Assembly: GCA_037379345.1 (NCBI GenBank)
Contig: CM074512.1
Coordinates: 25,606,001 to 25,670,000, forward strand
Origin: Perna viridis
Taxonomy: Eukaryota
Direction: 5' to 3'
Length of the DNA: 64,000 nt
Shown here: piece by piece, positions 1 to 64,000 of the stretch
How positions within the stretch are numbered: position 1 is the first letter of the stretch
Layout of the letters: each line of letters starts with the position of its first letter
Notes under the pieces: generated by a model
Databases searched by the model: none
What the model was told of the DNA's origin: nothing
Seen by the model: the letters and a program-made list of their open reading frames with translations, nothing else
Made by a program: the position numbers and the translations under genes

Positions 1-2610
1 AAAGTGTCATGAAAAAATTTGTCTTGAGAGGCAATACATGTTAAATTATTTCATTTTTTGTAACTGATTTTATTGTAAGTTGGATGTAATTGCAGTTGTA
101 TAATAGTATGATATTGTTGTTGTCTTGTGTCATATGTGTTGTAGTGTAGACTTGATTTTCATTTTTTAAATTTAAAATATTGGTGGATCTTGATAGAATT
201 TTACATCAATTTTTTCAAACCAAAAAAAAGAAAGTTGGTATTGATTCTTTGGGTTTACGACCCAAATATTTTGAAAAATTGGGTCCCAAAAATGGACCAG
301 TAAGAAGTACATCATGAAATTTACCTTTACAACTTAACCTTTGTCGTGCTACACCTGGACCTGTTCCGGATTGGACCTGGTTCCGCTTTATGGTTCTGGC
401 AGTGTTAATCTTATTTAGGAATGTGCAATTTGTGTCCATCTGCAAGCATTGTGACTGTGCTTTAAAATGAGGCTATCTGATATAGAATTTTTTGAAAAAT
501 AATGACTTGAAAGCTTGAAGAAGAGGTCACGGGTTTCCGCTGTCGAAAAAAATGAGATTTTATGGGAGTGGGGTTCATTTCTTGGACCCTCACCAGAGCA
601 GAATTTATCTGTAGTGCTCTATTTTGCCTTGAAACAAAATAAAAATAATTTCTGTCACCACCATTTCGATGTCAACCCCTTGTATTGACTACTTCCGGCT
701 TTAGGCCAAACAGAGACAAAATATTGGAAAAAATCCTCATTCTTTCACACGAGCGACCCTTCAGGGGACTCCTGACCCCCCACTCATGACTGTAACACAC
801 TTTATTTGGCTTCAGTAGCCTTCAGGGTGTACAGGCTGTAGGATGAATGTGCTTTGGTTCCTGATTTGCTCCCATTGAACCCCACATGTAGCAAAAAATG
901 ACCATTTTCGAGTGACAGACCCATTTTTCCATGTTTGTCCACCCACCCTTGGGTGAAAAAAAGAAGCTAGAAGTAAGCATTTTATAAAACATATAATAAC
1001 TGATGTTATATCACACGAAAGATGGGTGTAGGAGTAGTAACCTTATTCATTGTCCCAGTTGGTTTGACATCTGTGTTCATATCAAGCTGTGCCCTGCCAA
1101 TCATTCTATTGTTTGAAGTAGAAAATTATGGTAAATATGAGCCCTCAATACAGTATTAAGTGTTAAAATTCAAGGGGAGAACTTTTCAATTTTATTGCAT
1201 CTGTGACTACTATTTTTACTGAAATTATTTGAGAAAAAAATTAGAGAAAAGCCAAAGACTGAAATTTTTTTATTAGCCAGTTTATTGGGATAAAAGCTAA
1301 ATTTTAAAACACAAGGTACCCTTTTTTGAAACACAAATTTCCAATTCAAATGTGAAAACATGCCTTGCCACTATTTAAAATATAAAAATAATCAATATCT
1401 GTTAAACGGTTGTACAGTTTCTGTTTAAGTGCAGTTACCAAGGTGAACCCAAGCTTACTGAAGTGTGACACCCAATTAAAAAAAAAAACAAAAAACAAAG
1501 TCCTCTGTTAATTTTTGGAATGTTTCATTAATCTATCATTATCTTCAATTTTACACCTCAATGTATAATGGTAGGGAAGCGAAAGAGTTGTTAGTGAAAT
1601 TTGTATTCCTGATATTAGAGAAAGGACATCTTGTCTTAGATAATGATAGATTGCTTTAACATTTGCCATCAATCTGTTAAAGATACAAGTTCTTGCTTTT
1701 TTCTGTCAGAAAAGAAAATAAATATTTCTTCCTCATGTTCTGCAGCACTAAACATGATATAAACATGAATTTCATATATTTATTTACCTATCAAATATCT
1801 GAAGTTGTAAACTAATTAGTCTCAATATACTTAATGATTCTCAGTTGGAATCCATACTTAAGTCATAATTGGTTGTTAGCTATGTCTAATACAAGTAATT
1901 AGATAATTAAAGTGGGAAAGCGAAGTGTCAGAGCTTGGCTGTAGATACTGTTACAATTCTGTCACATTAACCCTCTAGGATCTGTTCACTTAAGTGTCAT
2001 TCATCTACACTATGTTGAAGAGTAGAAATACTGTAAGTTAAGTTAATAAAAAAGGGATGTGTCTATTAAGTCTAGCACTGTTGTGTGCAGCACCATTTGA
2101 AAACAAACTGTTCCATTATTGTAATGGCTGATCTATGCACTGATTGGTAAAAGTAATGTTTCAAAGCAGCCAGTCCTGGGAATGTATGCCAATCTTAGTG
2201 AAATTGTTTCGCAACATTTTCAATATCTTTCCCATCTGTGGGAGTGTATACTGTGTAATATATATTACGTAATAAAGAAAATTATATGGGTAGGTCTATT
2301 GTTTTTATTTGTGTAGATTCTGACAAACAGTTGGTAATCATTAAATTGCCTTGTCACGTTCTATAGATGTCTGTGACAAACATAGAATACTTCAGTCAGA
2401 CTGTTATATTAACAGTGTATTATACATAGTTCTCATGTCAAACCTGTTCTCCATTACCACCACCAAAAAATCCTGACTAGTTAACTAGTAAACACTGATT
2501 GTAGCACTTTTATTTGAAGTGTTTGTGAATATTGCTGTCTAATTAACTAGTAAACACTAGTTGTAGCACTTTAATTTGAAGCATTTGTGAATGTTCATAA
2601 CTATAGTTAG

Positions 2611-2746
2611 CAGTGGCGTAGCTACAATGCATTTCAAGAAGCCAAGGCTTCAACATGCTTGCAATAGAAACCAACTAAAACAAGTCCCTCCCCGTTTATT
2701 TGTTAGGAATGTCTTCCACATTGATTTAGTCCTGGCTTCCCCACTG
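2611..2746. mobile_element. Small hAT-like MITE remnant inserted in a ~61-bp degenerate repeat
   Basis: cagtggcgtagcta / tggcttccccactg imperfect TIRs. Confidence 0.35.
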
Positions 2747-3283
2747 GTAGTTGCATTTTAATTTGAAGAGTTTATAAAATATATCTGTCTAGTTAACAAC
2801 AAACACTGGTTGCACTTGGAATTGAAGTGATTGTAAAAACATTGCAAAATTTCTGAAATTTCTGTAACCAAATTTTGTCACAACCATCCTTTGTGATGGT
2901 GTTAATTATAATGATTGAGTGTTAAAAAAAGTTATTACTATATTTAGGACATAGGGGTGAAGGTTTTCCTTTTTAATTTAATATCTCCATAACTATGAGA
3001 TATGGTACAGAAAAAAATTCAGCTCCTTTTCGTTTGACTACTAAAAAAATGGGGATCATATAATGATAAAGCACTGTTGTTTCATCCCAGTCCCTTTGTT
3101 ATCTGCAGATACAAGGTCTTTGTTCAGTTACTTTAATATGAGTTGGTTGATTTTTATAAAATTTTACCACAAGATTATGGTCGAAACTGTGGTGGAACTA
3201 AGTGCCAAAAATGGGCCAAACAAGTTTTTCAAAGAATTGAACTATTAAACTCCAGTTAAAGTATATGCAAGTCGAGGATATTA

Positions 3284-4262
3284 TTTATACCCCCAGTAAT
3301 TAGAGTTGGGCTATATTACAATCACCTTGTCCGTCTATCCATCAGTCTGTCCATCCGTCCATCTGTTATACTTTATCATACCCCCTCTTGAAAAGTGGGG
3401 GTATATAGTGATGGGGAGTCCGTCCATCTGTCTTTCTGTCTGTAACAAATATTTCCATCAAAGATTTCTTGGCTCCTGGAGAGAATGATCAGATATTTGA
3501 TATATGGCTTAAGCATGATGACTTGTACTGTGTCTCCCCTTTACAGCTTTCTAGGTCATTTTCCAGAACTTCCAGAATTTTCTTAGAATTTTTACATGTG
3601 CAGTATTGGGAAATTCTTTCCGTTGCAGATTTTCAACACCCTTTAGAAGGAATGATTAGATTTTCAGTGATATAGTAATTAGATGAGATTTCAAGATTTA
3701 TAACATATTATTTAATTTATTTGAAATTTCTGTTACTAGCAAGAATACATAAGCCTCTGAAGACATTCACTCAACCTTAAGCATGTACCGGTACATAGCA
3801 ATTTTGAATATAACAAGAATGAATTTTGATAAAATGTCAGAGACAATGATCCAAGTAAGGTAAAAAATATCAGAATTTTATTGACAATTTTTTATCACCA
3901 AACCTTTTTTTTCAGTTCTGTACCTAGCCTACAATTAAGATTTCTGTGTATATGGTCATATTTGGGGAGTGGAGTGTATGTTGAGATATTTGGTATAATG
4001 CTTATTCATGATGACTTGTATGATGTCTCCCCAGGTTCCTTCCTCATCTACTTCCTGTTTACCAAATGACTTAGTAATTTTTTAGGTGGTGCATAATGGA
4101 AATTTTCGTAACAGATTTCTCAGCTTCTACCACAGGGAATGCTTAGATATTAGGTATATTGCTTCTGCATGATGACTTGTACTGTGTCTCCCTTTTCCAG
4201 CTTTGACTGAAATGGTTGAGTTGAGGTATTCTTAGCACAAGATAGTGTTCCACATCTTGTTA
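3284..4262 (+). mobile_element. Degenerate nested HINE-like elements
   Basis: tttatacccc starts, gtccatccgtcc microsatellite, repeated catgatgacttgtactgtgtctcccc. Confidence 0.45.
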
Positions 4263-7200
4263 TTTCACAGTATTCTATACTGCTATGGTCATACTGCAAT
4301 TGATTTGGGGGGTCAAGATTTGAATCATGTGGGAATGAGGGATCAAAAAGGGGCCAGAAAAAAAGTGGTTTCCTGATGTCTGAACAATAACTTGTCTGTG
4401 AGTAAATAGGTCTCTTTTAAATTATACTACATGGTGTCATAACTCAAAAGGAAGTCTTGGATTGAGTTTGGGGGTTGTGACTATAAAAGTTGAGTCATTA
4501 GGAGTCAAATTCTTATCCTGTATGAAATGTACAATCACCAACAAATGTTTAGGCTGTATTAAGTTTGAACCTCTGTGGTAATATCAAGATGTCCCTTGTG
4601 AGGTTTTTAATTTTATCCTTTTAAAGCGCTTCAAAATCATTAATTTGAAGTGTGATGATGACTCCATTTAGTAGCTTTTGTCCTTGGAATCTAAAACTTG
4701 CTTATTTTGGCTTCTATCTCAAAAACTATAATTGATAAAAACTTTCAGATGATGAAATAATCCCAATAAAGATATTTATTTAAGTCACCATTGATTGGAT
4801 GATAGTTGAATGACAAAAATACATTTTTTGTTGTTTAGCAGTTTTAATTGCTTCTCCCTAAAATACCATAATTGATAGGAAGAAACACTTAATGGAAAAA
4901 ATCATTTCCTGAATCTTTTAACCTCAATCTAATCAGGCTTTTATAAGCTTGGTCATCAGGATGATTTTATCAACTGAAAAAATTCTTAAGGAGAAATTAT
5001 GATTTGTACTTTTCCTTTAAATTATTGTGGTAAATCTCTGTACCTGATGAAGACTTTTTAAAATTAACGTCATCAGGATCATTTTATTTTATTTGTTTTT
5101 ATTACCCCCCCCCTCCCAGCATAAAACAAACGAACCATAAACAACAACTAAAATCATCATTTCTGGCCTTTCAATGACAATTATTCATGTAAGGAGTTGT
5201 TAAATAACTTCTGTAGAGCCTTTCTTTCTTGCTGATTATCATACAACTGCGTGAGACAAAAACAGTAGATTATCTGTTGATGATTCTGTGTACTGAGGGC
5301 TACTTCATTATTTCACTCATTAAAGACGTGAGTTAATGGATTTGATATTTTAAAAATAAAACCTTGATTCTTCAAAAGAAAACATCTAAAAGGCAGTTAA
5401 ATATCCTTGTTTGTCTGCTTTGTCTGGATGGTTAGCATGTGTTTTATTTACTTTAATGGAAGACATGTATGTTATGAACAGTGTTTCTGAGTAATGATAT
5501 TGATCCTAAAAAAATATCTGTGTTATATGGCTTTGTTGTTATGATCCAAATGCAATAACATAAACTCCTATGACATAGAAACTTATAATATTGCATTAAA
5601 AAAAAAGAAATTTTTACATCTTTTCAGATACTATATTTACAGATTTCATATTTTCTTAAAAAAAAAATAAAAGTTGAAAAAAATTAATTACCAAATACTA
5701 ACATATGCATGGAAGGACAATTTTTGTTGCAAGGCTTTGTTGTAAATTACTGAAGGGTTACAGTGTTTATAGTTTCATGACTATTTCTACTTTAGAACAG
5801 TGCATCATTCTATCTGCTAACCGTTCACTACTGAACAGAATGACATAATGAATTGATGAACATGTGAAGCCTACTTAATTGTTCAGTAGTCTTGTTGGAG
5901 TAGTGATCTCCTGAGATCCATGGTAATAGTCTCAGGTACAAAGAACATCATCACATCTTTCATTATTGATGAAGCATGGTTGGCCCACATAGTGCTAGAA
6001 ATGTCAGACTTCATAGTGACTAAACAGTTTCCTTCTTGTTTATTGCCATACCATTTGCCTGTATAGGGTCTGTAAGTCTCATCATGTGACCCTATGGTTT
6101 CAGGAGAATGGGTTCCTTACTTTCATTCTAAAGTGTAGGAAGTGGTTGTTTATTGAGTAAATTGTACAATCGTATCAAAGAAAACCTCTTATGAGCAAAT
6201 ACATTCATAAGAACACGACTCCTCTTTCTACAGTATACTAAGTTTGGTAATAACACATAATTGAAAATTCTAATAACTCTGTATCACATTGGTTGCTAAG
6301 TTAATACAAAGGGGTCTTCATTTTCATTGCTTTTAACAGTAGAAATCCTGAATAAGGAATAAAATGAGGTGAGACTTACAAGCCTTATTTCCCTTAGATC
6401 CATTTCAGAGACATGTTAAAATTGGTGATTGGACATTCAGTGAAAATTATATTTTTTATTACATCATTATTGGACATCATATGTTAATATGCATGAAGGA
6501 ATATAATTACTGCGTGAAGATTCCAAAGGGAGATAACTCAGGAGCTTTACATTTAATATTTAACTCCATATGAAGTGGGGGTATTCTCTTTGTCAGCTTA
6601 CAATGTATTTCTAGTTGTACCTGAAAAATCAATTTAAAGTGGTTTTGGGTGTTTTTATGATTCCTTCTTTCTTCCTTAAAAGAAAGACCTTTAAATGATA
6701 AAAGAAAGACCTTTAAATGATGAAATTATTCTTATGACCATGCTCACACAAGTCCTCATGGTTTGATATTTAGTTAGAGGTCTAGTATTCCTGAATTTCT
6801 GATAGCAGTTAATATAATTGTAAGAGGAAACTTAAATGTTTTTGCTGTTTTCTTTTATCTTGAAACCACAACAGATTTAAAGTAATATGAAATGTCAAAA
6901 AAATATTTTCATCAACCAAAATATTTTTTATGGTTTTCAAATTATGGTATTGTTTAAAATACATTTGGAAGAAAAAAAACCATAGATTTGTTCTGTATAT
7001 TCTGAGAACATGATTCATTTGAATTATGTATATAAAAATTTGATATCAGAAGTAACATGCTTTCTGAATGGATAAAAAATTTTGTCCATCATCTCATAAA
7101 CCAAATTTTGTAATATGACTGTGAGGTCATCATCTTTTTTAATGATTTACTCCTTGAATTTTGATATTAGAATTAAACTATAAAGAGTGGCTGTGATATT

Positions 7201-8111
7201 TTTTAGTCTATATTAAATAACCTCAATGCCCGTTGTGTACACTGAGATTTAGGTTACCTCTTCATAGGCAGAACAATTATAACAGTCATTCAAACTATAT
7301 GCACTTACTTCTGTTTTTGGACAGATAAAATGAAAGCCTTTGATGAATCAGCAAGCTGCACAGAAATCAGATGAGACCCATTACATCATTTATTTTTCTC
7401 ACTTATGATTTTTCTTGTAAAATGTGTGGTTGAATTGCACAATTTCTCAATTAGAAGATATTAACCTTTTAAGGCCTAATTCGACTGTGTTTTGTTTTAA
7501 AAAATCTGTAAAAGTCTTCATTTGGGAAATTATATCAAAATCTCCTATATACATCAATTTTTCATATGTTCCAAGTGAGCAGTGCAGGCTTGATGGAGCC
7601 TCTAAATTTTTTTATTGTCATACTCATTGCTGTTAATAATTATATGTTTTTTAGGCAGATCACATGCATGCTGATGTGAATTTGCTGTGACAAAACATAT
7701 TAGAAATTTGGCACTGGCTTTGTTTGTTTTATTTTTTTGTACTTTTACATACACATCTGTATTTATTTTGTCTTTTAAATCATGATGTTTAACTAAAGTA
7801 AACTGAGTGGTAACTGTAGTATTTATCTGAAGTCCAGAAACACCCAATCTTAAAATCACTAGTTTAATGAATGAAAAGCCTTTTATATAGATTAAGTTGT
7901 GCCAAAGTTTCCAAAGATTTTTACATTCAACATGGATATACCAATACCATACTCTCATATAGGAGTTTTTTTGTGCAAAAGTAATTGGAAAACACTATAA
8001 AGAAGGTGGTTGACCGATTTGACATAAAGTTGATGTACCATTGAAGCTTGGAACTGTGGGAAAATTTAAGGCTGTGTTTTAAAAGCATGTTCACTTGTTG
8101 ATGTCATTCAT

Positions 8112-8344
8112 ATACAGTCAAATCTGTTCTAAGTGACATGCCAAAGGAGGGCAAAATTATGGTTGCATACTATTGAGGGGGGTTTTAACGTGAGTCTGGC
8201 ACGGACAGGTAGTATGTGGTTTTATGGTCACATAAGACAGGTAGTTTTTATTTACAGGTTATTTTTACACACAATGTACTACATAGGAATATTTTGATCA
8301 TAGTCTTTTTTAAGACAGGTCATTGCTAATTATAAAGTACTGTA
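8112..8344. mobile_element. Degenerate Tc1/mariner-type MITE
   Basis: ta-cagtcaaatctg start, repeated taagacaggt, ends actg-ta. Confidence 0.4.
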
Positions 8345-9043
8345 TCAAAACTTTGCATTGATTTTATTGGCATACTGCAACAAGAAATTAAAAAAAAAGT
8401 TTTTAAGAAGTTATTGGAAGGAAAGACATCTTGGCAGTTTCAAAACAAGTATGATGTTTGTGACATCACAACAGGAAGTTTTATACAGTCAATGATTGTA
8501 TGTCACTTGTATATATACAGTCAATGCATTTTGCCTTCTTAAATAGAACGATTGCAGTACATAATAATTTGGAAGAATTTAACTCTTAAAGTATTATCGG
8601 TATACCTGTGAGGGAAATTGTCACTCCAAGTATTGATATTATGTTGAATTTCATGTGCTTATTCAAAGATGGTTTGCATTATTTGGTGCAAGAATAATGG
8701 AATTAAATCAAAGACCAAATCTATTTTATGTTTCCAGTAGCTTCCCACTTGTATTACTTTGATAATAATCAATGTAATCTGCAGGAGGGCTATATCAACT
8801 CAATAGTTTCTGGGTTGTAAAATATGTTGTGTCTGTGATAAACATCAGTATCACAATTTACTAAATTAAAAAAAAAACAATATGGCACTTCATATGATTT
8901 GTAAAATACACAGACTCTAGTAATGTTGATAGTCGCACCAGAAATCAATCAGAATGAAGTTTTCCACCACTTAATTCCTACATGGATTGCTCATTTCTGT
9001 TTTAATTGAATAATTTTATTAAATCATTTGCTTATTTTTTCAG

Positions 9044-9532
9044 ATTCTAATGGAGAGAATCATTTGACTACTTTAGTGACAAGTTGATCGTTCGCTGTGG
9101 GAGAAATCAGCACTACTAGGAGTACTTTATGAAATCTTCACTGTTCTTCAACTGCCGTGTATCAATAGTAATGATATATCCTAAAGTGCCACGAGTTATG
9201 TTTAATCAATAATTTTCTCCGAACTCTGATTACATTTTACGGAGCAGACATCTATAGACTCCTGGTCGGCACAACGATATGATTTTTTATGGTAATCATA
9301 ACAGCAGCTTTATTAAAAACCAGTTATATCAAAGAGATTCCAAACTTTGTCTGGGATTAGAATGATTTTTCATTACATTTAAATTCCATACTGCTTGTTC
9401 CACTGGAGATAAAGAAGAGGGAGAATCTGATGGAATATTTGATTGATAGGAAGTCTTAAAAGGAACCGGAATTATTGTCTGTTTTACTTAGATGGAACAT
9501 GTATTAAGAAATAGCAGTGAGTCATACTTGTA
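9044..9532 (+). other. Spliced 5' UTR part of the first coding exon of neurexin, with several uORFs
   Basis: Strong acceptor ttatttttt cag| ending 9043, then ~490 nt to the signal-peptide ATG at 9533. uATGs at 9050, 9129, 9279, 9289, 9362, 9430, 9492, 9499. Confidence 0.6.
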
Positions 9533-10256
9533 ATGAAGAAAATAATGTTGAATTATTTTGCAATATTTCTAATTTTTGCACGATCTGCTTTTGCATTCCT
9601 AGAAATATCAAAGTCAGAGTTTGCCTATGTGAAATTGGAAGAATGGAAGCCATGTAGAAATGGCTCAATACAGTTGGAATTTAAAACTACGCAGGAAAAT
9701 GCTTTAATTTTGTACACTGATGATGGTGGGTTGAATGACTTTTTTGAAATCAAGCTTTTGAAGGGAGTTATACACCTTGTACTGAACTTAGGAAGTGGAA
9801 AAATGCGTCTAGCTGCTGGGGAATATTTATATGACAATGAGTGGCATAAAATTTCTATCAAAAGGCAAAATGAAAAAATATCACTACATGTAGATAGTTC
9901 CTCACAAACAAGACCTTACCAAGGGAAAGATCAGCTCTTTGGAATACCATCTAAACCAAATAATTATGTATTTTTGGGAGGAGTGTCAAAAGATTATCAA
10001 GATAGGACTAATGCTTTGACTGTTGAAACTATATTTTTTGAACCCAGATTTACAGGGTCTATCAGAAATGTTCTATTTAGTAACTGTGGTGGACCAAGAT
10101 TTAGACCCAATGTATTGAGCTCATTAAATTTGACACATGGCCCTAACATGTGCCTGACGAAGAACTCCTGTGTACATGGCACATGCATTGAAGAAGATGA
10201 TGGAATGTCATGTGACTGCTCTGAAACCAATTTCAAGGGAGATAAATGTGAGATAG
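9533..10256 (+). CDS. NRXN: Alpha-neurexin exon 1: signal peptide, LNS1 (laminin G), EGF1
   Basis: MKKIMLNYFAIFLIFARSAFA signal peptide; FKT..LILYTDDGG..DFFEIKL, DNEWH and VFLGG LamG motifs; six-Cys EGF ending CDCSETNFKGDKCE; donor G|gtaggt, phase 1. Confidence 0.96.
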
Positions 10257-11571
10257 GTAGGTTATAGTAGTGATGATGTAAGATCCAGATAATGTACTAC
10301 CATAGATTGAAATTTGAATTTTTCTACCATTGACAAATACTGTTATCAAGTTCTTCTATGAGGAAGGAATGTAAAAGGCAGAGGATTTTTAAATTTTATC
10401 TTTCAATGTAACATGTTTGACAACTAATACCAGGTGTTTTATATACAAGTTTCTTAGATGATTTTATCCTGATTTTATCAAAGTTTCACCAAAATAACTG
10501 TTGAAAAGACATTCATGTGGTCCTATCATAGTTGTTTCTGCATTGAATTTTGTCCTATTTCCAGCCTTTTACCAACGAAGTAAGCACCATTTAATAATTC
10601 AGTGTATAATTTTAGTTATTTTGATATGCATGTCTTTTTCTGATTTATACTATTTGAGAAACCATTATTGATGACAGTTGTCTTTGTTTAAGTGTAAATT
10701 GTGTGAATGTGTAATTACCACTTATCTGAGTCTGTGATGGGATAAATCCATATTTGTCCATTGTTTATTCCATCACAAAAATGGTTGTACATAGCTATGG
10801 CAAGAATTATTGGCATCTTGAATTATTTGACTCTTTGTTGGATAATTTGGGTCTTATTTTTTTCATCTAGTTTTTGTGGTTTGTGGATTCAGTTGGTTAT
10901 TAGTTATTATCAGAACAGATCTTTGGCATGCACAATTTTCAGAGCATGGTTTGCATGGTATTATTTTTTCATAAATAGATCCATAAATTTTCTACAAATG
11001 TTTATGCATATATGGGCACTGATTTGAAATTGTTTTAAACTTTGAGATATTGTCAATTCTGACATATGGTATTCGTGCTATGTTTTTTTAACTGCAAATA
11101 ATTTTACATACAATAATCCCAAATACTCAATTTCACTTTTTCAGTTTTCATATTTTCAAGTAAATCATATTATTTTTAACCTTGGGGCTGACATTGATTT
11201 TTATATGGTGGTTGATGCCTCCCATTCCAATTAAACATTTGAACATTTATTTCTGTCAGTATATGTGCCTGCTATTACAAGGACTTATAACAGCCAACAT
11301 AAAACAAATAATGCACTAAGTTATTTCCATCAAATAATGATGATTCTATTTAAAGAACATGCTTCATCACAATTATTATAATTGATAAGATCATAAATGC
11401 CTAGAGATTTGTATCTTGTAGGTTAGACGGGTACCCATGTAATGTGAGTTATACCATGTCTTTCATCATCACCATTAATTCCAGACATGAACTTTATAGC
11501 AGGGTCAATATTATAAGTACCCACCTCCCCTGGTATGTTTGATTTTTTGTTTATTTAAAGTAACATTTAAA

Positions 11572-12200
11572 AATGAATATGTGGGTCCCCTGGGTAGATG
11601 TGATCCAATGTGGGATAACAGATAATGAATATGTGGGTCCCCTGGGTAGACGTGATCCAATGTGGGATAATAGATAATGAATATGTGGGTCCCCTGGTTA
11701 GATGTGATCCAATGTGGGATAACAGATAATGAATATGTGGGTCCCCTGGTCAGACGTGATCCAATGTGGGATAATAGATAATGAATATGTGGGTCCCCTG
11801 GTTAGACGTGATCCAATGTGGGATAACAGATAATGAATATGTGGGCCCCCTGGGTAGACATGATCCAATGTGGGATAACAGATAATGAATATGTGGGCCC
11901 CCTGGGTAGACATGATCCAATGTGGGATAACAGATAATGAATATGTGGGCCCCCTGGGTAGACATGATCCAATGTGGGATAACAGATAATGAATATGTGG
12001 GCCCCCTGGGTAGACATGATCCAATGTGGGATAACAGATAATGAATATGTGGGCCCCCTGGGTAGACATGATCCAATGTGGGATAACAGATAATGAATAT
12101 GTGGGTCCCCTGGTCAGACGTGATCCAATGTGGGATAACAGATAATGAATATGTGGGCCCCCTGGGTAGACATGATCCAATGTGGGATAACAGATAATGA
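11572..12200. repeat. Minisatellite, 52-bp unit, ~12 copies
   Basis: aatgaatatgtgggYcccctgggtagacRtgatccaatgtgggataacagat. Confidence 0.97.
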
Positions 12201-13570
12201 GTGGTCTGTTGATTTTTATATTGCTTTACTTGACATTAAAATTAATAAAAAGGTCTTTTAACTCTTGTAATGATTGCTTGGTAGTCTATTAAGATAAGAG
12301 AACAATTTGTCTATGAATATATTTCTTGGTAAGTTTTCAATAACTCTGTGTTTTTAAGGACATTAACATTTGATGTGAGCAATGGTTCTCCCTAAAGATA
12401 CCTGTTCAAATCATTACCTCAGGATTATGGTTCAAAATATTGATATGAATAGCAGAATATGTTCCTTGGGAATTTTATTAAACGAAATTAATTTTTTTGG
12501 TATTTCTCTTGGGTATTTCATGGTGTAGTAGTTATTTTCATCTACATAACATTGTTGATTCCTTGAAAATGTCAGATATTAAACTGGCATGTTTCTAGTT
12601 TTGTTTCAAAATTTAGAATTCTGCTGAATTTAATCATTTTGGGCCATTGTCAGTGAGACTTTCATATTGAAGGATTATACTGGTTAAAGTATGATCATTT
12701 GCAAAGTACAATAAACAAAATATGCACATGGAAAATTTATGTTATTTTTCAAAAGCCAAATTTTTATCATAGCCAATTCTTATAAATTAATTTAAAAACA
12801 TATTTTTATCTTTTAACATGAAAAAAGTAGCTCTGAATTTAACTGAATAGGGGCGTGTCAATATTTTTTCCATTGAGATATAACAAAATTGTTCTAACCA
12901 ATCAGATTACAGTATTTTTCTCAAATTAATTTATTTCACAATGGAAACAACAGCAATAGCGTAAAAACATAAAATTCTAGTTATAAATAAATGAAAAGGC
13001 TTGTGTTGGTACCCAGATGTAGTGAAATGAACAAAATTTGGTCTTTGTCCTTTCTGCTATTACATCTCTTACAGTTGTAAAAATACCTCCTGGCTTAATT
13101 GTTACTGGTTTTCGATTTGTGAAAACTTGTTATGCTTTCTCCTCCTATGAACTGTTTGGGATGGTTAAGCTCACATTTGCTCATTTTCTTCACAGTTTTT
13201 ATATTGACATATACTATCTCTATGTTAAAGAATATTCCTAATTCTATCTTTTGCCAGTTTAAAACAAAACATCCTAGAATAGTTTGTTCTGCACATGAAT
13301 TTTTAATTACCAAGCTGCTGATACTTAATGTTAAACTTTGTCATTGAGCTTTCATGGTTTGATATTTATATATCTATAAAATGTAGCATTTGCTTTTAAA
13401 ATCATTTCCTGTAAATAACTAGTCATTTCAAACTACAGTATAATTTGTGCTGAGTACTTGATGTTCCAAAGACAGTTGAAAATAGTCTGGCTTGTTACCA
13501 GTTACCATTTGGTGCCTTTTAGAAATGGGAAACTTTGTTATAGAGTAGTGATTTCTGTTTGAAAGTGATA

Positions 13571-13854
13571 TTTATAACCTTGCTCCAAAGGAGAGGAGGG
13601 TATACTGTTATACTCTTGTCCATGATTCCGTGTTTCTGTATGTCCTAAGAAATTCTTTTTGTCACAGTTTTTTCAGCAACTACTTATCACAGCCACTTAA
13701 ACTTTGAACACATTCTTCCTGTAGGTATGCCAAATGGCATTTTCAGAAAATTCAACAATGACTTCCTGTTTACCGAGGACTTGGTTTATTTTCCTTATAT
13801 TGTGATTGAAAGCTGCAGTATCACTGGTGAGCCATTGCTCACAGATTTCTTGTT
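13571..13854 (+). mobile_element. Degenerate HINE-like element
   Basis: gtatactgtt 5' part, acttcctgttt core, 3' gagc..gctcacagatttcttgtt; related to 40164-40606. Confidence 0.5.
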
Positions 13855-16800
13855 CATAACTGTGCTTTTATATAACCTACATGTATGCACACATTTTTCT
13901 ATTTCTCCTTTAAGTTGGCTTTTTCAGATATAATGTGTACATTATGTGGGAAACTGTGAAGTGTGCCAACACAGTTAATGTATTTGTAAAGCTCCATACC
14001 TTGACTATATACATGTACTTTGATAAGATGATTCATGGATATTCTCATCTCACTCTTGTCCTATGTTTCTATAATAAATACTTTAGATTTTCTATCAGTG
14101 CCAGCCTATGATTACTACCTTATCAGATTGGCTTCTGTGGCTCAGTGGTAAGATTGTCCATATAAGTGATGATTATTCACTGATAAAATTGATTCATCTT
14201 TTCTTTAGATAGACTGTAGAAAAGAAATGGTTATGTTTTTCGAATGTCTTGGTAGAAAATGGCATATTTGTCATACTGATGTTTTTTGGTTAATGAGATT
14301 GGTCATAGAGTACTTTACTACTGAAGTTAGCTTAGGTCCTGAATTAAACATGTAAAAGTCTACCATAGTTAATGGATGAGAGTGTTGTTGTGATGCTTGA
14401 TATATATGTGTAATGTATTACAATTGTAATGCCAGTATCTTGACGAGAAGGACATTTATAGCTATTAGTTATTTCAATTTTATTTTCAGGAAAATAATTC
14501 TTTAAAAGGAACTAGTCTTTAATGATGCTTTGTATTTTGTTATTCCCTACAGTTAAAGATGGGGTGGTTGCTTTTCATCTTAATCAGGGTTCATTTTTAA
14601 TTAATTTTGATGAATGACAGTTGTCCTCCTACATGGTTTAATAGTTTATTGCTCTAAGTTGGTGGTCTGACTTAAATAATTCATTAGGTTTTTTTTATAG
14701 TTTTTCTTAATATTTGGTGTATGTAGGAGGCTAACAAACGTTGATGGCATTGTTTGATACTGATTCCAATTTCAGTTCCATTGTTATTATCGACAAACTT
14801 TGGATAACAATACCTTATCAAAAAAGGAATCACTGTATTGCATGCTAGATCTTCATAATCAGGAAGAACCATAGAACAAACAGGAATCTATATGAATAAT
14901 GGATTCCATGAAATACTACTGAAGATTGGCTGGCTAGATTGTAAAGGAATTAATTACTGGTGTTACACTCATCACTGACCAAGTACAAAGATACCATATA
15001 GAGAGTACTAATTAGTGGACACCATCTTTTGTTATTCAGTCTCACTTCATTGTTTGTATAGTATGTGGAAGTCCTGTTCTGTGGTTTATGTTTGTACTGG
15101 TCAGAGAGTAGATCTCACCATTTCCAATCCAGAACTGATTCTTGCCAATCTGCTCACCAAAATGTTATTCCTCGATGAAAATCGTAGTATGATGTTTTAG
15201 AGCAAAATATCAGCAATCTGTTGGAAGTTTTATCTTAAATTTTGGGCATGAACTTGTTTCACAGGAGAGGACGGAAAAAACTGATGGGGAGAATTGCTTG
15301 CCAGCAAGAATTACTCCTTGACCAGGACATAAAAAGAAAGAGACACATTGCATTTTTTATATGCCTGTCAATTTTGATAAGATGTATTTTTGTATACTGC
15401 TGTCTGTCCTCTGTCCATCAGTTGCAAACACTTCCTACAATAACTTCAAAACTCTTAAAGCCATTTACATAAAACCTTCGTCAATTGTTCATATAGATGG
15501 AAGAAAATTCTTTTTTATTTTGCATTAATTTTGAACATTTAGTTTTTGAGTTATAGGATTTTATGCCTTTATAAAAAGGGGTGGTGGTTTTTCTGTTTTT
15601 GTGCTCTAACTGAATGACATTTTCAGCAAATGTCATAAAACTTTAGGATATTCTTTGTATCTATGGTCAAAGGACTCCTTTCTTTTACTATAAAATTTCA
15701 ATTTCACTTTTTATTTCAATTTTTTGGGCACATATCATAAAAAAGGTGGGTGGTTGTTGTACTCTAATAGAAATATGCTTTTAGCGTTTACTACCATACT
15801 GAAGGCTTTTCTTGTGTTAACTGTAACATGTAATGTTAGGCATATCATGCTCTCATGGGGCAGCTCTTTATTAATACCATAATTTTACTGAATTACCAAA
15901 AACCATGAAAATTGGACAACATATACAAAATTCTTTCACATTAAATTGGAGTAAGAATTAGTATTAGCCTAATTTTTATGACTAAGTTATGTAGATAGAT
16001 TTTAGTGCTGAACATGGTGATCTAAATTCTATTGGGACATGAATAAGTTTACATTAGCATTATGTAATAGGGACTAATGAGCATTTTTACATGCCTTTAA
16101 TTGAATTATCTGCCTTCTAGAAAATCTGCTATGTGATTCCTAGAAAACACATTTAAAGGTACCTCTTCCCATGATCAATAGATCAAGTAATCTATTACAG
16201 AATTAATTCTCATTCCTGTGGGCAGTCAACATCCAAGACAAATTTAACATCAGCATTTTTGGCGGCAAATTAAATAGAGTATTGACAAATCAGTGGGTTA
16301 TAATAGTATAAATTGACAAACTGAACAATCTAAGAAGAGTTTCTATCTAACTGATCATTTATCTTAAGTGCCTTACAGAGTTTCCCTAATGTTATGGCAA
16401 TTTTTGTTGTTGTGATTTATGCCCTTGTTTGAATAATTTGTCAATTGTGATTCAGAAAGGAAATGTAGAGTTTCCTCTTTCTGTTTTTCTATGTATTCTT
16501 TACTGTCTAAATATACATGCAAAATGCAGATTTGTTTTGTAACTATGAACAATCCTCTTAAGAAAAGTAAACTTAGCTATCCATCTATTGACCATATATT
16601 GTTAATCACAAGGTTGTCTGGATACATCTTATAGGACATATGAATAATGAAACTTCTTATTTGGAATAATATTAGTTGTTTGCCAGAGCTGTTGGTTTTA
16701 TTAGAAAGTTTGATCAAAATGCCAGTCTTATGTAACTAAATGCTATGTAACAGTAGTATTGTAGCTATAAAAGCCTTTAGAAGGGTAGGATGCTTTGTAA

Positions 16801-19072
16801 TTGGTTTTATATTGTGTTCTGTGGTAAAGGTTATTGTCTTTAATGGGAATATTGTCTGTATAACATTGTCTATGGAAGTATTTACTAGCTGAATAAGTCT
16901 TGATTTACTTCTTCACTTAAAATGATTGCTCTAACCACTCAAAGGGATGTCTTTGCCAGATATTCATTGCTTTGATAGATATAATGTCCCTGTTCAAGGA
17001 CTCATGTGAGGTACTGACAGGAGGTAAAGGAAATGAAAGAAACTATTTTTCCTATCCTTGAACACAATTTGTTGTTTTTCTTAACTTGTTTGTCATTAAT
17101 ATACTGTTGTTGCCCAACTTCAGAATTATCATAGTTAATTAGAAAAATAATTTTATTTCTTGTTCTGGTCTTTTTACACAAGCATCTTTAAAAAGTAATT
17201 TTAGATAAACAGCTGAAAAAAGAACAATTTGTTTGTCCTTCATGTCGCACTATGGTTGATTTACTATATTGAAGAAGTTTAGTTGGTAAAAATATACACA
17301 TGTACAACAGTTGATTTTGAAATAACTGCTATACATGTATATTTATCTTTATATCCCCATTTGCAAAATCTGTGATATATAGTGATAGTGATTTTTTGGG
17401 AAAAATAGAGCTTGCTTTGTTATCACAATAATTTAAGTAAAACTTTCATTATGAAAGCATTCTCTTGCTGATGTGTCTCAGTATTACAAAACCTAAATCT
17501 TCATTAAACCACATCTCAATTGGTGGGTGGTATCACTTCATTCCATCTGTCTGTATTTGAAGTTACAACTATCTCTACTCTCAATGGATTGATTGATTTG
17601 AAATTTAGTCTGTGTCTTTATATAGATGGTGCATACATTATAAATAATTTTTATTGCTGTCCTATATCATCATCCAGTTTCATAAGAGTAAGGGCATATC
17701 TAGCAACTTGGTAAAATTGCCATAATTAATGCAGACATTTTCTTTTATTTTATAGTGGTGGTGGTAATGTAATGTTTAAGTTCTAATTATATTTTATTAA
17801 AAGATTGAGTTTGGAGAGGTATTTCAGATTTTGCATTCTACTGACTTCAAACATAATGCTCCCATCTAGCTCATTAGTCAAATATAAGAAAAATCAATTT
17901 TAGGAAACATAGCATTTATCTAGTTTGTTATACCCTTACAGAACATTGGTTTTCTTTATAAATACTGGCTTTAATATACTTCAGTTTTACTTCTGAAATG
18001 TAATAAAAAAGTTTAAGACCAGACAAATGTCAAATCTAAGCGTAGTAATTTCTGAAGAAAAGTTTATTATTTTCATGAAAATACATTTAAATTTGCAAGG
18101 AGAATTTAATGTTATATCAACAAGTCAATTTCTTGACAGATATTTCCATTAGAAGTTGGCCAGCCAATTTGATTTTACGGAATGAGTATATGAGTCAAGC
18201 AAATCAGAAACTGGAATTAGAAATTGATTCCTAATGTTAATACTAGGATATAATCAACAGTGTTATTAAATCTAGTGCTTTGTTGCAATGCAATACAAAC
18301 TTGTGGGCTGACAGTATGTGTGCTTGAATTGATATGCATTAAAGTATAAAGTCAATCGAAATTTTCTGCTTATTCAATATCATTAGATTGGAATTGACAG
18401 GTAATTTAGTTCTAATTTGATTTATAGCAGTACTTTCCCTAAATTTGATACTGTAGTTTGTCTTGGCTAATCATCCATACTTAGCAGTATAATTTATTTA
18501 TTTCTGTATCTACCTTGGTTTATTTTACCTTATATCATGTGTTACATGATGTAAATACTTTTACACTGCTTTCAGTTTATATGTATTCTCTCATTTAAAA
18601 TTGAGGTTTGTAGGTAGCCAAGTACTAGTACAGTATAACTCATGAAACAAATAATTTTTTTTTTCTTTCACCTGATGAACTTGTCTGACATAGTTAAACA
18701 TTGCTGTGTCTGCTGTTAGATTGACACCTTGGGATATGAAGTTTGAGACAACTTGAGATTTTGAATTTTTTATAAATATTTTATTTGAACTCAAGGTTAA
18801 GTTGTACAGAAACAAATGTATTTGTTATCAATATATTTCATATGAAATTGTGGAACTGATTAGGGTTATATGACACCATTCGTACCATATCACTTACATT
18901 ATTCATTTTGAAAAAATCAGTAATAATTTCTGATGTCTTTGGTGCTTTTTCATCTAAACTAAAAAAGTTTTTGTAGCCATTTTAGATTTATAAAACAGTA
19001 AGATTTTAAATGTTATTGGAGTTGTCTTTGACTTACTACATTTAAGGTTTCATTAAATTGTTTCTTTTGTAG

Positions 19073-19228
19073 AGAAGACACCGACGGAGGTCACATTCCA
19101 TGGAGGCCAGTACTTAATGTATAACTTTGTAAAGGACAATGTGACAGATAACAGTCATCAGAGTACCCAAGATACCATCGATCTTTATTTCCGCACCCAA
19201 CAACCTAACGGATTACTCTTCTTTATAG
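19073..19228 (+). CDS. NRXN: Neurexin exon 2: LNS2 start (EKTPTEVTFHGGQYLMY...FRTQQPNGLLFFIG)
   Basis: tttcttttgtag| acceptor, G|gtatga donor, phase 1-1, 156 nt; matches neurexin LNS2 motifs. Confidence 0.93.
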
Positions 19229-19920
19229 GTATGAAAATCATATTTAATCATCAAACGTTAATGACAAGAGTGAAAGCAAAGCTGAGCTGTCGGATTATGA
19301 TCATTGTATAGATGAGATAATTGTATAATCAGATTCCTGTATATATAGCTTTTTGCAACGAAGTAGAAAATCTGGAAGCCAGTTCTGTTTTATTGATTTG
19401 TGCAAATCACCTTAAAATGGAACAATGGAAATCTATTTTATATGTACCCTACTGGTATAATAAATGTCAATGAAATGGAATATTTTTGCTCATCTTTGAA
19501 GTTTTAATGTCTATTTTATCAAGACACTGTGTTTTTTGTTGATTATTGAGATGCAGTAGTAAACTTTTACTCAGTTATTTGGCACCATTTCAGACTTTCT
19601 CTTGGAATCTTTTTGACAGGAGTTCTCACTTGATTTGATAATATACACTTAATAAAACAAGTTTACTTCATGTAAAATTTGGGTACAGAAGTCCTTTGAT
19701 GTGTTCATTAAAAGACAGATGTGATTTTTTTAGTGAGGAGATCAGGTTTTTGTAAACATGAGTTGAATCAGAACTCATAACTTAAGTTGAAAAAAACCTA
19801 AAGTGCTAAGTTGCCAAGCTCTAATTTAAACTGTTCCAGGTACACATTTTTGTTTTTTTTTTTCTTGCCTCTAATATTCATTTATCTTCCTTGCTGGATT
19901 CATCAGAATCATTATTATAT

Positions 19921-20073
19921 TTCGTTGACAATGCTGACAGTGTTGCAGTTTTCGTTGACAATGCTGACAGTGTTGCAGTTTTCGTTGACAATGCTGACAG
20001 TGTTGCAGTTTTCGTTGACAATGCTGACAGTGTTGCAGTTTTCGTTGACAATGCTGACAGTGTTGCAGTTTTC
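19921..20073. repeat. Minisatellite, 30-bp unit, 5 perfect copies
   Basis: ttcgttgacaatgctgacagtgttgcagtt. Confidence 0.97.
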
Positions 20074-20758
20074 AATGCAGATGAATTTCTTCTTGTCAAA
20101 TTAAATATCATGGTAGTTAATGACATCATTGATTTAATGCTCTGTCATATAAGACCAGAATGGAGATTAAAATCTAACAGGCTTGATTTAGTATCAGACT
20201 TATTGGTTTATTTATGTAGCACATGAAAGTAAAAATATACCATATTGCTTCTATTCTTTCTTTGCTAACACATTGTCATATGAAGGCAAAATTGTTTCTA
20301 GTTACAGTGAACCTTCTATTTTATTGTGGTATACCTGTAACATTCATGGGTGAATTTTTTTTATAGTATTCGATTTGGCTTGTGCAGATTTTCTGACAAA
20401 AAAAATACAGAAATGGTGAAAATAAAGACATTGAGGATACAGTGAATCACCATGTACCTGCATTAAGTTTGTTTTTAAAAAATGGGCAAAATGGTCCCAT
20501 AGCTCCCAAGATATTATGTTAAAATTATAACCATTAGCAGTTTAATATACTAATTAAGGGATGAGATGATGTAATTTCTTCAGTAGGACTTCTGCCATTG
20601 AGACTTAGGATTGAACATTTAAGTAATTTAATCTTTCTTACTTTTCGTGTTTTTGATTGGATTCTTGATTTCAAGATTCCATAGGAAATATGTACCCACC
20701 AATAATGAATGTACTGCTGTGAATGATACTGATTATAGTATACTCTCTTTTAACACAG

Positions 20759-20919
20759 GTGATCAGACTGACCACATTATGATATCAGTTAGAAATGGTG
20801 CTGTGTCAGTAAGGGTAAACCTAGGGTCAGGAGCCTGGGATCAACAGCTACCATCCAATGACTATAGGTTTGATGACAACCAATGGCATCATGTGCTAGT
20901 CAGGAGAACATCTAGAGAG
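20759..20919 (+). CDS. NRXN: Neurexin exon 3: LNS2 (GDQTDHIMIS...VNLGSG...FDDNQWHHVLVRRTSRE)
   Basis: acacag| acceptor, |gtataa donor at phase 0, the position equivalent to vertebrate SS2. Confidence 0.94.
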
Positions 20920-22049
20920 GTATAAATCATCTCTTCATTACTATGATACTTTTTCTTTGTTTATACTGCACCTATTTATTTACTTGCATTGATGATCCTG
21001 CCATGCCTATTACCTATAACATTACAAAATTAACTTTATCTCTTTTGCACTTGCTTTATGGATTTTCCATTGTTGGAGTAATGTAAAAAGTCACTTGGGT
21101 AGAATTATGATAGCATTAACATTGAGAATTTTCCTGGTCCTTAGAAAAACTGAAAGACATTTTATTCTTTCATCACTTGATACTTGTATATTTTAATGCC
21201 ACTGCCTGAAGGCATTTATACACTAACTTTTGCTGCTGTCTGTATGTAGTGTCCCCAATAAATTTTCATCACAGAAGTGTCAGCAACATTTCATGGGAAT
21301 TATTTTAAATTTGGTAAGCAGCCTCATTTTTATGGACTTTTTTAATTGTTTGTGAACCCACCTCCTGTTTGCCAGTATGATTCAATTTTTTTTAAGGTAA
21401 CTAATCCAAGACATCTCTGCAACCCTTTATGGGAATTTAAATTCAGGTTTGCAAGTTCATTTTAGTTGGGTGTAGTGTGTGTGAACCTTTTGGCTAGATT
21501 GGACATCTACTTCTTGTTCGGCTGAACAAATTTTTGCTTATTTTTTAAAGTAAATGTAAATTTTCAGAACAAAATTTTGACAACCCTTCGTTGGAATTAT
21601 TAGAATTTGTGTGTGCCTCTTGAGCTTAACATGTTGTACTGTGTGTAAACTTTTTTGGCTCGGTCAATTTCCTGTTTGCTTGAACATTTATTTTTTTTTT
21701 AGCTTTTTAGGGTTTCTTTACTTATGGTCACAAAAATCCCAGCAATTCTTCTTGACAAAGATTTGAAATTGGTATGCAGCTTCATCTTGATGAATTGTTT
21801 TTGGACTCCCTGTTTGCAGAAACAATTTGTTGCTTTTGTAGTATGTCTGGTCCAAAAACCTTTTTTGAGACTTCTGTCTTATTGATTTTATATTTTGTTC
21901 CTGTTTATTGTTTCTATTAATTTAAGGTATGTCTTGGTATTTATGTCCTATGGATTCATCTCATCTGTATGAATCATGGCCACTTTACTCAGAATTCTGT
22001 TGTTCCAAATGGCTTCCTATTTACCTTTTGTTATTTCTTGAAAATTCTT

Positions 22050-23025
22050 GTTCACTTATTTCTTGTTCTACCTAGATTCCTGTTCACTCTTCATTGTTTA
22101 TTTTCCATTCTATTTAGCCCTTAGTTATTTCATCCTGATCTTAATAGTTTGTAATGAAAATAAAATGGTTTCTGTTCATCTTTTGCTGTATATCTCTAAG
22201 ATTCCAGCTCACCCTTTGTTGTTTCATCCAGATTCTTGATCACCTTTAGTTGTTTATGCTTCATTCTATTTATTCCTTAGTTGTTTCACTCTGATCTTAA
22301 TTGTTTGTAATGAAAATGAAATGGTTTCTGTTCATCTTTTGTTGTATATCTCTAAGATTCCTGTTCACCCTTTGTTGTTTCATCCAGATTTCTGTTCACT
22401 CTTTGTTGTGTCATCCAGATTCTTTTTCAACCTTTGTTGTTTTATCCAGATTCCTTCTCACTCTTTGTTGTTTCATCCAGATTCCTGCTCACCCTTTGTT
22501 GTTTTATCCAGATTTCTGTTCACCTGTTGTTGTTTTATCTCTAAGATTCCTGCTCACTCTTTGTTGTGTCATTCAGATTCCTTCTCACTCTTTGTTGTTT
22601 TGTCCAGATACCTGCTCACCCTTTGTTGTTTTATCCAGATTCCTGCTCACCCTTTGTTGTTTTGTCCAGATACCTGCTCACCCTTTGTTGTTTTATCCAG
22701 ATTCCTGCTCACCCTTTGTTGTTTTATCCAGATACCTGCTCACCCTTTGTTGTTTTATCCAGATTCTTGCTCACCCTTTGTTGTTTTGTCCAGATACCTG
22801 CTCACCCTCTGTTGTTTTATCCAGATTCCTGCTCACCCTTTGTTGTTTCATCCAGATACCTGCTCACCCTCTGTTGTTTTATCCAGATTCCTTCTCACTC
22901 TTTGTTGTTTTGTCCAGATACCTGCTCCCCCTTTGTTGTTTCATCCAGATTCCTTCTCACTTTTTGTTGTTTCATCAGATTCTTGCTCACCCTATCTTGT
23001 TTCACGCATATTCCTGTTCACCCAA
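22050..23025. repeat. Pyrimidine-rich minisatellite, 31-bp unit, more than 20 copies, degenerate at the 5' end
   Basis: ccagattcctgctcaccctttgttgttttat. Confidence 0.95.
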
Positions 23026-24467
23026 CTTTGTTTATCTCCAATTCCTTCCAGCCCTTGAGTGTTTTGCCATAATCTGCAATGGCTGAAAACAAAGTTTTGA
23101 TATGACTGCAAACCATTTATCAAATGACAATGTTTTTTTTTGAAATTATAACAATTAAATTTAGTGTAATGCATGAGTTTTAAACTATTGATGAAGGTTT
23201 GATGCTCTCAAAGAAAGTCAGTTTTTTTAGTTTTGACAGAAAGGGTTGGAATCAATTAGAAATTACCCAAAACCCTGGCTTTAAATATTTGATTTCATTA
23301 GAAATTGATTTTCTGTATGAAGAATGCTGTATCACTTTCTCATGATGGTTTCAATTTCAGGAATTTGATTGAAAATCAGATAAATGGGCTGTAATGTCCA
23401 TTGAATTGATAGGTTTCAGTAATCTGAGATGACATGACCTGAAACAGAATCAAACATAGTATGAGATGCATTTGGAAAGTAGTTCATATTTTGTAAATAT
23501 TTTTATGCCATCACTTTGAGTTGGGGTATAAAGTGATGGGAGTGTCCTTCCTTCCTTCTGTTTGTACTTCTTCCTTCCATTACTCAAAGGGGTACCCATC
23601 TCTTATCTATTACTCTCCCAATACCACTGATGATAAATTAATGAATTTATTGCTTATTACCATTGTGCACGTCATATTTTAGATTTTGATCCGAAACAAT
23701 GTTGAGGTCTAAAGGTACATGTTGGAAGGGGTATCAAGTTGGTGAGCAATGCTCACAGTTTTTTTCTAGTTTTTGAAAGTAAGGTGAGGTAAAAAATTTC
23801 AGTTATAAAATTTGCAACCATTGTATCCACTTCTTACTTTAAAAAGTGTTATATTGAATTAGCTGCACATATGTAGCTCTGAAAATCACCCCTTTTTTAC
23901 CTGCATTGTCCAAGGTGAAAGTCTAGAAGTATGGTCTCTCAGTCTGTCCATGTGTCGATGTGTAACACAATGATACATCAGGTCCTCAATAACTATTGAA
24001 CAGAAATTCGTGAAACTTGGTATGTAGCATATGTAGTTTAGTTTTTCTTTATCAGGAAATTTTGATTCTCTAATTTTTATGGGAGTTATACCCTTTTGAA
24101 CTTAGAAATTTACTGTAAACCATCATGTATCAGCTTGTAATTGTAACTCCTCTGAAACTACAAAAAAATTCATTACAAATAGCAGAAAAAATCAAATCAA
24201 AAATATTCTGGCCATTCTAAAATACCTATGCCAGGCCAAGCCAGCCCTGTCTAATGGGACCAGTCAATTTTTAGAGTATGCTGTGAAAAACTTAAATTGT
24301 AGTATTTTACTTTTTATTCTATTTCAAGTCGACTATAGATTGGGAACTCCAAGCCAAAAACAAAACTGAGACCAGGCTGTGTTTTTTTTAAAGTATGTCC
24401 TTTTCAAGAATACTTCTAGACTTACACGGCTTGCTTCAATTTGTAATGAACAGCCTGTTGAAGCTTT

Positions 24468-24687
24468 TGACAGGATTATCTGACATATGACGGGATTATC
24501 TGACATATGACAGGATTATCTGGCATATGACAGGATTATCTGACATATGACAGGATTGTCTGACATATGATAGGATTGTCTGACATATGACAGGATTATC
24601 TGGCATATGACAGGATTATCTGACATATGACAGGATTATCTGACATATGACAAGATTATCTGGCATATGACAGGATTATCTGACATA
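24468..24687. repeat. Minisatellite, 20-bp unit, ~11 copies
   Basis: tgacaggattatctgacata. Confidence 0.96.
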
Positions 24688-25316
24688 AACCCTGATAAAT
24701 TTACTAATAAATTTATTTCTACATTGACTATTGCTATGCTTCTTTCTTATTAAGTACATTTTTTTGGCCCTAGGTTGATATACATTATATATGATTGTGA
24801 CAATATCTTGCCTTTAGCTATCCTTATTCTACTGGAGCCAAATTCAATACAGATCAACCCATGCTAATGAGTACTTTTTCTAAGCTATAGATGAATCCTC
24901 AGTGCAGATTATGTTGCATGTATTACCAAATAGGCATGGTATTGTCTTATTTATCTACATGCTTTATTCATGTATTAGATTTTATTCAGTATTTTAGAGA
25001 TTTAATTATAGATGTCGATCATCAATCTTAGTTAGGCATACATTCAAATGAAACAACAATAAAAATATACGTGTTGTTTTGTTTGTGTCTAGATTTCTGT
25101 GATATTATACAGAAACTGTTTTTGTTTTTTTTACATATTCAGTAATTACAAGTATTATTTCAAAACACATTTGCAATATTAGAAGAAAGATAGCTTTTGG
25201 TGGATTACTAATGTGTCCCGGAGTTAGAAAATGTGCAAGATTATTATCTCCTCTTAACTAACTACACCAATTTGGAGTCTTTGCTATATTGTATATTAAT
25301 TTGATCTGATTTGTTA

Positions 25317-25526
25317 TACTGTGAAAGTACTTTAATTCATGGATACCAATTTTCGGGGATTAGGAAAGAAACACAAGTTCCTGGATTCTTGAATTTCTGG
25401 TTTTGAAGTTTTAAGTATACGCATCAATGGAAATCTCCTTTTGGTTGGGAACCAAATTTCGTGGTTTGACCTACCCATGGAAACCATGGAAATTGGTACC
25501 CCTTAAACAATGGTATTTTCACAGTG
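25317..25526 (-). mobile_element. ~205-bp MITE (TIR tactgtgaaagta), inverted relative to the other copies
   Basis: Its start equals the reverse complement of the end of the 26221 copy; TIRs at both ends. Confidence 0.8.
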
Positions 25527-25914
25527 ATGTTATGCCAACAGATTATACAATTTATTTGGAATAAAAATTTAAAAAATTAAGAAACTTTTTAAAAAAATTT
25601 CTATAATTAGTAGTATTGGCAGATTTTTTTGTCTTGATGTTAATGTCATAAGGATATATAATAGCAATGAAAACCAAATGAGAATTAGCTGATAGTGCAA
25701 AATTTATATTAGAATTTTTCATTGATGTCAGTTTATTCTATACAATGTTCAGTATTATGCAGTGTTATCATACTGCACCCAGCTTTTTTATTTAGATATT
25801 GAATGCTTACTTAATGTACAAGTTATGATATTGCTTGCATGTTCCAGCAGGGCACCTTTCAATCTAAATTTGTGCACTTTTATAGTAGTTTTTGGTGTTT
25901 TTCTTTGCCACCAG

Positions 25915-25941
25915 CTCACTCCAGGGAATGCTAGAGCAGTA
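25915..25941 (+). CDS. NRXN: Predicted 27-nt alternatively spliced microexon (LTPGNARAV) in LNS2, SS2-equivalent
   Basis: gtttttctttgccaccag| acceptor, consensus |gtaagt donor, phase 0-0, no stop codon; TGCATG motifs on both sides. Confidence 0.72.
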
Positions 25942-26220
25942 GTAAGTAGGCATGACCCATCACTGCACGCTTAGTTTAGTTATCCTGCATGAATCTTTAT
26001 TCCCAACAATAGATCTCAGCGTGATACTCAGCTGTAAGGAATTGTCAGTGTTAAAGGTCATTAAGTCTTGAGGTACACAAAAGGAAATCACACAAAAACA
26101 AAAAACAAAAAACGGATGAATTGCTGTTTTGTTAATATCATTCTAATCATTTTTATGGAAAAAAAGACAACCTCCATATAAATTTTACTGATGTCTCTAA
26201 AATAAGTCATGTGGAAACTA

Positions 26221-26424
26221 TACTGTGAAAGTGTTATTGTTCGCTGGCACCAATTTTCGTGGTTTCCATGGGAAGGCCAAACCACTAAATTTAGTTCCAA
26301 ACGAAAAAGAGATTTGAATTGAAGTGTATACTGAAAAATCTTGCAATCACAAATTATAGGATCCACGAACTTGTGTTTCTTCCCTTATCCATGAAAATTG
26401 GTATCTATAAGTACTTTCAGAGTA
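26221..26424 (+). mobile_element. ~205-bp MITE (TIR tactgtgaaagt)
   Basis: tactgtgaaagt...agtactttcagagta; shares the internal accaattttcgtgg motif with the other copies. Confidence 0.8.
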
Positions 26425-26429
26425 TTCCA

Positions 26430-27222
26430 TTTTAGCTCACTTGGCTGAAGGCCATGTGAGCTATTGCCATCACTGGCTGTTCATCGTCTTCTGTCATTGT
26501 CATTGTCCTTTAATAATTTTTAATAATCTTCTTCTCAGAAACTACTGAGCAGAATTATATGAAACTTTGCACAGATGTTCCTTGGAGTATCTTGCTCAAA
26601 AGTTCTATCTAAAGTGATGAGATCTATATATGGTCAAATTTTCATTTTAATCTGTTAAGCCATGTTGGACTTATTGCCCTTTTTGATGTTGTTTTTTTTG
26701 CTATTTTTAATGTTATTTCTTTCAAAAATCTTCTGACAACCAATAGGAGCCAAACTTGGTATGGATGTTCCTTGGGGTATCCTGCATAGAACTGATGTGG
26801 AGATTTTTTATCCATCAAAAACATGGCTACTGTTACTAAAAAAGGAACATAGGGGTCAGACTATAGTTTTTTTGCATATTGTATCTCCAAAACTGTTTCG
26901 TTTAGCCAAATTCCTACAATTGCTGAAATGATCCTTTTTGTAAGGACAACAAAAATCTGCATGGATTAAAGTTGTCAGGTGACTGCTTGTAAGAGTTATT
27001 GCCCTTGAAAATGAAAAATGACTTTTTTTTCAGTTTTTAGCCAATATCTTGAAAACTATGATAGATAGAAAGAAACTTTGAATTGTGGAAATGATCCTTA
27101 TGATAAGTCCTACCAAAGTCTTTTTGAGTCAAAATTGTTAGAGAACTTCTTTTTAAATTTATTGCCATTGAAAGACAAAATTTAACCAGGTGAACGATTC
27201 AGGCTCCTGGGAGCCTCTTGTT
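26430..27222 (+). mobile_element. Helentron-associated non-autonomous element (HINE/DINE-1-like)
   Basis: 5' ttttagctcac..gtgagct inverted repeat, GTC-like microsatellite, 3' caggtgaacga plus hairpin aggctc/gagcct, T-rich flanks. Confidence 0.7.
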
Positions 27223-27957
27223 TTTGAACGCCTTCAAGTTTTCACAAATATATATCGGCATGTTAATTAGGTACTTAGATTTCTGAAGATATTTATTTTG
27301 GCCAGTAATATACTGATAATAGGTAATTGATAAAAGACATGTTTAAGGTGTGAATCAATAAGATTCTGGCTAAATAAAAGTTCAGTAAGTATAAGTGAAC
27401 GATTTATTGTTTGAAATTCAGTTATTTCAATTTGATAAATATCTGATTCTTTAAATAATGAAGTTTCATTTCAAGATATAATGTTGCTATATTTTTTTTT
27501 ATATTAAAAACTTTGATATTCAGCACGTTTAGTAGTATATGTTGTTTGTGAAATGCTTTTTGGCCTGTGATTCTGGTACTATGGATTTATGACACCTTTA
27601 TTAAAGACAACTATCAAATGTGATATGTATTGATGTCCCTTGTAAGATACAAAGTCAACAAGGAAATATTTCTTGAAAAGATAACCAAAGCAAACCAGTA
27701 TGAATAAAGATTATTTTCTTATTTCTTATTTTTATTGTAAATTACTCATAAATATGACCATTCTCTATAACAATAATGTTTAACATCATGAAACACCTTT
27801 GAACAGATCATTTGTAACATGCCTTTGACTAAAAAGTCAGCATCCAACAAAGTATGTTGTCATTTGCATGTGTTTTTGCCCACTGTTGAATTTCTAATTT
27901 AGCTTTCCAAATTTCTATAGGCTAAGTAAACATTATTTTGCTTCTTGTTCAAAGAAT

Positions 27958-28307
27958 TATTACACCCCTACTCAAACAGTGGCTAGTATATTGGAATCAC
28001 CTTGTCTGTCTGTCATTCTGTCCATCCGAATTTTCAAATTTCACATGTGGCTTTTATGTAGATAGGACATACAATACCTTATATCAGCTTCCTGTTTTGT
28101 GGGACTTGGCCATTTTTCACTATATGAAATGATAGAGACATTTTTCTTAACCAAAATTTCAGCTTCCAATAAATTTGATGTAAGGCTTTATACAAATGGG
28201 GTATATGTTATATGCAATTTTAGTTAATGTTCAATATCAACTTCCTGTAAGAGTGGAGGTTAGAGTGGAGGTATGCCTAGCATGACAATGTGTCCAACTT
28301 CATGTTT
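27958..28307 (+). mobile_element. Degenerate HINE-like element; a related copy spans 42598-46577
   Basis: Shared 5' tatattggaatcaccttgtc plus (tctg/tcca) microsatellite, and shared 3' caacttcatgtt. Confidence 0.5.
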
Positions 28308-28644
28308 CCAGCTATTGTAAAACCACCTGCTACACAAAGAAATTGATCTCAAAAACTTCATGTTAATAGTATGTCTTCCTGTGGAACACTCATACATGTA
28401 TGTTGTTCTATTTACTATTAAATAAATAAGTTTTATTGAGTGAAAGGCATGTAGGATTAACATACAAAAAGTCTTGGTTTATGATATATATATTTAACAT
28501 AAAATCTTTATTCATATTGTTAGATTTGATGTGGAACATAAAGAACCCTTCTAGGACAATATAATGTTAGATCTAACAAAAAAAAAAGTCTTGTTCAATA
28601 TAGGATAAACTTAAAGAAATCTCAGTCGATATGTTGTTAGGTTT

Positions 28645-29088
28645 GACATAAAGAAATCATGGTTGATATAATGTTAGGATTAACATAAAGAAATCATGGT
28701 TGATATGATGTTAGGTTTAACATAAAGAAATCATGGTTGATATAATGTTAGGATTAACATAAAGAAATCATGGTTGATATAATGTTAGGATTAACATAAA
28801 GAAATCATGGTTGACATGTTGTTAGGATTAACATAAAGAAATCATGGTTGATATGATGTTAGGTTTAACATAAAGAAATCATGGTTGATATAATGTTAGG
28901 ATTAACATAAAGAAATCATGGTTGATATAATGTTAGGTTAACATAAAGAAATCATGGTTGATATGTTGTTAGGTTTAACATAAAGAAATCATGGTTGATA
29001 TAATGTTAGGTTAACATAAAGAAATCATGGTTGATATAATGTTAGGATTAACATAAAGAAATCATGGTTGATATAATGTTAGGTTTAA
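28645..29088. repeat. Minisatellite, 37-bp unit, ~12 copies, with degenerate units from ~28450
   Basis: taacataaagaaatcatggttgatataatgttaggat. Confidence 0.96.
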
Positions 29089-30478
29089 TACTAAGTAGTC
29101 TTGTTTTTGAAAACTTGGAAGCATTTATGTTAAAGCCTTAGAATTGTACAATTATTTTATTCTTGCATTCTCAGTGTAATAAGTATCAATAGAAAAAGGT
29201 AGAACCCTGGTAATTTCACTCTAAAGGCAGTTATAAAAAGCAATATCTTGCTTCAGGCAATTTGCTCATAAACAACCAAAAATTACACCATCAAACTAAA
29301 TAACATAGCTATTGATCAGTTGACAAGAAGCAAAACACATAAAATGGCTAACTGCATCAACTCTTGAGGAAATATGATTTTTGAATCATCAGGAATTGCA
29401 TAACAAGTGATGGTTTGTGTTAGATAATAAAATGGATTTCTGACATGAGTTAATGCTTTGTTGTTGATTCCATCAGTTTTTATGTTGTCATATTTGTCTG
29501 TCAAGATGTTCTGATCAATGTATAAGTCGTTTCATTGTCATTTTTTCTTTTTTATCCCTATATAGTTCATGCAACATGTAAGCATTTATGGCCACTGTTC
29601 ACTTTAATATCAAAACTGCCCTGAATATTGGAATTTAGATAGGAGATAACTAATGTACTGATGGTGGAGTTCATTATTTTACTATTTTACTGTAAATCAG
29701 TGCTGTGATAAACTGTTGATATACACTATTCAAACAGGCTTTGTAGATCTTTATGAAGTGGTATCCATTCTTAACAAACTTGTATTTTCTCTTACTGTGA
29801 GTTAATCATGGGTGTTTTATTCTATTTTCCCTATTTAATCGTACCAGATATGTTACTGAGTCATTCTCAATTGAACATTTGACCAGGGACAAATGTTGGA
29901 TCATATTATGTGTACAATAGCAGGGTAATTTGAAAAATGCAAACTAGTGGTGGAATACATCTTTTGTGATGAGCAACCCTCCTTGACAATGTCTGTCACA
30001 AAGGCAGATGATCAAAATCTAATATTACATGTTCTTTAATTAAGCTCCACAGTAGTGAGTAAATCTTAAAACCCATGTACTTTACACTTGGTATGATACT
30101 ACATTTAATTCAAAAGGCTCAACCGATGTGATGCACATTTGCTTGACTAAACACCCATGGTAAGTTCTCACTGATTGAATTGTAGAATTGCTTGTACTGG
30201 TATTGAAATGAAGAACACAATTTCTGTTGATATAATTGCATGAACAAATAGCCTCTTAACACCATGGGAATTTGAAATGTAGTAACTTTTTCTTTTGTTA
30301 AATATTTTAGATTGCACCCAAAATTTGAAAATTAATTTTTCACTTTCATAACATAATGAATAGAACATGATATGAAAGTGAATGTTATCTTTGTGGTTTT
30401 GGAAAGAGAATCAATGAATATAATCATTATCTGCAGAGAAATTTTTTTTTTACAGTTTTATCATGTTTTATTTTACAG

Positions 30479-30631
30479 ATCCATGTTGAAGTAGATGGTT
30501 CTCACAGATTAGATGGTACCACCCTAGGAGCATACTCAATCCTAAACATGAATACATTGTATGTTGGTGGAGGACCTAACCCACTCTATAACAACAGGCC
30601 AACTGTTAACTTCAAAGGCTGTATGAAAAAG
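30479..30631 (+). CDS. NRXN: Neurexin exon 4: LNS2 end (IHVEVDG...LYVGGGP...NFKGCMKK)
   Basis: ttttacag| and |gtgagt, phase 0-0, 153 nt. Absent from the ORF track; translated by hand. Confidence 0.94.
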
Positions 30632-30659
30632 GTGAGTAATGAGATGTACGATGATATAT

Positions 30660-31500
30660 TATTCCTGTTCCAAAGATCTAGCAGCAATCTCATGCTGTGG
30701 TAAGGTTTTCCTCTTCAGAAGACCTAGCATTGATCTCCAGCTGTGGTAGAGTATTCATTGTCTGAAGATGTAACAGTGATGTCTGGCAGTGGTAGAGTTT
30801 TCTACTCCTGAAGATCCAGCAGTGGTCTGTGTTTGAACAGTAATCTCTAGCAGTTGTAGAGTTTTATTTATATGGAGATATAGAAGTGATGTCTTGTAGT
30901 GGTATAGTCTTTCTATTCTGAAGATACAGGAATCTGCAGCTGTGATACGATTTCCTTCTCCTGAAAATCTAGCAGCGATCACTAGCTTTGCTATGATTTT
31001 CTTGACTTTATGATCTGGCAGTGATCTCTAGCTGTAGTAGAGTTTTTTTTATATGAAGATCTAGCAATGATCTGTTGCTGTGGTATGTACTTCTCCTGAA
31101 GATCTAGCAATGATCTGTTGCTGTGGTATGTACTTCTCCTGAAGATCTAGCAATGATCTGTTGCTGTGGTATGTTCTTGTCCTGAAAATCTAGCAGTGAT
31201 TGCTAGGTGTGGCAGGATTTCCCTCTTCCTATGATCTAGCAGTGATTTGTTGATATGGTAGGGTTTCTTTCTCCTGATAATCTAGCAGTGATTTTTTGCT
31301 ATGGTAGGGTCTCTTTCTCCTGATAATCTAGCATTGATCTGTTGCTATGGTAGGGTCTCTTTCTCCTAATAATCTAGCAGTGATCTCGAGCAGTGGTAGA
31401 GTTTTCCTCTTCCAAAGAATTGGCAGTGACCTCTAGTGGTGATAAGGTTTCTCCCTGTAGTAATGGTATATCATTCCTTCTCATTCTGAGGATTTAGATG
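30660..31500. repeat. Degenerate 43-44-bp minisatellite just downstream of exon 4
   Basis: Recurring cctgaagatctagcaRtgatct..gctgtggta. Confidence 0.85.
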
Positions 31501-31849
31501 TGATCCATTGATGTTTTTAACCCAGTTAAGTGTAATGTTTTATAATAACATGATATTTTTTCTATATCCTTTTTATGCAATCACAAAAAAATTGCAGTGG
31601 CCTAATGGTGTTGTGTTGCTGTTGTCGGTGTCATCTTTATGGTTGTTAAGAGGGCGACTTAGTAAAAAATGGTTGGTTTAGGCTTGTCATCTGTATAGTG
31701 TCTCCATTTTATGACAAAATTCCTTCAAATTTGTGAATTGTTAGTAGCAATATTAGCTTGGACAGTGTTGATTTTCATAGAAATTTGCAGAGGGGAAAAC
31801 TTCAATTATAGATTATACAATTGATTCATTCCGTCTAATGTTATCACAT

Positions 31850-31872
31850 TATATATATATATATATATATAT
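31850..31872. repeat. (TA)n microsatellite
   Basis: About 11 TA units. Confidence 0.9.
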
Positions 31873-34639
31873 CATGTTATTTCTTGCATACTATTTGATC
31901 ATTATTTTTTTAAAATGATGGCCAGTAGCGGACAACAGTAGTTGTAGGGGTGTTGATATTATAATCACTTCGTCGGCTTTTATAGCTTTTTCATATTTCA
32001 TTGTTCAGATATTATTTGCCATTTCCATTTTCTTGTCAGAGAAACTAGTTCTAGTGTGTGCTCTTTTCTGGTATATGGACTTTTCCAAAGTGTGGGGTAT
32101 ATGATATTGTGGGCATACTTAGATTCTTTAGTCATCTCAAGCAGTGAAGTAATTGTCTTTCCAATATAAGTCATTTTAGGAGATGTAAAGTTTAACTATG
32201 TCTCTTGTTATCCATCTGTCCATCTGTCTGTCTCAGGCTGTCACATTTTTTTCCCGTAAGTTTTCTATTGTCATAATTGCTGGAAATTTTGACTCAAGCT
32301 TTATATAGATGTGCCACATTGTGGGAATAGATTTCTAGCTTAGGTGACCACAGCTTCCTGTTTGCATCTCTGTTTATATCATATACTGAAGTTGGAATGT
32401 AAGAATAATAAGCATTTGATCACAGTTTTTCTTGTTTTTTTTTTGATAATAATTTAATTTGATTAATAACAAGAGCTAACTTGGAGCATCTAAGTAATTC
32501 CGAACTTAGTAATGTCATGTTTTATGCTGTATTCTTAATTATACCCCCCTCAAATGAAGTTTGGGGGTGGGTATATATGTTTCACTTTGGCTGTCCATCT
32601 GTCTGTCTGCACTATTTTCTAAGCAGCTTGCACATTGTTATGAGTCTTTGTAGGATGTAATATAACCACATGGAAATGTGCATACTGTCAGGAACTTATG
32701 TTTGGTGTGTCCACATTACAGGATTCAATAGGCTGGGGCTATTTGTTCTATTAGGGGCAGTGTCTAGTTATGACTTAAAAACAGTTTGAAATGAAATAAG
32801 AAATCCAGATTACGCTTGCATTAACAACTTAGAGACAATTTAGAGTTGTTCATAGACCACTTTGTGACTTTTTCAGCATAAACTGTCCCTAAAGGTTTTT
32901 TTTTTATTGCATTGAAAACAATCCTTGAAAAAGTAAAATAAATGTACTCATAGAAAAGATAAACTCAATCTTGTAAATTGTGACCAGCAGATTCCATGTA
33001 AACACATTCAAAACTTGAAAAAGGACACAGTTGTGTCTATTATGAATTCTTTTAAACTTTTTGAACTGATCAAATTTTAAATAATTTCTGTTCACATATA
33101 TAAATGACTAGTTAGGAAGATGAAAGAGTTTTATCAGTTTCTTGGGATATACTTGGGTTTTACCAGTTACAGAACAAAAACAATCAAATCATCCCTGGAA
33201 ATTGGCAGATGAAAGGCACTTACAAGACACGTTTTTGATGTTAGATATTATAGGGTGCTTATTTTTGTAATGCTTATGATGTTTATTGTGAATGAATGCT
33301 TTATTGCAATTTCGCACTTTGACGATCTAAAAACAAACACTTGATCGACTTTTTAACAATTTATTTTACAAGCTACTCCAACAGAATGAGAATTGTCAGA
33401 CGTGTAACAATTATTAGAACAATTTATCTGCAAATAAATTACACCTTTTGCATAATAGGAGAAGTTTTGTTTATCTATATCTCCTCATGGAGGCAGCATA
33501 TTAATGCACTTTTAATTTACAGACTTAATTTGTTGTGCTAACTGAGAGTAATCAAATTAAAAACCAGTTATTATTGTGAAATTTAAACATTATAGGCAAA
33601 TTATTTCACAATATTTGTAATTACAACTTGAGAATAATTTGCCTGCAAGTTTTTGATTTCTATCTTTGAAGGGCGTTTTTAGAAACCGCCATCGATTATA
33701 CTGATTTTTTAGGCTCATTGACCTGACTATATCAAAATGAAATTTACAAAACAGCAGGAGTTGTAATAACTCCTGATGTTAGAAATTAGAGTTACCTACT
33801 TCAAAAGTAAAAATGTTTGCTGTGCAGCGACCAACTTTATCAGAAAATTAAAAAAGCATATAACTGTTAATATTTTTTGTTGGAATAATAAAGTTGAAAG
33901 ACAAGCTCTGTAGCTATTGATTCAATGTGGTAATTGTCTTCTCTCATGTATATCAGGTTTAATACACAGAAAGTGACATTACTTCTCTATTGATACACAT
34001 AATTCTTTAAAGATTTATGAAAACTTCTGTGTTCAGAATGCTTACCTGTGACTTGTTTATAATGAGTGATCAAGTAATATCTTTTCTCCTATTCTGAGCT
34101 AGTGATTAAAAATGCACTTAACTTTTTAACTACCTGGTGGTGATAAAATTTCTGCAAGAGTTTTCCCTCCATTTTACATTTCTGAGTTTTCTACAGATTT
34201 TATCAGAGAAACAGATTCTCCCCCCCCCGTGCTCTCAGGGATAACAAGATTTCTCTACTCTCCATATTTAAACTTTAGAATTAATCTACTTGCTGCTGCT
34301 CGTAGGTTGAAATCTAAAATTTACCTATCTTGTTTTCTTTTTGAGAATCTATATGTAATTATTCCTGAGATACGAGGAAAGTTTGTCATACTTTTTTTCA
34401 ATTTATTTGAATCATCTCACTTCTGATGCTTTGGCATTTTGTTGTTGATATATGATGTGATGCAATTCTATTCTCATACCACCACATAATGTTTTCATAC
34501 CATAGTATCCCTTTTACTCAAACAATATATGGTTAACAAGGTTTTATTTATGGCAGGGTCCTAGATATTGCAGTTTCCTATACCATTTTCTATACAGTTG
34601 AAGCTGAAATTCTCAAATTAATGGGTTAACTTATTCCAA

Positions 34640-35390
34640 TACGACTGCAAAAAATATGTTGCCGTATAATGTTATTGCATAGTCATCATCATCATTGTCA
34701 GTTTGGGTGTTGTCAGCGTCATCTTGGGACACTTCGTTTCAGTGACTAACTTTAGTTGAGGTTGACCAATTGTTCTGAAATTCTGATATAATTTTACTGA
34801 CCACTAAAGGAAAGTTCCTTATTAATTTGGACTTTATGGCACCTATCATTGTAGCAAAAGGATCAAAAAGGGTAAAAATAGTTGTTATTTTAAAACCCAT
34901 GTAGAATGTTTGTTTTCTTTCCAATTTTAATTATTTTTTGTATTGTGTTCTTTATTTAATTCTGGTAAACAGATGTATCAGCATATTTAAATGTTTTGGG
35001 CCATTTTAAGTAATAGGGGGTCAGAGTTGGCAATGCCAAAAAAATTCTGCTTCTTAATTTTTGGTCAGATTTTGAATATTTTTTATTGGAATCCTTAATA
35101 AATCCCTGCCTGCTTTTTCCAATCAGATTTCAGATATCTCTTACAGTTTTCGAGTTATAAGGGATCAAAGGAGGTACACTGAAATAAATCACTTTTTATC
35201 TTTGAAATTTTTTTAATTAAATTTGAAATTTTGTGCAATATAGCATCCAAACCATCTGCTGTGTCTATAATGGATTGTAAGTCCCTTTGCTTAAATGTAT
35301 CAAAAACTAAAATTGTGTCCACACTTGCCCCAACTGTTCAGGGTTCTACCACTGTGGTCATATCATGCTGTGCGAGGCAAAGCATTTTAT
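34640..35390 (+). mobile_element. Degenerate interspersed repeat; a related copy lies at ~59240-60390 (boundaries approximate)
   Basis: Shared tgtaagtccct...aaaactaaa..ttgtgt.cacacttgcccc...gtggtcata.catgctg 3' ends. Confidence 0.5.
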
Positions 35391-35907
35391 TCAAATAGTA
35401 TTACTTGTACATACAGTGATATTGAACTGAAGATATATGTACCAGTAGTTGAAAAATATTTCTTGCACAATTTGAAGTTAATAGAATTCGTTAATATGCA
35501 CACATCAAGGATTCCATTTCTTCTTATCTAACAGTTATTATGTAAAGTTATCTTGATCATCAATTTAACTCCAAATTGATCAGATGAAGACAAGAGTACT
35601 TGCAGCTGTCTTACTTATCCTGATTTTGCTTAATTTCAACAAGTGTTAAAAAACTTTTATAAAATTTTTGTTATACTTTAATGCATGTTTTTCACCTATA
35701 CTGTACTTTTGGATGTCGAACATGAGCACAGTTTATTGTGTCACATCTATATTTATCCTGGTACAATGTACAGAGGATGGTTTCTTAAACTAAGGCATTT
35801 AAACAAGTTTATCTTACAGCATAAAACTTTTAGATCAGTTTTATCCTATGAATGTGATGCCAATGAATGGCATAGGTTCAGAAAAAAACAAGATTTTTAT
35901 GTTTCAG

Positions 35908-36682
35908 GTTATGTATGTTAGTAAGAAAATGTCAATGGATCTGACAACCATGGCTTTGGAAGGTGACTTGACAGTGTTTGGTGATGTTGTCTTTAACCAG
36001 TGTCAGGATATGGTAGAACCCCAACCTATCACCTTTGTTACACCAGACTCTTACATAGAACTACCAAACTGGGAGGTCTATATACATGGTGGAAGCCTAG
36101 CATTTACATTCCAAACAAATGAGTTGACTGGAGTAATTCTGTATGATTACAGCTCAAGAAGTTCTGATTTCTTTGCTTTTGAAATTTTGGATGGATATTT
36201 GAACTTCTTGATCAATCTTGGTTCAGGGACAGAAAAGGTCAAAATGAAGTATGTAAGTGATAGTAAAATTCATACAGTTTTACTCCAGCATGCAGGTAAA
36301 ACTGGCCATGTACTACTGGATGGAATGACCATACCTTATACTATTGGTGGTGAAAGTAACCACTTGGATTTAGACAGAAAACTGTATGTAGGAGGAATTG
36401 ATCAGACAACAACAAGAGTATTACCTATAGAAATGTGGTCAGGACAACTGAGTACTGGCTTCGTTGGTTGTTTACATGATTTAATTGTGAATGGGAACAA
36501 AGTTGATCTGTTGACTGCTGCACGGAAACAAAGAACATCAGGTATCAAGGATTTCTGTCGTGTAATGGAGCCACAGTGTAATGAAGGATCATGTTTACAT
36601 CATGGAAGATGTCATGAAGGATGGAATCGGTATCTGTGTGACTGTCGAGGAACTGGTTACACTGGTCCTATTTGTCAAACAG
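35908..36682 (+). CDS. NRXN: Neurexin exon 5: LNS3 and EGF2
   Basis: PITFVTP, DFFAFEILDG, GFVGCLHDL and C..GWNRYLCDC motifs; gtttcag| and G|gtaact. Confidence 0.96.
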
Positions 36683-37835
36683 GTAACTTTCAGTCAACAC
36701 ATACATTATATTCCATTATGCAACAAAATAGCCATAAAGTTAAGATTTTTTACAACAAATGATATATAAGTGAAAAATAAAGAAAATAGATGCAATTTCC
36801 AATCTATTTTGGTTTAATGGTAACCCTTTTGGACTAAATGTTTTGTACAGTTAAGACGAGGGATCACAAAATGCATTGGAACTTACAAAACTGATATTTA
36901 TGTCAAGTCTGCTTTAGACAGGTTTCCAGTTTATTCAGGGTTTAGACATATTTCACCATAATACATCTTGAATCATAAGATCTGGGTTATTTTCCTATCC
37001 TGTGATGATTCACTGAATGTTCATTATAGATCTTCAATGACATTGTGGACTACTCAGTTTTTTAGGCAATTGCCTAATCATCCATCTACATAGTTAAGCC
37101 TTAATCTTATGGCCCATAAATCTCTTGGCACAGAATTACTAACTATTGATCTCTAAGTGTTAAAACTTATACAACTCTGTGCATGAATTGATCCAAAAGT
37201 GTGAACCATTTGAGAATGGTCAGACTGCATTTTACATATAGTATAAGATACTTTCACATTTGAAATACATGTATCAGAGATTAAAATACAGGATGAGGTA
37301 CACTTCAGAGTGTTTTTGATCCCCTTCTATTCTGAATTTCTGAACATGGTAACGGAACTTTACCAATCTGCATATTTGTTGAGGACTTAATTTAGTACAA
37401 GAGCATGGAATGTTGGAATCATTTAATTATTTATTGCTGAGAAATGACAATCCAATGATGGTAAATCTCAAATTCTTGCCAATTGTCTACATTGGGGTGG
37501 ACATGTACTTCTATTCCATGTTAAATGGGTAATTTACTTACTGGTTTTGTAATACTTAAGAAAACTGCCTATTTTACAAATGACTTTGTCCCAAGGGTGC
37601 AGTGCAGAGAAATTATAGATATAGATGAATCAACTTTAGGTTTGAGACCTTTGTTATGCAAGTAAAAATTTTTTGACTCAAACATAAATTTTCACAAAAA
37701 TAAGGGGGCCAATTTCACCCATAAATGTACCTTAACCTTTAATGTAAATTGTTTTATATTTTCTTTCAGAAAGTTTGACAGTTAGATTTGTTAAAACACA
37801 TTCTTGAGACACAAACAATTTTTTCTCTCTTGTAG

Positions 37836-38053
37836 GTGCCACTACACTAGAATTTGATGGTACTCAGTTCCTAAAGATAACAATGGAAGATGTGTCTGAA
37901 ACAGAAGCTGAAGATATATCATTAAGATTTAGAACAACACAGGGAAATGGATTATTGTTTTTAACATCATCTGATGAGTCCCCTGACAAAATGGAGCTTT
38001 TCATTGAATCTGGCTCCATCAAACTTGACATAACTATAGGCCAAAACTCAAAG
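37836..38053 (+). CDS. NRXN: Neurexin exon 6: LNS4 start (GATTLEFDG...TEAEDISLRFRT...QNSK)
   Basis: TEAEDISLRF is a neurexin hallmark; ttgtag| and |gtattg. Confidence 0.95.
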
Positions 38054-39107
38054 GTATTGATAACATAATGATGTGTGTGATTTCATAGCCCTGTAATATA
38101 ATTTCCTTGTATAGAATACCTCCCAGACATGTCTAATAAGGGAGATAATTAATCGTAATGCTTCCAGCATTAGTAAACTGTTGTTTAATCATTACTTTGC
38201 ACTATTGAGACGTACGGTCATCAGTTCATTTGGGCTCTCCAGGGAAGCAACTCAGTCTATGTTAGAAAAAGCAGGGTTACTGTAGTGATTAGAAAATATA
38301 TAGTCGATGTTTGTTAAATTTTACATGAGCATTCTATTCTATAGCCTGACACAGAAAAATAAACAATACATTCAAGATAGGTTTGTTAATTAAGAAGATG
38401 GTTTTCAGCATTTATTGAAAAAAGATTGTTGATCATATGTGATATACAGTTGTTTTATCATGTTCAGTTTCTGCTACTTCATTGAACTGTTCATAAACAT
38501 CAATATTTTCAGCTTGGAAATTGACAGAAATTTATCTGGCTTTGATCCTCTATTTACAATTAATATGAAACATCTGATTACCATATATTCCTAAAGTATT
38601 TTGCTAATTGAAAATGTTGTTTAAACATATCATGTACTCAAGTATCTTGTTAATTTGATCAGACATTAGATTTATTGTATTATTGTATGATGTAGATCTG
38701 TGTCACTTAATAGCCTAGTATTGGAAAACTTGTTGATTTTTTTTAAGTACAAAAAAAATCAATATTCTAATTAAACAATGATGAATTAAAAGGTATTTTT
38801 GACTGATGGTTGAATCTGTACATCATCATTTTAGTATTCCTTAATACTACCATTATTTCTTTGTACAGAATATTCTTATACCCATCAATATAGATGAAAG
38901 AAAAAGGCTACAAACCTGACTTTCCTAAGATTCCAAATTAAGGAAAGATTTTTTTAAGGCAGTCAAAAGCCTTAAACATGAAAATGAATCTGTTTGAAAT
39001 ATGTATATTTCTGTATGAGATGATTTTCTTTTGATAATTTATTTATTTCTAAACATATATATTTTGATTATCTAACTATATGCCTTTTAAAATCTTTGTC
39101 TTTTTAG

Positions 39108-39216
39108 ACTTTGAGCATGGGAAGTAATTTAAATGATGATGGATGGCATACTGTTTACATCAAGAGAAGAGGAGAGATTCTTCAGCTAAAAGTAGACAAT
39201 GGCAATCCGATATTGG
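39108..39216 (+). CDS. NRXN: Neurexin exon 7: LNS4 (TLSMGSNLNDDGWHTVYIKRRG...VDNGNPIL)
   Basis: ctttttag| acceptor; donor G|gtactg at 39217, or in-frame G|gtcaga at 39223. Confidence 0.9.
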
Positions 39217-40027
39217 GTACTGGTCAGATCTTATCCATTTTTTAAGTTAACCATTTTTAAAATAATAACTATGTGACTGTCCCTTGTTAAAGTCATACAT
39301 TATGTTGCCACTATTTGGCAGGATTGTTTAGCTCCATGTTATCTTAAACATATTTTCAGCATTAAGTGCAAATGAAAAAGCATATTCTGTATGGATAACC
39401 TTGACAACTGAGGAATGCAGGATTTATGAACAAATTCAAGGCATTCCATTTTACCTTTATGTTGCTACAGAATTCATGAAAAATAGTACCAGTATAATAA
39501 TCGGTCTGTAAATACTGGTTATGTTAGCTGGTATCATTATCATTACTAAGCGTTGACAATATATAACCATCAGTTGTGGAATTCCTCTACATTTTTACAA
39601 TACTTTGTTTGATTTCAATCAAAGCCTAAAAAAACTTAAGTACTCATAAAATCTGAAAAAAAAAGACAATGGTAAATAACAAAAGTGGAAGGAGATAATT
39701 ATAATGAAGTTGCATATTTCATGAACTGTGAGCACATACTGTAGAATCATGGATGTTGTAGCAGTTGGGACATGTTTTACCCATAGCTACCAACTCTCAT
39801 TTTTTTATTTTGTTTTTATGCCATTCCATTTGATTCAACCCTGTTTGAGTTCAGACTTTTTTTCAGTTTTAATCATTTTTTACAGACTACGCAGGAAGAT
39901 TAGTGTCCACATTTTGTGTTACATTTTACTCAATGTTTTGTTCAAATTAATATGAGTTTGGTGCCAGTACAATCTTGTAAATTAAAAAAGCTCACATTAA
40001 GGAATACAATGTTATATTATTTTCCAG

Positions 40028-40096
40028 AGAACTTAATGGATAGAACATTACAGATCAAACAGATTGTATTTGGTTCGGTTTCTCCTATGTTATCTG
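40028..40096 (+). CDS. NRXN: Neurexin exon 8: LNS4 (ENLMDRTLQIKQIVFGSVSPMLS)
   Basis: attttccag| and G|gtaagt, phase 1-1, 69 nt; supplies the strand otherwise missing from LNS4. Confidence 0.82.
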
Positions 40097-40163
40097 GTAA
40101 GTGGGACACAAAAAATTTTAAACAAACAAAATATTTCAGTTTTCTATAGTGGTTCTATTTTTA

Positions 40164-40606
40164 TTTATACTTCTGCTTCAAAGAAGAGGTGAGTATACTG
40201 TTTTAACTCTGTTCGTCGTTCCATCAATAGTCAGAACTTTTGTAACAATTTTCTCAGGAACTACTGATCATAGCCACTTGATATTTGGTGTGCAGCCTCA
40301 GCTAGTCGTCCTATACTGTGCTTACCAAATTCGGTCCTGTCGGACAACTACTTCCTTTTTATCAACTTAGTTTATTTTCAAATATAGTTGATCAAATCTA
40401 AAAAAAAATTTCAAGACCCTTTTCTCAGGAACTACTCATCACAGCCACTGGATATTTGGTATGCAGCCTCAACTAGTGGTTCTATACCGTGCTTACATAT
40501 TTTGGTCCTTTTAGACATCAACTTCTTGTTTACTGACTTTAGGAAGAATACATTTTGTGGGGAGCGGGGGTAAACTCATTGAGTAGTAGCTCATAGATTC
40601 CTTGTT
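40164..40606 (+). mobile_element. HINE-like element with two internal ~155-bp repeats
   Basis: Duplicated ttctcaggaactact...tgcagcctca; 3' gagtagtagctcatagattccttgtt. Confidence 0.55.
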
Positions 40607-41408
40607 TCAATCATGTTCATGTTCGTTTTGTACTAAATAAAGCTAAATTTATTAATCTATATTTACCATAGTTTCTGATTGATGACATTTTTTATACAAT
40701 ATTCTCTTAACGTGTAAATGTCACCCCCATAATGGCTATATAAATATGAGTTTAAGGTTCTGAGTTAGGCCATGGATGCCATTAGCAATATTTGGTACCA
40801 CTTGATTTATTTTTCATGGAAATTATTTTGCTGAACAGGAATCCTTTCTATATTTAATTGATAAATATGAAAGATCTGTTTCTGTAATGAAATGTGAATT
40901 ATTGGGGGTTGTATGAAGCAATTAATAGGGATGTATGAAGGTTAAATTTAGTTCACATTATTGATTCAAGTAGATGACAGTAATCTCACAAGATGTTCAG
41001 CTGCTGAAATAAACTTTAATCTAAAATGACATTTTAGATAGAAGCCTTAAGAAACATTTTATCTTCCCTAGATCAATTTTATTCTGTCTTTAATTTGTCA
41101 AAGTATTGTGTATGGAAGGATATGGATTTAAATTTTCATTTGTCAGTTTCAATTTTCTTTTACAATCTAATTATCAGGAATTATTTTCCAATATGTATAT
41201 CTGTTGATGCATTTTCAGGTAATAATTAGGCCCAAGAAAGTTTCAATTGATTCTATTGATACAATGTAATTATTGAGTTGACATTTAGAATTAAGAGGTT
41301 ATCAAGTTTAACCATGATAAACACCTGAATGAAGTTGGCAGGGAATGTTACCAACCAATCATTCTTTCAGATTGTATCTATTTTTTTACAACCCATGTGA
41401 TAAGTAAT

Positions 41409-41731
41409 GAATAAGAGTGTATTTTATTATGGTATTGGAACCTGATTTCTGAAGAAAACTTAATATGTTTGTGCAGAATGATTTAAACTATTTGTGCAAT
41501 TTAAAATTTTCTACTTTTATGCCATCATAGGTAAAATTTTTGCAATATTTCTATGTACAATTACCAGTAAATTGCACAGAAAATTTGAGCAATATTACAG
41601 AAAATTAACCTCATGTCATAAAAAGTAATAAATTTTAAATTGCACATAATAGTTTGAATCATTCTGCACAAACATATCAAGTTTTCTTCTTAAACCAGGT
41701 TCTACTACCATAATAAAATACACTCTTATTC
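41409..41731. mobile_element. Foldback MITE with ~140-bp inverted arms
   Basis: gaataagagtgtattttattatggta...taccataataaaatacactcttattc; complementarity continues inward (tgtttgtgcagaatgat / atcattctgcacaaaca). Confidence 0.85.
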
Positions 41732-41828
41732 GCATATATATTAAATATAAGTTAAGTAAACCCCTTTTGAAGCAATTTCTATCCATCTGCAATAATTTAC
41801 TGATCTAATATTTTCCTACTTTTTTCAG

Positions 41829-42581
41829 ATGAGTACTTGTATGGTAAATCTGATCTTGTGAGTTCTGAGTTACGTAGAATGCAGCATGAAGACAGTATAC
41901 AGGGAAGAAGAGACAATGGATTTATTGGAGCTATGCAACAATTTATTTTTAACAAAAATCAGTATTTTGACCTTGCTAAATCCAGGAAGTTAGAAAATAT
42001 AGAAGTCACAGCCAAGTTTGACACAGATGCTCCACGATTAAAACACCCAGTAACATTTAAGTCAAAAGATGCTTTTGTAATTTTGTCACCTTTAAATGCC
42101 AACACCCACTTTCACTTGTACTTGAAGTTTAAGACAACTGAACCAGATGGTTTAATTTTATACAATGGTGGAAAGCAAGATTTCTTGGCTTTGGAGCTTC
42201 AGGGTGGCAACCTTCATTATATATATGATACTGGTAATGGTGCTAGAAGAATTTTTGTCACCACACGTCACAAACTGAATGATAACTTGTGGCATGATGT
42301 TTCCCTTATAAGAACAAGTGTAGAACGCCAACTAATAAGAGTGGATGACAATCCTCCAACTATTGAGGATATGAATGAGTTTCCATCTGTACACTTTAAT
42401 CTTGATGGTGACCTGTACATTGGTGGTGTCAGTAAAAATATGTTTAACACTCTACCTAGTCGTATTTCTTCACGTCATGGTTTCCAGGGATGTTTAGCTT
42501 CACTTGATTTAAATGGAATAAGACCTAATCTATATGAATCTGCAATGGAAAGGAATAGAGGAATTGCTGAAGACTGTCAAG
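41829..42581 (+). CDS. NRXN: Neurexin exon 9: LNS4 end and LNS5
   Basis: HPVTFKSKDAF, FKTTEPDGLILYNGG, LNDNLWHDV, GFQGCLASLDLNG; tttttcag| and G|gtaagt. Confidence 0.96.
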
Positions 42582-42753
42582 GTAAGTTAATGTAATAATT
42601 ATACCTCTACTCAACAAGTGGGTGGTATATTGGAATCACCTTGTCCATCCATCTGTCTTAATTTTGTTGCAATTATCTCAACTCCCAATAGGTGGATTGA
42701 TACAAAATTTATTGCTGTCCAATGTTAACTTCCTGTCTTGTGTAACTTTGCAA

Positions 42754-45700
42754 TTTTTAGCTCACCTGGCTAAAAGCCAAGTGAGCTATTACCATCACTT
42801 GGCAACCGTCATCATCGTCAACTGTCGTCATTACCAATTTTTCAAATATCTTCTCTTCTGACACTACTTGACTAATTGGAACCAAACTTGGTATGAATGT
42901 TTCTTGGGATATCCTGCATAGAACTGATGTTGGGATTTTTATCTGTTGAAAAACATCGCCGCCGTTTTTCATGGTCAATTTTTTGTTGTGGTCTCACTAA
43001 CCACTTCTAACGTTTCCATTACTTTACATGTTAAAAAAGTAATTTTCAAAGTCTCACTGTGAATTCCCAGGACAAATGACATCTTAAAGTTGCATACTAT
43101 TGCGAAGCTTGGAAAGTAAGGCTTCCAAAATCATTATGCTAATGGTACGATGATAGTAGAAATTCTTCACAAAATTTACTTGAATAAATAATACTGAAAA
43201 TCCACATTTTTACCTGTTCTGCTAACTGACAGCATGGAGGCCAATTACTCACACATGTAAACAATATTCATACACTTTTGTAGTTAATTACATATATGAT
43301 TTTAAAGTACACATTCTTAGCTTTATTTTGACTACTTTTAATCATAATACATGCAAATAATGCACTTACAATGCATATGTCTAGGTTCAGTGTGTTTTTG
43401 GTACTACATAGTGGGGTGGTCATTTGACCCGGAAGTGGTTAGTGAGACCTTAAAAACATTTTATGAATTTTTATGTTTTTCTTTTTTTACATTTTATGAA
43501 AGCTTGTTGTATTGTGAGTCTAATAAGACCAAAACTATCAAAATCAGACATAGGACTACAAGGAAATGGTCATTTTTATATCATGCCCCTCAGTGATATT
43601 TCCCCTAAATTACTAAAATATTACAATTTTAACTAACTTGTCACACCTAATTGATACCTATGATAATTCAAGAAGTCGTAATAGTAAATATCATTTATCA
43701 TTATGAAAAAAGAACAGATTTCAACAATTTATATCATACCTATTTCATTACTGTGTGATTCTAAGTCTGTGCTGTGTGAGTATTTGAGTACTTTGAATAT
43801 CCCAAGCAGTGACGTTGTGTATTTCATGGATGACGTCAAGTTATGAGTCACTGTTACTGACAAAAATCTTGTTGCTATGTTGTTTTTTAAAATACCTTGC
43901 ACAATGCACCTCTTAAAATATAGCCAGACTACCAATATCACTATACTGATTTTATGGGGAAATGGAAATAATGACCAGGAAAGGCAATTTTCCTCAAATT
44001 ATGCATTTCCCTGAAATATGCCATAATTTAATTTATGGTCTCACTAACCACTTCTAACGTTTCCATTACTTTACATGTTAAAAAAGTAATTTTCAAAGTC
44101 TCACTGTGAATTCCCAGGACAAATGACATCTTAAAGTTGCATACTGTTGCGAAGCTTGGAAAGTAAGGCTTCCAAAATCATTATGCTAATGGTACGATGA
44201 TAGTAGAAATTCTTCACAAAATTTACTTGAATAAATAATACTGAAAATCCACATTTTTACCTGTTCTGCTAACTGACAGCATGGAGGCCAATTACTCACA
44301 CATGTAAACAATATTCATACACTTTTGTAGTTAATTACATATATGATTTTAAAGTACACATTCTTAGCTTTATTTTGACTACTTTTAATCATAATACATG
44401 CAAATAATGCACTTACAATGCATATGTCTAGGTTCAGTGTGTTTTTGGTACTACATAGTGGGGTGGTCATTTGACCCGGAAGTGGTTAGTGAGACCTGTA
44501 ATCTGTGAAGCGATGTTGAAGTTATTGCCCTTTGTCGATAATTTTTACTCAATGATGAATGTTATTTCTTTCAAAAATCTTCTTCTCTGAAATTACTGGA
44601 CCAATCAGAATTAAACTTAGTATGAATGTTCCTTAATATGTTCTGCATAGAATTGGTGTGGGGATTTTTGATCCATTGAAAAACATGGCCGCTGGTACTG
44701 AAAATAGGACAAATTCTTACATAAATTTAAATTGTTCAGCATGATGAGATCTATCTCTGATCAAATTTTCATTTTAATCTATGAAACAATGTTGGAGTTA
44801 TTGCCCTTTTTCGAAGTTTTTCTCCTATTCTTAATGTTATTTCTTTCAAAAATCTTTTCCTCTGACATTACTTCTCTAATTGGAACCAGATTAGTATGAA
44901 TGTTCCTTAGGGTATTTTGCATAGAACTTGTGTGAGAATTTTTGCTTCATTGAAAAACATGGCGGCTGTTACTAAAAATAGAAGAAAGGAGTCAATCAGA
45001 AGTTTTTCTCATATATCTCCAAAGCCACTTGGTTTGCCAAATTGTTGGAATTATCCTTATTATGAGGCCTACAAAGGTCTGCAGGGATGAAAGTTGTCAC
45101 ACAATTCTTTGTTAGAGTTATTGCCCTTGAAAGGTGAAAAATGATTTTATTTTTTTTTACATTTTTCAGTCTATATCTTAAAAATTATGATAGATAGAAA
45201 CTTGCAGTTGCTGAAAGGACCTTTATGATAAGGCTTACAAAAGTGTGCAAGGATCAAATTGTTGGACAACTCCTTGTTAGAGTTATTGCCCTTGAAAAGC
45301 AAAAATGATGTTTTTTGCAGTTTTTATCCATATTCTGTTTAGAGCATAACAGATAGCATAACCAAAGTCAAATCGAAAAGTCAATAATTTATTGTAACAA
45401 AAACCCATGGTTCATGGTCATTACAGTTGCATGGTACATGCATAACGAAAAGATGTTACATAATCATGACTGTTGATTGTGTGACTACATGTTGTAAAAA
45501 GCTATAAAAAGAAACAAAAAGGGAAAATGTACTAATTGAAACAACTAAACAAAACCTACAAAAGACATATGCAAAATGTCACTGAAAAACCACAATGAAG
45601 TTCAAGAATTAGCCATAAAATTAACAAATGAATTTTCAAAAATGAAAAAGAAAAATAGTACTATCAAAAAAAAAGTTTCAAAATGAAGTTTAAATGGAAG

Positions 45701-46376
45701 AGTAAAGCTTAAACAATTATCTGAAAAGGTATCTCAAAATCACAAAAATATTCACTTTTCCACAAAAATAAATCATACATCACTTAAATATAATCAAAAA
45801 CAAAAGTTCTACTTACATAGTGAGGTGTCACACAATGAGAGATACATAAAAATACGATTAAGATTGTGGTGCACAATCAAACCAAGGTCACATTTAGAAA
45901 CAGGAAATCGATAACACAGTAAACAGCCCGGAAACTGATATAAAACGAAAGTGAAAGTGATAATAATAGAGTACTCCCTATGTAAAAAATTAGAACATAC
46001 CTAAAAATACACAATGCTAAATATAGCTATCAAAATACCATGGTATAACATCAATAACAAAAAGTCAAAAATGAGAATGAAAGTATTAGTCAATACTGGA
46101 GAAAAATGAGTATTATACATATGACAAAAATGCAAGGAAAAATATAACATATAAAAAAGTATAATGTTCATAACTATTATGAAATTATGAACATCACAAT
46201 CCAATATCTTGAAGACAATAATAGATAGAAAGAACATTCAATTAATGAATAGGACAAGTCCTACCAAAGTCTTTTTGAGTCAAAATTGTCAGACAACTCC
46301 TTGTTAGAGTTATTGCCCTTGAAAGGCAAAAAAAAATAATCAGTTGAGCAATTCAGGCTCGTGGGAGCCTCTTGTT
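42754..46376 (+). mobile_element. HINE-like element (same family as 26430) carrying two nested insertions
   Basis: tttttagctcacctggc...gtgagct start; end cagttgagcaattcaggctcgtgggagcctcttgtt; internal agagttattgccctt repeats. Confidence 0.72.
42990..44496. mobile_element. Non-autonomous composite-like DNA transposon (LTDR-INT-LTDR, KolobokP-like), family 1
   Basis: 460-bp direct repeats at 42990-43449 and 44037-44496, each bounded by 18-bp TIRs ggtctcactaaccacttc / gaagtggttagtgagacc; 587-bp internal part; TGT on both flanks. Confidence 0.85.
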
Positions 46377-47239
46377 CTCTATACAATCGAAAAAATTTTC
46401 ATCCCAATAATTTCGACAGCCACTGGATATTGATTTCCAATAATGTGGTTGTAGCTTTATATATGAGGCATGCATTGTAAGCATTTTTGTTGCATTTCTA
46501 TTATTAAATTCCTGTTTAGTATGATTTCAGTTGCAGTAGGGGTATACCTAGTCCAACATCATGTGCAACTTCATGTTATAATTATGGTGGTTATTTATTT
46601 CATGTGTTTTTTACATGATGCAGGTGCTGTAGATGTGAGTTCTTAGTAATATCAGTCAATGGGGTTTTCTGACATTTGATCTGAGAACTAATTTTGTCAT
46701 TATTGTGTCTAATACTAAATTTTAGATCTCCTGTTTGCTAAAATAAGTGACTCATCCATTTAATCATAAAAATTTACGAATCCAAGTTGCTGTACTAATT
46801 TGTCTAGTATGAAATATCAGCTGATCAGTACTGAACAAGTTCCTTTTTGATAATCAGATTTTGCATCATTTCAACTTTTCTAATCTGTGGCTTTGAACAT
46901 CCAGCTTATCACAGGTCAGATGGTTCTATTTCATTGATAAACATTTACTTTTAATCAACAAGTCCACTTGTTTTCTTACAAACTGAATTCTGATATTGAA
47001 CCTGTGTACATTACTCAAGCTGAAGATTACATTATTTTACATTAAAACTTTCTTGTGAAAACAGCTGCTCATACACCTGTCTGAAGTGGAATGTTTATTG
47101 TTGATGAAATCAGAAAATATTAACAGTCTTGAAGAGCAAAAGGCTCCATAATATTTTTCTTTTGCATAAAAAAATCATATAACTTTGCCTGCCTGGGATT
47201 TCTTTCTTATTTGTATTTTCTTATTTTCATATATTGTAG

Positions 47240-47359
47240 GTCCTAGCAGTGGCTGTAAGCACAACTCATGCTTAAATGATGGTCGATGTGTTCCACACTG
47301 GAATTCTTACTCCTGTGATTGTGATATGACATCCTTCACTGGTGATAAATGTGACGAGG
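47240..47359 (+). CDS. NRXN: Neurexin exon 10: EGF3
   Basis: GPSSGCKHNSCLNDGRCVPHWNSYSCDCDMTSFTGDKCDE; ttgtag| and G|gtaagt. Confidence 0.96.
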
Positions 47360-48350
47360 GTAAGTGACTGTACAGTACTGATGAAGCTAGCAATGAAGTG
47401 ATAGGTTAGTGTACAGTTCACTGGTGTATAATGGGTTAAGGATTGGTGATTGTACAGTTTTACTGGTGGTTAAAGAGAAAAAAATTGGTGATTGTGCAGT
47501 TTTAATGGTGGTTAAAGAGAAAAAGAATGGTGATTGTACAGTTTTACCGGTTGTATATGTGATAAGGATTGGTGATTGTACAGTTATATAATAACTGATG
47601 TTTACTGGTGGTGTATGTGATAAAGATAGGCGTTAGTACCGTATTTGCTGGTGATTTATGTTTTAAGAATAGGTGATAGTAGTGTTAGGTATCGGTAAAA
47701 ATTTCAGGATCAATGATCATTAGATCAACATCAACTGATGATTGATGATAAGTGTTTGGGAGTTTGATTAGGATGAACCTTCAATACCTTATTGTCAGAA
47801 TACCTCCATTACCTAGTTTGGATATTATTAAATGTAAATGTGTGAAATCGTCATCAATAAAGTCACATGTTGATTTGAGGCCTGTCCACCCTTGGCTGAC
47901 AGACAACAAATATAATTACCCAATGTTATGGTTAGAAATAGAACAAATTGTCTTTCAACAGAAAGATAAATATTCCAATCAGACATGAAAAAAAGAGTGA
48001 CTTCAAAAAGAAGGATAAGATAAAGACAAAATATTCATATATTTAAGACATGAATGAATCGATCTTGATATTCTGATATCGATCATCCAACCAAAGCTCC
48101 CCAAACGACCAATAACTTGAAGTTCCCAATGATAGGTATACCAGTAGGTGCAGTTTTTCTATGGTGATTTATGTTTTGAGGTTAGGTGATAATTTGTTTT
48201 TGCTAGTGATTTGTTTTAAGAATAGGTGATAGTGCAGTTTTTTCTGGTGATGCATGTTTTAAGGTTATGTGGTAGGGAATTTATTTTTTAAGGTTAGGAG
48301 GTAGTGCAGTTTGTATTTGTGATTTATGTTATTATAATAGGTTATTGTAC
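47360..48350. repeat. Degenerate ~41-bp repeat interrupted by a ~460-bp insertion (~47680-48145)
   Basis: Recurring ggtgattgtacagttttactggtg. The insert has inverted segments gtttgggagtttgattaggatg / catccaaccaaagctccccaaac. Confidence 0.65.
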
Positions 48351-48561
48351 ACTACTGATTTTCAGAGAAAAAAAAATACTCCGGGTTATAATGGTACTTC
48401 ATTAATTCAACAATGTCATTATATGCTTACTATTACCTATGAAAGAAACTGACACCTTAATATCCTAGTTTTGTAATACTTAGTATAAAAAATACAAATC
48501 AATTACTGGTAAAAATCTTTAATGTTATTCTGTATTGTTATACTGCGGTCTTATATTACAG

Positions 48562-48740
48562 ACAGTGTAACTTACTCATTTGGAATACATGGAGGGATGA
48601 TAACTTTTGAGAGACCGAAGGGGAAGTACTATGACACAACTCAGGATCAGTTTGCCTTAGGATTTACTACATCAAGAAGAAATGGATTCCTGTTGAGAGT
48701 TGAGAGTGAAAATGGGAAAGACTTTATTGAGCTTTCATTG
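48562..48740 (+). CDS. NRXN: Neurexin exon 11: LNS6 start
   Basis: DSVTYSFG...DQFALGFTT...LLRVES..GKDFIELSL; ttacag| and |gtaata. Confidence 0.94.
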
Positions 48741-49646
48741 GTAATATTTAAATAATGAACTCAAGGTAACAGAAAGGGTCAAATGAGCTTTGCAGAAGTT
48801 TGGTTTTGTCAATGATATGAAAAATAGACATTAATCTTTTCTTGTAAAATCTACATGCTACCAGTGAAACTTGGATGCTTTGCAAGATTTCTGAAATTTC
48901 TTGAATAATTGCTGTTTGTAAAGGAAAAAAATCAAAAATTCAGAGTTTATGTAGAAAGTTTGAACAAATGTACTAAGAAATCTTCTGAGTAACACTAAGC
49001 CTTTTTATGCCTAAATCACTTGTCTCATTTTATCAAACAGTTACTTGGTGCAGTTATCTGATTAAAAAGAGGTTGTTCATGGATACCAGAAAAATATTGA
49101 TTTTTATCAAAGTTTGAACTTTATAATGCATTTATAACTACTACTATGTGTAAAGTATTCTTATTTACGTTAATACAACTGTTCCAGTGAATGATAGTTT
49201 GCTTTTAATGTGTAAAACATAGACACAGATAAAGAGTAGAAGTATCTGCTCCATTATATCTGATTTTGTACTAAGCAGGTATAATTGATACATTAGGATT
49301 GTGTAGACTTTATATACTGTAATAGGAATGAGGGGCAAAAACATATTTTGTTTCCAGACAATTACTTGTGCAAAAGTGTTTGTATATCAATGAAATTTTA
49401 TTATATATAAGGTACCATACAACAAAAGTCAGGCTGGGATAAATTTTTCAGATGATGACCTTATTTTCACTATAAACACAATGAAAATGCAGTGTGTCGG
49501 CTCCAAAGAATAATTCCCTCTTCATTCAAAGAACATAGAAAGTTTGTTTTTTTATGTACATGTATATGTAAAGAATCCAGTTTTTTTTCTTAGCTATATT
49601 TCCAATGTTCTGTTTAATATAACTTCTTGTTTGAACTATTTAACAG

Positions 49647-49821
49647 AATGATGGAAATATATTGGCTACATACAACATGGGAACAAAGCGAGATATTCCT
49701 ATTGGTGAAACACTGAAGATATTTAATGACAGAAAATACCATATTGTTCGCTTTAAGAGATCTGGATCTAATGCCTCTCTGACAATCGATGATGACAGGC
49801 CAATAATGAAAATTCCTGATG
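49647..49821 (+). CDS. NRXN: Neurexin exon 12: LNS6 up to the SS4-equivalent intron
   Basis: NDGNILATYNMGT...NDRKYHIVRFKRSGSNASLTID...IPD; taacag| and G|gtaagt. Confidence 0.95.
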
Positions 49822-50963
49822 GTAAGTAAAAATTTGGTCATTATCTCTTCCCCTGTTATATATCATCTTAAACAAACCTTCAATTGTATGGTAAAAAGAA
49901 AGTTATCTATGTTTGTTTATACCAAGAGAAAGTAGGCTAAGAAGTTTGTTTTGATTGTTTTGACTACTTGGAGAAGAGTTTTGTTATTGCGGTATGATGT
50001 AATATAAACAAAGAAGCATGTCAGTTTTAATTGACATTCATAGTGGAATTCTCATAAAAAAACCCAGTTTTATAATCTTCATTATAAGATTAAGTAACAT
50101 TGAAATTGTTATCAATTTTTATAACGGAAACTTAGTAGACAGTTCTGACAGACCATTGTAGAATCTTTTCACATCATCATTTTATATACATACAATTCTA
50201 AACAATTCTATTGTTTTTATTTTCATTTTTGCCACCGGGAGAAATGTATCTATTATGATTGTATAAATCTTCGATGAAATATTTTGTACTGAATTGTTTT
50301 TATTGATGTGGTGTTGATTGTATCAGGCTCAAGATATTTACACATAGACAAAATTATTGGTTATATAGACTTCTATTTTTGTTATTACAATTCTGATTAT
50401 AATATGAAAGAAAGAAAGTTTTGTTGAATTACATTGAAACAAAATTTTCTTTGATGCATTTGATATTTTTAATTTTTTATGTACTTAGTAACATTCAAAA
50501 ATGTTTGTGAAGTCTTTTCATTTTTTCTCTAAAAGGTTTTGAAAGTTATATGCCCAGAATTTGGGTTCTTGGAATCTAACCTTATTTTTTTAAATATAGT
50601 TTTTTTTTCTTATGGATATGAATTGGTATAATTTTTTTTTATATGTAACAATCCTTATGATAGTTTAATTTGTATAACCATGGTTTTGTACTTAGAAGGT
50701 ATTAGCATCATTGCTCCAAACTCCACTATAAAGGTTGATCATACCTATTACACATACTTCTCTTTCATCTTGAAAACCATACAGAAGTACTGGGTATGTA
50801 TCTTCAATGAACAAATAATATTTGAAATTACATTGTATGTAAATAAAATTACCTTCAAATTATTTTAAAAGAATTGTTGACATAAATGTGTGAATGGTAA
50901 AACTACAAACATTTATTTTTAAAAAGTCTACTTCAAGGGGAAGATAATTGGCATTAAAATGTA

Positions 50964-53148
50964 GGTCTCAGTATCGTATTAATTTTCCCATAGACTTCTA
51001 TAGTGAAGTGCATATTTTTAGGATTTTTTAAAAAATATGTAAATTGATTCAATAAAACTTTCACTTATGTAGCATTTCTAAGGACATGTGAAAAAATAAT
51101 TTCCCGCAAAGAAAATAGGGTGAGTCCATGAAGATCGGACAGAAAAGTAGTCTCGAACTATAAATAGCCATTTCCCCTACTTTCACTTTCGTTTTGTACT
51201 CACCAAACCAACCTTTTCAGTGGAACATTTTTATGATATTATGTTAGATTTTCTTTTTAAAAAGTTCTTCATCTTACAGTGTGATGTTTGCTCTATTTTA
51301 TAAGTCATTGTTCATATCTTTTGACAAAATATTAGTTTGTAGAGAGGCAAAAAGAAAATGCACTATATTTTTATAGCATCCATGTTTTGACGTACACCTG
51401 CTCAGGGATATGCAATACAATACTGGTACTTATTACTAATAAATATTTCAATATAATCATAAAAGTTGTTGTTTTTCTGCTAGAGTATTCATTTTCATAC
51501 TGAAAATTCAGAACATCATTGCCCTGCTATAAACATGAGTTTTCTATTAAAATTTTTATATAGGTACCCTATTCCAGGCATGAGACTAATATCTCAGTGT
51601 TAGCCAGAAAATATTACTTTTGATAAAAAGCTGCTGCATTAGTCAAACTAAGCAAATTTGTGGTTTATTCTGACATGGTAGATACATGAGCTGTACTATG
51701 AGTTCCAAATCATTATTTAATCCCCACTTGTGACTTCCATATATGGAAATATTAATATTCGAACCTCCGTTTTTGTCTTTAACTCGAGGGAGCTTCTTGT
51801 TTAAAGTAAAGTATAATGACTGGTACAACCAACTGTTTTAAACTATAGATATGGTCATTTCAATTATAATAAATTCAAAAAAAATTATACCAATATCATA
51901 GTTTTAAAAAAATACAGCTTTTCATATGCAGAAAATACAGATTTTAAGCCATTTTGGTACCCCAGGCAGATACAAAAGGACCTCAATATGACAGGAAAAG
52001 GACTTTTTCTTTAAAACAGATAGTTATGATGCAAGAAAAATAGTTTATTGGTATAAATATTATAATAACAACTGTCTGCTTTAGATACTTTTTGAAAAAA
52101 TTCAGTTTTTATATGAAAAAACACCTTTATGTTTCTTGCCGCATTAGAATCTGTCCATTTGAACCACTAAAAAAAGTCCACTGAAAAATTGGCTGTTGAC
52201 TTTTGTGACATTTCTGTGTTTAAATCAACCACAGTTATATGGCAACTCATTTTAGCTATTTATTTGAAAGAAAAACAAAAAATAAAAAAAATATTCATTT
52301 TTTCATATATAAGAGGCAATGTATGGAAAATGACTATTTTCAAGTCCTAACCACATACTTAAAATGTGTTGTAACTTGAAAACTATCCTTTATGCAGGAG
52401 TATTACTTGCTTTAGGTTACATGAATATAGATATGCTCATCATAAACAGTCAAGATAATAATTTTATTGAACTGATATTATACAAATTCATGAAAACAAA
52501 ATGCATTTCCAAATTTGGTAAAGATTAACCATAAACGAAAAAAACAGAGCTACCATAAAAAATCAGGTTCAAAAGTTGGCTAATTCATCTTAAAAGTGTT
52601 ACCTGCATTGGGGTACTACTTTTTCAGCTGGTAAAGACCACTTGCTGAATATCCAACTTTACTTGAAAAACTGGCTTACTAGGTCTCAGTATCGTATTAA
52701 TTTTCTCATAGACTTCTATAGTGAAGTGCATATTTTTAGGATTTTTTAAAAAATATGTAAATTGATTCAATAAAACTTTCACTTATGTAGCATTTCTAAG
52801 GACATGTGAAAAAATAATTTCCCACAAAGAAAATAGGGTGAGTCCACGAAGATCGGACAGAAAAGTAGTCTCGAACTATAAATAGCCATTTCCCCTACTT
52901 TCACTTTCGTTTTGTACTCACCAAACCAACCTTTTCAGTGGAACATTTTTATGATATTATGTTAGATTTTCTTTTTAAAAAGTTCTTCATCTTACAGTGT
53001 GATGTTTGCTCTATTTTATAAGTCATTGTTCATATCTTTTGACAAAATATTAGTTTGTAGAGAGGCAAAAAGAAAATGCACTATATTTTTATAGCATCCA
53101 TGTTTTGACGTACACCTGCTCAGGGATATGCAATACGATACTGGTACC
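50964..53148. mobile_element. Non-autonomous composite-like DNA transposon (LTDR-INT-LTDR, KolobokP-like), family 2
   Basis: 467-bp direct repeats at 50964-51430 and 52682-53148; imperfect 17-bp TIRs ggtctcagtatcgtatt / aatacgatactggtacc; 1251-bp internal part; TGTA on both flanks. Confidence 0.85.
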
Positions 53149-55119
53149 TGTAATGGGAATCTTAGTTTATTAAATATTACAAACAAAAAGTTTGGTGAAC
53201 CTAGTTTTCTTTTTTTTAAATATGAAAGAGTGTCAGATTATTGTAAGGCTCGATTGCCTAAAAATCAAATTTGGTTTCTCTATATTTAAATTTTACATTT
53301 TGTTCATTCAAGGTCATCTTTGAGAAAAACATGGAATATTTATAGACAAAATTTTTTAGGTTTGATCTACCTTAAAAAAAATACTTGAATGTCCTGAAAA
53401 TGACTTTACAGACAAAAGTCTATTTATTTTCCTTAAGGTGCATCTAAGATTTTAAAAATAGTTAAAACAAAAATAAAACAATACAAACATCATACTTTAC
53501 AAAATTGTTGTAAAGGCAGAAAAAATTGTACTTCAATTTTTTTGTTAAATTTAATATATAATATGCATATATATATAGATATATGGATGTGTTTTTTAAG
53601 CATTTTTATCTAATGTTCTTTCATTTTTCCAATTTGAGACATTAATTTTTCATAGGTAATTTTGGGTTAATCTACAAGTTTTGAGGGATAACAACTCAGA
53701 GCATTCTAAGATGCCTCCAGGGAATTAGAGAAATATGTTTAAAAAATTTATTATAAGCTATATTCACAGTTCTCACAGCCATCAAATATAAAATATCTTA
53801 AATCTTATTGCATTGTCTTTTTTTATACTTAACTTAGGTAAATGTATAGTTAGTTATTTTTCAACATTTATGATAAACAGTATCTCTCATTTGAGTAATA
53901 AGGCCCATATATTTTGACATGGTTAAGTAACACCCATAATGATTTTTTTTTTACAAATCAGTTGATTTCTCAGAGTTTTGTATAATGATGTTATATTTTA
54001 TGTAGAAACTGTAAACCAGTAATTCGTTATCTAATGAATCAGGTACTCTTTGTTTCTATTTTTTGGGGGTATTTTTTTCAATTGAGAGTTGTTTGGGGTG
54101 ACAGTCTGTTTTCTCCACTTGTCCTGTGTTATTTGCCACTGTTGAAGGTTGTAATGCTGAAAATTTGGGCCTCCCTTTCTTCTTTTTGTATGTTTTATGT
54201 ATATTTTATTTGTATTTAGTTCTGTCTTTACCTTCTAAATGTGGCTGTTTTTTATTTATTATTCACTTGTACAATTAACTGAGCCAATTCACAACTTAAA
54301 TTATTATTATTATACCCCTTACTTGCAAAGTGGTTTTTTTTTGTTTATTATTATGAGAAACTTTTTACTTCTCACACTATCATGGTATACAAGACCTGAT
54401 TTATAGAAACTGAGTTATTATTCCATGATATGAATTTATTGGGTACCAATTTTTTATTTTGAATTTTAAAACATGATACTTCATTCTGAGTTGAACATCT
54501 ATCTTTCTTTGACTCATAGTTATTCAAGAAGGTCACTTGTATGTCAGCAAAATAAAAAAAAAATCCTAATGTCTTAATACTGAAAATTGGTGCCTAATAA
54601 TTAAGGTACTACATGTATTACTAATACCTTAATCTTATTTAGCAAATATTTAGTCAACTGAAACTTCCAGTAGTATGGAGTTTTTTTTACACTGATTCAA
54701 TTAACATGTACTTGTACCTAATTTTCTGATGCTCAGATATTTGCTAGAAAAGTTTGTTGGTATTGGTATATTATTTGTATCCTATTTTAATGCTCCATAG
54801 TTTCTCTGGAATCTGACCTATATGATCTACAGCTAGACAACATTGAAGGTACAGTCATTGTTGAAGACTTCACAGATTTAACTTTATACCAAGACAGTAT
54901 TGATTTTCAGTTGTGCACATTTCTGTTTTGTTATTCTTCTGTTATTGTTATGTTATTAAGAGCATTGAAATATTTTTTATGAAACTTGATTTGATAATTA
55001 TATGTATACCAAGAAATTCCTGTAACAACTAAATGATTTTGTGAACCTTTACATAGAAGAATCTGATATGTATGCCAGTGAATAAGTAATTTATCTAATC
55101 AAGCCATGTGTATTTTCAG

Positions 55120-55224
55120 GTCACCAACAGAAATGGAACATATTTAACAACCAAGCTAGAATGTATATTGGTGGTATAAAGAGGAATGGTCGCCTTGATC
55201 GATCATTTGAAGGAACTATTTCTG
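55120..55224 (+). CDS. NRXN: Neurexin exon 13: LNS6 (GHQQKWNIFNNQARMYIGG...FEGTIS)
   Basis: IFN motif of the Ca2+/neuroligin-binding face; tattttcag| and G|gtaaat. Confidence 0.94.
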
Positions 55225-55966
55225 GTAAATAAATATACTCTGTAGGCTTTTCCTGACTCAAATAATTAAGGACAATGCCAGAAATCCTCACCTTTGATCT
55301 CAGTCTTACTATAGAAGAGAATTATATATATATTTTCAATACATATTAACCATTTATATCCATTTAGTCAAAACAGGCAGTTTAATTATTATAGTAACTT
55401 CTATTTCTCTCCAGAACATATTTACAGAAATTATTTGGTTTTTAGATTGTATTAAATATATTTAGATGGGTGTGGATAGAATTGTCTGTCCTTTCATATC
55501 TCAAAAAATCTTGTAGGTGATATTGCTGTGAAACTAACCTATAGTTTACAGATTTTGATGAAACTTGGTATGAAAATTTGTCATAATATATGCTTGAAGC
55601 AAGATAGTTATGCATATTTTGTCAACAGAAAAAAATGCTAATTATGGCTTTTTTCACAGCTAGGGCTTGTAAGGCTAACCTCTCCTAATCTGTTTGATAT
55701 ATTTTATCTTTGCTTAGGGGAAAACACATTTTGAATCTATCTTTGCTAATGTATTATCTAGGTGTAGCAAATTTGGAGTTAAATGAAGTGAGTAGGGACC
55801 TTTAAAAAATTATTTACTTTTTGTTCCACTTCTTTAAATAAAGCCTCCATGTATCTGATTTTTTCTGATGAGCAATTCAGGCTAAAATTATAGCTAAACT
55901 GATTGAATTTTCTACCATTACATTTTTTGCTTAGTTCTTCTCTTCAGGCCAAAATTCTTGAAAGAG

Positions 55967-56162
55967 AACTGTGAAAGTATTAATATTTGTGGGGTACCAA
56001 TTTACATGTTTTCAGTGGGTAGGCCAAACCATGAAATTTGGTTCCAAACAATAAAAGGAAATTTCCATTAATGTGTATACTGAAAATCTCAAAACCATAA
56101 ATTCAAGAATCCATGAAGTTCTGTTTCTTCCCTTATCCATGAATTAAAGTACTTTCACAGTA
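55967..56162 (+). mobile_element. MITE, same family as 26221
   Basis: actgtgaaagta...tactttcacagta. Confidence 0.8.
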
Positions 56163-56618
56163 AGTGTTCTCTATTTCAAGTGATATCTTATTAAAATTCA
56201 TAGTGCCACCTGGTGGATACAACTACTTTGATCTGCTCTCAACACTACAATTCCAGCAAATGATTCATGTGGACATTGTCCTATCTGCATTCAAGATTTT
56301 AGTGAAATGGAAATGGCTGTGTTGATCTGGTTGGCTCTCTAGAGCCTCTTGTTAGTAGATTGACATCACATTATCCCAGTTTATTTTGTAAGGTTTTTCC
56401 TAAATAATCAGTGACATCAGGTAGAATCTAGGGTAATTTGATCAACTTGTATGGACACATTTTTTATTTTCTTTATTATTAATATCCTGTGAGGGTTTAG
56501 TTAACAAAAGAAAAAAAAGGTAAAAAGAAACTATTTGGTAAATAAGTATGGAAGAAGACATATTTAATGTTTTTTTTTTATCTCTGTAAAGTAATTGTAA
56601 ACTTTATTGTTAATATAG

Positions 56619-56706
56619 GTCTTGTTTTCAATGGTAACCCACTTTTGCAAATGGCTGCAGAAGGAGACAGGAGAATTACTATTGAGGGAGATATTAGGCT
56701 TATACG
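56619..56706 (+). CDS. NRXN: Neurexin exon 14: LNS6 end (GLVFNGNPLLQMAAEGDRRITIEGDIRLI)
   Basis: aatatag| acceptor; donor CG|gtttgt at phase 2, chosen for compatibility with the next exon. Confidence 0.88.
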
Positions 56707-57656
56707 GTTTGTATTATGTGAATGCTGAACAAAACATGATATAATGTATAGATTTTGTTACTTTTATAATCAGTTAAGGACAGGGTTACATGGTGTGAAA
56801 TTACAATAGGGTCTGTAAGTCTCTTTCTAGTTTCATTTTCCTTACTGGAATTTCTGTTTCTAGTGTAGAATGTATTGAAATTCGGAGTCTGCATTTTATT
56901 GTTTACTTCCAGGAACTTGAAACGTTGTATTACGATCCAAAATCTTCTATTTTACTCTTTTTCTTATTATTTTAATCTTGTGGAAATAGATATTTGATTG
57001 GTATTTTTACACGAAAATATGTTATATACTGAACCCAACTCTCTGAAAATGACAAATCTCTAACCATTTGAATGGTAGGTAGGACTCACTTTTAAACTTG
57101 GATACTGTAGGTAACTATAAAAACTTGAAAATCCATTAATTGGAACTACTCTTTTGGACTGGGTATCAAATATGAAGGTGTGTGGGGTAATGTGGTAGTG
57201 CTCGCGAAAGTTTTTTTTCTTAAATTTCAATTACAGTATAATTGTTCTGTAAAAACTATTTCTAAAGTGAATTTATTTGCCTTAGGCAGGTGAACCTATT
57301 GGTGTAAAAGGATTTCTCTAAGACAAATTGAATAAGTTTTCAGTTTGTACAGAGGGTGGTATGACAATGAGTTTTCACTGTAGTAACTAAATTATAAATA
57401 GGGAACAACCATTTGATTTCTTTTGGGGGGCTAGGATCAAACTTTGTGCCTGGCATTATTATTATTTTTTCAGAAAACCATCTGTCCTGATTTTTTATTT
57501 TTCACTCAAGCCTGTCTTGGATTTACCCAATTGTTCATCATGGATTTCATCGTCCTGCCTTTTTATTTTATATTTGATCCACCCCAACCACTATATAGTT
57601 TTTGTTAAAGCATAATGATAAAACTAGAAATACATGATGTTTCTTTTTTTTTTCAG

Positions 57657-57687
57657 GAAAGAAGTACAGTCGACTAGGGAAACAAGA
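57657..57687 (+). CDS. NRXN: Neurexin 31-nt mini-exon (R-KEVQSTRETR), start of stalk
   Basis: tttctttttttttttcag| and |gtaagt; converts phase 2 to phase 0 as the downstream exons require. Confidence 0.8.
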
Positions 57688-58070
57688 GTAAGTTTAAACG
57701 ATTTCCATCTTTCTTCATTTACTATTAAAGTTTGGTAACAATAATGACATTGTACTTTCTTCTTGCTGAAATCTTTGTAGAATTCTCTATGGTTATTGTT
57801 TAGTGTCATTCTTTCTTTTGGAATTTTGTGTTAACTTCACATGATTGGGAATGAGCAACAAGGGAAATAATTAGGTATTGTTTTAGTGTTATACTTTGCA
57901 CTGACATAAACGCTCATATAGAACTGTTGTTAGCACCTGGGATTATGATCACCGTTCGTGGACATCAGTTTGTCACATGCATGTGTCACACTTTTTTTTA
58001 GTTCATTGATGGTTGAATGTGAACAATACAGGGGATTTTTATTGTATTGGTTGTATGTGTTTTCTTGTAG

Positions 58071-58613
58071 AAAAAATATTCAGAAAGTGCATTCCTTATT
58101 GAAAAGGTGCTCAAATCCATGTTAAATTCCAAAATAGATGTAAAAAAAGTAGATGCCGAAACTGATAAAACTACTGGAAATTTAATTGAGAAGAAATTTA
58201 ATGAGAATATTGAAGAAAAAGGAAGAATACTTCCAAAAAAAGTGAAAAGATACATTACAGAATCTGACTCGCTGAATATGTCATATGATTTTTCGATTTT
58301 AAATACTGTTAATGATGAGGATTCTATGTTCAATACACATCTTGATGATACCAGTCAAGACTCCATGTACATCCCACTAAGAGAAGATCCCTTCTTACCC
58401 AATGATAACAAGTTCGGTGAAGATGTTGTTGACATCGACAACTCCCAGGAAGACTCTGTAGATAGAGTCATACCTGTCATAAATCCATCACCTACAACAA
58501 TGTCCAATAAAGTCAAGCTACCAGATCCAGCTAGGTATCCTAAAGATAGAGGCAGAGATGACTCTGTAGTTATAGATGGTACAGATCAATTGAATATTGA
58601 GTTTTCTCCTGTT
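58071..58613 (+). CDS. NRXN: Symmetric 543-nt (181 aa) stalk exon, probably a cassette
   Basis: gttttcttgtag| and |gtaagt, phase 0-0, stop-free over 543 nt in AT-rich DNA; Lys-rich then Asp/Ser-rich. Confidence 0.75.
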
Positions 58614-59728
58614 GTAAGTTGTGGAGTGATGGATATGTATCCATTTTAACAATTGTATTGTTATTTTATTTAGCTGCTTGTGTGATGGTGGTGGAGATTT
58701 GCTTCTCTTCATATATGTATTAACAACTGACATCATAACCAGTGTACTTTAGCTAACTTTTAATTAGTAAGCTGGTGTTACTAACAAATCTGTTCTTTTC
58801 AGTAATTTGCTTGTGAGTGTGTTGTAATAAGTCTTACCTTTGAGCTGTAAAGATAGAAATGGTGACAATGTTTTTGTGGGTAGAATCACAGATGTTTAGC
58901 TTCATTTAAAAGATTAAAACAGATTTCCATGCAATGTGTTTATTGGAAATGAAAAGACTTGGATGTATTAATTACTAAGACCCTGGAGAAAGGATTTATT
59001 TTCTTCCCATTTTATCCAAGTCCTTGAAATGTCATGACATATGTATTGTTAGAGGCTGTCTATAGAACTCTGTAATTTATTATACTGGTATATTGAATAA
59101 CCATTTTTATATCGTACCATAATTTCTATAAAGAACTATACTTTATGTTAATTTTTTTAGTGACAAATATACTATGGTTCTCCACTGACTTCTTATGAAA
59201 TTTTACAAGAATATATTAGACATTTTTATATGACTAAAATTATGGTTGTATTGTGTTATGACGTCGTCTTTGTCTTAGTTAATTTTTTCCCTTTTTTTTT
59301 TGTGTGATAACTTTGATTGTAGTGAAATTTTGACATACTGTTACTTTACGCTAGAGGATGCTTGCAATTTATAATGGGGTCACTATCTGTAACGTTCTGC
59401 AGAAAAGGGGCCGAAAGGATAATATAGGTTTTTATTCAAAATGTTTGACAGTTTTTTCTTCAATTTCTTTTACCAGTATTACAAAATTCTGTGTGAAGAA
59501 TATTTAACAGATTTAAAATTGCATTTAACATTTTCAGCCTACAGTGTCAAAAGTGGGGCCATACCATAAAAATTATAAAAACTTATTTTGGGGTCCAATT
59601 TTGAATTATTTTTTTTGTATTGGATTTCTCATGAAAATCCCTATCTGCATTCTTCAATCAGATATCAGATATCTATTATAGTTTTTTTAGTTAGTTGTAA
59701 GGGTTCAAGGAGCCACACATGAAACAGT

Positions 59729-59939
59729 TACTGTAAAAGTACTATTGTTCATGGGGTACCAATTTTCGTGGATTTCGTGGGTAAGGTAAACCACAAAATT
59801 TGATTCCCAACGAAAAGGATTGTTTACTTTAAATTGCATGACAGGATCATCAAAACCACAAATTCAATAATCCACAAACTTCTGCTTTTCTTCTTAACCA
59901 AGAAAATTGATACCCATGAATATAAGTTCTTTCTCAGTA
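59729..59939 (+). mobile_element. MITE, same family, nested in an older repeat
   Basis: tactgtaaaagtac...gttctttctcagta. Confidence 0.75.
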
Positions 59940-61669
59940 ACTTTTTTATGTCAAGTTGTTTCTTTTTATATTTTCGTTGGAAATTCATACCGGCATTTTT
60001 CAATCAGTATTGGAATATTCCTCACCATTTTTGAGTAACAAGGGCTCAAAGGGGCCAAAAAACTGAGGACTATTTTTAATATTTTTTATGTGATATAAAT
60101 GGAGTTGTTCTTCTTTACAAGTGCTTTAAGAAGTATGCACATATTTACTCTATCATTAACAGTTTTTTTAGGTTATAGGGTTCAAAGTGATCCATGAAAG
60201 CACCCTGGAAACATAATTTTTTTTCTTAATTTCAAAATATTGTACAACATGCCAGTTGTTGTATCCATAATGAACTGTAAGTCCCTATGTTTTAGTATGT
60301 CAAAAACTAAATATTGTGTTCACACTTGCCCCTAGTAAACAGAGCAGGCTGTGGTCATACCATGCTGGACTTTGCAAAGATTATTTCAACATCTCACACT
60401 TTTTTTTTTTAAATTAAAACAGATTTGAATGTCTCTTTGACTCAAATCAATCTATAGTTGATGTAATTCATGGCACTGTATTCTAAATTAAACAGTTAGT
60501 GAAAACAACAAGTTATTTCTAAAGTCTATTAGTTTTTCCAAATTTTTCTCAAAGGTGATGTTTGATCAAATTTTTAATTTAAAAAACATTGGTCACCAAA
60601 ACTGTTTATGAGATAATTAGCCTGATGTAGATGTTTTTTTTTTTATAAGATTTCAGATAAACTATGCAGGGAATTTTCCCTATTTCTCAAATAATTAAAA
60701 TGTAGAATATCTTGAAAATTTGTAAAAGGAATACTTATCTGTCACTCTTTAATGGTTTGAAAAGAAGATTATGGGTCGTCAAACCTTTCTTTTTGTTATA
60801 TTTATCAAACTTAAATTCCCTTTACATTTCTAAAGAACATTTTCATGCAAATAATATGTTTAAAAAGGCTTTTCAGGATGATGTTTGTTATTTTACCACA
60901 TAATTTTTTGTCAAAATTTCTTTTTAAAGAAAATCAGGAGTTTTTCATCACTTCAAACACTTTCCCATTTGAAATATATATAAAACGTATGTCCAATAAT
61001 TTGTGTTCAAAAGATGATTGAAAAGATGCTCCAAGTTATGAGTATGATAATACTGGTGTAATGTGTAGATCTGGAATACATTCCATTTGTGTGCTAAATT
61101 TTCTGCCTTTCACTTATTCTGCTTTTTTTTCTTGGAATAGATCAATTTCCTCACTATTGTGGAAACCATCCTAAATCTTTACTTTAAGAAATTATTAGAA
61201 TTGAATGGAATCATTTGCATTGTGACTGATTTCTGTAACATGTTTCATTATGCCTCTGGACTTTTTATGATTGTTTTTCCCTTTATTTTATTTTGTATTA
61301 TTTGCAATGCATGGTTACATGCTTTTATCACATTTCTCTTCAACCCTGTAGTATTAGATTGGTGTAGCATTAGTACATAGACTGTTTTAAGAGGCTTTAA
61401 ATTAATTATATATGATAGATATTTTATTGGTTAAAAACTTAAAGCCTTATGACATATTGCAATCTAGATTTTGTTTTACCCTCTGGTACAATTTGAATTG
61501 GTATACATGATTCATTAAGAACTCTTTTTCTTTCATTTTTTGTTACAAAAGGCTTGTAATTAACTTGAACAACTAAATCCTGAACTGCAATCTTCAAGGC
61601 CAATTGAGAACTGCATTAATGTTTTTTCAAGAGTCTGTTTTGACTTCATCTTGTACTTTTTTTTCACAG

Positions 61670-61854
61670 CAAACAACACCAGTGCATGGTATTGTCGATG
61701 AAATCATAGTGTCAACTGAAGATGGTACTGAATGTATCAGTGATGACGAGGATGAATGTGTGACAGACAGTGGCTCAGCAGACGACATCATTTTACCAAC
61801 TTCACAGATCATTACATTCTCCACACCAAAACCACCACAAACACCTCAACCAAG
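61670..61854 (+). CDS. NRXN: Neurexin Cys-loop exon (QTTPV...DEIIVSTEDGTECISDDEDECVTDSGS...)
   Basis: ttttttcacag| acceptor; C-x-SDDED-x-C matches the neurexin Cys-loop; donor AG|gtactt, with an alternative AG|gtaata after 61920. Confidence 0.9.
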
Positions 61855-63428
61855 GTACTTAAATATCAACCGTGACCGACCTCATCAAAAATCCAAACAA
61901 CTTGACACTAAAACCAGAAGGTAATAAAGCCATGTAAAGACGACTGCATTCAAACAACTCTTTATTAATCAGAGCTTAAAGAATGCCTTTATGGTTTTCA
62001 TGAAAAGGTACTGCATGGCTCCATAGTACAGGTTTGTCTGAACATTCCATAGCCAATGAAAACTGACGGTCAAAATGCTAAGTCTTGACTTGTGGAGTGT
62101 AACAGCAGATACTGTACAGTTATTATTATTATCAAGCTTGCATGGAATGTCCATTCTTGCTCCTACTGTTCAGGGTTTGACCTTTGCAGCAGTACAAAAC
62201 ATTCTGTCATTCTGTTACACTTGTTTTCGTAAAATAAAATCCTCAGCTTCTGCAAATCACAGGCTATTGAAACTTTATATATAGCTTCATATAGGTATAC
62301 ATTATCATGGGTTGCTTTTTGTACTTGTATGACATCTACTTCTTGTTTGCTGAAAAATTTGAATTTTTCTTATACAGTGGTAATATACAAAATTTTTGTC
62401 ACATTTTTCTTGTCTTCTAAAAATCGCCGATTGTTGATATACTGTACTTAGCTATGATGTTTTATCATTGGATATGTTTTGCTACTTTTATGACATCTAC
62501 TTCCTGTTTGCCGAAAATATTTGAATTTTACTTAAATTTCAATTACCTCAATTTTTTTTTATACAAGTTTTAGCCTTTGTATATATTAGTATGGCATTGT
62601 CATCCTCATCTGTTTTGGTCTTCAATAAGCTCTTTGATGTTTTTGTCTGTGATAGTGTAAGTAGAAGGTGATGGGTTTAATGAAAAAAAATCCATGTAGT
62701 TCAGTACCACAAAAGAACCAAGTTTTGGATTGATTCTGTGGGTTATGGTCTGGTTAGGAATAAGGGTCCAAAATCATGCATTTTATAAAACTTAGTAGAT
62801 ATTGTATTTTTCTTTTTTCTTTATTACAACGAAATTCATACAAAAATTAAATATCAGCATGCAGGGAAATGAAACCAGAATTGTGTAGGTTGGGCATGCA
62901 TTATTTCAACTGGAAAATTGTAAGAAGCATGAAGGGTATGTGGAGAATTCAAACTTTTTGAATGGTACATTATTCCGACCCCAACCCAACAGATCCAAAT
63001 AAAAGAAAGGAATTGGATAGCATCACATGAAATTCAGACTAATGGCTCACCAATCATAAAGATAAAAAAAATAATCTAAACAATAAATAATTATGAAATT
63101 TATTTGACAAAGTCGTCCTCTAAATTTCCATAGGTCAATTATTTTGTTTTCACAAGTGTCTTGCAGTTGTTCAAGTTAATTTGTATAGATGTTTTTGCCC
63201 TCAGCCCATTAATTGCTTTCATATAGGTGTCAATTTGAATGTCCACAGAGATCAAGTTCCATTATTAGAAACTCAATAGATGAGTACACTCAGCAGAACT
63301 GGTAAAGCTATTCCTGTCATCATGGTCTGAATGTTCTTACTCCAAACAATAATTACGAAATGCTAGGATTATCATCTTTAAATCGTTTATTTATAGTACT
63401 ATGTATCTTTTTTATGTCTTTTTAACAG

Positions 63429-63819
63429 TACAATACAAGATGGTTTAAACAGAATTTGTACAGATGGTCCTGATTGTGAAAAAGATGGTGGTGTCATAAA
63501 TGCTTTGGAGACCACCAAATCTACATCTGTTTTAACAACTGCGAAAAAAGAATCACAGGGCATGCCAGACCCTGGTGATGAAAAGAAAAGGCTTGCATTA
63601 TATATTGGTATAGGGGTAGGAGTACTTTTTACTCTCATCATTTTAATCATAGCCTTATATAAATTTCGTAGTCGGGATGAAGGAACTTATAAAGTAGATG
63701 AGAGTAAAAATTTTGCCTATTTAGAATCTAAAAATGTCCACCATGGGAATGGAGCCATAATAGGTGCATCAAACATTAAACCTGGCAAGAAAAAAGATGT
63801 AAAGGAGTGGTATGTATGA
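63429..63819 (+). CDS. NRXN: Neurexin last exon: juxtamembrane region, TM helix, 4.1-binding motif, PDZ ligand
   Basis: tttttaacag| phase 2; LALYIGIGVGVLFTLIILIIALY TM; YKFRSRDEGTYKVDESKN; KKKDVKEWYV*. Confidence 0.97.
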
Positions 63820-64000
63820 GGTGAAAACAATCGGACCAATTCCAAAATCTTCCGTGTGTAAGTGAGGAAGTCATTGGTGTTTATGGTTCAGATGGATGGC
63901 TTAAAATTTGCTCATATAAAAGGATTCCAAATATATGTTTTAATGAGTACCAGGGAATGCCTGGATTATATAGGAAGTGTACAGATGTTCAGCTTATGTG

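Follow-up and report, generated by a model that had tools for sequence, protein, structure and literature searches.

A probable 27-nt alternative cassette exon at the splice site 2 position of alpha-neurexin in Perna viridis

Splice site 2 (SS2) inserts of vertebrate neurexins adjoin the ligand surface of the LNS2 domain. At this junction vertebrate proteins read RNLRQ|VTISVDG without an insert, RNLRQ|HSGIGHAM|VTISVDG with the 8-residue insert (SS2A), or carry a 15-residue form (SS2AB), the inserts being encoded by 24 or 45 nt. In vertebrates, the only animals for which such an effect is known, the insert prevents dystroglycan from binding and makes neurexophilin bind more strongly (PMC6856630, PMC12665717). 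Neurexophilins are absent in invertebrates (PMC6856630), so that the neurexophilin switch cannot apply in molluscs. A 2025 review describes extensive neurexin splicing as exclusive to vertebrates. In the limited set of literature that we searched, no paper described an SS2 in invertebrates or the splicing of neurexin in bivalves.

Regulated alternative exons are typically under RNA-level constraint, and a (U)GCAUG downstream of an exon normally enhances its inclusion via Rbfox. A UGC adjoining the acceptor characterizes microexons that depend on the eMIC domain, and the sets of these microexons are reported to be almost entirely rewired between phyla (PMC8797185).

The window analyzed here, a stretch of 64,000 nt from contig CM074512.1 of the Perna viridis assembly GCA_037379345.1, contains a complete alpha-neurexin gene on its plus strand. 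Its product has six LNS domains with EGF repeats, preceded by a signal peptide (near 9530) and followed by a transmembrane segment with a neurexin-type tail (63397-63816). LNS2 is split by a phase-0 intron of 9.5 kb, which separates the constitutive exon 3 (20759-20919, plus strand), ending with ...VLVRRTSRE in phase 0 and followed by gtataa, from the constitutive exon 4 (30479-30632, plus strand), starting with IHVEVDG. Exon 3 gives a Laminin_G_2 match (E 1.3e-08), and exon 4 also matches a Laminin_G model. In the introns on either side of exon 3, tandem-repeat-like open frames with periodic peptides were seen in a six-frame listing at 19825-20100 and 22240-23080.

Inside the 9.5-kb intron lies a 27-nt segment at 25915-25941, stop-free in frame 0 and encoding LTPGNARAV, which we judge, with good confidence, to be the P. 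viridis orthologue of a conserved alternative cassette exon of alpha-neurexin. It is directly preceded by gtttttctttgccaccag and directly followed by gtaagt on the plus strand, on which the following elements also lie. The 3' splice region (25890-25914) is composed of a pyrimidine tract, a TGC at 25906-25908, and the AG at 25913-25914, while the 5' splice site GTAAGT occupies 25942-25947. Downstream, a GCATG of the Rbfox core type is found at +9 (25950-25954), then a 12-mer, CACTGCACGCTT, at 25961-25972 that fits no motif we recognize, and then ATCCTGCATG at 25982-25991, which includes a TGCATG at 25986-25991; one more TGCATG lies upstream of the exon, at 25836-25841. The region 25840-26010 occurs once in the 723-Mb genome, and a repeat origin of the microexon was rejected, the abundant repeat of this neighborhood sitting at 25302-25500, off the exon.

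By comparing exon 3 with the LNS domains of Nrxn1-alpha (3qcw), we found that its best match is LNS2 (residues 278 to 327; 33 bits, against at most 13 bits for the other LNS domains), and the alignment stops at the R of RNLRQ. The P. viridis junction RRTSRE|insert|IHVEVDG corresponds to vertebrate RNLRQ|HSGIGHAM|VTISVDG. Because exon 3 matches LNS2 best and ends at RNLRQ, and because the vertebrate inserts are placed at the same junction, the site is the exact SS2 equivalent. The insertion point, the phase-0 intron, and a short in-frame alternative insert are therefore common to the two systems; they differ in length (27 nt against 24 or 45 nt), and no similarity was detectable between LTPGNARAV and HSGIGHAM(VNKLHxx). 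The original prediction had placed a microexon at just this junction, with an insert unrelated to HSGIGHAM, and both statements held, as did its account of the exon anatomy (27 nt, reading frame, LTPGNARAV, TGC, AG, GTAAGT, and the exon borders 20919 and 30479) and of the motif positions (TGCATG at 25836 and 25986, GCATG at 25950).

Inserts at the same junction were collected by searching with exon 3 singly and then using database proteins as queries. In Mytilus, the insert is LTTGNAKAV (M. edulis X1/X7, M. californianus X1/X4/X5, M. galloprovincialis, M. coruscus, and M. trossulus), and models without it include M. edulis X2/X8 and M. californianus X3, among others. Compared with P. viridis, the insert of Mytilus, the closest relatives (M. 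edulis X1, XP_071159700; M. trossulus, XP_063429308), has the same junction, length, and phase and is alternative within Mytilus species, although it comes from another genus in which the flanking exons are only about 74% identical and differs by T for P and K for R. Oysters carry LTVGNAKYI (Magallana gigas X7) or LTIGNAKYI (Crassostrea virginica, Saccostrea, and Ostrea), and the insert is missing from six oyster Logan transcript clusters. Scallops have LTRQNG[LY]TG, found also in one Logan transcript, and Mizuhopecten X3 is without it; gastropods have LTRD[KRE]GVCx, included in Haliotis asinina X4 and missing from X3 and X5. Further inserts were LAKDRGLFV in Octopus and LTRQHGFLD in the nemertean Lineus. 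Isoforms with and without the insert thus coexist in mussels, oysters, scallops, and Haliotis, and from mussels through gastropods to Octopus the exon appears to retain its 27 nt and its phase 0.

Almost every one of these protostome inserts has nine residues, beginning with L/I-T/S and often carrying a G at position 4 to 6, while in the C-terminal half they have diverged; the bivalve inserts seen lack the Cys of gastropod and arthropod inserts. The P. viridis exon has the same attributes, namely 27 nt, phase 0-0, AG/GT borders, an L/I-T/S start, and a position at the exon 3-exon 4 junction, and it shares LTxGN with oysters and Pinctada. In arthropods, nearly every isoform listed has I[ST]xxT[SR]FC[RH] at the protein level at this junction, and the sea spider Nymphon has no insert. 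Because every listed insect isoform carries it, the insect insert is perhaps constitutive. The arthropod segment resembles the gastropod LTRDKGVCY, with G/S-hydrophobic-C in common, which suggests that an ancestral alternative exon may have turned constitutive in insects. The insert family is protostome-wide rather than a one-off mollusc invention, and the SS2 splice site is not confined to vertebrates.

Genomic loci of Mytilus trossulus, Saccostrea, and Pinctada imbricata were then compared with that of P. viridis. The M. trossulus orthologous exon (22928-22954 of its locus) is identical to the microexon at 25 of 27 nt, 7 of 9 residues, and 9 of 9 third codon positions; both differences, P for T and R for K, are non-synonymous. 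For the neighboring coding exons, nucleotide identity is 73.6% in exon 3 (27 of 53 third positions identical) and 74.5% in exon 4 (24 of 51). When 20600-30800 of the window was searched by blastn against the orthologous 8.8 kb of M. trossulus, only two matches were returned, exon 4 and the microexon with its flanks (25901-25975; 82.5% over 80 nt). The microexon and about 50 nt of flank form the only conserved island in an intron that is otherwise unalignable. Within this island, M. trossulus retains the acceptor block tttgcc..cag with UGC at -9, the donor GTAAGTA, GCATG at the identical position of +9, CACTGCACGCTT, and the 10-mer ATCCTGCATG, the last shifted by a 10-nt indel; (U)GCAUG is kept in both genera at +9 and at about +45/+55. 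The upstream TGCATG (25836-25841) is not conserved at that position and is probably incidental.

In Saccostrea, the orthologous exon (L001:13006-13032) is followed by GTAAGTA, by a GCATGTGCATG cluster at +41 to +51, and by a further (U)GCAUG at +112; no UGC was found near its acceptor, and the tttgcc..cag block is not conserved. In Pinctada imbricata (GCA_033119305.1), we found an unannotated orthologous exon, LTAGNGVVD, at L002:21555-21581 in the arrangement ag|27 nt|gtaagta, with no UGC near the acceptor, no GCAUG within 180 nt downstream, and no conserved tttgcc..cag. GTAAGTA is accordingly the donor in 4 of the 4 bivalve loci compared. Taken together, these comparisons indicate strong purifying selection on the exon and the adjoining intronic flanks, and point to a cassette under selection at both the RNA and the protein level. 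The complete identity of third positions argues for RNA-level constraint beyond that of the protein. On the other side, the insert peptide itself is loosely constrained, because its C-terminal half varies widely among bivalves. The original prediction had looked to an island of conservation in the orthologous bivalve intron for support, and such an island is present. It had also called the exon hidden, which in the wider sense was mistaken, since Mytilus, oysters, scallops, gastropods, and Octopus already have orthologous 27-nt exons among their RefSeq/GenBank isoforms; the exon is new for the P. viridis genome and is not new as such, public models of close relatives having it.

As to how the cassette may be controlled, inclusion would be regulated and most likely neuron-enriched, with the downstream (U)GCAUG copies acting as an intronic enhancer of the Rbfox type and the UGC beside the 3' splice site possibly helping in the manner of the Srrm234 eMIC. 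The likeness of the P. viridis sequence to neural microexons of the eMIC/Rbfox kind lies in the length of 27 nt, the UGC just upstream of AG, a (U)GCAUG at most 60 nt downstream, a neuronal adhesion gene as host, and a position in a surface loop of a protein-interaction domain, though the motifs are not present in all bivalves. By the eMIC sequence criterion (a length of at most 27 to 30 nt and a UGC close to the 3' splice site), P. viridis has both attributes, and the UGC is also in Mytilus. As regards the Rbfox criterion, a conserved (U)GCAUG at most about 100 nt downstream, the motif is present in P. viridis, Mytilus, and Saccostrea and absent in Pinctada. The UGC and (U)GCAUG would fit Rbfox/eMIC control within mytilids and not in bivalves generally. 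A search of the P. viridis genome for PF15230 (Srrm234-eMIC) and PF12414 (Rbfox) returned 0 matches, and the controls equally returned 0. We hold neuron-enriched inclusion assisted by Rbfox/eMIC to be almost, but not quite, an evenly balanced proposition.

It is also quite possible, if somewhat doubtful, that the segment is a conserved alternative exon standing outside the Rbfox/eMIC neural programme, being governed by other factors or not neuron-specific, with the motifs kept for other reasons. The absence of UGC in Saccostrea and Pinctada and of GCAUG within 180 nt downstream in Pinctada speaks for this reading, as do the loss of the upstream TGCATG even in Mytilus, the conserved 12-mer at 25961-25972 that fits no motif we recognize, and the reported almost complete rewiring of eMIC programmes between phyla (PMC8797185). 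On the other hand, GCATG at +9 and ATCCTGCATG are kept in two genera of mytilids with introns that cannot otherwise be aligned, Saccostrea has its GCATGTGCATG cluster at +41 to +51, and neurexin is a neuronal gene, all of which tells against it.

We then turned to RNA from P. viridis. Exon 3 is present in 20 Logan runs of the organism, and the spliced RNA contigs of two runs stop exactly at 20919. Two sets of contigs and two runs of raw RNA-seq reads (sampled to about 19%) were compared with 20600-26200; in these four data sets there were 0 joints of 20919 to 25915 and zero depth over 25836-26022, at a raw depth over exon 3 of only 1 to 3 reads, from unlabeled tissue, and with a 27-nt piece near the limit of the aligner. 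For these reasons of depth, tissue, and length, the missing inclusion joint, while lending inclusion no support, is not evidence of absence. Inside the intron, low and reproducible RNA coverage with many variant letters was seen in several runs at 21348-21721, 23592-23778, and 23966-24152, and probably derives from repeat-derived reads or a retained intron.

An inverted repeat pair of about 190 nt, 83 to 84% complementary, brackets the microexon at 25302-25500 and 26246-26439, about 415 nt upstream and about 305 nt downstream of it. The repeat family of this pair is highly abundant in RNA, with depth in the thousands and many variant letters, and blastn did not find the pair in the M. trossulus intron. 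If the two copies paired in the pre-mRNA, the exon could be looped out.

This lineage-specific pair, together with the four RNA data sets lacking junction and coverage, gives some ground for regarding the segment as an orthologous exon that has fallen into disuse in P. viridis, a relic always or nearly always skipped. We regard a relic as improbable: nothing has been lost from the open frame, the AG acceptor, the GTAAGTA donor, or any of the nine third positions, a decaying exon would not remain 93% identical beside coding exons that are 74% identical, and the RNA test has very low power.

Identity of every third position is the sort of RNA-level constraint that might also be shown by an intronic element that is conserved and non-coding, such as an enhancer or an RNA structure, and has only the look of an exon; however, such constraint is typical for regulated alternative exons, the orthologous segment occurs in mRNA models and transcript-derived proteins of several molluscs, and neither its 27 nt nor its phase 0 appears to change between mussels, gastropods, and Octopus, which makes a non-coding element very improbable.

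The splice-like signals alone are better than chance only moderately. In the 9.5-kb intron there are 248 open in-frame AG...GT pairs of 3 to 51 nt, 12 of which have a GTRAG donor and 3 a good pyrimidine tract as well. For strict decoys, defined by a GTAAGT donor, at least 75% pyrimidine, and an open in-frame length of 3 to 51 nt, 0.07 are expected per dinucleotide-shuffled intron, and under looser criteria 3 candidates were observed against 0.75 expected. Of all 200-nt windows, 0.19% contain at least two TGCATG. Besides the microexon, a GTRAG donor and a good pyrimidine tract also accompany two in-frame decoys of this intron, 23770-23778 (9 nt, FLK) and 29566-29577 (12 nt, FMQH), and neither has a blastn match in the M. 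trossulus intron. When the 5301 open 27-mers of the intron were ranked by similarity to non-Mytilus bivalve inserts, the microexon came first (score 26; next, 18). A gastropod-like orthologue of the LTRDKGVCY type elsewhere in the intron was also sought and rejected, the best-scoring 27-mers being without splice sites. A chance pseudo-exon, formed where AG and GT happen to enclose an open frame within a long AT-rich intron, is plausible from signals alone, given 248 such combinations and two other decoys, and is effectively refuted by conservation, with the insert resembling those of Mytilus, oysters, and Pinctada, the first rank among 5301, and the conserved island. The rank and the 25/27 identity to M. 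trossulus are decisive for a real exon.

For the conserved cassette exon, inclusion would add the nine residues LTPGNARAV between ...RRTSRE and IHVEVDG... of LNS2. The added residues would lie at the SS2 junction, adjoining the face at which the domain binds ligands and Ca2+, where they may switch LNS2 ligand binding as the vertebrate SS2 insert does for dystroglycan. Because invertebrates are without neurexophilins, a switch of the dystroglycan type or for another ligand would be the likeliest role.

At the SS2 junction, mussels, oysters, scallops, gastropods, a cephalopod, and a nemertean all appear to have a 27-nt alternative exon, and arthropods have a matching 9-residue segment; in mytilids, conservation of this exon and its flanks exceeds that of the neighboring coding exons. 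Since the limited literature that we searched describes no invertebrate SS2 and extensive neurexin splicing has been called vertebrate-exclusive, the cross-phylum pattern merits the attention of specialists. Homology to vertebrate SS2 and a recurrent hotspot for new exons both stand as readings of these sequences. One far-reaching possibility, which we consider unlikely, is that SS2 is ancestral to bilaterians: a cassette in the protostome-deuterostome ancestor would have been kept at 27 nt in protostomes and remodelled to 24/45 nt in vertebrates, under Rbfox and/or Srrm234 eMIC control throughout, and would have gated an ancient LNS2 ligand such as dystroglycan. If that were true, the textbook view of neurexin alternative splicing as a vertebrate invention would be overturned, and the exon would be among the very few neural microexons common to different phyla. 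Two questions can be tested in tractable molluscs: whether SS2 has been conserved since deep in evolution or is a place where new exons arise repeatedly, and what LNS2 splicing regulates in animals without neurexophilins.

For the P. viridis window itself, the finding is mainly a point of annotation, and the exon belongs in the gene model. A smaller observation concerns Pinctada, in which the deposited model KAK3092743.1 divides the gene into two parts and omits, besides the 27-nt exon, exon 4 as well (VELWVDG..., about 25568-25729).

Follow-up and report, generated by a model that had tools for sequence, protein, structure and literature searches.

Transposons of the KolobokP lineage, as characterized in the portion of the describing paper available to us, carry long terminal direct repeats (LTDRs) of about 450 or 660 bp, terminal inverted repeats (TIRs) of 11-18 bp, 5'-RR..YY-3' ends and a target-site duplication (TSD) of 3-5 bp (PMC9587614). 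Around their interiors (INT), the lineage also shows solo LTDRs, (LTDR-INT)n-LTDR multimers with an outer TSD, and INT-INT junctions with a 3-4 bp loss. The same portion lists an autonomous family, KolobokP-2_PeVi (4,307 bp; LTDR 456/455, TSD 3, TIR 18; Kojima and Bao 2022, PMC9587614), as well as short non-autonomous families, namely KolobokP-N1_CorFlu (1,463 bp), 5N1_CorFlu and 5N2_CorFlu (1,624 and 1,623 bp) and N5_CGi (1,738 bp), and describes KolobokP elements as lacking a strong target preference. What the KolobokP His-Me nuclease does has yet to be confirmed, according to the accessible part of PMC13565253. Site-selective eukaryotic DNA transposons are rare; the accessible part of PMC3706591 names Dada and Pokey as target-selective DNA transposons, and Tf1 and TRE5-A as elements tethered by host proteins.

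Here we describe an element in a 64,000-nucleotide stretch of the 723-Mb genome of Perna viridis (G000:C2:25,606,001-25,670,000, hereafter the window). We consider it probable that it is a recent insertion of a gene-less KolobokP family, likely moved by a coding partner and likely aimed by a bound protein at a position 12-13 bp upstream of GAGTTATYKCCC. The element type is already known and target choice is the new part: the family's one-sided, fixed-distance bias contradicts the general statement published for KolobokP, and without it this would be a routine new family of a known kind.

Anatomy of the window element and its host repeat

The element is 1,507 bp long, lies on the forward strand and has an LTDR-INT-LTDR layout of 460, 587 and 460 bp. 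A left TGT duplication (42987..42989) is followed by the 5' LTDR (42990..43449, with TIRs at 42990-43007 and 43432-43449), the non-coding INT (43450..44036), the 3' LTDR (44037..44496, with TIRs at 44037-44054 and 44479-44496) and a right TGT (44497..44499). Re-reading of the sequence showed the original prediction to be exact on this layout, on the single LTDR difference and on the 18-bp TIRs, which are perfect in each LTDR; the LTDR ends are GG..CC, and the predicted TGT duplication stands at both outer ends. The sole difference between the LTDRs is A at 43099 and G at 44146, in keeping with the recent insertion that had been proposed. In silico excision of the element and one TGT leaves a 23-nt host segment, by eye as long as that in the sister copy at 26632, as the prediction also held.

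The INT begins with TTA and ends with TTTAT, as does the interior of the coding partner described below, and the rest is unrelated. A lack of coding capacity had been claimed from the start, and we found the same: no stop-free frame in the element is longer than the top two, of 89 and 82 codons, a tblastn search with both proteins of the partner gave no match to the element below E 2.6, and no transposase or nuclease remnants were detected with these proteins in the element or the rest of the window. A closely spaced pair of TGACGT words, which we take to be CRE-like, occurs in the INT at 43810-43838 and again in the partner (L110) at ~2208-2228, where it is positioned at the start of the transposase frame. 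The pair common to both interiors is possibly a promoter remnant.

The element interrupts a repeat on the forward strand (42754..46373) whose structure we compared by eye with the HINE anatomy given in the accessible part of PMC7492417, comprising a 5' subTIR, an inverted repeat and a microsatellite, internal tandem repeats, and a 3' subTIR with a palindrome. The left end of the host repeat holds an inverted pair (42758-42788) and then a short-unit repeat tract, internal subunits of ~275 and ~165 bp both carry the motif discussed below, and the right end forms a hairpin (46355-46370). All HINE modules are recognizable, with the 3' subTIR matching at only 6 of 7 bases, and the stretch ~45330-46200 is apparently unrelated sequence. 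By this structural comparison the host repeat appears HINE-like, that is, of non-autonomous Helentron anatomy. An inverted repeat at window 41409-41731, with 144-bp arms that are 77% complementary, is probably an old foldback element.

Among assembled contigs of five public runs (X1, X2, X11, X14 and X15), one from X11 spans the left junction of the window copy with 24 element-side bases and one from X2 spans the right junction with 27, both matches falling below a 31-base rule. There was no empty-site contig among these runs, in which assembled contigs show presence, not absence. In a contig from run X14, which is another sample, an element end leads into unrelated DNA in which a variant of the motif lies at a distance of 11 bp, although this is one isolated case.

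Genome-wide family, coding partner and affiliation

A single-copy INT had been named at the outset as a threat to the composite reading; the INT has instead 538 candidate places genome-wide, and the 40 that were scored are 98-100% identical. A 24-mer from the right end of the LTDR has 1,052 genome copies and its reversed control has 0. The family comprises over 1,000 LTDRs, mostly solo. For a closer sample we took the first 100 matches listed, all on contig C1, which gave 96 insertions; after exclusion of 3 segmental duplicates and of 13 insertions whose outer end was damaged or which lay at the edge of a locus, 80 remain. Solo LTDRs account for 67 of these and monomers for 9 (one of them carrying a deletion); the others are 1 dimer and 3 compound forms. 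A 3-bp TSD flanks 65 of the 80 (the chance rate is 2.8%), one has a 4-bp TSD in an A-run, and 14 have none or 2 bp. The LTDR-INT-LTDR architecture is seen in 14 monomers, the window copy among them, with a single outer duplication in 13 of 14. Two loci on C1 with LTDRs ~5 kb apart (L001 and L002), considered as an autonomous element, proved instead to be a solo LTDR that belongs to an older 84% subfamily and lies within a segmental tandem duplication.

The family also forms a tandem array on C8 (G000:C8:46939795-47061433; loci L077, L020, L076, L122-L125 and L135-L137), which is 121.6 kb long and bounded by ATA on both outer ends. The stretches read, which take in all but two inner stretches of about 22 kb, contain 10 head-to-tail INT-INT junctions, each with 4 bp absent, and one inverted interior. 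The LTDRs of the array are identical to those of a dispersed monomer on C5 in about 52 of 60 cases and the interiors in about 68 of 72, and the units are mostly identical also to two solo LTDRs elsewhere. The search for solo LTDRs and multimers recommended with the prediction has found solo LTDRs, a dimer, a 122-kb array and INT-INT junctions, the forms published for the KolobokP lineage (PMC9587614, in the part available).

An autonomous partner, likewise recommended as an object of search, is present as L110 (G000:C11:19353236-19357584), a 4,349-bp element with an ATA duplication that by eye is near-identical to KolobokP-2_PeVi as published in the accessible material. It was reached through a short motif from the published KolobokP-2_PeVi interior, which has 8 places in this genome; Pfam searches for transposase and nuclease had missed it because arrays of other KolobokP families, whose LTDRs differ, dominated the hits. 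L110 carries an open frame of 658 codons that hits Pfam Mutator (E 8e-28) and aligns at D, D, CxxH and E with two further transposases of KolobokP. On its opposite strand lies a frame of 130 codons (zf-His_Me_endon, E 3e-9) that matches I-PpoI weakly (E 0.2-0.3) with the S-H..H..E..N residues aligned. A partner tetramer (L108/L109) is also intact, and the frame of another partner-type copy, L106, is broken. The LTDRs of L110 and the window family are 73% identical (341/465), rising to 96% over the first 46 bp and 93% over the last 46 bp, whereas a comparison of the two interiors with 7-base words gave no significant match, the best E being 0.016. An L110-type element likely moves the window family in trans, because the TIR, the LTDR ends and the TSD length are common to both. 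A helper with a closer LTDR could be hidden, the transposase search having scored 114 of 661 candidates.

Two side observations concern partner-type copies. At L107 (G000:C5:46657400-46664000), positions ~4100-4540, the right part of a partner copy is replaced by a window-family LTDR, and the left flank resembles the main hotspot site. L110 itself holds at 1991-2006 a near-copy of the target motif, on the reverse strand, with one extra base and ~175 bp upstream of the transposase frame, which is possibly due to chance and possibly a self-binding site.

Taken together, the 460-bp LTDRs, 18-bp GG..CC TIRs, predominantly 3-bp TSDs, solo and multimeric forms and the 10 INT-INT junctions match the marks of the lineage, and L110 supplies LTDR homology to an autonomous member with a DDD/E transposase and an opposite-strand His-Me frame. 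The proposed KolobokP identity is supported by this sequence match within the same genome and not by shape alone, and we hold it as nearly certain that the family is a non-autonomous KolobokP related to KolobokP-2_PeVi. We file it as non-autonomous because the window element encodes neither transposase nor His-Me nuclease and so does not qualify as an autonomous KolobokP. For the reading of the window copy as a recent insertion of a gene-less KolobokP family, our near-certainty attaches to the family membership only. The published trait of no strong target preference, which is descriptive and not defining, does not hold for this family.

KolobokP-2_PeVi and the window family share the first 19 LTDR bases, a 3-bp TSD and an 18-bp TIR, and visual comparison of the LTDRs with the published material available gives 61 matches over the first 70 bases and 53 over the last 57. 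The window family differs in being non-coding, 1,507 bp long and unrelated in its interior, and in having over 1,000 LTDR copies as against the 14 listed for KolobokP-2_PeVi in the part of PMC9587614 consulted. On these comparisons it would be a related family, neither KolobokP-2_PeVi proper nor its deletion derivative. The original description as a very short non-autonomous derivative survives in part: non-autonomy and the 73% LTDR relationship stand, whereas exceptional shortness does not, since the 1,463-bp KolobokP-N1_CorFlu is listed, nor does origin as a simple deletion product, given the dissimilar interiors. Like the other short non-autonomous families, as far as these are documented in the accessible part, the window family combines a short non-coding INT and LTDRs in the size classes of ~450-470 or ~650 bp with high copy number. 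It appears to be uncatalogued in the PMC9587614 supplements searched, where the first 14 LTDR bases occur once only, in KolobokP-2_PeVi; to this extent the suggestion of an uncatalogued family is upheld.

Target bias beside a flanking motif

The motif GAGTTATYKCCC, read outward from the element, recurs in the flanks of the C1 insertions. When up to one mismatch is allowed, it is found 8-26 bp from the element in 32 of 80 insertions, as compared with 57 of 9,894 control points taken from these loci, and 20 of the 32 are at 12 bp and 5 at 13 bp. Because the motif was defined post hoc from these flanks, we ran a genome-wide test with exact patterns, using the form GAGTTATYKCC. This located 184 element ends 12-13 bp before the motif, 31 on C1 and 153 elsewhere, against about 0.07 expected from 23,170 motif copies and an estimated total of some 2,100 ends (twice 1,052), a thousands-fold excess. 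The 25 spacings from 16 to 40 bp together hold 28 ends, and the opposite motif orientation yields 3 ends over spacings of 3-33 bp. The reversed control of the motif has 488 copies in the genome. The motif faces the right element end 25 times and the left 11 times (p 0.03).

The window family has a one-sided, fixed-distance target bias beside the motif, which the original prediction had not picked up, and its insertions there are likely aimed. The preference is partial, covering about a third of the C1 insertions, the rest being untargeted apart from a T-N-A bias; 44 of 80 have no motif even at two mismatches. The window copy itself has a one-mismatch motif copy in the host (44519..44531, forward strand) 22 bp out from the element end, 10 bp off the family's 12-13 bp peak, and the C8 array sits 11 bp from a motif with one mismatch. 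Among six testable partner-type insertions, two lie beside the motif, at 12 and 14 bp, and the other four are without it. The window contains a second composite element (window 50964-53148) with ~467-bp direct repeats that are 99% identical, a ~1.25-kb interior and TGTA on both sides. None of the 3,351 exact ends of its family lies 12-13 bp from the motif, and over 3-33 bp it has 12 ends, none below 18 bp.

Our literature searches gave no report of a KolobokP target bias or motif; among the papers listed for the motif spelling, none was judged relevant by title. The figures that PMC9587614 cites for its statement on target preference do not bear on this: the flanks in the available portion of Figs S2-S3 belong to other families and are uninformative on this point, because at 10 bp they are too short for a motif that starts 12 bp out.

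The best-surviving alternative, though an unlikely one, is a purely local preference for T-N-A in a bendable context that happens to be best met in two abundant host subunits, with no distant motif being read. The TSD is indeed T-N-A in 42 of 66 duplications and in 20 of 33 away from the motif, and two main subunits contribute 21 and 7 sites, respectively, to the 36 on C1 that have the motif. Matching for T-N-A, however, does not reproduce the bias: the motif lies 11-16 bp out in 29 of 80 insertions (36%) and at 62 of 20,251 T-N-A-matched control points (0.31%). The two subunits share little near the cut beyond the motif and its spacing, and the motif remains enriched outside them, in 3 of 52 insertions versus 0.18%, or 7 of 52 versus 0.36% at two mismatches. 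The one-sidedness of the bias and its absence from the second composite family also argue against a local preference. In a third host family the motif distances spread over 15-31 bp. Targeting could read the wider sequence of the two subunits rather than the 12-mer alone; the preservation of the motif across otherwise dissimilar mussel repeats suggests that it is a real, if putative, protein-binding site.

A hotspot could also appear without targeting if a few LTDRs had entered the HINE-like repeat and the repeat had spread with them. The majority of motif-adjacent insertions do lie within this mobile repeat, LTDR identity correlates with flank identity in the larger of two hotspot groups (Spearman 0.41), and two loci at a shared site, L048 and L049, look co-copied. 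Yet in these groups of 13 and 7 sites the flanks are only 79% and 81% identical, far more diverged than the LTDRs at 96% and 95%. The same site is occupied in both orientations and by solo, monomer and dimer forms, and its duplications vary (TAA, TTA, TGA, TTG, CAA and others). Hotspot LTDRs are scattered on a tree, with 13 changes for 14 rows against a shuffled mean of 13.2, the resolution of the tree itself being poor, with a star on 1 of 78 branches. The same spacing is kept in unrelated hosts and by the partner, whose LTDR is 73% identical. The hotspot insertions look independent of each other, and we regard such passive spread as largely refuted and very improbable.

For the aimed insertion that we favor, the following steps can be pictured. 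An L110-type transposase would bind the LTDR ends common to both families and move whole monomers or single LTDRs; the transposition complex would dock beside a motif-bound protein, and the nearest T-N-A would set the exact insertion base. Our leading candidate for the motif reader, tentatively and at not quite an even chance, is a tethering factor for the transposase, either a host protein or one that binds the Helentron repeat. Several properties of the motif favor tethering: it is asymmetric, is located beyond the cut itself, tolerates shifts of a few bases in spacing and persists in repeats that are otherwise unlike. Tethering is favored also by the partner transposase, for which alignment with other KolobokP transposases reveals no additional targeting domain. 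The transposase itself is a less probable reader, the element's His-Me protein an unlikely one, and any other reader highly improbable.

A more daring and, in our view, doubtful reading holds that this KolobokP lineage is a motif-aimed transposon parasitizing Helentron-type repeats, in which an element-encoded protein reads GAGTTATYKCCC and directs insertion to about one helical turn from it, with arrays as reservoirs that regenerate identical LTDR pairs. In its boldest form the element's His-Me protein, a relative of homing nucleases, would serve as the targeting adaptor; if true, the His-Me protein would gain an integration role that the paper describing KolobokP ruled out. The geometry of I-PpoI, a 15-bp semi-palindrome as given in the accessible part of PMC9587614, does not fit a one-sided motif 9 bp beyond the duplication.

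Dada, Pokey, Tf1 and TRE5-A, as covered in the available part of PMC3706591, resemble the window family in favoring multicopy sequence. Dada belongs to the C/DxxH transposase group in common with Kolobok, and tethering of Tf1 and TRE5-A near a protein-bound site parallels what we propose. Here, by contrast, the target is not an RNA gene: the window family favors a motif that is short and asymmetric, belongs to a mobile repeat of HINE-like anatomy and lies outside the cut. The partial preference is more like that of Pokey than that of Dada. Since the motif and its spacing are defined, and since one genome contains both an intact partner and a sister family that does not target, targeting and the role of the His-Me protein are directly testable.

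Paired LTDRs, arrays and other origins of the layout

LTDR pairs were compared in 14 monomers, 9 from C1 and 5, including the window copy, chosen because they resemble the window. Within a copy the left and right LTDRs differ by a mean of 4.6 positions, against 10.7 between left LTDRs and 11.4 between right LTDRs of different copies. No column among these LTDRs is diagnostic of left or right, and 59 non-majority bases are common to both LTDRs of a copy as against 64 found in one only. Paired LTDRs here carry common private variants, as retrotransposon LTRs do, a pattern that a fixed left/right pair moved by cut-and-paste would not yield. Array homogenisation or a circular intermediate, both proposed for KolobokP in the part of PMC9587614 available, would yield it. 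Both LTDRs of a copy may derive from one recent template before each jump, through unequal crossover or conversion in tandem arrays or through an LTDR-INT circle, and the INT-INT junctions missing 4 bp would be the footprint of LTDR excision, as published. That array units are mostly identical to dispersed copies fits a role of the arrays as a reservoir for the family, with either direction being possible.

A TRIM-like non-autonomous LTR retroelement, its LTRs regenerated by reverse transcription, would explain the LTR-like layout, the solo repeats, the private variants common to paired repeats and the tandem arrays, the last also known for bivalve TRIMs (PMC6934838, in the part available), but we consider it extremely improbable. 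TRIMs are defined in the same part by repeats of 100-250 bp, a PBS and a PPT, and LTR retroelements end in TG..CA (PMC9587614, accessible part). The window element departs from all of these, with 460-bp repeats, GG..CC ends and 18-bp TIRs, and an interior without a polypurine tract or primer-site start. The homology of its LTDR to an element with DDE transposase and His-Me nuclease and the LTDR-less INT-INT junctions also speak against a retroelement, and the original exclusion of that class stands. An origin from captured host DNA, flanked either by two MITEs that inserted independently or by a local duplication, would fit the excess of solo LTDRs over monomers (67 versus 9 of 80) but is refuted, and all but inconceivable, given the recurrence of the 587-bp interior between paired LTDRs at many loci on several contigs and the single outer duplication in 13 of 14 monomers.

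Other KolobokP families in the genome gave some further observations. A sequence that we take by eye to be tRNA-like is apparently split by one such element at L113 (G000:C6:49258000-49266000), positions ~2990-7520. Very large arrays of intact autonomous KolobokP lie at C8 ~43.9 and 44.3-44.4 Mb and C15 ~25.7-25.9 and 26.5-26.65 Mb, with a 696-codon transposase frame, a 160-codon His-Me frame and >100 intact transposase copies; their periods of ~4,428 and ~3,971 bp correspond to units with and without an LTDR, and by eye they match KolobokP-3_PeVi as given in the accessible part of PMC9587614. At C2 ~60.46-60.57 Mb, dozens of His-Me frames recur at multiples of ~920 bp beside an array with a 4.4-kb period, and probably represent an array of a short, nuclease-only KolobokP derivative.
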